Source: a virus
Taxonomy: Duplodnaviria > Caudoviricetes
Virus record (IMG/VR): IMGVR_UViG_3300020387_000009
Coordinates: 1-37,190 of that record
Reading direction: 5' to 3' (one strand)
DNA: 37,190 nt
Position 1 is the stretch's first letter. Each line of letters opens with the position of its first letter. This document shows, piece after piece, positions 1 through 37,190 of this stretch. The position numbers were made by a program, and so were the translations under genes. The notes under the pieces are model-generated. The model searched no databases, was not told the DNA's origin, and was given only the letters and a program-made list of their open reading frames with translations.

Positions 1-1
1 T

Positions 2-277
2 GGAGCACCTGCAGGAGGTATTGTCTCCTGGAGAGCGGACCGTTTAACAGCTATTGAAAATTACTACGGTAAACCTATTTCAAAAATGTCTAACAAAGAA
101 CAGATGGATTATATGGTTCATGAGATGAGAACTAAGTACCCTGAAGAATATCAAGTGTTTATGGACCCAAATTCGACTGATAGCCAACTAAAACAAGCCA
201 GTATGGGTTATTGGGGATATGGAGACGAAGGCGCTAGGTATACATTTGCCGACCAACTTCTAAACAAAAATGAATGA
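2..277 (+). CDS. 3' end of an internal virion protein (gp15-like), with a tail-lysozyme-like C-terminal domain; 5'-partial
   Basis: Frame is open from base 2 (GAPAGGIVSWRADRLTAIENYYGKPISKMSNKEQMDYMVHEM...). The G-I-x-S-W..R....Q..Y..HE pattern resembles Phage_lysozyme2. Lies upstream of the gp16-like gene. Confidence 0.55.
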   Translation, partial: GAPAGGIVSWRADRLTAIENYYGKPISKMSNKEQMDYMVHEMRTKYPEEYQVFMDPNSTDSQLKQASMGYWGYGDEGARYTFADQLLNKNE

Positions 278-452
278 AATTAATGACATCTCTACATTTG
301 TCCATCTAAAAACTGAGGAAGAATCTCTATCTACATCTAAAGATTGGGACTCTCCATTACCTGTTAAACTGACTCAAGGCTCTCGATATATTGGGAGATA
401 TAAAGGTCAAGCAATTGTCCAACTGTCGGATGGCAGTTTTTATAAAACCTGA
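270..452 (+). CDS. hypothetical 60-aa protein
   Basis: Fills the gap between the internal virion genes and overlaps the upstream stop. Confidence 0.5.
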   Translation: MNEINDISTFVHLKTEEESLSTSKDWDSPLPVKLTQGSRYIGRYKGQAIVQLSDGSFYKT

Positions 453-463
453 GGAATTAATCA

Positions 464-3400
464 ATGTATAACAACCCTTCTGGTTTGACAGAAGAAGAAC
501 TTGAGCGTGGAAGACATACAGAAATCCAACGCTATACAGGCGATCCTGACGATCCCAGTACTCCTGACACTACAAAAGTTCAGAAACGAATCGCTGAAAG
601 AGCTGAAAAGGAGGCTAAAGAAAAAGAAGAAGAGGAAACAAAAAAGAACCAAAAATTTGTTTCTGGACGTGATTCTCCTGGTACTGAAATGGATCACAAA
701 GTCATGGAGGTCGCCGGTCCTGCTGTTTTATCAGCCACTGGTCTTCCTTTAATTGACCTTGGGATGGACCTTGTTGGTCACCTAGGAGGGCAATCCATTG
801 ATGATGCTTGGGATGAAAAGACAAAGTTCTCTACACCTGTTGCTCAAGCTACCCGTGATATCACTGGTGTCATTGTTCCGACGATCATCGGTTCGATTAC
901 ACTTGGACCGATGGGTGGTGCTGCTGCAGCTAAGGCTACTGGTGGTAGTGCCATTGCACGCGGTCTAGGTAAGGTTTTTACAACTGCAGCTGTTGATATG
1001 TCTGTGGTTGGAGTTAGTGACTACTCCGAACGTGATGAAGGTGTTGCTTCTGCGTTAGACCGTTTCTTAGACAAGACGGGTAACCCATTAGGAATGAATA
1101 TTCCTGATGCAGTTAAAGTAATGGACGGCGATTCACCAGCTGTGCGTCGTCAAAAGTTAATGCTTGAATCAGGTATCTTTAGTCTTGTTGGTGACGCTTT
1201 AGGTTATACCTTACAAATGGGTAGGGGTCCAGTGGAATGGATGATACCTAAAGATGAAGTAGCTAGAAACTATAAAATTACTGCTGCTTTAGAAAATCCT
1301 GACCCATATTCAGTCAAAGCTACGCATGAAATCGATCAAAAAATTTTAGAAGCAAAGCAAGAAAAATTAGGCAAAGGTATTTCAAAAGAAGAGGTTCAGG
1401 TACTCGATGATGCTATCGAACAGATGCAGATTGAAAAAGATATTATCATTGAGGAAGTATCTACTAAGGGTATTTCAAGTAAAACAGAAGATCCTCTTGA
1501 AAGCTATGTACAACGTAATGATGCAAGTCGAGATTTCCAAACAGATGAGATCGGCAGTCGTAAACTTATGGCTGATCCTCAGTACACTAAATTTGATCCA
1601 GACATCCAATCTGAACTAGCTGATCCTAGTCAAACTGTTCGCTTTAGTTCTCCTCCTGCTGCTGTAGCGCGTAATGCTGCTGACATTGCGATGATGGAAA
1701 AGATGCCACAAAAGGGAGTACCTACTCCTGTAGTGACTGATCCCATGCTGCAAGACGGTCTTGGTGTTGGTGGTGGTAGCAGAGAAGTGATTGTGAGCAT
1801 TGCAGAAGAGAAGTCTCAAGCGGGTATCTACGATGCAGGTGTAGGCGCTATGCGTGCTACTTACAAAGAAATTGAAGATTCTGGTTGGAATACCCTTACA
1901 CAAATCTTAGAAGCAGAAGATGTTGAGGAAATTAAATCACTATTTCTAACCAAACGTGATCTCCGTGACCTTGGTGGTGGAGTAGGGATAAAAGTTATCG
2001 GTGAACCTACTGCTATGGAAGTAGGACCAGCATTACAAGCACTTACCTCTTTGTATTTAAGTGATGATGTAGCAAAAACATCAGCGCGTGTTATGAAAAC
2101 TACTGGCCTTGAAATTGATGCTATTGCAGAAGCAATGTATAAATTCAAGGGTGCTGTAGATCCTGATCGTGCTACTCAAATTATTATGGACAAAATGGTC
2201 TTCCTTTTTGAGGAGTATGGTCTTAATAAATCTCTTGCTGGTTGGTCACTTGCCAATAAAAGATGGTGGCCGCCTAAAAAGAAAAGTGGTAAACAAATCT
2301 ACGAAGAAATCACTGCGTTAGTTACTAAAAACCGTGATAATGCAGTTAATGTGCATACTCGTATGAAAGTTTTAATGGAGCAAAATCCTGAAGCTGCTCA
2401 TACCCTTGCAATGGCATATGACATGACCAACGGGAACGTAGATACACTTGACAAAATGTTTAAGTGGGCACGTAGTCAGATGAATCCTGGCTCTTTACTT
2501 ATCAATCCTGATGGTAACTTAAATCTATTTGCTCAAGGTTTAAAACAAATCCGTTATAACAATGTTCTTAGTGGTCTTTCTGCAATGACTGCTTCTGTTG
2601 GTAACGGTGTTGCTTTAATACTTAAACCAATTGAATACATGACTGGTGCATTAGGTATGGCAATGGCATCCGGTGACGGTAATATGATTCGTCGCGGTCT
2701 TTATGCTTTCAACTCCTTTGATGCACAAGGTCCAGCCCTAAAAGATGCTTATGACATGTTTATACGTGCATCTAAAAATCCTGATGAAGTAATGGCACGT
2801 ATTCGTAAGGATTATCAGTTTACTGATGATGCTAAATGGGAAATATTTGAACGTATGGAAGATCTTGCCTTGAAAGAAGGTAAGACAGGTGATGCATATA
2901 TGATCCGTTGGATGAGATGGAATCGCGATATGGGTAAAAACCCTGTCATGCGTTGGGGTACTAATGCAATGCTTGCAGTTGATACCTATTCCAATACTTT
3001 ACTCGCTACAGCTAATAGTAAATTCAGAGCTTTTGATGAAGTCTTATCGTCTGGTGCTCCAGTTAATAGCGTTAATTTAGATATCGCAGCAGAAAAGCAC
3101 ATGCGTAATGTGTTTGATGAGAGTGGTCTAATTAATGACACTTGGCTTAAACATACATCAGGAGAACTAGCTCTCAATGCTGATACTGGTATTGCTGAAA
3201 CTATTACAGGACTGACAAACCGTCTCCCCTTTTTAACACCATTTTTTATGTTTCCAAATACTGGTGTTAACTGGGTTCGTAAATCCCTTACATACGCACC
3301 TGTTGCTAATTTAGTTGATGGGCGTACTCGTAAGTTACTTACTGCCGGAGATAATCAAGAGAAAATTTTTGAAGCATTGTTAGAACATGGTATTGACGCT

Positions 3401-4540
3401 TCTAAAGAGCCGCAATACATGATGATCTACCAAAATCTTAAGGCAGAAAATTTAGGTCGCCTAGCAATGGGTACAGGTCTAACTCTTGGGCTTGCACAAT
3501 ACGCACTTGCAGGTAATATCCGTGGCAATATGCCTCCCGGTAAGCAGGACCAAAGGTTTTGGAAGCAAAATAATATCCAACCTAAGATGATTAAGGTCAT
3601 GGGTAAGTGGATTTCTTACGATGGAATCTTACCTTTAGATCCAGCACTTGCTTTAATTGGAGATGCTGCTTATCACGCTAGAGATATTGGTCAAAAAGCT
3701 GTACAAGATAAATTAGACCAACTTGCGTGGACTTTTGCACAAAGTTTCACTAGTGCTACACCTATTTCTGGGCTTGAACCCCTTGTACAACTAGTAGGAG
3801 GAGACCGTGGTGCTGCTTTACAGCGATTTATTGCAAACGAAACACGTTCTATGGTGCCTTTAAGTGGTGCTATGGGTGTATTAGCTAACGCTGTTAGCAT
3901 TTCTCAGAAGGATATTTACAATGATTGGCGTACTTATCTTATGAATAGGCTTCCTGGTATTAATACTATGCTTCCAGAGCAAATTGATGTATGGACTGGT
4001 AACCCAATTCGTGAAATTGAAAATCCAATGCTCCGTATTATGAATGCTTTAAGCCCTATTAAAGTCAGTGAAGGACCTGAAGAATGGAGACAATGGCTTT
4101 TAAGCTCTGGATTTAATGGTACACACATGCTTCGCAAAGATTCTAGTGGTTCATACGAACTTTCACCAGAGGAACGTGAGACAATCATGAAATATGTTGG
4201 TGAACAAGAGCTTTGGAAGGAAGTACAAAAGATCAGCAAAGATCCTCAATATAACCTCTTCTTAGAAGAACTACGTGAAGGTAGAAATGAAGAATTTAAC
4301 CGTCAAATGAGTGGTGACATTACAAAAAATCAGTTTTTACCGGAACAAGTGGGTCCTGTTTATGAAAGGCTAAATAAACTTGTAAAACAAGCACAAGAAA
4401 TAGCTGAACAAAAGGCTTTAAAAAATGGCGACATTCCACTTGATAGCATTTACGGGTCCCTAATGGCACGTAAGTATCTGAAACACGGTAATGTTCAAGC
4501 TGCCCTTGAAGAACAAAATTTAATTCCTAAATCTCAATAA
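464..4540 (+). CDS. internal virion/core (ejection) protein, T7 gp16-like
   Basis: 1358-aa helical protein immediately before the tail fibre; GAGG SD; T7 synteny. Confidence 0.8.
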   Translation: MYNNPSGLTEEELERGRHTEIQRYTGDPDDPSTPDTTKVQKRIAERAEKEAKEKEEEETKKNQKFVSGRDSPGTEMDHKVMEVAGPAVLSATGLPLIDLGMDLVGHLGGQSIDDAWDEKTKFSTPVAQATRDITGVIVPTIIGSITLGPMGGAAAAKATGGSAIARGLGKVFTTAAVDMSVVGVSDYSERDEGVASALDRFLDKTGNPLGMNIPDAVKVMDGDSPAVRRQKLMLESGIFSLVGDALGYTLQMGRGPVEWMIPKDEVARNYKITAALENPDPYSVKATHEIDQKILEAKQEKLGKGISKEEVQVLDDAIEQMQIEKDIIIEEVSTKGISSKTEDPLESYVQRNDASRDFQTDEIGSRKLMADPQYTKFDPDIQSELADPSQTVRFSSPPAAVARNAADIAMMEKMPQKGVPTPVVTDPMLQDGLGVGGGSREVIVSIAEEKSQAGIYDAGVGAMRATYKEIEDSGWNTLTQILEAEDVEEIKSLFLTKRDLRDLGGGVGIKVIGEPTAMEVGPALQALTSLYLSDDVAKTSARVMKTTGLEIDAIAEAMYKFKGAVDPDRATQIIMDKMVFLFEEYGLNKSLAGWSLANKRWWPPKKKSGKQIYEEITALVTKNRDNAVNVHTRMKVLMEQNPEAAHTLAMAYDMTNGNVDTLDKMFKWARSQMNPGSLLINPDGNLNLFAQGLKQIRYNNVLSGLSAMTASVGNGVALILKPIEYMTGALGMAMASGDGNMIRRGLYAFNSFDAQGPALKDAYDMFIRASKNPDEVMARIRKDYQFTDDAKWEIFERMEDLALKEGKTGDAYMIRWMRWNRDMGKNPVMRWGTNAMLAVDTYSNTLLATANSKFRAFDEVLSSGAPVNSVNLDIAAEKHMRNVFDESGLINDTWLKHTSGELALNADTGIAETITGLTNRLPFLTPFFMFPNTGVNWVRKSLTYAPVANLVDGRTRKLLTAGDNQEKIFEALLEHGIDASKEPQYMMIYQNLKAENLGRLAMGTGLTLGLAQYALAGNIRGNMPPGKQDQRFWKQNNIQPKMIKVMGKWISYDGILPLDPALALIGDAAYHARDIGQKAVQDKLDQLAWTFAQSFTSATPISGLEPLVQLVGGDRGAALQRFIANETRSMVPLSGAMGVLANAVSISQKDIYNDWRTYLMNRLPGINTMLPEQIDVWTGNPIREIENPMLRIMNALSPIKVSEGPEEWRQWLLSSGFNGTHMLRKDSSGSYELSPEERETIMKYVGEQELWKEVQKISKDPQYNLFLEELREGRNEEFNRQMSGDITKNQFLPEQVGPVYERLNKLVKQAQEIAEQKALKNGDIPLDSIYGSLMARKYLKHGNVQAALEEQNLIPKSQ

Positions 4541-6186
4541 TGGCTACTTCACAACTTTATAATGGGGACGGCTCAACAACTGCTTTTACTTTTACTGTTC
4601 CTTATATTAATACTACTGACATTAAAGCTACAATAGGTGGTGTCAGTACAACTGCTTTTAGCGTCAATGGTACTACTGTTACGTTTAACTCAGCGCCTGC
4701 TTCAGGTACTAATAACATAAAAATCTTTAGAGACACTAATAATAGTACTATTGAAGCTAATTTTCAGTCAGGTAGTGCTTTACGTGCTGTTGATTTTAAC
4801 GATAACTTTACCCAACTACTTTACGTTACCCAAGAATCTACTGACGGTTCAGATACAGCTATTACTGATTCTGCTGCTGCTTTAGCTGCAGCCACTACAG
4901 CGTCAACTAACGCTACGAACGCTGTAAATACGGCAAACACAGCTTCTGCTACAGCTACAGCAGCTCAAAATGCAGTTTCTGCAGCTGCATTCTTCACTCC
5001 TATCCTTGCACTAGCTAACTTACCTACTAGTCCTGCTGATGAAGACCGCGTAGAAGTAACTAATTCAACTGGTGTAGAAAGTAATTCTTCTGTTTCTACT
5101 GTACCTGCTGGTTTTGTTGGATCTACTGACTTAACCGTACGATTACAGTACAACTCATCTACTTCTAAATGGGTCTTCCAACAATATTTTGCTGCAGATC
5201 CTGAATCCCGTTATGTAGCTAAATCTGGCAGCACTATGACAGGAGCACTTACTCTATCGGGTGCACCTACTTCTAACCTACATGCTGCAACAAAGGCTTA
5301 TGTTGATAGTGAGGCTGTTAGCACTGTACTTGAGTTAACAGATGCCGTACAAGCTCCAACTAGCAATACCATTGTGTTTGAAGCCGGATCTAGTGGCGGT
5401 AACCCATCTAATATGGTAACCGGTACATATAGTAGAAGTTTTGGTGTTGCTCCGACCCTTTTGTTCTTTAGTTTCGGATTAGGAAATTCGCAATATGATG
5501 ATAATTTAAATTCTTCAGTTATCAGCGTTGGTGATTCAATTACTTTTGAATGGCCAACAGGTGGTTCTACTAATAACTCTAGGACTTTTACTTCAACTAT
5601 TAATGCAATCACAACCTTTACTGACCAAAATAGGCGTTTAATTACAATTAGTGGTATTGGTAATTTTAGTGTTCCTAATGAATCAACTAGTACTTTAAGA
5701 ATTACACACAGTTCATTTACTAACGGCTTAGAACCAGTTTTAAACAATCAAGTTCTACGTTATAAAACAGCAACTTCTAAATGGACTGTAGCTTCTGTCA
5801 CAGAGCCAGACCCTGATACTGCTCTTACTGACGTTGCACAGACCTTTACTGCTGCTCAACGCGGTGAAGTAACTACTCTTACATCTGCAGCTACGATCAC
5901 TATTGACTTTGGACTGTCTAATAACTTTACCTTAACTACTGGTCACAGCGCTATTTTATTTGCTAACCCTACGACAGAAGTGGCTGGACAAAGTGGGTCT
6001 ATCTTTATTGTCCAAGGTTCAACTACATGTGCTGCTCCTACATGGGGCAATCAATGGTACTTTAGTGAAGGTACAGCACCAGCATTAACTGGAACTACTG
6101 GTAAAATTGCACGAATTGATTATATTGTGCAGGAAGCAGGGAAAATTCATGCAGTTGCAACTGATAACCTTGCCATTACTACTTAA
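4540..6186 (+). CDS. tail fibre protein, T7 gp17-like
   Basis: N-terminal T7 tail-attachment domain (YNGDGSTTAFTFTVPY...IFRDT...F..GS.LRA.DFNDNF.QLLY), Ala/Thr coiled coil, AATKAYVD fibre motif. Confidence 0.9.
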   Translation: MATSQLYNGDGSTTAFTFTVPYINTTDIKATIGGVSTTAFSVNGTTVTFNSAPASGTNNIKIFRDTNNSTIEANFQSGSALRAVDFNDNFTQLLYVTQESTDGSDTAITDSAAALAAATTASTNATNAVNTANTASATATAAQNAVSAAAFFTPILALANLPTSPADEDRVEVTNSTGVESNSSVSTVPAGFVGSTDLTVRLQYNSSTSKWVFQQYFAADPESRYVAKSGSTMTGALTLSGAPTSNLHAATKAYVDSEAVSTVLELTDAVQAPTSNTIVFEAGSSGGNPSNMVTGTYSRSFGVAPTLLFFSFGLGNSQYDDNLNSSVISVGDSITFEWPTGGSTNNSRTFTSTINAITTFTDQNRRLITISGIGNFSVPNESTSTLRITHSSFTNGLEPVLNNQVLRYKTATSKWTVASVTEPDPDTALTDVAQTFTAAQRGEVTTLTSAATITIDFGLSNNFTLTTGHSAILFANPTTEVAGQSGSIFIVQGSTTCAAPTWGNQWYFSEGTAPALTGTTGKIARIDYIVQEAGKIHAVATDNLAITT

Positions 6187-6188
6187 TT

Positions 6189-8984
6189 ATGGGAGTATTA
6201 AATCATAACATATTAGCTGGAGCTTCTGGACAAAGCTCTGGCTATGAAATTGAACGATCACTGAGATTTAACAAGGAGGACAGTGCTTACCTTAGCCGTA
6301 CGTTTGGATCAGGTAACCAGAAAAAGTGGACATTTAGTTGCTGGGTAAAGCGGAATAAAGTTACTACAAACTATGACACCATTCTGTCTAGTTCAACTAA
6401 TCCAATTGCTTTAGATGGGACCAATTTGTACTTTCTTAGTGATCAACTTTATTTTGACGCTTTTAGTACTACTTCGCTTACGTTTCGTTTAAAAACCTTT
6501 CCTAGATTTAGGGATTACTCTGCTTGGTATCATATCGTTGCAGTGTTTGATTCTGATAATTCAACGGATACCGAAAGAGCTATTCTTTATGTCAATGGAG
6601 CAAAAATATCGCAAGGTAATTTAGCTACTAATACAAAACCAGCTTCTGGTATTTCGCCTAATTTTAACAACGCAAAAGTACATGCAATTGGAAGACGTGG
6701 TGCGTATGGAACTTCACCTTACAACGGTGCAAATATAACTTTAGCTGAAACTTATTTTGTTGATGGTCAAGCACTAGCTCCAACTGACTTTGGTGAGACT
6801 GATAACAACGGTGTATGGCAACCAAAGGAGTTTACTGGGACGTATGGTCCGTTAGTTGATCAAAGTCAAACTTGGACTACTAGTGTTACCAACCAGAATT
6901 CAACATATACCGCTGATAAAGCATTTAGTGGCATTGTCAGCGGAAGTAATTTATGGAGTAACAATGGCTCAGCCTCTGTACTTACCTTAAGTTCTGCACT
7001 CGATATTAGCGGAAAAACTGTAGTTGTGTATGGCGCAGCGTCTTCTGGAGCTAATCAAATACTTATTAACAATAAGTCTATAACTGGATGGCCTACTTCA
7101 ACTAACTCTCTTACTCCTCTTGACATAACCTCTCAATTATCTGGGGACACTACATTAACTTCAATTGAAGTAAGAGAATCAAACGCTTACTTTCAAGGTA
7201 TTAAAGTTGGCGGCAACCTGCTTGTAAACTCTGGAATTAGCCTTGTTGATAACTCTTTCTATCTCGATTTCTCCGACAACAGCAGTACTTCTGCGTTAGG
7301 AACTGATAGCAGTGGAAACAATAATGATTTTACGGCTACTAATTTCAGTGTTACAGCAGGAGCAGGTAACGATTCACTACTTGATTCACCAACGAATAAC
7401 TTTGCGACGTTGAATCCAATACATGCTGGAGCTAATGTCACTCTTTCTAATGGAAATTTACTGTTAACTACCGGTTCAACTCACACTTATAATACTACAG
7501 GATCAACAATTGCTGTGTCATCTGGTAAATGGCTCTGCGAAGTTACTGTAGACACTCTTGGTCCTTACACATCTTTTGGTGTAAGTAATCCTGCAAGTGT
7601 AGATGTAGATACTTACATGGGTATAGCGGCAGACTCATACACTTGGTTCGCTTTTAACACTGGCGGTACTTATGTAAATAGTGCTTACACAAGTCAAACC
7701 GCACCATGGGGATCATCTTCTGGAACATTCCCTGCAGCTGGTGACGTCATTGGCATGGCGCTTGATATGGACGCTGGTACTCTAAAGTATTACAAAAATG
7801 GTAGTTTAATTGGTACAGCTTTCACTGGAATTACTGGTACAGTTTGTTTCTGTGATGGAACTCATAAAAACTCTGTCCATACATATAACTTTGGACAAAG
7901 ACCTTTTGCTCATCCAGTAACTGGTTATAAAGCATTGTGTACTAACAACTTGACTAACCCACCGATTCAAGATCCTAGTAAGCATTTTGATATTGAACTT
8001 AGGGAGTCCGATACTTCTCAAACTACACATGTAACAAGCCTATCCTTTCAACCTGATTTGCTTTGGGAGAAAAATAGAGATGCTTCTAGTAGCCATTATT
8101 TAATGGACGCTGTAAGAGGCAGTACAAAAGCACTTCAAGCGGAAACCAATGCTGCTGAATCTACACTTTCAACTTATATAACGTCATTCAATTCAAATGG
8201 TTATTCAATTGGAACTGGTGATTTTACAACAAGCTCAAACGTTGTTGGATATGCGTGGGAGGCTGGGACAGGTACAGCTGCAGATAACACCGATGGCAGC
8301 ATTACTTCCCAGGTCCTAGCCAATCCATCTGCCGGATTCTCTATTGTTTCGGTTACTGCAGCTGCTCATGCAGACGGTAGCACCGTAGGTCATGGCTTAA
8401 ATGCAAAACCAGCAATGATTATTGAGAAGAATAGAGATAGTACGAGCGCTTGGTATACACAGCACTCTGGATTAGATGATATGAGTGGATCTTATTTAGA
8501 ATTAGATACTACTTCAGCTAAGACAACAGATAACACTTGGAATCTTGCTGAACCTACAACTTCAGTTATAAGCCATGACCCTGGATACCGATATGGCAGC
8601 ACTACTGCTGACGTAATCTATTACTGCTTTACACCTGTTGAGGGTTATAGCAGTTTTGGTACATACACCGGTAATGGATCTGCTGACGGTCCTTTTGTGT
8701 ACACCGGATTTAGAACTAGGTGGTTGTTAGTTAAATCATCATCGTCTACTAGCCCTTGGACTTTAGTTGATACTGATCGTTCTGGTTCACTAAACCCTGC
8801 CAATGATGTGATTTGGGCTGATAGCAATAGTGCTGAGGTAGAATATTCAAGCGCTTATCATTTTGACCTTTTATCAAATGGCTTTAAGGTAAGATCGACT
8901 ACTACAGATGTAAATACTTCTGGTCATACATATGTCTACGCTGCATTTGCCGAACATCCGTTTAAAAATGCAAGAGCACGTTAA
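6189..8984 (+). CDS. second tail fibre / receptor-binding protein with LamG (ConA-like) and SPRY-like beta domains
   Basis: RSLRFN...WTFSCWVKR...WYHIV LamG pattern; GKW.CEV...GDVIGMALDMDAG...YYKNG SPRY pattern; S/T/G-rich. Confidence 0.75.
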   Translation: MGVLNHNILAGASGQSSGYEIERSLRFNKEDSAYLSRTFGSGNQKKWTFSCWVKRNKVTTNYDTILSSSTNPIALDGTNLYFLSDQLYFDAFSTTSLTFRLKTFPRFRDYSAWYHIVAVFDSDNSTDTERAILYVNGAKISQGNLATNTKPASGISPNFNNAKVHAIGRRGAYGTSPYNGANITLAETYFVDGQALAPTDFGETDNNGVWQPKEFTGTYGPLVDQSQTWTTSVTNQNSTYTADKAFSGIVSGSNLWSNNGSASVLTLSSALDISGKTVVVYGAASSGANQILINNKSITGWPTSTNSLTPLDITSQLSGDTTLTSIEVRESNAYFQGIKVGGNLLVNSGISLVDNSFYLDFSDNSSTSALGTDSSGNNNDFTATNFSVTAGAGNDSLLDSPTNNFATLNPIHAGANVTLSNGNLLLTTGSTHTYNTTGSTIAVSSGKWLCEVTVDTLGPYTSFGVSNPASVDVDTYMGIAADSYTWFAFNTGGTYVNSAYTSQTAPWGSSSGTFPAAGDVIGMALDMDAGTLKYYKNGSLIGTAFTGITGTVCFCDGTHKNSVHTYNFGQRPFAHPVTGYKALCTNNLTNPPIQDPSKHFDIELRESDTSQTTHVTSLSFQPDLLWEKNRDASSSHYLMDAVRGSTKALQAETNAAESTLSTYITSFNSNGYSIGTGDFTTSSNVVGYAWEAGTGTAADNTDGSITSQVLANPSAGFSIVSVTAAAHADGSTVGHGLNAKPAMIIEKNRDSTSAWYTQHSGLDDMSGSYLELDTTSAKTTDNTWNLAEPTTSVISHDPGYRYGSTTADVIYYCFTPVEGYSSFGTYTGNGSADGPFVYTGFRTRWLLVKSSSSTSPWTLVDTDRSGSLNPANDVIWADSNSAEVEYSSAYHFDLLSNGFKVRSTTTDVNTSGHTYVYAAFAEHPFKNARAR

Positions 8985-8990
8985 ATTATT

Positions 8991-9524
8991 ATGCTTAAAC
9001 TAAACAACAAACCTTTGCCTTATGACAAGGCATTTACTCATGATGGTATTCAATATCCATCTAATTGGTTACGTCTTTCCAGTTTAGATCAACGCAATGC
9101 TATTGGAATTACAGAAGTAGCTGATGATCCTTGGTATGACCAACGATTCTATTGGGGTGTTGATAAACCTAAAGATTTGGATCAGCTAAAAACATTATGG
9201 TCTGACACTCAATCTGAAATGGCAGGGACATTACTAGCTCCTAGTGACTGGCGTGTTATTAAAGCTAAGGAAACTGGAACTAATATCCCATCTACCTGGA
9301 AAACATACAGAGCTGATGTTCGTGCAGCTTGTAATACACGTCAAGCTGAAATTGCAGCTGCTTCTGATGTTCCAACCCTGCGTAATTTGTTTTTTGCTAA
9401 CCCTACCATTACTCAACAAAAGAAAGATTCTGATGGTAATGGCGTAGTGGATGCTGACAACAATCCAGTTATGGAAACAATTGCTAATCCTGCTTTGGCT
9501 ACTGATTGGCCTACACCTATTTAA
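8991..9524 (+). CDS. tail fibre assembly chaperone-like protein
   Basis: YPSNWLRL and LLAPSDW.....W..YR..VR motifs; follows the fibre genes. Confidence 0.6.
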   Translation: MLKLNNKPLPYDKAFTHDGIQYPSNWLRLSSLDQRNAIGITEVADDPWYDQRFYWGVDKPKDLDQLKTLWSDTQSEMAGTLLAPSDWRVIKAKETGTNIPSTWKTYRADVRAACNTRQAEIAAASDVPTLRNLFFANPTITQQKKDSDGNGVVDADNNPVMETIANPALATDWPTPI

Positions 9525-9526
9525 TT

Positions 9527-9688
9527 ATGATTACCCTTATCCGTCCGCTTCTTTTTTCACTAATTAATAACGCTGCTTTTAAACGTACAATAGTAGATAT
9601 TCTACGTAAGATTGCAGAGCAAAGCGACAACACTGTCGATGATCACGCTGTTGACTTTATTGAGCGTGGTTTGTTTGGTAGTAAGTAA
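9527..9688 (+). CDS. small hypothetical protein (MITLIRPLLF...SDNTVDD)
   Basis: ATG 2 nt after the upstream stop; TAATG coupling to the next gene. Confidence 0.6.
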   Translation: MITLIRPLLFSLINNAAFKRTIVDILRKIAEQSDNTVDDHAVDFIERGLFGSK

Positions 9689-10185
9689 TGGAGTGGGTTG
9701 ACCCACCCTCATTACCTTCTCTAACCCTTCCAGATGCCCCTGTAATGCCTCCTACTATCTTTGAGGTACCACAGGGTGAGATCCCTAGTTATACCCCTCT
9801 TGTAGTCCCGCCTAACACGCTAAGACCGCCAGAGGGAGTAGAGCCTATTGAGTTAGAAGATGATCCACCTACAGACAAAGAAGAACAATCCAACCCTACA
9901 GCTACTCCTAAACCAGCTGTACCTAAAATTGAACTTCCACCTGAAGCACAGATAGTAGAAATCCCGTTTACGGATTTGGAGGTTCCAATGCCTACAACTA
10001 CTATCATGACAACTGCAGCAACAACAGCTTTTATTAGTGTTGCCGCCACCCTTACTGCTACGTCTTTGTTCAAATATTTAGTGATGGTTATGAAACCTAT
10101 CTTAAAACAAGTATGGAACAAGATAACGAAAAGAAAGCAGGATTTATCAAATTCCTTGTCCTCATCTGGTCAGCAGGACTCCTGA
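9688..10185 (+). CDS. proline-rich protein with C-terminal transmembrane helix
   Basis: Pro-rich extended region followed by hydrophobic TAATTAFISVAATLTATSLF. Confidence 0.65.
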   Translation: MEWVDPPSLPSLTLPDAPVMPPTIFEVPQGEIPSYTPLVVPPNTLRPPEGVEPIELEDDPPTDKEEQSNPTATPKPAVPKIELPPEAQIVEIPFTDLEVPMPTTTIMTTAATTAFISVAATLTATSLFKYLVMVMKPILKQVWNKITKRKQDLSNSLSSSGQQDS

Positions 10186-10292
10186 CAGCCAGTTATGCAG
10201 GTTGGATGCCGAAAATGGATCCTACTTATGTCGCCAGTATTCTTAGTGGCACCCTTGCAACATTCTCTATTACACGTGAAAAGAAACAATGA
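10113..10292 (+). CDS. 59-aa two-TM membrane protein, holin candidate (not in ORF track)
   Basis: MEQDNEKKAGFIKFLVLIWSAGLLTASYAGWMPKMDPTYVASILSGTLATFSITREKKQ; ATGA overlap with next gene. Confidence 0.6.
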   Translation: MEQDNEKKAGFIKFLVLIWSAGLLTASYAGWMPKMDPTYVASILSGTLATFSITREKKQ

Positions 10293-10639
10293 AAAAGCTT
10301 CTTTTGCTTTTATTTATTGCGTCTCCAGCTGCAGCTAACACCATTACCCCTAACTTTACTCAGGGGTCAATGCAATCCACAACTACTACAACTATAGATA
10401 TTGATCGGACAATTGAGACTAATGTCTATGGTGGTGATTATTCATCATGGTCTGGAACAAACGTAACACCAAGCGGAGACATCGCAGATCCTGCAACAAC
10501 TTATTCAGTGACCAATGCGGGGGAACAGTTTCAACTAGAGATTGTCAACAGAGCAGCAGGTCTGATAGAAGACAGCTTGGTAACAGAAACCATTCAGCAA
10601 GTTACAAACACTACCTCCTTATCGGTCTTCTCGCAGTAA
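10289..10639 (+). CDS. secreted beta-rich protein
   Basis: Sec signal MKKLLLLLFIASPAAA. Confidence 0.7.
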   Translation: MKKLLLLLFIASPAAANTITPNFTQGSMQSTTTTTIDIDRTIETNVYGGDYSSWSGTNVTPSGDIADPATTYSVTNAGEQFQLEIVNRAAGLIEDSLVTETIQQVTNTTSLSVFSQ

Positions 10640-11091
10640 CACCCGCTTACGCTAATGAAGATCCAAAGGTTCAAAATACATCCAATCCCGTAGCTGCTGC
10701 AACGGGTAATGTGACTAATCAAGCGGTGCAATTCCAAAATAATGGTGCACCATCTCGTCAATACTTTGGACCTAACAATAGCTGCAATGGTATGACCATG
10801 CAGTTCAGCCCTTTTTATATGGGTAACGACACAGTACCTTACGAACAGAATGGGTACGTCAAAAGTAATAACTGGGGTGCACAATTAAACTTTAGTGTAC
10901 CCTTAGATGGAAGCATGGTTGAACTCTGTAAGAGTATCGCCCGTAAACACGAACAAAAATTACGTCTTGACTATGAGCTTGTTCGTGCACTCAAATGCAC
11001 GGAAATCATGAGGAAAGGTTTTACCTTCCGTCCTGGTAGCCGTGTAGAGGTCCTGTGTCATGACGTTGTACCAATCGTATCCCTTGAATAA
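10447..11091 (+). CDS. putative secreted Cys-containing protein; true start uncertain
   Basis: Signal-peptide-like YKHYLLIGLLAVTPAYA lies internally; GAQLNFSVPLDG..C...LDYELVRALKC; TAATG coupling to next gene. Confidence 0.65.
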   Translation: MVWNKRNTKRRHRRSCNNLFSDQCGGTVSTRDCQQSSRSDRRQLGNRNHSASYKHYLLIGLLAVTPAYANEDPKVQNTSNPVAAATGNVTNQAVQFQNNGAPSRQYFGPNNSCNGMTMQFSPFYMGNDTVPYEQNGYVKSNNWGAQLNFSVPLDGSMVELCKSIARKHEQKLRLDYELVRALKCTEIMRKGFTFRPGSRVEVLCHDVVPIVSLE

Positions 11092-11342
11092 TGGAAGCAC
11101 TTGTTTCTGCCGTCATTGCGATGGTGGCAGGTGGTGCAGCGTTAAATAACCGTTTGCACAATCGTATTAATAACGTACATGATCGCATCAGTGGTCTTGA
11201 TAGACGTATTGATGCTATCGAATTAAACGTGGCACAAGACTACGTATCAAAAGCTGACCTGTCAGTCATGATCCAACGTATGGAGGACCACATGGTCCGT
11301 ATTGAAAACAAATTAGATCAAATTGTAATTAAAAGTAATTAA
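11091..11342 (+). CDS. N-terminal TM plus coiled-coil protein (holin/spanin-like candidate)
   Basis: MEALVSAVIAMVAGGAAL followed by heptad repeats. Confidence 0.65.
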   Translation: MEALVSAVIAMVAGGAALNNRLHNRINNVHDRISGLDRRIDAIELNVAQDYVSKADLSVMIQRMEDHMVRIENKLDQIVIKSN

Positions 11343-11344
11343 CT

Positions 11345-11524
11345 ATGGCTCACCAAATTATTGACAACTATAGAAGTAAAGTAATTGGCGAGTTTGATTC
11401 ACTAGCAGGAGCTGAAAAGGCTTTAAGCCACCTGTCACCAGATGAGAACCGCTACGAAATTAAATCACCCAAGGCACGTAAACCAAGGGCAAAGAAATCT
11501 GATGTCGAAGAAAAAGGCGAGTGA
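11345..11524 (+). CDS. 59-aa hypothetical protein (not in ORF track)
   Basis: MAHQIIDNYRSKVIGEFDSLAGAEKAL...KGE; fills the intergenic gap. Confidence 0.55.
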   Translation: MAHQIIDNYRSKVIGEFDSLAGAEKALSHLSPDENRYEIKSPKARKPRAKKSDVEEKGE

Positions 11525-11747
11525 AGATCAATTTAATGAGCTGCATAATTTAGTTACTACTGAGTTTCTGAAGCGCATTAAATCTGGTGAAGCAACTGCT
11601 CAAGATTTAAAAGCAGCTTGTGATTGGTTACATAAAAATGATATTAGTGGTGTTGCCTTTGAAGGTAATCCACTAGACAAACTATCTACCATTCTTCCAA
11701 AGGTAGATCCTGAACTAGTACAAACAAGACTCTATGGAAAAAGGTAG
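11502..11747 (+). CDS. terminase small subunit (gp18, DNA maturase A)
   Basis: KASEDQFNELHNLVT.EFL.RIKSGEAT.QDLKAACDWL..NDI; position upstream of terL. Confidence 0.85.
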   Translation: MSKKKASEDQFNELHNLVTTEFLKRIKSGEATAQDLKAACDWLHKNDISGVAFEGNPLDKLSTILPKVDPELVQTRLYGKR

Positions 11748-11979
11748 AACTCAAACGTATTACGATAACAACCCTGATGCTAATGCTAGACGCTTAAAGC
11801 AACAGAATAGATATCAGAATACTCCTAAAGGAAGGGCGTTAAAAATTAATGCCAATAAGCTCAGAAAAAAGCTAAAAATCCCTGTAGGAAGTACTAAAGA
11901 TGCAGCTCACTACAAAGGTAGTAAGACAGATGGTCGTCCTCAAGCTCAATCTAAAAATAGAGCTAGTAGAACTAAATGA
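11734..11979 (+). CDS. basic protein, degenerate HNH-like
   Basis: KDAAH....G.....SKNRA resembles a minimal HNH core. Confidence 0.5.
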   Translation: MEKGRTQTYYDNNPDANARRLKQQNRYQNTPKGRALKINANKLRKKLKIPVGSTKDAAHYKGSKTDGRPQAQSKNRASRTK

Positions 11980-12302
11980 CCCCATTCTTGCCTACTCCTG
12001 ATCACTACTTATACAACCTAATAGCCATGACGTCCTCTGAAGCAAAGCGCCTTTGGAGGCGCAGCATTAAAGAGCACTTTGATTGCACATGTGTCTATTG
12101 CGGAGAAACTTATGAACTTAATGAACTATCTCTTGATCACGTTATCCCTCGTTGCCGTGGAGGCGGCGACTACAGAAATGTTGTACCAGCGTGTATCAAA
12201 TGTAATCAGGAAAAAGCAAGTCAACACTACTTAGATTTTATGCGTATGACCTTCGGTGTAAACCGTCTGCGTGAATACGTCCTAGCAAAAAATACTCAAT
12301 AG
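11976..12302 (+). CDS. HNH endonuclease
   Basis: CVYCG...LDHVIPRCRGG...NVVPACIKCNQEK. Confidence 0.9.
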   Translation: MTPFLPTPDHYLYNLIAMTSSEAKRLWRRSIKEHFDCTCVYCGETYELNELSLDHVIPRCRGGGDYRNVVPACIKCNQEKASQHYLDFMRMTFGVNRLREYVLAKNTQ

Positions 12303-12324
12303 TTGCACTAAGACAACATTTATC

Positions 12325-12352
12325 GCCGTCCCAAATGGGGCGGCTTTTTTTT
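12325..12352 (+). terminator. intrinsic terminator
   Basis: GCCGTCCC-AAAT-GGGGCGGC hairpin followed by T8. Confidence 0.75.
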
Positions 12353-13273
12353 ATGGCTAAACCCAGTAAATATCAAGATGTCTATAAACTTCTAGACGAA
12401 AATCCCGGTATGACTCCTGCAGAAGCTGGGAGACAACTAGGGTATAAATTTGAACTTCATTGGAAAAGTAAAGAAGACAGACGTGTTGGTCCTAAAAGCC
12501 GTGGTTCAGATAGTAACCGGTCTTTCAGAAGTAAACAGCAAACTATAGGTGGTAAAAATCCTATATGGAATACCTCCACACCTGGATTTCAGAAACACCA
12601 CAAACGAATGATTAGTTTGTACGCACCCTTGTACAAAAATCTAAAAGATTCTGAAGCTATAGAATTATCTAAACATGCTTTAGAACAAGGGTTAGCTCTT
12701 GGCGATCACTTAGATAATTACCAACCATTGCCTAAATCAGTGCACACTAAAGTTCATGATTACATGAGAAAACATGGTATGACTGGATCTCACATGCCTG
12801 ATTTCTCTGGAGCTGATTTAAAAACCAGAATAAAAGCATTTGATGCTTTATATAGAGATTATATTCAACCCGATATTGACAGAGCTACCAAATTTTTTTT
12901 AACGGATTTTGAACTCGAATTTAAACGTGCTAAGGACTTCCCTAGAGGTGTAAACGTTTTACCTGAAAATAGTAGAGGATTAAGACGTCTTGCGAAAAAT
13001 GTCACAAGAGCTATTCCTGGACCATTAGATAATTTTGCTGTAGGTGTACCTTTGGCCGTTGCTGCAGCTGGACACGCTTCACTTACTAATGGTAACCCTG
13101 CACAAGCAGCTGCTGATACAACTGTTGATTTTCTTACTGATGATTTTAGTGGTGGACAACTTTCTCCCGGAACTCTTGAATCTCATGAGGATGAATTACG
13201 AAGACATAAAATATCTAATGGGATGACAAGTGATATGTTCCCTAATCCTAATGGATTCAATGGTACTTATTAA
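12353..13273 (+). CDS. hypothetical protein with His-Me-finger (HNH-like) motif
   Basis: KHHK.....DN..PLPKSVHTKVH; start chosen at the ATG right after the terminator T-tract. Confidence 0.55.
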   Translation: MAKPSKYQDVYKLLDENPGMTPAEAGRQLGYKFELHWKSKEDRRVGPKSRGSDSNRSFRSKQQTIGGKNPIWNTSTPGFQKHHKRMISLYAPLYKNLKDSEAIELSKHALEQGLALGDHLDNYQPLPKSVHTKVHDYMRKHGMTGSHMPDFSGADLKTRIKAFDALYRDYIQPDIDRATKFFLTDFELEFKRAKDFPRGVNVLPENSRGLRRLAKNVTRAIPGPLDNFAVGVPLAVAAAGHASLTNGNPAQAAADTTVDFLTDDFSGGQLSPGTLESHEDELRRHKISNGMTSDMFPNPNGFNGTY

Positions 13274-13275
13274 AT

Positions 13276-15009
13276 ATGTCAAACGTTTTAACCGCCCTAC
13301 AGGGTGATTTTAAATTGTTCCTACAAGCGTTGTGGGAACAGTTAGATCTCCCTTCTCCAACACGTGCTCAATATGCAATCGCAGACTATATTCAACATGG
13401 ACCTAAGCGTCTTCAAATACAAGCTTTCCGTGGAGTGGGAAAGAGCTGGATTACTGGAGCCTTTGTTCTGTGGACGCTTTTTAATAACGTTGAAAAAAAG
13501 ATCATGATCATTTCGGCATCTAAAGAACGTGCCGACAACATGTCAATCTTCCTACAAAAACTAATTATTGAAACACCATGGCTTTCTCATTTACGTCCGA
13601 AGTCCGACGATGCAAGGTGGTCGAGGATAAGCTTCGATGTGAACTGCTCACCCCACCAGGCTCCAAGCGTAAAGTCGGTGGGCATCACTGGTCAGCTAAC
13701 CGGAAGCCGCGCAGATTTAATGATTCTCGACGACATTGAAGTTCCTGGTAACTCAATGACGGAAATGATGAGGGAGAAACTTTTACAACTTTGTACTGAA
13801 GCTGAATCCATCCTTACTCCTAAAAAAGATAGTCGAATCATGTATTTGGGTACTCCCCAAACAACATTTACTGTCTACAGAAAGCTTGCAGAACGGAACT
13901 ACAGACCGTTTGTTTGGCCTGCACGTATCCCACGGTCTCTTGCTAATTACGAGGGTCTTATAGCTCCTCAGCTGCAGGCTGATATTGATAACGGTTCTAA
14001 GGCGTGGGATGTAACTGACCCTGATCGTTTTAGTGATGAAGACCTAATTGAACGTGAAGCGTCAATGGGTCGTAGCAACTTCATGTTGCAGTTCCAATTA
14101 GACACAACACTGAGTGATGCTGAGAAATTCCCTCTTAAATGCGCTGATTTGGTCGTTACTAGTGTCAACCCTACTGACGCACCCGACTCGGTCGTATGGT
14201 GCTCCGATCCAAAAAATATCATCAAAGAACTCCCAACTGTTGGTTTACCTGGAGATTATTTCTACAGCCCAATGCAGTTACAAGGAGAATGGCATCCTTA
14301 CAGCGAAACAATCTGCAGCGTTGATCCGTCGGGTCGAGGGACGGATGAAACGACAGCAGCTTATATCTCCCAACGCAACGGTTTCTTGTACTTGCACAAC
14401 ATGCGAGCTTATAGAGACGGGTATTCCGACGAAACACTTCTCGATATTTTAAAAGGTTGCCGTAAATATGGCGTCACTAAACTTGTTATTGAAACCAACT
14501 TTGGTGATGGTATCGTCGCTGAACTTTTTAAAAAACACCTCCATCAAACACAACAACTTGTTGATGTCGAAGAGGTCCGTGCCACAGTACGTAAAGAAGA
14601 CAGAATTATTGATAGCCTTGAGCCTGTCCTTAACCAACACCGGCTTGTTGTAGACAAATCAGTCATTGAATGGGACTTTAGATCTAACCCTGATGAAGCT
14701 CCTGAACGTCGCCTCATGTACATGCTGTTCTATCAGATGTCCCGTATGTGTCGTGAAAAAGGTGCAGTTAAACATGACGACAGATTGGACTGTTTAGCAC
14801 AAGGTGTGAAGTACTTTACTGATGCTTTTGCTATCTCTGCTCACGAAGCAGTTAAAACAAGAAAGCAAGATGAATGGAATCAAATGCTTGCAGAATGGCA
14901 AGATGATCCTCAAGCAGCTGCTAATCATATGGTCCTTGGAATGAATTTAGACCAACGTAGACAAGCTGCAGGTGTCACAGTAGACAACTCAGTCCCCACC
15001 TGGGTTTAG
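13276..15009 (+). CDS. terminase large subunit (gp19, DNA maturase B)
   Basis: Walker A AFRGVGKS, LMILDDIE, GTPQ, nuclease VDPSGRG, HDDRLD. Confidence 0.97.
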   Translation: MSNVLTALQGDFKLFLQALWEQLDLPSPTRAQYAIADYIQHGPKRLQIQAFRGVGKSWITGAFVLWTLFNNVEKKIMIISASKERADNMSIFLQKLIIETPWLSHLRPKSDDARWSRISFDVNCSPHQAPSVKSVGITGQLTGSRADLMILDDIEVPGNSMTEMMREKLLQLCTEAESILTPKKDSRIMYLGTPQTTFTVYRKLAERNYRPFVWPARIPRSLANYEGLIAPQLQADIDNGSKAWDVTDPDRFSDEDLIEREASMGRSNFMLQFQLDTTLSDAEKFPLKCADLVVTSVNPTDAPDSVVWCSDPKNIIKELPTVGLPGDYFYSPMQLQGEWHPYSETICSVDPSGRGTDETTAAYISQRNGFLYLHNMRAYRDGYSDETLLDILKGCRKYGVTKLVIETNFGDGIVAELFKKHLHQTQQLVDVEEVRATVRKEDRIIDSLEPVLNQHRLVVDKSVIEWDFRSNPDEAPERRLMYMLFYQMSRMCREKGAVKHDDRLDCLAQGVKYFTDAFAISAHEAVKTRKQDEWNQMLAEWQDDPQAAANHMVLGMNLDQRRQAAGVTVDNSVPTWV

Positions 15010-15011
15010 GT

Positions 15012-15036
15012 TGATCCGACAGTTATACAGGGGGAA
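15012..15036 (+). promoter_or_regulatory. putative phage RNAP promoter, copy 1
   Basis: TGATCCGACAGTTATACAGGG is identical to 21462-21482 and resembles T7 TAATACGACTCACTATAGGG. Confidence 0.6.
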
Positions 15037-15226
15037 GAGAAGGGTGGACTCTTCTTTCTGTACTTTTGGGGAGACACAATCTCCCCTTTAATAATGTCCG
15101 CTGAATGGACATTCTGTAAGTACCGCCCAAAGGAAGACAACCAAAACTTCTTTTTCTTTTACTAACTCCTGGTTGATTTTGTGATCCTCTGAATGGACCT
15201 CCTTATCAACCCTTTGTTTACTATAC

Positions 15227-15859
15227 ATGTCAAAAGTAAAACTAATCCACTCTACTCCTGATGGTGATAATCTCGTAGCTTATATGGCTAGAGTCTCTAA
15301 TCCATCTAATCAAGATAACACTGAGACCAGTGCACGTCTGATTAAGTATCTAGTTAAACATAAACACTGGTCACCTTTTGAAATGGTGAACATGTGTGTA
15401 GAAATTAAAACTACTCGTAGTATTGCAGCTCAAATCCTTAGACATAGATCCTTTAGCTTTCAAGAGTTTAGTCAAAGGTATTCTCAAGTTCATGATCGTC
15501 CTGTAATTCCTAATCTTCGTAGACAAGATGATAAAAATAGACAAAATAGTGTTGATGACCTAGATCCTTTTACTGTTCAAGACTTTCAACTTAAAGCTGA
15601 TCAACTCTATGATATGTCCTTATTCCTTTATAATGAAATGTTGTGTGCAGGTGTAGCTAAAGAGTGTGCAAGAGAAATTCTTCCACTGTCTACTCCTACT
15701 ACTTTGTATATGAATGGAACCCTTAGGTCTTGGATTCATTATTGTGATCTTAGATGTGGTAATGGTACACAGTTAGAACATAAAGTTATTGCAGATCAAT
15801 GTAAAGAGCTGATTTCTCAGCAGTTTCCTATGTCAGCAGCAGGTGCTTGGTATGTGTGA
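15227..15859 (+). CDS. thyX: FAD-dependent thymidylate synthase
   Basis: HWSPFE and RHRSFSFQEFSQRY signature. Confidence 0.95.
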   Translation: MSKVKLIHSTPDGDNLVAYMARVSNPSNQDNTETSARLIKYLVKHKHWSPFEMVNMCVEIKTTRSIAAQILRHRSFSFQEFSQRYSQVHDRPVIPNLRRQDDKNRQNSVDDLDPFTVQDFQLKADQLYDMSLFLYNEMLCAGVAKECAREILPLSTPTTLYMNGTLRSWIHYCDLRCGNGTQLEHKVIADQCKELISQQFPMSAAGAWYV

Positions 15860-16013
15860 ATACGTGTTTTCTATGCTTATTGTGGGTCTTGTTAACGTGG
15901 CTCCTGACGTTTATGTTGTTCAAGCCTTGGATCATGATAAAAAATTAGTTGAATGTGCATTCCTTATTCAACGAGATAAATTGGCAGAAATGCATAAGGA
16001 TTATGTATTATGA
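15852..16013 (+). CDS. 53-aa hypothetical protein (not in ORF track)
   Basis: MCEYVFSMLIVGLVNVAPD...; overlaps thyX stop. Confidence 0.5.
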   Translation: MCEYVFSMLIVGLVNVAPDVYVVQALDHDKKLVECAFLIQRDKLAEMHKDYVL

Positions 16014-16162
16014 TGGAATTAGATCCAATTAAGGTGGTAAAATGCAAGGAATGTGGCGTTGATGTCGTAGTTAACGCTAATTATCCTATTACTGAGGTTG
16101 AATGTAGTCCTAGGTATTGTCCTAAACCAGCAAATTTAGAGGCTGATGAAAAAATAACATAA
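16010..16162 (+). CDS. 50-aa Zn-ribbon-like protein (not in ORF track)
   Basis: CKECG...VNANYPI..V.CSPRYC; ATGA coupling. Confidence 0.55.
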   Translation: MMELDPIKVVKCKECGVDVVVNANYPITEVECSPRYCPKPANLEADEKIT

Positions 16163-16500
16163 ATTTCTGAAGTCTTATACGTAATAACACGGGCGCAAAT
16201 TCCCCCATAGGGGGGTCATAGACCTCGTTAGTTCTATAAACTAACGGATGGCAAGGGGTTTTAGATGAAACGCGGGCGCATGAGGCGCACGATATCCTCA
16301 CGCATGCGTGTATCGCGGTGTCGCGATCTGTTGCGCCTTATTGAGAATGACTGCTATGACTGCGATCTCAGCTGATAAGCAGCGCTGATCAATGGCTGAC
16401 CAAAGTCTTATCATTCCGTCATTGCAATGGTTCTCAGCCATCACGGTACAGCCTGATACCAGATTGTCCAAGAGCAACCGTTGCCGAGCTGCTATGGTGG
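16163..16500. other. probable genome-end junction / collapsed terminal repeat region
   Basis: Non-coding, palindrome-rich stretch between the last late genes and the first early genes, as expected when T7-like genome ends are joined. Confidence 0.6.
16490..16498 (+). promoter_or_regulatory. candidate host sigma70 extended -10 early promoter
   Basis: TGcTATGGT, a few nt upstream of the long leader hairpin; weak -35. Confidence 0.35.
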
Positions 16501-16591
16501 AACCAGTTGAGTGGTTGATGATCTTGATCTCGACTCTCCCTGTTAAGGGGGAGGAGAGTCTCGATCTTCAATCACCACTCACTGCCTCACA

Positions 16592-16610
16592 GAACCTTGA
16601 CAACTGAATA
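16592..16610 (+). promoter_or_regulatory. boxA-like antitermination element
   Basis: GAACCTTGACAACTGAATA resembles cyanobacterial rrn boxA (GAACCTTGAAAAC); preceded by a long hairpin. Confidence 0.5.
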
Positions 16611-16867
16611 AGCACACCGCTTCCAGATTAACTGGTGAGTAGCGATGACCGGCATGGGTTCTTGACCGGGAGGTGTGGTAGATCTACATGAATTGTTACA
16701 TGGCGGAGCCACACGCCCAATTGCTCATGGCACACAGGGATGTACCTATGCGTCCCGCACTACATATGCACATAGGCAGGCAGACACGTGAGCGTCCTGT
16801 CGGGTGCAAGGTCCCGACACTGCCATTGCGTCATCAAGTACGCATCAACTGTTTATCAATTTCTTTC

Positions 16868-17146
16868 ATGTTCTTTCCTGTTCAATTCCGCTCATCTGAT
16901 TGCGTTGAGCGTATGTATGTTGACCCATTCAATGGGTTAGTACAACTTGCATACCGTAAGGGTGCAGTCTACGAGTACTCACATGTATCCCGTAAAGCAA
17001 TCATCAACCTTCTCATGAACCCAAACATGAGTCTCGGTTTGTGGGTTAATGACAACCTGCTTTCATATAACTCTAAGTCAGCAATCTACGGAGATTGCAT
17101 CACTTTACGTTGTCTCGATAGCAAGAACTTGCCTATCGCTGCATGA
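16868..17146 (+). CDS. first early protein, KTSC-like fold candidate
   Basis: RSS.CV...VD...G.V..Y.KG.VYEY.HVS...SLG.WVN; start at internal ATG. Confidence 0.6.
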   Translation: MFFPVQFRSSDCVERMYVDPFNGLVQLAYRKGAVYEYSHVSRKAIINLLMNPNMSLGLWVNDNLLSYNSKSAIYGDCITLRCLDSKNLPIAA

Positions 17147-17223
17147 GTTACGGCGTGATGCCGGGGATCGGATCCCCACTCATGTCTGGGACGTAGTCCC
17201 TTTATTGTTTCACTTAGTTAATC

Positions 17224-17532
17224 ATGACACTGTACAACACTGACCCTGCTGATTATCTCACCAGTACATACAGCATGGACGCACTCAAAGACATAGCCAA
17301 ACACGGCTGTGAATCAGGTGCTGCTCATGATCACATCTACTACAGCCAGACTAATGAGTTCTTCGATCAATATGAAGAACACATTGTCCAAGCATATGAT
17401 GTAGCGTTTGGTGAGAATATCTTTGCAGCTGCAGCTAAAGCTGGTCAAGAATCCATTCAATGCATCAAGAACTGGTGCACTTGGTGGTATATCGAAGACT
17501 TTGCACATTTTAACATTGAATTTGCTGCTTGA
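17224..17532 (+). CDS. acidic early protein (possible Ocr-like DNA mimic)
   Basis: DIAKHGCESG...IYYSQTNEFFDQYEEHI; early position. Confidence 0.55.
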   Translation: MTLYNTDPADYLTSTYSMDALKDIAKHGCESGAAHDHIYYSQTNEFFDQYEEHIVQAYDVAFGENIFAAAAKAGQESIQCIKNWCTWWYIEDFAHFNIEFAA

Positions 17533-17619
17533 TTCCCACTAACAACCCTTCCACATGGTTAATCATGTGGTGGGTTATTTGAGGGATTCACCCTCTTGTT
17601 GTTTATCCATCAAGAACTG

Positions 17620-17784
17620 ATGCACTACATCAACTATCAACCATTCGTCAACGGTTGGTATGACTCACTGAACGATGCATATGCACACAGTGAGCCTGAC
17701 ACATTTGGTGATGATCATTGTTCACGCTTTCACCAATACGTGTACGACTGCATTGAATGTATTAATGACGAGGACTACGAATGA
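17620..17784 (+). CDS. small acidic early protein
   Basis: MHYINYQPFVNGWYDSL...DEDYE. Confidence 0.5.
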   Translation: MHYINYQPFVNGWYDSLNDAYAHSEPDTFGDDHCSRFHQYVYDCIECINDEDYE

Positions 17785-17914
17785 CTCAAGAACACATACG
17801 AGAACTACAACTCGTAGCCCTCCAAGATTACAAGAAGAAGCTCATCACAAAGGAGCAACTTGTAAACATCGTTCACTTACTTGATCGTAAGTCTTTCATT
17901 CACTCTGCCTAATT

Positions 17915-18133
17915 ATGTTCGACACTCCATCCGATCTACTCAATCACAACCAACGCATTAGTTCTCTTCCGCACAAGGACGCAGGGACTGATGATTTAAT
18001 TAGCCAAGCAGAAATGTTTGGCTTTGCTAATTATCATTTAGCCCGTGCTGCTGCATGTATGCTTCTCGATCATGGCGTTGAACATGAGTTATTCATGCAC
18101 GCTATGTCAGATGAGCTTGAAGCACGTGGTTAG
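17915..18133 (+). CDS. hypothetical early protein
   Basis: 72-aa ORF with AT-rich start context. Confidence 0.6.
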   Translation: MFDTPSDLLNHNQRISSLPHKDAGTDDLISQAEMFGFANYHLARAAACMLLDHGVEHELFMHAMSDELEARG

Positions 18134-18199
18134 ATAGAAGAAAAAGAGGAAGACTAAATAACACATAACGTTCACAATCACGCTTCAGGGACACATTTA

Positions 18200-18379
18200 A
18201 TGCCACTACTTGGTAACCAAAAGTTAGATGAATATGCAGTAATCCTTACTAACGGTGAGGAGAAATGGACAGAGTATGTCTACTCTCCCGACTTAGAACA
18301 TGCCGCATGGGCTGGGCTTGAGTTGTCCAAAAACCGTAATGCAACCCTAAAAGATGTAATCAGAATCGATGACTGGTAG
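18200..18379 (+). CDS. 59-aa early protein (not in ORF track)
   Basis: MPLLGNQKLDEYAV...DLEHAAWAGLELSKNRNATLKDV. Confidence 0.55.
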   Translation: MPLLGNQKLDEYAVILTNGEEKWTEYVYSPDLEHAAWAGLELSKNRNATLKDVIRIDDW

Positions 18380-18722
18380 AAAGTATTTCCCTAACAACTG
18401 GCAACGATACAAGGACGCACCGGATGACATGTTCATGCCTCATACCTATGAGGAAATCATGGACTACAAGATCGGTGGTTGGTCGTTGCCAAGCAACATT
18501 AACTGCATCATTCGTGAAGAGCACGTACTCACTGGCAAGATCAAGGAGCACGTGTATCAACGAGCACATGCAGCTAGTAACAAAATCAAGCAGTTACTAG
18601 AAAGAGATGATACCGAATTCATGGTATGTACCTCTGAGAATATTCATTACATTTCACAAATCCCTCTTGATGACTACGAAGATGACGACAATGAGCGACA
18701 GGACAGCGAAGAAACTGGCTGA
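18369..18722 (+). CDS. cyanopodovirus early protein
   Basis: KYFPNNW..YKDAPD..F...W.LP....CIIR....GKIKE.VY. Confidence 0.7.
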   Translation: MTGRKYFPNNWQRYKDAPDDMFMPHTYEEIMDYKIGGWSLPSNINCIIREEHVLTGKIKEHVYQRAHAASNKIKQLLERDDTEFMVCTSENIHYISQIPLDDYEDDDNERQDSEETG

Positions 18723-18834
18723 TCAATTAATCAAAGAAGTGAGCAATCATCCCTATAAGGATGAGCTCATGCATTTAATGCATACTCAGTTGCATGATGA
18801 CTTGGATACCCGTACTGTTTGCCAGTCCCGTTGA
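18691..18834 (+). CDS. small hypothetical protein
   Basis: LIKEVSNHPYKDELMHLMHTQL.DD. Confidence 0.5.
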   Translation: MSDRTAKKLADQLIKEVSNHPYKDELMHLMHTQLHDDLDTRTVCQSR

Positions 18835-19013
18835 TTATTGCGAGTGATTTTCTGTTCATGTCAATCCTCCATTTGGAGGTTCTTCTTTGCGATTTATTGA
18901 TTTCTGTATTTCCACCGATGAGGTTTCTTTCTTTGACTTATGGCTAAATGGTACTGGTGTATCGTTCCACATAGGCAAAATACGTGTAGACTTTTGTCTA
19001 CCTCGCTTGCGTT

Positions 19014-19370
19014 ATGGACGAGCTAAAGGTCAACGTTCGCACCGACATGACACGTCTGTTGGACGTGATCGAGACCTTAAGGGTCCTTGACGTTGAGATG
19101 CCTGCCCAGGTCATTGCCTGCTTCTTCTATGTCGCTAGCCGTGTTGATGGTTGTACGACAGCGGAGATGCAGGAGGACCTGGGTTTATCACCCGCCAGTA
19201 TGTCACGCAACACAACGTGGCTTACTGGTCAGCATCGGAGCAATCCCAAGCGAGGACTGAACCTGATCACAAAGGAGGTGTATCAACCAAACAAACGACT
19301 GCGCATTCTTCGGTTAACACCCGAGGGACGCAAGCTTGCTAATCGTTTATCTACCCAATTGCATGGATGA
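19014..19370 (+). CDS. MarR-like winged-helix transcriptional regulator
   Basis: EMQEDLGLSPASMSRN HTH; NKRLRILRLTPEGRKL wing. Confidence 0.85.
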   Translation: MDELKVNVRTDMTRLLDVIETLRVLDVEMPAQVIACFFYVASRVDGCTTAEMQEDLGLSPASMSRNTTWLTGQHRSNPKRGLNLITKEVYQPNKRLRILRLTPEGRKLANRLSTQLHG

Positions 19371-20343
19371 TTTAATCACGTGGGGTCAAGCCCTTGACTT
19401 CACCATCAAGACCAGAGCCGAATGGCAGAAGGATCGACCAGGGCATAAACCTGCGATTCATTACGCCACGCATTTCTCCAACTACAACTCACAAGGACGC
19501 AGGTTCCTCATCGCTAACTTTAATAAAGCGGTGATGGAAACTTTCATTCAGGACCTTCGTGTCTATCGTGAGTTGTCTGATGTAACCATTAATCATTGTG
19601 TTCAGAATGTACAAACAGTTCTGAATCATTGCATTGATATGGGTGTGCTTGCCTATCAAAATAATCGTCAAGCATGGATCACCGGAGAAGGTAAGTTTAA
19701 GTTCGTTAAGCTCAAGCTTACAAAGCAGCCACGGGTCACACTTTCTCCTGCTCAAGTAGATCAGTTCTACCAAGCAGCAAAGAATTGTTTTATGCACGAA
19801 GCTCTCGCCGATACGGTGATGTTCAGTGCATGGACAGGGTGTGGCTGGGCTGAATTCTCTCAACTCACATCAAGTGACTTCCACTTGGATGCACCCGTTC
19901 CTTTTATTGCAATTGGTGAACGGGAGGATTTTACGCTCAAGACTCCTTATCGCAAACGTCGCATTTACCTTCCGGTAGGCAGTGATGGTTACGAACGATT
20001 GATGCCTATCCTGGTACGCAATCTTGAGTCATGCACCGATCCTTCGATCCAAATATTTGGTGACATGTTCACCTCGCAGGATGCTCACCGCGTCAAGTTC
20101 AATGACGTCAAGGACTACTTGCAATTGGACCCTAAGTTAACTCCTTATTGTCTGCGTCACACATTCTGTACGTGGCTTGCAAACCTTGATGTCCATCCAG
20201 CCAAGGCACATAAGATGATGGGTCACTCATCGATGAAAACTACGATGGAGTATTACACCCACATCAACGACGATCAGATTATCCATGCGTACAACCGCTT
20301 GACAGCATCTGATCCACTGTTGGTTGAGATGAAAGCGTGTTAA
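19363..20343 (+). CDS. int: tyrosine recombinase/integrase with atypical box I
   Basis: YCLRHTF, MGHSS..TT..Y; box I reads TGCGWAE; adjacent to attP. Confidence 0.9.
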   Translation: MDDLITWGQALDFTIKTRAEWQKDRPGHKPAIHYATHFSNYNSQGRRFLIANFNKAVMETFIQDLRVYRELSDVTINHCVQNVQTVLNHCIDMGVLAYQNNRQAWITGEGKFKFVKLKLTKQPRVTLSPAQVDQFYQAAKNCFMHEALADTVMFSAWTGCGWAEFSQLTSSDFHLDAPVPFIAIGEREDFTLKTPYRKRRIYLPVGSDGYERLMPILVRNLESCTDPSIQIFGDMFTSQDAHRVKFNDVKDYLQLDPKLTPYCLRHTFCTWLANLDVHPAKAHKMMGHSSMKTTMEYYTHINDDQIIHAYNRLTASDPLLVEMKAC

Positions 20344-20459
20344 CTACCTGCACTAGCTAAGCCATCTGCTACCATTCCCTGGTCAAATTTCGAGGACGTT
20401 TCAAAACTGTCTCAAGTTTGTCTCCCTTAAGACTCTAGTTATTGCAAGGGATTACGCCA

Positions 20460-20501
20460 GCGGATGTGGCGGAATTGGTAGACGCGCTAGTTTCAGGTAC
20501 T
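20460..20501 (+). other. attP-like 42-bp copy of the 5' half of tRNA-Leu(CAG)
   Basis: GCGGATGTGGCGGAATTGGTAGACGCGCTAGTTTCAGGTACT: D arm and anticodon loop TT-CAG-GT, no T arm; downstream of int as in P-SSP7. Confidence 0.85.
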
Positions 20502-20640
20502 TACTTGATCACAATCACGCTTTAGGTAAGGGATTTAGGGGAAACCCAGTCCCTTACTTACTTCTGAATGATTGCACTAAGAATTATAATTGCATTAAAC
20601 GCAAGTATGCACACTACTGTCCCCACTACTGTGAGATTTA

Positions 20641-22995
20641 TTGCCAACACCAGCACAAATTGATGAGCAAATTGCTCTTGAACGAGAGCAGATACGACAA
20701 GGTTTAAAACTTCTACAAGACAACACCAAAAAGCTAGAAAGCAAGAACTATGCGAGTGCTTCTGTTTACGGAGTTGTGGCTATTGATGATGTGCTCCCTC
20801 GTGTGGTTGCACGTATTCAAGAGACTGCACTTGATCGAATAAAAAAAGGTAAGACCGGCCGTTGCTTTGCTGAAATACAGCAATATCTCGCTGATATTGA
20901 ACCCGAAGCAGCCGCAGCTATTTCTTTAAAAGTTACCTTTGACAAGATTTTTAGCATCAAGACTGGCAACGGGACAATCACAAACGTAACAGGTGCTATC
21001 GGTCAAGCGGTTGAAAATGAGTGCATGATGCGTCACTACGAACGCAACGTGCCAGGACTCCTGAACATATTAAAGGAGAACTATTTTCACCGCTCGATCG
21101 GTACTCAACAGAAGGTTAAAGTCATCACCACACTGATGAACCGTTATGACGTAGACCACTGGAAATCATGGGGTCAAGTCAACCGCGTCAAGCTTGGTGG
21201 TTGGTTGCTGGATTGTATTTGTGAAGCCAGCGGTTACTTCATGAAACACAGCTATTACAAAGGTAAACGTCAACAAGTCATAGAACTACGCCCAACACCC
21301 GCATTTATCGAGCGTAAAAACGAGATCATGGCTCAAGCAGAGCTATTTAGTCCGCTTGCTTGGCCGATGCTGATCGAACCAAATGACTGGACACCTGACG
21401 GAAAACACGGCGGATACATCCTCAATGAGGTGATGCGCGGCTACAACATGGTGCGTCGGGCTGATCCGACAGTTATACAGGGAGAAACACCTGTCGCCTT
21501 CCTGAACAAGATTCAGAAGGTTGCTTATACGTTGAACCCTTTCATTGTTGGTGTTGCAGAAACACTGATGGAGAAAGGAATTGCAGTAGGTAAGTTCATA
21601 CCAATTGTAGAAATACCTCTTCCACCAAAGCCTCCTGACATTGCTACCAATCGGGAAGCACGTCACGATTACAGGCGACGAGCTGCAGAGGTTTGCAACA
21701 TCAACGCTCAAGCATTTCAAAAGTCATGTCGAACAAGGATGACAATGAATGCGGTGGAAAGATTCAAGGATGAAGACAAGTTCTTTCATTGTTGGAGCCT
21801 AGATTACCGTGGAAGATGTTATCCTATTGCTCCATACTTGTCGCCACAAGATACTGACTTTGGTAAATCACTTTTAAAATTTCACAATCACGATTTTGTG
21901 ACGCCTGAAGCTGAAGAATGGTTAGCCTTTCAAGTAGCAACAACGTATGGAAACGGCCTAGATAAGGACACCATGGCTGATCGGTTGTCATGGGTTGATG
22001 AGAACCACGATTTAATTAGTCGTGTTGCTGAAGATCCAATCGGTAACTTACCTAAATGGGAAGCAGCATCGGAGCCTTGGACTTTTCTCGCTGCATGTGA
22101 TGAGTTCTATCATTGTGTCATTAAATGTGATCGTCAGTACACAAATCTGCCGGTCGCAGTGGACGCAACTGCATCGGGACTCCAAATCCTAGCCGGATTA
22201 TGTCGCTGTGCTGGTACAGCCGAGCTTGTCAATGTTTTACCTGGTTTAAGACCACAAGACGCTTACAAGGTCATTGCTGAAGAGGCAAAACCTCATGTAC
22301 CAGAACACATCCGTCCATACATGGACAGAAAGGTGACAAAAAGGACGTGTCTTACGATTCCTTACAACGCAAAACCTTTTTCAAACAGATCGTACATACG
22401 AGATGCTTTAAAAGAAAAAGGATTTGAAATTGACAAGGACGATCTAACTGAGGTTGTCAAGGCAGTACGTTCTGCAATGGATAAGATCTTTCCTGGTCCC
22501 ATGCAAGTCATGAAATGGATTGAGAAAGAAGTTAGTAATGCTATTGATCGTGGTGCAGAATCTCTTAATTGGGTCACACCTTCAGGTTTCGTGGTAACAC
22601 AGAAACTAATGAAGAAAGATACCAAACGTATTGAATTACAACTACTTGGTAGCTGCAAGGTAACAGTTGCAGAAGGTGACACTGATGAAGTTGATAAAAG
22701 ACACCACAAAAATGCAACTGCACCAAATCTAATTCATTCACTTGATGCATCCCTTTTACACCTATCTGCAATACGCTTCAACGCTCCGATTTCCCTCATA
22801 CACGACTCGGTACTTTGTCGTGCTACTGACATGTCTGTGCTTTCACAAATCATTCGTGAAACATACATGCACCTATTTGCGGAGCATGACTACCTAACGG
22901 ATTGGGCGCAACAAATTGGCGCTGAATCTGAACCACCGATTATTGACACGTTAAAACCTGAGTCAGTAATTGATTCCACATATTTCTTTTGTTAA
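20641..22995 (+). CDS. T7-like single-subunit RNA polymerase (gp1)
   Basis: LDYRGRCY, VDATASGLQ, RKVTKRTCLT.PY, APNLIHSLDAS, IHDS; TTG start. Confidence 0.97.
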   Translation: MPTPAQIDEQIALEREQIRQGLKLLQDNTKKLESKNYASASVYGVVAIDDVLPRVVARIQETALDRIKKGKTGRCFAEIQQYLADIEPEAAAAISLKVTFDKIFSIKTGNGTITNVTGAIGQAVENECMMRHYERNVPGLLNILKENYFHRSIGTQQKVKVITTLMNRYDVDHWKSWGQVNRVKLGGWLLDCICEASGYFMKHSYYKGKRQQVIELRPTPAFIERKNEIMAQAELFSPLAWPMLIEPNDWTPDGKHGGYILNEVMRGYNMVRRADPTVIQGETPVAFLNKIQKVAYTLNPFIVGVAETLMEKGIAVGKFIPIVEIPLPPKPPDIATNREARHDYRRRAAEVCNINAQAFQKSCRTRMTMNAVERFKDEDKFFHCWSLDYRGRCYPIAPYLSPQDTDFGKSLLKFHNHDFVTPEAEEWLAFQVATTYGNGLDKDTMADRLSWVDENHDLISRVAEDPIGNLPKWEAASEPWTFLAACDEFYHCVIKCDRQYTNLPVAVDATASGLQILAGLCRCAGTAELVNVLPGLRPQDAYKVIAEEAKPHVPEHIRPYMDRKVTKRTCLTIPYNAKPFSNRSYIRDALKEKGFEIDKDDLTEVVKAVRSAMDKIFPGPMQVMKWIEKEVSNAIDRGAESLNWVTPSGFVVTQKLMKKDTKRIELQLLGSCKVTVAEGDTDEVDKRHHKNATAPNLIHSLDASLLHLSAIRFNAPISLIHDSVLCRATDMSVLSQIIRETYMHLFAEHDYLTDWAQQIGAESEPPIIDTLKPESVIDSTYFFC
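21462..21486 (+). promoter_or_regulatory. putative phage RNAP promoter, copy 2, inside the RNAP CDS
   Basis: TGATCCGACAGTTATACAGGGAGAA; 24/25 identical to 15012-15036. Confidence 0.55.
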
Positions 22996-23552
22996 TGGCA
23001 AGAAACACATTTGTAACTCCAGAGCCTGTTGTCCTTGATGGATACCAGGCTGTAATGCAACCGTCTAAGTTTGGTTATTCATTGAAGGCTATTGTTGACG
23101 ATGAATTGATTCATAAACTAGAAGATGACCGTGCTGACCTCGTCAAATGGTGCGAGTCAAAACTAAAAAATCCAAAGCGTTCAGTACAAAGACCTGAACC
23201 TTGGGAAGAGGTATCAGAAGGTAAGTACATTGTTAAATTCAGTTGGAATGAAGAGGCTAAACCTCCCATCGTTGACACTGAAGGGACACCAGTCACTGAT
23301 ACACGAACACCTATCTTTTCTGGAAGCCAAGTAAAACTGGCGTTCTATCAAAAACCTTATGTCCTTAAAGATCAAACCACCTACGGTACATCACTAAAAC
23401 TTGTTGGTGTACAGGTCGTTACTTGTAACGGTCAAGCTGGTGTTGATACAGGTGACATGGCTCCTGCTGATGTTGCTGATCTATTCGGTAAAACACAAGG
23501 GTTCAAAACAAGCGAACCTAATGTAACCACTCACGATGAGGATGACTTTTGA
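22995..23552 (+). CDS. ssb: ssDNA-binding protein (gp2.5-like)
   Basis: GSQVKL...PY....GTSLKLVGVQV; acidic tail ending in F. Confidence 0.9.
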   Translation: MARNTFVTPEPVVLDGYQAVMQPSKFGYSLKAIVDDELIHKLEDDRADLVKWCESKLKNPKRSVQRPEPWEEVSEGKYIVKFSWNEEAKPPIVDTEGTPVTDTRTPIFSGSQVKLAFYQKPYVLKDQTTYGTSLKLVGVQVVTCNGQAGVDTGDMAPADVADLFGKTQGFKTSEPNVTTHDEDDF

Positions 23553-23740
23553 CCACTGTTATTGAAGACGGCGGACGCACAAACATCTACGCAAAAGAAC
23601 CACCAATGCAAGTTATGGACGTAACAGAAACACAAAACGAACGAGCTGAAAAGCTCAACGGACGCCTGGCAATGCTAGGTGTCATGGCTGCGCTTGGTGC
23701 GTACGCCTTGACTGGACAAATTATCCCAGGAGTTTGGTAA
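23549..23740 (+). CDS. hli: high-light-inducible protein
   Basis: AEKLNGRLAMLG...TGQIIPG. Confidence 0.95.
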   Translation: MTTVIEDGGRTNIYAKEPPMQVMDVTETQNERAEKLNGRLAMLGVMAALGAYALTGQIIPGVW

Positions 23741-23850
23741 TGCCAATGGTCAACGGTAAAAAGTATCCTTATACCAAAGCTGGTATGAAGGCTGCTGCTA
23801 CTGCAAAAAAGAAAAAGCCTACTAAAAAACCTGCTGGTAAAAAATACTAA
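23740..23850 (+). CDS. 36-aa Lys-rich microprotein (not in ORF track)
   Basis: MPMVNGKKYPYTKAGMKAAATAKKKKPTKKPAGKKY; TAATG coupling on both sides. Confidence 0.7.
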   Translation: MPMVNGKKYPYTKAGMKAAATAKKKKPTKKPAGKKY

Positions 23851-23999
23851 TGGCTAAGCCTGGATTGTATGCAAACATCCACGCCAAACGCAAACGTATT
23901 GCTGGTGGTAGTGGTGAAAAAATGAGAAAGCCTGGGTCTAAAGGAGCACCCACGGCTGCTAACTTTAAACGCTCTGCTAAAACTGCTAAAAAAGCTTAA
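23850..23999 (+). CDS. 49-aa basic microprotein (not in ORF track)
   Basis: MAKPGLYANIHAKRKRIAGGSGEKMRKPGSKGAPTAANFKRSAKTAKKA. Confidence 0.75.
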   Translation: MAKPGLYANIHAKRKRIAGGSGEKMRKPGSKGAPTAANFKRSAKTAKKA

Positions 24000-24009
24000 T
24001 TAACAACAC

Positions 24010-24354
24010 ATGAAATCTATTATCGCTGCCGGTCTCCTCCTCGGCATGGCACATGGTGCCGCAATTGCTGGTCCCTACGTGAATGTAGAGTCTAACTCTG
24101 CAACTTCTGGGTCTGATTATCTCGGCTCGGTTATTGACAACCATATTGGTTATGAAGGGTCTAACTGGTATATCCAGGGGGGACCTAGTATCGTCGCTCC
24201 CGATTCAGGAGATACCTCCGTAGAGCTTTCAGGGAAAGCAGGTGGATCCGTTGGATTGACGGAGAAACTCGGAGCCTACGGTGAAGTGTCATTCATTACG
24301 GGTGATGAGGATAACAGCTACGGCACAAAAGTAGGTCTGAAGTACAACTTCTGA
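24010..24354 (+). CDS. small outer-membrane beta-strand protein
   Basis: Signal peptide, amphipathic strands, C-terminal KVGLKYNF beta signal. Confidence 0.75.
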   Translation: MKSIIAAGLLLGMAHGAAIAGPYVNVESNSATSGSDYLGSVIDNHIGYEGSNWYIQGGPSIVAPDSGDTSVELSGKAGGSVGLTEKLGAYGEVSFITGDEDNSYGTKVGLKYNF

Positions 24355-24389
24355 TTTACTAATTGTGGTGGGTGGGTTGGTTTTTAATT

Positions 24390-25469
24390 ATGAGTTCTAT
24401 TTCAATTAAACAGCCTGCCTCTCAAACCTGGGAGGACTTCTGTTCGTGGGTGACGTCCACAAATAACCGTCTTTACGTCGGCTGGTTCGGAACACTGATG
24501 ATTCCGTGTTTACTAGCTGCTGCTATTTGTTTTATTATGGCGTTCATTGCAGCGCCACCCGTCGATATTGACGGAATTCGTGAGCCTGTCTCAGGTTCAT
24601 TGATGTATGGAAATAACATCATCTCCGGCGCTGTCGTGCCTTCCAGCAACGCCATCGGTCTGCACTTGTACCCTGTGTGGGAAGCAAGTTCTATGGACGA
24701 ATGGCTTTATAATGGCGGACCATACCAATTGGTCGTCTTCCACTTCTTGCTCGGTGTCCTTTGCTATATGGGACGTGAGTGGGAACTCAGTTACAGATTA
24801 GGGATGAGGCCTTGGATCTTTGTTGCATACTCTGCGCCAGTCGTTGCGGCGGCTGCTGTCTTCCTTATTTATCCGTTTGGACAAGGTAGCTTTTCAGACG
24901 GTATGCCTCTTGGCATTTCCGGTACTTTTAATTTTATGCTGGTTTTCCAAGCCGAGCACAACATACTCATGCACCCCTTCCACATGTTGGGAGTTGCTGG
25001 TGTTTTTGGGGGTGCATTGTTCTCAGCTATGCATGGATCTCTGGTCACATCTTCGCTTATTCGTGAAACAACTGAAGATGTATCTCAAAACAATGGTTAC
25101 AAATTTGGTCAAGAAGAAGAGACCTACAACATCGTTGCAGCGCACGGCTATTTTGGTCGGCTTATTTTTCAGTACGCTAGTTTTAACAACAGTCGTTCTC
25201 TCCACTTTTTCCTTGCCGCTTGGCCTGTTGTTGGCATTTGGTTTACCAGCCTTGGTGTGTCTACGATGGCATTCAACCTAAATGGTTTTAACTTTAATCA
25301 ATCAATTGTCTCCCGTGATGGTCATGTGATTAATACATGGGCTGACATCCTCAACCGAGCTGGTCTTGGTTTAGAGGTAATGCATGAGCGTAATGCACAT
25401 AACTTCCCTCTTGATTTGGCTGCTGTTGATAGCAATCCTGTTGCTCTCACAGCCCCAGTAATCGGCTAA
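24390..25469 (+). CDS. psbA: photosystem II D1 protein
   Basis: [38 protein letters not shown]. Confidence 0.99.
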
Positions 25470-25475
25470 GAAACG

Positions 25476-25678
25476 TACGTTCATCTATGTATAACATTAC
25501 ACTTACAACTGACGCCGCTGTCATTCTTCGTGACGCATTACGTGTCTACAAAGAACGATGGCCTGGTGGTGATCCAGAAGAACAAGAATCAATTGATTAC
25601 TTGGCATTGCAATTCACCAAGATTGTATTGGAATCTTACATAGACGCATAACATCTGATCATGGAACGGGGATCAGGT
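25476..25678 (+). ncRNA. glutamine-II (Downstream-peptide) riboswitch with expanded P2 loop
   Basis: CGTTCA...GACGCA...TGGAACGGG; P2 TCTATGTA/TACATAGA; pseudoknot ATCTGATC/GATCAGGT; DUF4278-type peptide follows. Confidence 0.75.
25487..25651 (+). CDS. 54-aa ORF nested within the riboswitch (not in ORF track)
   Basis: MYNITLTTDAAVILRDALRVYKERWPGGDPEEQESIDYLALQFTKIVLESYIDA; looks like a helical hairpin. Confidence 0.65.
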   Translation: MYNITLTTDAAVILRDALRVYKERWPGGDPEEQESIDYLALQFTKIVLESYIDA

Positions 25679-25694
25679 ACTAAAGGAATTAATC

Positions 25695-25841
25695 ATGCCA
25701 CAAGTCGAACTTCGTCAACGTGTCCGTGAACAAAAAGCTGCTCAACGTGAGCAACTCCTTAAGTATCGAGGCGTTTCTTACCTTAAAAACTCAATAAAAT
25801 TAGATGGCATTCAGATCTGGGCTGGAGGAGAAGGTTGCTGA
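25695..25841 (+). CDS. DUF4278-like peptide (not in ORF track)
   Basis: MPQVELRQRVREQKAAQREQLLKYRGVSY...; YRGxxY motif; AAGGA SD. Confidence 0.75.
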   Translation: MPQVELRQRVREQKAAQREQLLKYRGVSYLKNSIKLDGIQIWAGGEGC

Positions 25842-26157
25842 CCTTCTCGTCGAGCTAGGTGTCAAGTATGAATACGAAAGCACAAAAGTTCCGTATGTAA
25901 TCCATCATTCCTATACGCCAGATTTCGTTCTACCGAATGGGATCTGGCTGGAATGTAAGGGATACTGGGATAGTGCTGACCGTCGCAAAGTTAAAGCAGT
26001 TAAGGAACAGAATCCTGAGATTGATTTGCGTATGGTTTTTCAAGCACCCTTCAATAAAATCAGCAAAAAATCAAAGACAACATACGCCAAATACTGTGAA
26101 AAACTTGGCATCCCATGGACATCATGGGCAAATATTCCACTCAACTGGTTGATATGA
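25804..26157 (+). CDS. endonuclease I / Holliday junction resolvase (gp3)
   Basis: FRSGLE, YTPDF, LECKG. Confidence 0.95.
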   Translation: MAFRSGLEEKVADLLVELGVKYEYESTKVPYVIHHSYTPDFVLPNGIWLECKGYWDSADRRKVKAVKEQNPEIDLRMVFQAPFNKISKKSKTTYAKYCEKLGIPWTSWANIPLNWLI

Positions 26158-27722
26158 CCAGTGAGTTTGAGCGACACATACCTTGTGAAGAGTGTGGTTC
26201 ATCAGATGGCAATAGCCTTTATACAGATGGACACACCTTCTGTTTTGTTTGTCACACCTGGAAAGGCGGAGACGGCAATGTTCACAATCACAAATCAACC
26301 ACCTATGTACAACGAATGGAACCCCGAGGATTTCCGAGACGTCTTTCTAAACGAGGAATTTCTGAACGAGTCTGCGAAGAATACGGAATCCATGCAGATG
26401 GAGAACTCCTATGCTTCCATTATCGAGACAGCTCTGGACGAGTTATTGGAATAAAAACTAAAACTAAAAACAAAGAGTTTAGATACGAAGGAGAATCTGA
26501 CGGAAAATTTTTTGGCCAACACCTATTCCGACATAAAGGGAAAAGGATGGTCATATGTGAAGGCGAATTAGATGCGGCTACATGTAGAGAAGCATTCCCA
26601 ACATGGGAAGCTGTTTCCCTTCCTTATGGTGCAGCCGCTGCTAAGAAATCAATCAAACATAACTATGAATGGTTAGAGAATTGGGATGAAGTTGTTCTAT
26701 TCTTTGATCATGATGATGCTGGTCGTAAAGCAACACAAGAAGCAGCAAGTGTATTGCCACCTGGCAAAATAAAGATCGCTGATTTAAAAGGATATAAAGA
26801 TGCTTCAGAGGCTGCTCAAGACGACAATCTTGAAGCAGTACGTCAAGCTATCTGGAATGCACAGGTCTATAAACCTGATGGCATTGTTGATGGTAAGACA
26901 TTACTTTCACTTGTCATTGAACCACAACAAGATTGCATTCATGAGTATCCATACGCAGGATTACAAGAGAAACTACAAGGGGTCAGGGCGGGAGAGCTTG
27001 TCACGATTACTAGTGGAACTGGTCAAGGAAAATCATCCTTATGCCGTGAATTTGCAGCTCACTTCCTCAGTAAAGGGGAACGAGTTGGCTATGTGGCACT
27101 TGAAGAGTCAAATAGACGAACAGCACTCGGACTAATGTCCGCTGCTTGCGGTAAACAATTTCACATAGGTAATCATGAACGATCTGATCTCACCGAGGCT
27201 TATCAAAGCACTCTTGCTGAGTGGAACCTCTTTCTTTTTGATGGCTTTGGGTCTTTTGATCCTGATAACATCATCTCCCGAATTCGCTACCTCGCTGCAG
27301 GACTTGACTGCAGGGTTGTATTTCTAGATCACCTCTCAATCCTGTTGTCAGGATTAGATGGAGACGAACGCAAAATGATAGATAACACCATGACTAAGCT
27401 CAGGTCACTGTGTGAAGAGACTGGTATTTCTATGTTTTTAGTATCACATTTACGGAGAACACAAGGTGACAGAGGACACGAAGATGGAGCAAAAGTATCA
27501 CTTGGACAGTTGCGTGGAAGCCACTCTATTAGCCAAATCTCTGACGCAGTCATTGGACTCGAACGGGATCAACAGAGTGGAGATGAACACGCTGATACAA
27601 CTGTGCGAGTCCTTAAAAATCGCTTTACTGGCGAGACGGGCGTCGCATGTCAATTGAAGTACGACAAAGAAAAGTGCAAGTTCTATGAAACAGAAACCTT
27701 CAACGCAAACCCAGATTTTTGA
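26154..27722 (+). CDS. primase/helicase (gp4)
   Basis: CEECGSSD..FCFVC Zn ribbon, EGELDA TOPRIM, SGTGQGKS, LDHLSI, LRGS, KNRFTG. Confidence 0.97.
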   Translation: MTSEFERHIPCEECGSSDGNSLYTDGHTFCFVCHTWKGGDGNVHNHKSTTYVQRMEPRGFPRRLSKRGISERVCEEYGIHADGELLCFHYRDSSGRVIGIKTKTKNKEFRYEGESDGKFFGQHLFRHKGKRMVICEGELDAATCREAFPTWEAVSLPYGAAAAKKSIKHNYEWLENWDEVVLFFDHDDAGRKATQEAASVLPPGKIKIADLKGYKDASEAAQDDNLEAVRQAIWNAQVYKPDGIVDGKTLLSLVIEPQQDCIHEYPYAGLQEKLQGVRAGELVTITSGTGQGKSSLCREFAAHFLSKGERVGYVALEESNRRTALGLMSAACGKQFHIGNHERSDLTEAYQSTLAEWNLFLFDGFGSFDPDNIISRIRYLAAGLDCRVVFLDHLSILLSGLDGDERKMIDNTMTKLRSLCEETGISMFLVSHLRRTQGDRGHEDGAKVSLGQLRGSHSISQISDAVIGLERDQQSGDEHADTTVRVLKNRFTGETGVACQLKYDKEKCKFYETETFNANPDF

Positions 27723-27861
27723 TTCACCGCATCAACAAGCAATTTTAACTAAGCCTAATCCTCCCACTGAAGAGATGGTTAAGCGAGCACAATTTACCGA
27801 CAAAACTTACATTTGGAAACATGCTGGTGTTCGACCTAGAGACGGACGGTCTACTGAATGA
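27685..27861 (+). CDS. possible 58-aa protein bridging gp4 and gp5 (not in ORF track)
   Basis: ...KPNPPTEEMVKRAQFTDKTYIW...; covers the otherwise empty gap. Confidence 0.4.
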   Translation: MKQKPSTQTQIFDSPHQQAILTKPNPPTEEMVKRAQFTDKTYIWKHAGVRPRDGRSTE

Positions 27862-28336
27862 TGTTACCTGCATCCACTGTTTGGTTATCTACGATTCTGA
27901 GACTGACCAGACGTTTGTTTACAACGACAAAGGTTCTGAAGAACCGGTTGTTCGGGGTATTCAAATACTTGAAGAAGCAGATATTATCTGCGGACACAAT
28001 GTCATTTCTTATGACATACCTGTCATCGAAAAGATTTACCCGTGGTTTAAATGTACCTCCCTGGTCGTAGATACTCTTTTGTTATCACGTCTTTATCATG
28101 CAAACATGGTGGAGCACGATAAGAAATTAAATAACAGCAGAATGCCACTGCAACTACGTGGTAGACACTCACTTGAATCCTATGGTTACAGATTAGGAGA
28201 ATACAAAGGGGAGTTTGGTAAGACCACTGATTGGAAAGAGTGGTCACAAGAAATGCAGGACTACTGCATACAAGATGTCAACGTAACTAAAACACTATGC
28301 GATTACTTCCGCCCCTTCCTGAGTGGGTCGAGCTAG
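27821..28336 (+). CDS. DNA polymerase 3'-5' exonuclease domain (gp5 N-terminal part)
   Basis: VFDLETDG, GHNVISYD, DTLLLSRL, YCIQDV. Confidence 0.9.
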   Translation: MLVFDLETDGLLNDVTCIHCLVIYDSETDQTFVYNDKGSEEPVVRGIQILEEADIICGHNVISYDIPVIEKIYPWFKCTSLVVDTLLLSRLYHANMVEHDKKLNNSRMPLQLRGRHSLESYGYRLGEYKGEFGKTTDWKEWSQEMQDYCIQDVNVTKTLCDYFRPFLSGSS

Positions 28337-29622
28337 AGCACGAAGTCGCAAAGATCCTCACTAAACAAGAACAACATGGCTGGTATTTCGATGAAAGGGC
28401 TGCATGGAAACTTGCATCGTCTCTCCAACAGGAACTTCAAGATCTTGAAAAGATACTTCGCGCACGACACTCTTACGTCGCAGGAAATCGATTCACTCCA
28501 AAGCGAGATAACAAAACTAGCGGCTACATCAAAGGTACAGGACGAATAGAACGTCACAAACATTGTGGCGAATTAATTGATATTGAAGAATGTTCCTTCA
28601 CTCGACTAAAAGAACTTAACCCTACATCTCGCGATCATATCTCATGGATATTGCAAACATTTTATGGTTGGAAGCCAACCCAGATGACACCTACTGGGAA
28701 GCCTATCGTCGACGAAGTTATTCTGACAGAGATTGCATCAGAGATTTCTACGATGTTTGCGAGATGTTTGACGGTAACCAAAATGCTTGGCACCCTCTCG
28801 AACGGCACGAACGCTTGGCTGAGGCTGAGTACGACATCTAATCGCATCCACCATCACTGTTCAGTTGCTACATCTACACATAGATGTGCACATCGTAAAC
28901 CAAATCTAGCGGCCGTAAACAGTAACAATGAATTTAGAAAGTTATTTACAGCATCCCCTGGTCAAGTCATGGTGGGTGCCGATCTTAGTGGTATCGAACT
29001 TAGGATGCTCGCCCATTACCTCGCTAAATATGATGGAGGACGCTATGCAGAAATCCTCCTCAATGGAGACATCCATCAAGTCAACGCTGACCGAATTGGA
29101 ATCAGTAGAAGACAAGTTAAAACAATCACTTACGCATTCCTCTACGGTGCTGGAAACACCAAAATTGGACATACCTTTGACCCTCAACTAAGTGAATGGC
29201 ACGCAGGAAGAAAAGGTGGCCAGATTCGTAGAGCATTTGTTTCTGCCATTGACGGATTGTCTGATCTTTTAGATGCTATTGAAATAGCTGCTAAACGCAA
29301 GTGGATGCAATCAATTGATGGTCGGAAGATCATTCTTGATAGTCCTCACAAAGCACTGAACTATTTGCTTCAGTCAGGAGCCGGAGTTATTGCTAAGCGT
29401 TGGCTCGTTATCAATCAACAAAACATTAAACAACTAGGGCTGTGTGCATCACAGCTCGCATTTATACATGACGAATTACAGTTCGAGTGCGAACCGAGAG
29501 ACGCAAAAGACTTGGGTTCATCCTTGGTACTTAGCGCAGCAGAAGCTGGAGAGTTCTACAAACTTCGAGTGCCGATCGCAGCAGAAGCAAAAACCGGAGT
29601 CAACTGGGCGGAGGTACATTGA
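28297..29622 (+). CDS. family A DNA polymerase domain (gp5 C-terminal part)
   Basis: DLSGIELR, KTITYAFLYG, IHDE. Confidence 0.95.
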   Translation: MRLLPPLPEWVELEHEVAKILTKQEQHGWYFDERAAWKLASSLQQELQDLEKILRARHSYVAGNRFTPKRDNKTSGYIKGTGRIERHKHCGELIDIEECSFTRLKELNPTSRDHISWILQTFYGWKPTQMTPTGKPIVDEVILTEIASEISTMFARCLTVTKMLGTLSNGTNAWLRLSTTSNRIHHHCSVATSTHRCAHRKPNLAAVNSNNEFRKLFTASPGQVMVGADLSGIELRMLAHYLAKYDGGRYAEILLNGDIHQVNADRIGISRRQVKTITYAFLYGAGNTKIGHTFDPQLSEWHAGRKGGQIRRAFVSAIDGLSDLLDAIEIAAKRKWMQSIDGRKIILDSPHKALNYLLQSGAGVIAKRWLVINQQNIKQLGLCASQLAFIHDELQFECEPRDAKDLGSSLVLSAAEAGEFYKLRVPIAAEAKTGVNWAEVH

Positions 29623-29963
29623 GCAGGACTGACGACAGTAGAACAGGTGACATTAGTGAATCTATAGTAGAAACAGGAGCTTGGCTAAGAGGTGCTGAAG
29701 TTTTTCCTAACAAAGGATGCACTGGTGCTACAGATATTATCTTAAAAATCAAAGGAATTTTGGTTGAGATCGATGTTAAAACCGAAACCCGTAAGAGCTG
29801 GAAAGGTAGAAATTGGTGGGGTATACCGAAATCCACTAAAGTTGAAGGTGTCTATATGGTAGTCGTTAATCCTGTTACACATAGAATAAGATGGCGTAAA
29901 AGCGGCAGAGGCAGAAGTCAAACAATTGATTGTCCACTAGGTTTGGAGGATTTCTGGGATTGA
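29619..29963 (+). CDS. PD-(D/E)xK endonuclease, possibly homing
   Basis: GDISE...TDII....EIDVKT. Confidence 0.7.
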   Translation: MSRTDDSRTGDISESIVETGAWLRGAEVFPNKGCTGATDIILKIKGILVEIDVKTETRKSWKGRNWWGIPKSTKVEGVYMVVVNPVTHRIRWRKSGRGRSQTIDCPLGLEDFWD

Positions 29964-30730
29964 AACTACTGGTAGACGCAGACTTTATTGTCTATAAATC
30001 CTGCGCTGCCGCTGAAACAGAAATCAATTGGGGTGATGATGTCATCCTAGTAACCAGTAGGTTCAGTGCAGCGTACAACAATGTTCTAAAAGAACTAAAT
30101 AGAATTAGAAATACATTTATGTGGGATGAGCCTGAGCTGATCCTATTCTTTAGTGACTCAAAGAATTTTAGGAAGAAAATTTTTACCGAATACAAAGGTC
30201 ACCGAAATCGTAAGAAACCGTGTGGCTATCGAAGAGTTATTAAAGAACTAACTAATGAGTATGAAGTAATCAGGATGCCAGAGCTGGAAGCTGATGATGC
30301 CATGGGTATCTACGCTACTGATAACCCTGGCAACATTATTGTTAGTCCTGATAAAGACATGCGTCAGATTCCTGGTCGTCTTTATAACTTTGACGAGACA
30401 GTAATGATCACACCTGAGGAAGGTGCTAAGTGGCATCTTATTCAGACACTTGCTGGTGACCAGACAGATGGTTACAGCGGTGTCCCTGGCATTGGTGTGA
30501 AACGTGCAGTTGCTTTGTTTGATAACGACGGGTACAGCTGGGAGACAGTCGTCAAAGCATTTGCTGACAAGGATCTTGGTGAAGACGCTGCCTTAATGAA
30601 CGCACGCTTAGCACGAATCCTTACCAGTAATGATTATGACTCAATCAATAGAACCGTTATTCCTTGGACCCCCAGCTCCTGTTACACAGTTGACGATGGA
30701 GCAGGAGTTCAAGATGAGGAGACTAGATGA
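29960..30730 (+). CDS. 5'-3' exonuclease (gp6)
   Basis: LLVDAD, YKGHR, LEADD, SPDKD, GDQTDGYSGVPGIG; TTG start. Confidence 0.95.
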   Translation: MKLLVDADFIVYKSCAAAETEINWGDDVILVTSRFSAAYNNVLKELNRIRNTFMWDEPELILFFSDSKNFRKKIFTEYKGHRNRKKPCGYRRVIKELTNEYEVIRMPELEADDAMGIYATDNPGNIIVSPDKDMRQIPGRLYNFDETVMITPEEGAKWHLIQTLAGDQTDGYSGVPGIGVKRAVALFDNDGYSWETVVKAFADKDLGEDAALMNARLARILTSNDYDSINRTVIPWTPSSCYTVDDGAGVQDEETR

Positions 30731-30872
30731 TCTCCTACCCAAAGCTGACAAAGAAGATCTAATCACTATCTTTGTTGCTTTACAACGACAGAACTTTGTC
30801 CTTTCAAATACTGTTAGTAACTTAGTAAAACAATGGCCAACCACCCTACCCACTACTGTCGCGGATCAATAG
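30636..30872 (+). CDS. nblA: NblA-like phycobilisome degradation protein
   Basis: LTMEQEFKMR...LQRQNFVLSN..NLVKQW; overlaps the 3' end of the exonuclease. Confidence 0.7.
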   Translation: MTQSIEPLFLGPPAPVTQLTMEQEFKMRRLDDLLPKADKEDLITIFVALQRQNFVLSNTVSNLVKQWPTTLPTTVADQ

Positions 30873-31126
30873 AAGTCTGGGACTTTATCCGCGATCAAGG
30901 TCTCAATTATCATCGAGGCAATGCTATTAAATATATTTGCCGTGCCGGTTTCAAAGGTACTGGAACCGAGATTGAAGACATTAAAAAAGCTATCCACTAC
31001 CTTGAAGATGAACTACATGCATTGCAGAAAAATGAGCCTGAGCGACCAAGCTCAACAATTCCGTTCCGCGTACGGCGTCCAGAATGGGATGAAGAATCGC
31101 ACGATGCAATTAAATTTGATCGCTGA
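30833..31126 (+). CDS. DUF3310 / T7 gp1.7-like protein
   Basis: HPTHY..G.IE......GNAIKY..RAG.K....EDIKKA..YL. Confidence 0.85.
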   Translation: MANHPTHYCRGSIEVWDFIRDQGLNYHRGNAIKYICRAGFKGTGTEIEDIKKAIHYLEDELHALQKNEPERPSSTIPFRVRRPEWDEESHDAIKFDR

Positions 31127-31382
31127 AGAATATCAAGAGTTTCGCATGTCAATGCGTGAGGGATTTGCTTCTGAATTAAAGGAGCTAGCTGACCTTGTAT
31201 ATGTCTGTTTTCAATACGCCGAAAACATGGAATGGGATTTAGAGGAAGCTTTGGATCGTGTCCATGAATCAAACATGTCCAAGCTTGGACTAGATGGTAA
31301 GCCCATCCGCCGCTCAGACGGCAAGGTCTTGAAAGGACCTAAATACCAACCACCTAATTTGACTGATCTTGTTAATGGCTGA
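31032..31382 (+). CDS. MazG-like NTP pyrophosphohydrolase
   Basis: LIAEEYQE, KELADLVYV, VHESNMSK, DGKVLKGP. Confidence 0.85.
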   Translation: MSLSDQAQQFRSAYGVQNGMKNRTMQLNLIAEEYQEFRMSMREGFASELKELADLVYVCFQYAENMEWDLEEALDRVHESNMSKLGLDGKPIRRSDGKVLKGPKYQPPNLTDLVNG

Positions 31383-32745
31383 ACTTATTTCTAGAACTGG
31401 ACGTGTCCAATCTTGGATCGATGATCCAGATGGTCGTCTTCCCGTGTCGTGCACGGTATTTGTAGTTGAAGATTCAATGGAAGGTTCTGATGGGCTGGAA
31501 GCTAGCTGGAGGTTCGCCAGTCACGCCCTCAGAAATGGAGCAGGAGTTGCCATCCACCTCAGCAAACTCCGACCAAAAGGAGACGATAATGGCAAAGGGC
31601 TTGTTGCCTCTGGTCCTGTCTCGTTCGGGAAAATCTATTCTACTTTGAATGAGATTTTAAGACGGGGTGGGCGTTATAAAAATGGTGCAATTGTTTTACA
31701 TCTTGATGCAAATTCTGCTGACATCGAAGAGTTTATTGATGCACCACGTGAACAACTACCTTGGGTTAAACGTTGTGTTGATATTACTCAAGAATGGTGG
31801 GATGAGCTGAAGGATGTTACACGTATCAAACTTATTGAAGGGATGAAGCGTGGCGATATTTGGCTAAACAAAGTTAAATACGACAAAGAAGGAGAACGTA
31901 TCTATGGCAATGTCTGCCTTGAAGTTTACTTGCGATCACGCGGAACGTGCTTGTTGCAACATATCAATCTCGCAGCCTGTGAATTCGACACAATCAATAC
32001 CGCTTTTGTTCAAGGTATGCAGGAATTGTGTCTACTCCACGCTCGAACTGGTGTCGACAATAGTGGAGAATACCTCTCACCTGAAACCGACAGACAAGTT
32101 GGACTCGGAATGCTCGGACTTGCCAACCTCCTACGAAGGTACGGTATAACCTACAAACAATTTGGTGATGGACTAGAGCAATATGTCAATGGTGAAGTGA
32201 AAGCATCACCTGCTTATGAGCTAGCTAAGTGCCTTGCTGAAGGCATTGATGCAGCTGCTGCTGTAGCTCGTGCCCATCGTATGGTCCGAGCTTTCGCTAT
32301 CGCACCCACAGCGTCTTGTAGCTATCGCTCACAGGACTTGGATGGCTACACATCTACCCCTGAAATTGCACCACCTATTGCACGTACTGTTGACAGAGAC
32401 AGTGGCACATTTGGTGTACAAACATATAACTACGGTGACGTAGAAATTGCCTCTGCAGTCGGATGGGAGGCATTCAAGAAAGTATCCGACAACATTATGA
32501 TTTTGTTGGATAGGACTGGACTTCTTCACGGATACTCTCAGAACTGGTGGTCAGATATGGTCACCATGGATAATGGGTTTATTGAAGAGTGGCTGCAATC
32601 GCCCCAGACATCCCTTTACTACAGCCTACAAGTAATGGGCGACGTACAGGATAAGTCAAGCGCGTATGCAGCTTTGGATGAAACTGAGGTCAACGATTAC
32701 TTGGAGGATCTTTTAAAAGAACCTGAATGTGATTGTCAAGAATGA
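31375..32745 (+). CDS. nrdA: ribonucleotide reductase alpha subunit, compact cyanopodovirus type
   Basis: PVSCTV, NVCLE, GTC, IAPTASCS, C-terminal CDC. Confidence 0.85.
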   Translation: MAELISRTGRVQSWIDDPDGRLPVSCTVFVVEDSMEGSDGLEASWRFASHALRNGAGVAIHLSKLRPKGDDNGKGLVASGPVSFGKIYSTLNEILRRGGRYKNGAIVLHLDANSADIEEFIDAPREQLPWVKRCVDITQEWWDELKDVTRIKLIEGMKRGDIWLNKVKYDKEGERIYGNVCLEVYLRSRGTCLLQHINLAACEFDTINTAFVQGMQELCLLHARTGVDNSGEYLSPETDRQVGLGMLGLANLLRRYGITYKQFGDGLEQYVNGEVKASPAYELAKCLAEGIDAAAAVARAHRMVRAFAIAPTASCSYRSQDLDGYTSTPEIAPPIARTVDRDSGTFGVQTYNYGDVEIASAVGWEAFKKVSDNIMILLDRTGLLHGYSQNWWSDMVTMDNGFIEEWLQSPQTSLYYSLQVMGDVQDKSSAYAALDETEVNDYLEDLLKEPECDCQE

Positions 32746-33455
32746 ACCCTTATCAGAAACTACTAAACAGAAAAAGAAAATGGACACCAGTACAGGTGAG
32801 TGCTGGTACATGCAAGGAAGGTGCGGAGGCGACGATACACCGTGCACTTGCCTTGAGACATATGGAACTACCTGTGGGAGATTTTATCCGTGATGCGTTG
32901 GCTACCGAAGTACCAGAGGCGGCGCGTAGCCTCCTTCAATCCAATATCACAGACGAAGAAAATCACGACGTCGCACTTGGTTACATTGCCAATGCTTACG
33001 GTGTTGATGAAAAGGCTGAGGCTGAAGCGCTTCGGCTACGTGAAGCTTGGATGGCACATCCTGATCACACGATTACCAAAGCGATGGTTGCCGAGCGTGC
33101 GATTTTCTTCGTTCTTCTACCATTCTTCCGCTTTACTGGTGACGCTGGAATGAGAACAACATCTGCAGATATAAGTAGAGATGAACAAATTCATGTTGCT
33201 ACCAATAGTCTTGTTTGTCGGGAGCTGGGGCTTAATATCTCTCCTAGTCTTGATAAGCTCCGCTTGGCCACGATTAACTGGGTGATGCAACCATTAGGTC
33301 GTAGCTCAGATAAATATTTGGACAAACAATTTTGGCTTGACTCTAGTGATCGCTTGATGTACGAGGGTAAAGCACCACAACTTTCTGAAACTAAAGCAGG
33401 ACGTATGCCTGCATTCTTTGAGCACAGTAATGTTAACCTCCCCCAATATGCTTGA
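32742..33455 (+). CDS. nrdB: ribonucleotide reductase beta subunit (ferritin-like)
   Basis: DEENH and DEQIH metal motifs; adjacent to the alpha subunit. Confidence 0.75.
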   Translation: MNPYQKLLNRKRKWTPVQVSAGTCKEGAEATIHRALALRHMELPVGDFIRDALATEVPEAARSLLQSNITDEENHDVALGYIANAYGVDEKAEAEALRLREAWMAHPDHTITKAMVAERAIFFVLLPFFRFTGDAGMRTTSADISRDEQIHVATNSLVCRELGLNISPSLDKLRLATINWVMQPLGRSSDKYLDKQFWLDSSDRLMYEGKAPQLSETKAGRMPAFFEHSNVNLPQYA

Positions 33456-33615
33456 AACAATGGGTATGGAACTCCGCGCCTTAAGTGTGCAAATGGAAGA
33501 ACAGTTTCCTAATATTACCCCCATGCCCGGAGATTCAATTGAAAAGATTATGTATAGATCTGGTCAGCGCTCTGTTGTGGAGTGGTTATTAAACCGTTTA
33601 GAAGGAGACGACTAA
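33418..33615 (+). CDS. conserved small T7-like protein
   Basis: FP....IMYRSGQRSVVEW. Confidence 0.7.
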   Translation: MSTVMLTSPNMLETMGMELRALSVQMEEQFPNITPMPGDSIEKIMYRSGQRSVVEWLLNRLEGDD

Positions 33616-33616
33616 C

Positions 33617-34183
33617 ATGTCTAGAAAAATCCGCTACAACAAAATTAAATTAAATCCTAGGAAGCCCACTATTAAAGATTTAAACAGAGTCTTTAATAAG
33701 ATCCTAGTCCCTTCGTATACTAAACAAAAATTCAAAATCGATCTTGGAGGAATACCAAGTAAGGAAAAATCAAAAACACCACCGGAGGTGCGTGAAAAGT
33801 ATGAACAAATATTTGCTGCGGAGCATGGTCTTGATCCTCTAGTGGTAGCTAATCTTGATGAAGATAGATTAGGTATTCCTGAATCAGAAAAGATTCCCGG
33901 AAAAGACAAACCTGAGACAATTAAAGCGAGCAAGCAGATTATAAAACCATTGAAACTTGGTGTTGATAGAAGGGTGACTTTCACAACTGACAAAAACGAA
34001 GTGATTGTCTTTAATCCCAAGAAGATGTTCCTTAACCAGAACAAAAAATTTGAATCTATCACGGGAAAATATAAAGCTAAAAGAGTAGAGAAACGTACTG
34101 ATATTCAGCCTTTAAATATAACTGCTTCACCAATTACTTTGACAATGCCCTCTGTTGGTGTTGCGCCCGATTCTGTACTGTAA
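33617..34183 (+). CDS. Lys-rich hypothetical protein
   Basis: 188-aa ORF, tightly packed. Confidence 0.65.
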   Translation: MSRKIRYNKIKLNPRKPTIKDLNRVFNKILVPSYTKQKFKIDLGGIPSKEKSKTPPEVREKYEQIFAAEHGLDPLVVANLDEDRLGIPESEKIPGKDKPETIKASKQIIKPLKLGVDRRVTFTTDKNEVIVFNPKKMFLNQNKKFESITGKYKAKRVEKRTDIQPLNITASPITLTMPSVGVAPDSVL

Positions 34184-34185
34184 CT

Positions 34186-34776
34186 ATGGCTAAAAACGAT
34201 AAACCAAAACTTGGCATCCAAAAACGACTAACGAGATTTTTAAAAGATGACGACCTATCCACAAAGGATATTCGTAAACTTTATAGGAGTGCTACCAATA
34301 AAGGATTTACTGGTAGTTCAGGTAGGTTCGGTAAATTAGTATCTAAGAAGGGTTTAAGGATTAATAAGAAAGCTGGAGGGCTTGATCGTAGTTTTATTAC
34401 CGACACAGTTGATTCCATTTTGGCCAAAAAGGACAAGGAAGTAGTCCCAGAAACTACACCTATTGATCCTACAATCGCTGAACTACCTGATATTGGAGGA
34501 AAATTAGATGATCTTATTTCTAGCATCAATGTTCCTAGCTCTAATACTGTTATCAATAAGTATGATAAAGATACATCTGATTTAGAAAATCGTCTTAAAG
34601 AAATGCAAAATGCTGCGAGTCAATTTGCTATGAATGATGCAAGCTTTGTCGGCGGTAAGAATGCTGCTGGTGTTAGGTTGCGTCGGTCTAAAAAATATAG
34701 AAGCGGCAACTTTGCACAAGGTACTCAACAATTAAATAGAAAGATGCTTTCACGTATTAAAGGAGTCAATATCTAA
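34186..34776 (+). CDS. basic putative virion protein (gp6.7/7.3 position)
   Basis: C-terminal GVRL.R....GT.QL.R...VNI directly before the portal. Confidence 0.6.
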   Translation: MAKNDKPKLGIQKRLTRFLKDDDLSTKDIRKLYRSATNKGFTGSSGRFGKLVSKKGLRINKKAGGLDRSFITDTVDSILAKKDKEVVPETTPIDPTIAELPDIGGKLDDLISSINVPSSNTVINKYDKDTSDLENRLKEMQNAASQFAMNDASFVGGKNAAGVRLRRSKKYRSGNFAQGTQQLNRKMLSRIKGVNI

Positions 34777-36308
34777 TGAACGCTAGAGAACGGTATGATG
34801 TTCTTAGTAGTGATCGTTCTCAATTTCTAAACATAGCTGAACAAGCTTCTGAACTTACTTTACCTTATCTTATTCATCAAGATGAGACATATACTAAAAG
34901 TGCTAGAAGTCTTGTTACTCCATATCAAAGCGTAGGAGCCAAAGGTGTGGTTACTTTAGCAAGTAAATTAATGCTTGCTACTTTACCTCCACAAACTAGC
35001 TTCTTTAAACTACAAGTTGATGAGTCGATGCTAGGTAAGATTGCTGATCCATCAATGAAGTCAGAGCTTGACCTTTCATTTGCAAAAATTGAACGTACAA
35101 TACTTGATGCTATTGCAGCATCAGATGATCGTGTCATTGTTCATCAAGCTCTAAAGCATCTAGTTGTTGCTGGTAATGCTCTTATCTTTATGGGTAAGGA
35201 GGGTTTAAAACTTTATCCTCTTAATAGATTTGTTGTAGACCGGGATGGAAGTGGTAATGTAATTGAAATTGTAACTAAAGAACGTCTCAGTAAAAAACTA
35301 ATAGAAGAGACTTATGACATTAAACCTGAACAACCTAACGATGTACAAGGTTATTATGCAGGTGACGATGACGTAGATATTTATACTCATGTCAAAAGAG
35401 ATAAGGGTAAGATGATTTGGCACCAAGAGGTGTACGACAAGCTTATTCCTGATACTCGTGGAAAGGCTCCACTTAACACTAACCCTTGGATACCTCTTAG
35501 GTTTGCGACAGTTGATGGTGAAGCGTATGGACGTGGGAGAGTAGAAGAGTTTATTGGAGACCTAAAAAGTTTAGAAGGTCTTTCTCAAGCTTTAGTAGAA
35601 GGATCTGCAGCTGCAGCTAAAGTTGTATTTACTGTGTCACCTTCTAGTACGACCAAAGCATCTACACTTGCTAAGGCAGGTAATGGTGCAATTATCCAAG
35701 GCCGTCCTGATGATATCGGTGTTGTACAAGTTGGTAAGGGTGCTGATTTTGCTACGGCATTTCAGATGATCCAAACTCTTGAGCGTCGATTGTCAGAAGC
35801 ATTCTTAATTATGAATGTAAGAGATAGCGAACGTACTACCGCTGAAGAGGTACGGATGACTCAAATGGAACTAGAAGCACAACTCGGTGGTTTGTTCAGT
35901 CTTCTGACCATTGATTTCCTTGTTCCTTATTTAAATAGAAAACTATCTATTTATCAACAGACTGGAGAAATTCCAAAGATACCTAAAGGTATTGTCAAAC
36001 CTACAATTGTTGCTGGTATCAATGCACTTGGACGTGGTCAAGATCGTGAAAGTCTAGGACAGTTCTTAGGCACAATTGCACAGACCATGGGTCCAGAGGC
36101 TATCGCTCAGTATATTAATCCAGAGGAAGTCGTAAAACGATTAGCAGCTGCACAAGGAATTGATCCTCTTAATCTAATTAAATCGGCTAAAGATGTTCAG
36201 CAAGAGCAAGCTGCAGCTATGGAACAACAAAAACAAATGGAACTTACTAAGCAACAAGGTAAGTTTGCACAAGTAGAGCAGCAAGCAGCTGCACAACAAC
36301 AACAGTAA
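34776..36308 (+). CDS. portal / head-tail connector (gp8)
   Basis: QSVGAKGV..LASKL, YGRGRVEE, ERTTAEEVR. Confidence 0.97.
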   Translation: MNARERYDVLSSDRSQFLNIAEQASELTLPYLIHQDETYTKSARSLVTPYQSVGAKGVVTLASKLMLATLPPQTSFFKLQVDESMLGKIADPSMKSELDLSFAKIERTILDAIAASDDRVIVHQALKHLVVAGNALIFMGKEGLKLYPLNRFVVDRDGSGNVIEIVTKERLSKKLIEETYDIKPEQPNDVQGYYAGDDDVDIYTHVKRDKGKMIWHQEVYDKLIPDTRGKAPLNTNPWIPLRFATVDGEAYGRGRVEEFIGDLKSLEGLSQALVEGSAAAAKVVFTVSPSSTTKASTLAKAGNGAIIQGRPDDIGVVQVGKGADFATAFQMIQTLERRLSEAFLIMNVRDSERTTAEEVRMTQMELEAQLGGLFSLLTIDFLVPYLNRKLSIYQQTGEIPKIPKGIVKPTIVAGINALGRGQDRESLGQFLGTIAQTMGPEAIAQYINPEEVVKRLAAAQGIDPLNLIKSAKDVQQEQAAAMEQQKQMELTKQQGKFAQVEQQAAAQQQQ

Positions 36309-36315
36309 ACCACCT

Positions 36316-37095
36316 ATGTCTGATACTCTAACTTATAATGAATCTGAACCGTCAACTGAACAAGTTGTATTGAATGAAGCTGAACAAGAAGCTTTAGAAG
36401 TTGGTGAGCAAATGGCTCAGGAACAAGAGACACTACTTGCTGGTAAGTTCTCTGATCCTCAACAATTAGAAAAAGCTTATCTTGAACTTCAAACTAAACT
36501 TGGTAAACAAGGTGATAAAGATTCAACTGAATCAACTGAAGAACCTGAAGCTACTACTGAAGAGTCTACTGATCAACAGGATGTTGACTACTCATTTCTA
36601 GATGAACTTTGGGAAGCTGCTGGGGATCAGCCTTCAGAAGAAACTGTCAATAAACTGCAAAGCTTGAATTCATCTGAGATTGCTGATATGTATATTGCAT
36701 ATCGTCAACAAGTTGAATCACAGTCGCAATCAAACAATATCACACAAGAACATGTAGATACCATTCATGAGATGGTTGGCGGTGAGCAAGCTTACAACAC
36801 TTTGATGGGATGGGCTAGTAATAATCTCTCTGACCAAGAGCAAACCCTTTATGACAAAGCTATGGACAGTGATCCGGTAGCTGCATTTTGGGCAGCACGT
36901 TCGCTTGCTCTCCAGTATGCAGATAGTCAAGGTTATGAAGGTAAGATGCTAACTGGTAAAGCGCCTAAAACTGCTAGTGGTTTCCGCAGTCAAGCTGAAC
37001 TTGTCCAAGCTATGAATGATCCTCGTTATGATAATGATGAGGCATATCGTACAGATGTCCTGACTAAACTACAGAACTCCAATATTACCTTCTAA
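36316..37095 (+). CDS. capsid scaffolding protein (gp9)
   Basis: LAGKF...LEKAY.ELQ, GF.SQAEL..AM.DPRY. Confidence 0.93.
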   Translation: MSDTLTYNESEPSTEQVVLNEAEQEALEVGEQMAQEQETLLAGKFSDPQQLEKAYLELQTKLGKQGDKDSTESTEEPEATTEESTDQQDVDYSFLDELWEAAGDQPSEETVNKLQSLNSSEIADMYIAYRQQVESQSQSNNITQEHVDTIHEMVGGEQAYNTLMGWASNNLSDQEQTLYDKAMDSDPVAAFWAARSLALQYADSQGYEGKMLTGKAPKTASGFRSQAELVQAMNDPRYDNDEAYRTDVLTKLQNSNITF

Positions 37096-37190
37096 GAAGT
37101 AAACGCGTGGGATGCACCTCAGAGTCGGACCTCCCATGCCTATGGCACTAAGCCCGTACGCGGATACCTTAGCTGCCGTCTAGACGGTGG

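Follow-up and report, generated by a model that had tools for sequence, protein, structure and literature searches.

Comparative sequence analysis indicates that a marine cyanophage carries a glutamine-II riboswitch aptamer whose stem encloses a complete protein-coding gene. The element lies in the window, by which we mean the whole 37,190-nt stretch of DNA analysed here (record IMGVR_UViG_3300020387_000009, a linear virus record of 37 kb with a completeness of 81%). Judged from its relatives, it is a real, conserved and covarying member of a known aptamer class that standard tools miss, and its architecture was not found in print. We read the arrangement as a nitrogen switch with two outputs, in which glutamine would shut the nested gene and free the downstream peptide, and we assign this reading a probability of roughly 0.55.

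The gene set of the window is T7-like, with hli, an outer-membrane-protein-like gene, psbA, the aptamer element and endonuclease I, then primase/helicase and polymerase ORFs (features of the element in Table 1). Two ORFs are named RNA polymerase-like and SSB-like from their sequences, and psbA is named from its sequence and from 80-88% identity to host Photo_RC genes. Because of these genes and its relatives, the virus is identified as a marine cyanopodophage. The hli, outer-membrane-protein-like and psbA genes form with the riboswitch cassette an island (23549-25841) flanked by SSB-like and endonuclease I genes; the corresponding island precedes the capsid gene in S-SBP1, S-TIP37 and P-SSP7. 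Elsewhere in the window, weak Rfam matches (isrG, MIR7526) at 4864-4976 fall on a GCT-rich repeat within a long structural gene and are most likely coding repeats.

Table 1. The gene-enclosing aptamer and adjacent genes, in positions of the window.
Feature	Position	Strand	Basis
psbA (photosystem II D1)	24363..25469	+	ORF list; 80-88% identity to host Photo_RC genes
Aptamer core 5' strand, C1-A6 (CGTTCA), non-coding	25478..25483	+	kept in 79/79 protein-first loci
5' arm of ORF-enclosing stem, TCTATGTA, holding the nested ATG	25484..25491	+	folding; covariation
Nested 54-codon gene, PHROG 628 family	25487..25651	+	PHROG profile, relatives, dN/dS, predicted fold
3' arm of enclosing stem, TACATAGA, encoded by nested-gene codons 51-53	25637..25644	+	sequence; covariation
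Linker strand C17-G18-C19-A20 (CGCA)	25645..25648	+	sequence mapped on PMC6698751
Distal helix, ATCTGATC (25653-60) with GATCAGGT (25671-78), loop ATGGAACGGG	25653..25678	+	Rfam match; covariation
AAGGA, likely ribosome-binding site for the downstream peptide	25683..25687	+	sequence
Downstream IF17-like peptide gene with YRGxxY (YRGVSY)	25695..25841	+	ORF; weak DUF4278 match

The psbA stop codon ends 8 nt upstream of the aptamer and 17 nt upstream of the nested ATG, and no sigma-70 promoter of its own was found upstream of the element. Its initial description as lying directly downstream of psbA holds for the window; among 103 elements with the ORF in the loop (hereafter filled elements), psbA is the commonest upstream gene (61/103) and not the sole one. 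Where filled elements have enough flank, the gene that follows is endonuclease I (13) or capsid (39). Contigs from RNA runs, which carry no strand, level or start, span the nested ORF in all four runs compared (three studies). One of them corresponds to 25104-26070 with zero differences and a poly-A loose end at its terminus, and no joint excising exactly the nested ORF was seen in these contigs.

The first-pass annotation had claimed all elements of the Downstream-peptide (glutamine-II) motif, and each was found where it had been placed, within 25478-25678. The conserved core (C1, G2, U3, U4, C5, A6, C17, G18, C19, A20, A33 and G35-G42) is complete when mapped on the published structure (PMC6698751), with A33 at 25661 and G35-G42 reading GGAACGGG at 25663-70. 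We follow the naming of that structure, in which the ORF-bearing stem is P1 (labelled P2 in the first-pass annotation), the distal helix is P2 and the core is PK (PMC6698751). P1 is here an 8-bp stem, TCTATGTA/TACATAGA, that closes a 145-nt loop. P2 has 8 bp and closes the GGAACG loop of the pseudoknot, and is not an E-loop helix; its loop, ATGGAACGGG (A33, G35-G42), pairs back onto C1-C5. In the crystal structure, only C1-C5 pair with G36-G40, and A6 is coplanar with C17 and unpaired, so the first helix is CGTTC/GAACG (PMC6698751) rather than the CGTTCA/TGGAACG proposed earlier. The glutamine binding site is formed by C1 and G2, and the ligand is contacted or stacked on by G18 and C19 (PMC6698751). 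In the window, the GCA of the linker strand (G18-C19-A20) is the final codon (Ala) of the nested gene, and the stop codon comes next.

The motif GGAACGGG is present in 103/103 filled elements, and the distal helix is paired in 100-103 of them at positions 1-6, with at least four pair types at positions 2-6. Within the window, no match to glutamine-I (RF01739) was obtained at E ≤ 5, and the AGTA...GAA E-loop helix between GACGCA and GGAACG is absent from the element. A search started from the protein returned 80 viral loci (redundant contigs included), of which 79 were complete, and both aptamer halves were present in 79/79. A single match to the spaced core pattern is present in the window, and 0/100 shuffles contain one; together with the two halves in all 79 loci, this rules out a chance match of the aptamer pattern.

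Rfam model RF01704 matches the element only at 25633-25678 (model positions 9-60), with 28.9 bits against a gathering score of 33. In place of RF01704 on a loop-deleted sequence, we used an insertion-tolerant model (R1) built from 25 short-loop phage aptamers plus four with long loops from a distant subfamily, in which columns of the ORF were treated as insertions. As the first-pass annotation had anticipated, a covariance model recovered the element: R1, which is lenient toward long insertions by construction, aligned it end to end (25476-25679) with the ORF as an insertion, at 58.8 bits (E about 5e-17, E-values being rough). R1 detected 8/8 filled loci of a test set at 48.6-62.2 bits and had no match in the seven test loci with free-standing homologues, and at the RF01704 threshold 0/8 filled loci and 4/4 empty type-II alleles pass. 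We class the element as a variant of RF01704 rather than a plain member because only its 3' half scores, under threshold, while R1 gives the full-length match.

For covariation of the enclosing stem, all fetched loci were pooled and those with this ORF family kept, yielding 103 distinct elements with 86 distinct proteins; stem pairs 1-2 were set by the scan patterns and left out of the count. The third pair, which no scan pattern fixes, is T:A in 58 elements, C:G in 40, G:C in 2, T:G in 2 and C:A in 1. This pair, with its three Watson-Crick types, is kept in 102/103 elements across ~155 nt, against a maximum of 84 in 5000 permutations, which take no account of kinship. In a phylogeny of the ORF interior, the 5' base of the pair changes 13 times, its 3' base 12 times and the pair state only 14 times. 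A tree-corrected sign test on supported branches was borderline (6 contrasts, 4.9 the same way on average and 0 opposite; median p 0.0625). The 3' base of the pair is also the third position of codon 52. When this codon specifies Leu, a 5' T goes with TTA/CTA (14/14) and a 5' C with TTG/CTG (22/22), the silent base thus tracking a non-coding base ~155 nt upstream in 36/36 cases. Ile at codon 52 is ATA in 41/41, and ATA is a minority at the remaining Ile codons. Covariation in homologous loci, put forward as a check of the stem when it was first described, is therefore present, and by this comparative evidence the enclosing stem is under selection.

The long-range stem is predicted with a probability of 0.97 within 25470-25700 and of 0.50-0.86 in longer windows, and exceeds 0.5 in 75/103 elements. 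Random synonymous recoding of the ORF interior reduced the mean stem probability from 0.66 to 0.21 (lower in 22/24 of the 54-codon set). The region as a whole is not more stable than its shuffles (z only -1.2). RNAalifold, given 25 elements aligned with MAFFT, missed the long-range stem and gave no clear conserved structure inside the ORF; in that alignment, two subfamilies are shifted out of register by a one-base indel. The missing stem in this consensus, the stem's prediction without ligand and the Rfam score under threshold are all as expected if the element were a dead or ligand-independent relic, its glutamine sensing broken by the insertion and its stem left to dampen the nested start codon constitutively. 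We hold this to be very improbable: the non-coding CGTTCA and the GGAACG are kept in 79/79 loci picked by protein alone, the distal helix covaries freely and the Asp-Ala codons are GAC GCA in 87/87 (partly fixed by scan patterns). The long form very probably retains its aptamer fold under selection.

The sequence confirms that the 145-nt loop carries the 54-codon ORF first noticed there, with its ATG in the 5' arm of the stem and its last codons spelling the 3' arm plus GACGCA. By its conservation, this ORF is a real gene under purifying selection. The frame is kept in relatives, as the first-pass annotation would have it, with a median dN/dS of 0.116 (codons 4-49; 87 distinct sequences, 509 non-independent pairs). 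The protein matches PHROG 628, a family without an assigned function (E 8.1e-7, residues 2-50), and is annotated as gp32 in the cultured phage S-SBP1. Its close relatives in the protein collection number 28, and 104 cluster representatives match it at E ≤ 0.001. The PHROG 628 match, the 28 relatives and the dN/dS exclude a spurious ORF. The protein is modelled by AlphaFold as a hairpin of two helices with a WxGG turn (pLDDT 90), for which uncharacterised cyanophage proteins were the only fold matches (TM 0.8-0.9). Searches of the PDB gave no match at E ≤ 0.001 (best Z 7.8, generic hairpins), those of Pfam and NCBIfam no match and that of the Atlas hypothetical clusters only; nor did the 54-aa helical hairpin match a nuclease. 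That the gene follows psbA in phages, as it does in many Synechococcus, hints at a photosystem-linked role. One filled element (L549:401-560) has a nested ORF with an in-frame internal deletion (42 codons, WxG turn gone) and both aptamer halves intact; the deletion could be an assembly error.

An unbiased scan with the type-II 3' half alone gave 120 matches, of which 111 were kept after removal of 9 with a gapless distal helix shorter than 5 bp; we estimate that ~1800 stored viral stretches carry this half. Among the 111, the stem spans ≤30 nt in 92, 31-100 nt in 2 and >100 nt in 16, and one is truncated. All 16 long-span elements contain the PHROG 628-type ORF family. Other cargo was not found in type-II spans of 105-135, where the two matches were a deleted copy of a PHROG 628-type ORF and a chance match, or in spans of 190-220. 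Two of the 91 distinct matches of a 140-170 scan were also chance matches, having neither ORF nor helices.

PHROG 628 homologues are present in 44/301 Synechococcus-family genomes, with 1-3 copies per host. In the best 30 of these host loci, none of the homologues is flanked by both aptamer halves and none has an NtcA-like site upstream (0/30). In 17 of the 30, the free-standing homologue lies within ~1.4 kb behind a same-strand psbA; the genomes are related and these are, therefore, not 17 independent cases. The short-loop type-II pattern occurs in 167/301 Synechococcus-family genomes. Two long-gap patterns gave 19 and 38 host matches, and 0/30 of those fetched had both stems, a result to be read as "not found" rather than "absent" because it covers 30 matches, with 27 others outside it. 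One viral locus (L462:2501-2974) has the two components side by side: a PHROG 628-type gene, with a DNA polymerase gene upstream, ends ~25 nt before a short-loop glutamine-I riboswitch (RF01739, 50.5 bits) that is followed by a YRG peptide. It is a possible precursor of the nested layout.

Empty alleles with an 11-12-nt stem-loop occur in S-TIP37 and P-SSP7, both cultured, and in MedDCM-OCT-S04-C24; the allele of cultured S-SBP1 is filled. In a further empty allele (L180), the flanks, distal helix, peptide type and endonuclease gene are nearly as in the window. The empty loop of S-TIP37 (L544:1483-1536) reads TCC-CATTG-GGA and resembles both ends of one filled subfamily, and some empty alleles may, to go by this loop, have arisen through loss of the ORF. 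Filled and empty alleles with common flanks (L180, S-TIP37, MedDCM-S04-C24) are what one would see if the loop were a tolerant site where a tightly packed operon can take up one more small gene; the aptamer would then persist for the sake of the downstream peptide, and effects on the nested gene would be unselected. The equivalent loop of type-I-like phage aptamers holds unrelated ORFs (PHROG 504, 6471, 13397), and the gene is free-standing in 30/30 host loci and in the five myovirus loci examined, where the gene is present and the aptamer absent (5/5). Further, in 4/103 filled elements the nested ATG lies 9-11 nt in, partly beyond the stem. A passenger would, however, be expected to bring its own initiation signals. 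The ATG instead sits in the arm, at stem offset 3-6, in 99/103 elements, and a Shine-Dalgarno-like signal, detected with a probe motif, precedes the nested gene in 0/103 and the downstream gene in 63/103. In 100/103, the ORF also extends across the 3' arm and onto the pocket strand, and in 88/103 its stop immediately follows GCA. We consider a tolerant cargo site unlikely.

The aptamer is followed by a YRGxxY peptide gene, as first described, and its DUF4278 label falls under the Pfam cut-off (PF14105, 16-17 bits against 25.3); the peptides behind accepted empty alleles score equally low. A YRG-type peptide follows 102/103 filled elements. In the window, its ORF (25695-25841) is extended to 48 codons and runs, in another frame, over the opening 38 nt of the endonuclease I gene (25804-26157); relatives of the peptide before capsid genes are 17-38 aa long.

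Under the two-output reading, ribosomes would enter the nested gene at low glutamine and melt the sensor. The nested gene has no Shine-Dalgarno sequence and would probably be entered by ribosomes that re-initiate after terminating at the upstream stop, 17 nt before it. High glutamine would stabilise the coaxial P1-PK-P2 fold, bury the nested start codon and block re-initiation, and the downstream IF17-like peptide would be ON, as in the host type-II switch, which is ON with ammonium (PMC6212724). The first-pass proposal that aptamer folding and translation of the nested ORF are mutually exclusive is supported by their overlap, the last codon GCA being G18-C19-A20 of the pocket: a ribosome finishing the ORF must unfold the binding pocket, and the two states would thus exclude each other on one molecule. 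Pairing of the leader (including C1-G2) with the downstream ribosome-binding region is predicted at -7.6 kcal/mol for natural and -5.7 kcal/mol for shuffled combinations of the two (77 combinations, 0/300 shuffles), and this better natural pairing fits peptide release upon ligand binding and the ON behaviour (PMC6212724). A glutamine-II aptamer made of two pieces still binds glutamine, the cut having been placed in the linker and not in the P1 loop (PMC6698751).

Several observations count against the two-output switch. The leader-to-RBS duplex of the window allele is only 4 bp, the enclosing stem of some relatives is down to 3-4 contiguous pairs, and one longer folding window gave 0.50 for the stem and 0.02 for the distal helix. 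The same gene also stands without the aptamer in hosts and myoviruses. Moreover, because the enclosing stem is predicted without ligand, glutamine may contribute little to the burial of the start codon. The nested ORF could also be an input rather than an output, with ribosomes on psbA and the ORF resetting the aptamer in the manner of a leader peptide, so that production of the peptide would require both high glutamine and slow upstream translation. Such gating agrees with an upstream stop 8-12 nt before C1 in 94/103 filled elements, whatever the gene, and with termination of the nested ORF on the pocket strand; yet a similarly short distance is common in empty alleles too, and the nested protein is under purifying selection and also exists without the RNA. 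We regard translational gating as quite unlikely and retain the two-output switch as the preferred reading.

Phage glutamine riboswitches as such have been reported (PMC9004378, PMC9964418, PMC9602691, PMC5473149), and another report describes glutamine riboswitches in hosts only (PMC12379486); a gene inside a glutamine aptamer was not found described in this literature. In a 2017 survey, cyanophage genomes yielded two glutamine aptamers, and riboswitch use by phages was concluded to be rare (PMC5473149). The transcriptome paper on S-SBP1 reports transcription, with no passage on gp32 or a riboswitch in the sections covered (PMC7885011). A search of an alignment file of PMC2864571 for four strings characteristic of filled elements gave no match, a result weakened by the gaps within the rows of that file. 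The glnA alignment of that study leaves room for loops well over 100 nt, with ~50-nt loops in the part examined (26 rows); its rows may include a type-I member with a long loop, and the study's Additional files 1, 3 and 7 may comment on long loops (PMC2864571). The gene-enclosing form makes up 16/111 sampled type-II 3' halves and is missed at the Rfam threshold (0/8). If regulation is as predicted, the controlled gene would be part of the aptamer, one ligand would have two opposite outputs and a T7-like phage would read host nitrogen beside its photosynthesis genes.

A broader scan, with type-I and type-II labels assigned by a rough rule that mislabels a few short elements, showed a likewise two-peaked loop length for type-I-like phage aptamer pairs. 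The 38 looped-out ORFs scanned match PHROG 504 (26), PHROG 6471 (4), PHROG 13397 (2) and, in type-II elements, PHROG 628 (4), with no match for 2; 504-type and 628-type profiles show no similarity. Viral type-I-like core pairs (within L024-L143, e.g., L036, L083, L031 and L098) have one or both stems with a 50-69-codon ORF. GGAG stands ahead of many of the second cores, 10 nt upstream of the nested ATG, and may serve as a ribosome-binding site. The type-I-like cargo is unrelated to PHROG 628, which suggests that the nested layout arose or was refilled more than once. We tentatively propose, at somewhat less than even odds, that a host nitrogen sensor was turned into a reusable cyanophage gene cassette in which one glutamine-binding event would turn the looped-out gene off and the next gene on. 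Such a cassette would let the virus balance a factor tied to the photosystem against an inhibitor of glutamine synthetase, depending on host nitrogen; the arrangement would have evolved separately in two aptamer classes whose cargo is unrelated, and would be invisible to standard RNA searches.

The element shares with the glutamine-II riboswitch (RF01704, PDB 6QN3) the full conserved core, the P1-PK-P2 layout and a YRG/IF17-like peptide downstream (PMC6698751, PMC6212724, PMC2864571). In ordinary glutamine-II aptamers the P1 loop has a few to ~20 nt, whereas here it has 145 nt and is coding. Unlike them, the window element has a start codon in the stem and a last codon on the pocket strand and sits in a phage operon, 8 nt after a stop codon, and the filled form was not found in the host genomes searched (301 Synechococcus-family genomes; 30 matches fetched). 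Type-I-like (glnA, RF01739) cyanophage aptamer pairs are similar in having a 50-69-codon ORF in the equivalent stem, the ATG in the 5' arm, covarying arms and a YRG-type context, but differ in aptamer type, in having two cores and in their cargo (PHROG 504, 6471 or 13397). Group I introns whose peripheral loop carries a homing-endonuclease ORF, such as T4 td, are also folded RNAs that loop out a whole gene. There, too, translation competes with RNA folding; the intron is, however, a ribozyme with a mobile nuclease and without metabolite sensing, whereas the gene here encodes a helical hairpin. In mgtA/mgtL-type leaders, translation of a short ORF that senses ribosome speed remodels the sensing RNA, and fungal TPP aptamers are closed by long-range pairing of distant segments with an intron as the spacer. 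Both differ from the present element, where a conserved protein gene, found also on its own, forms the looped-out segment.
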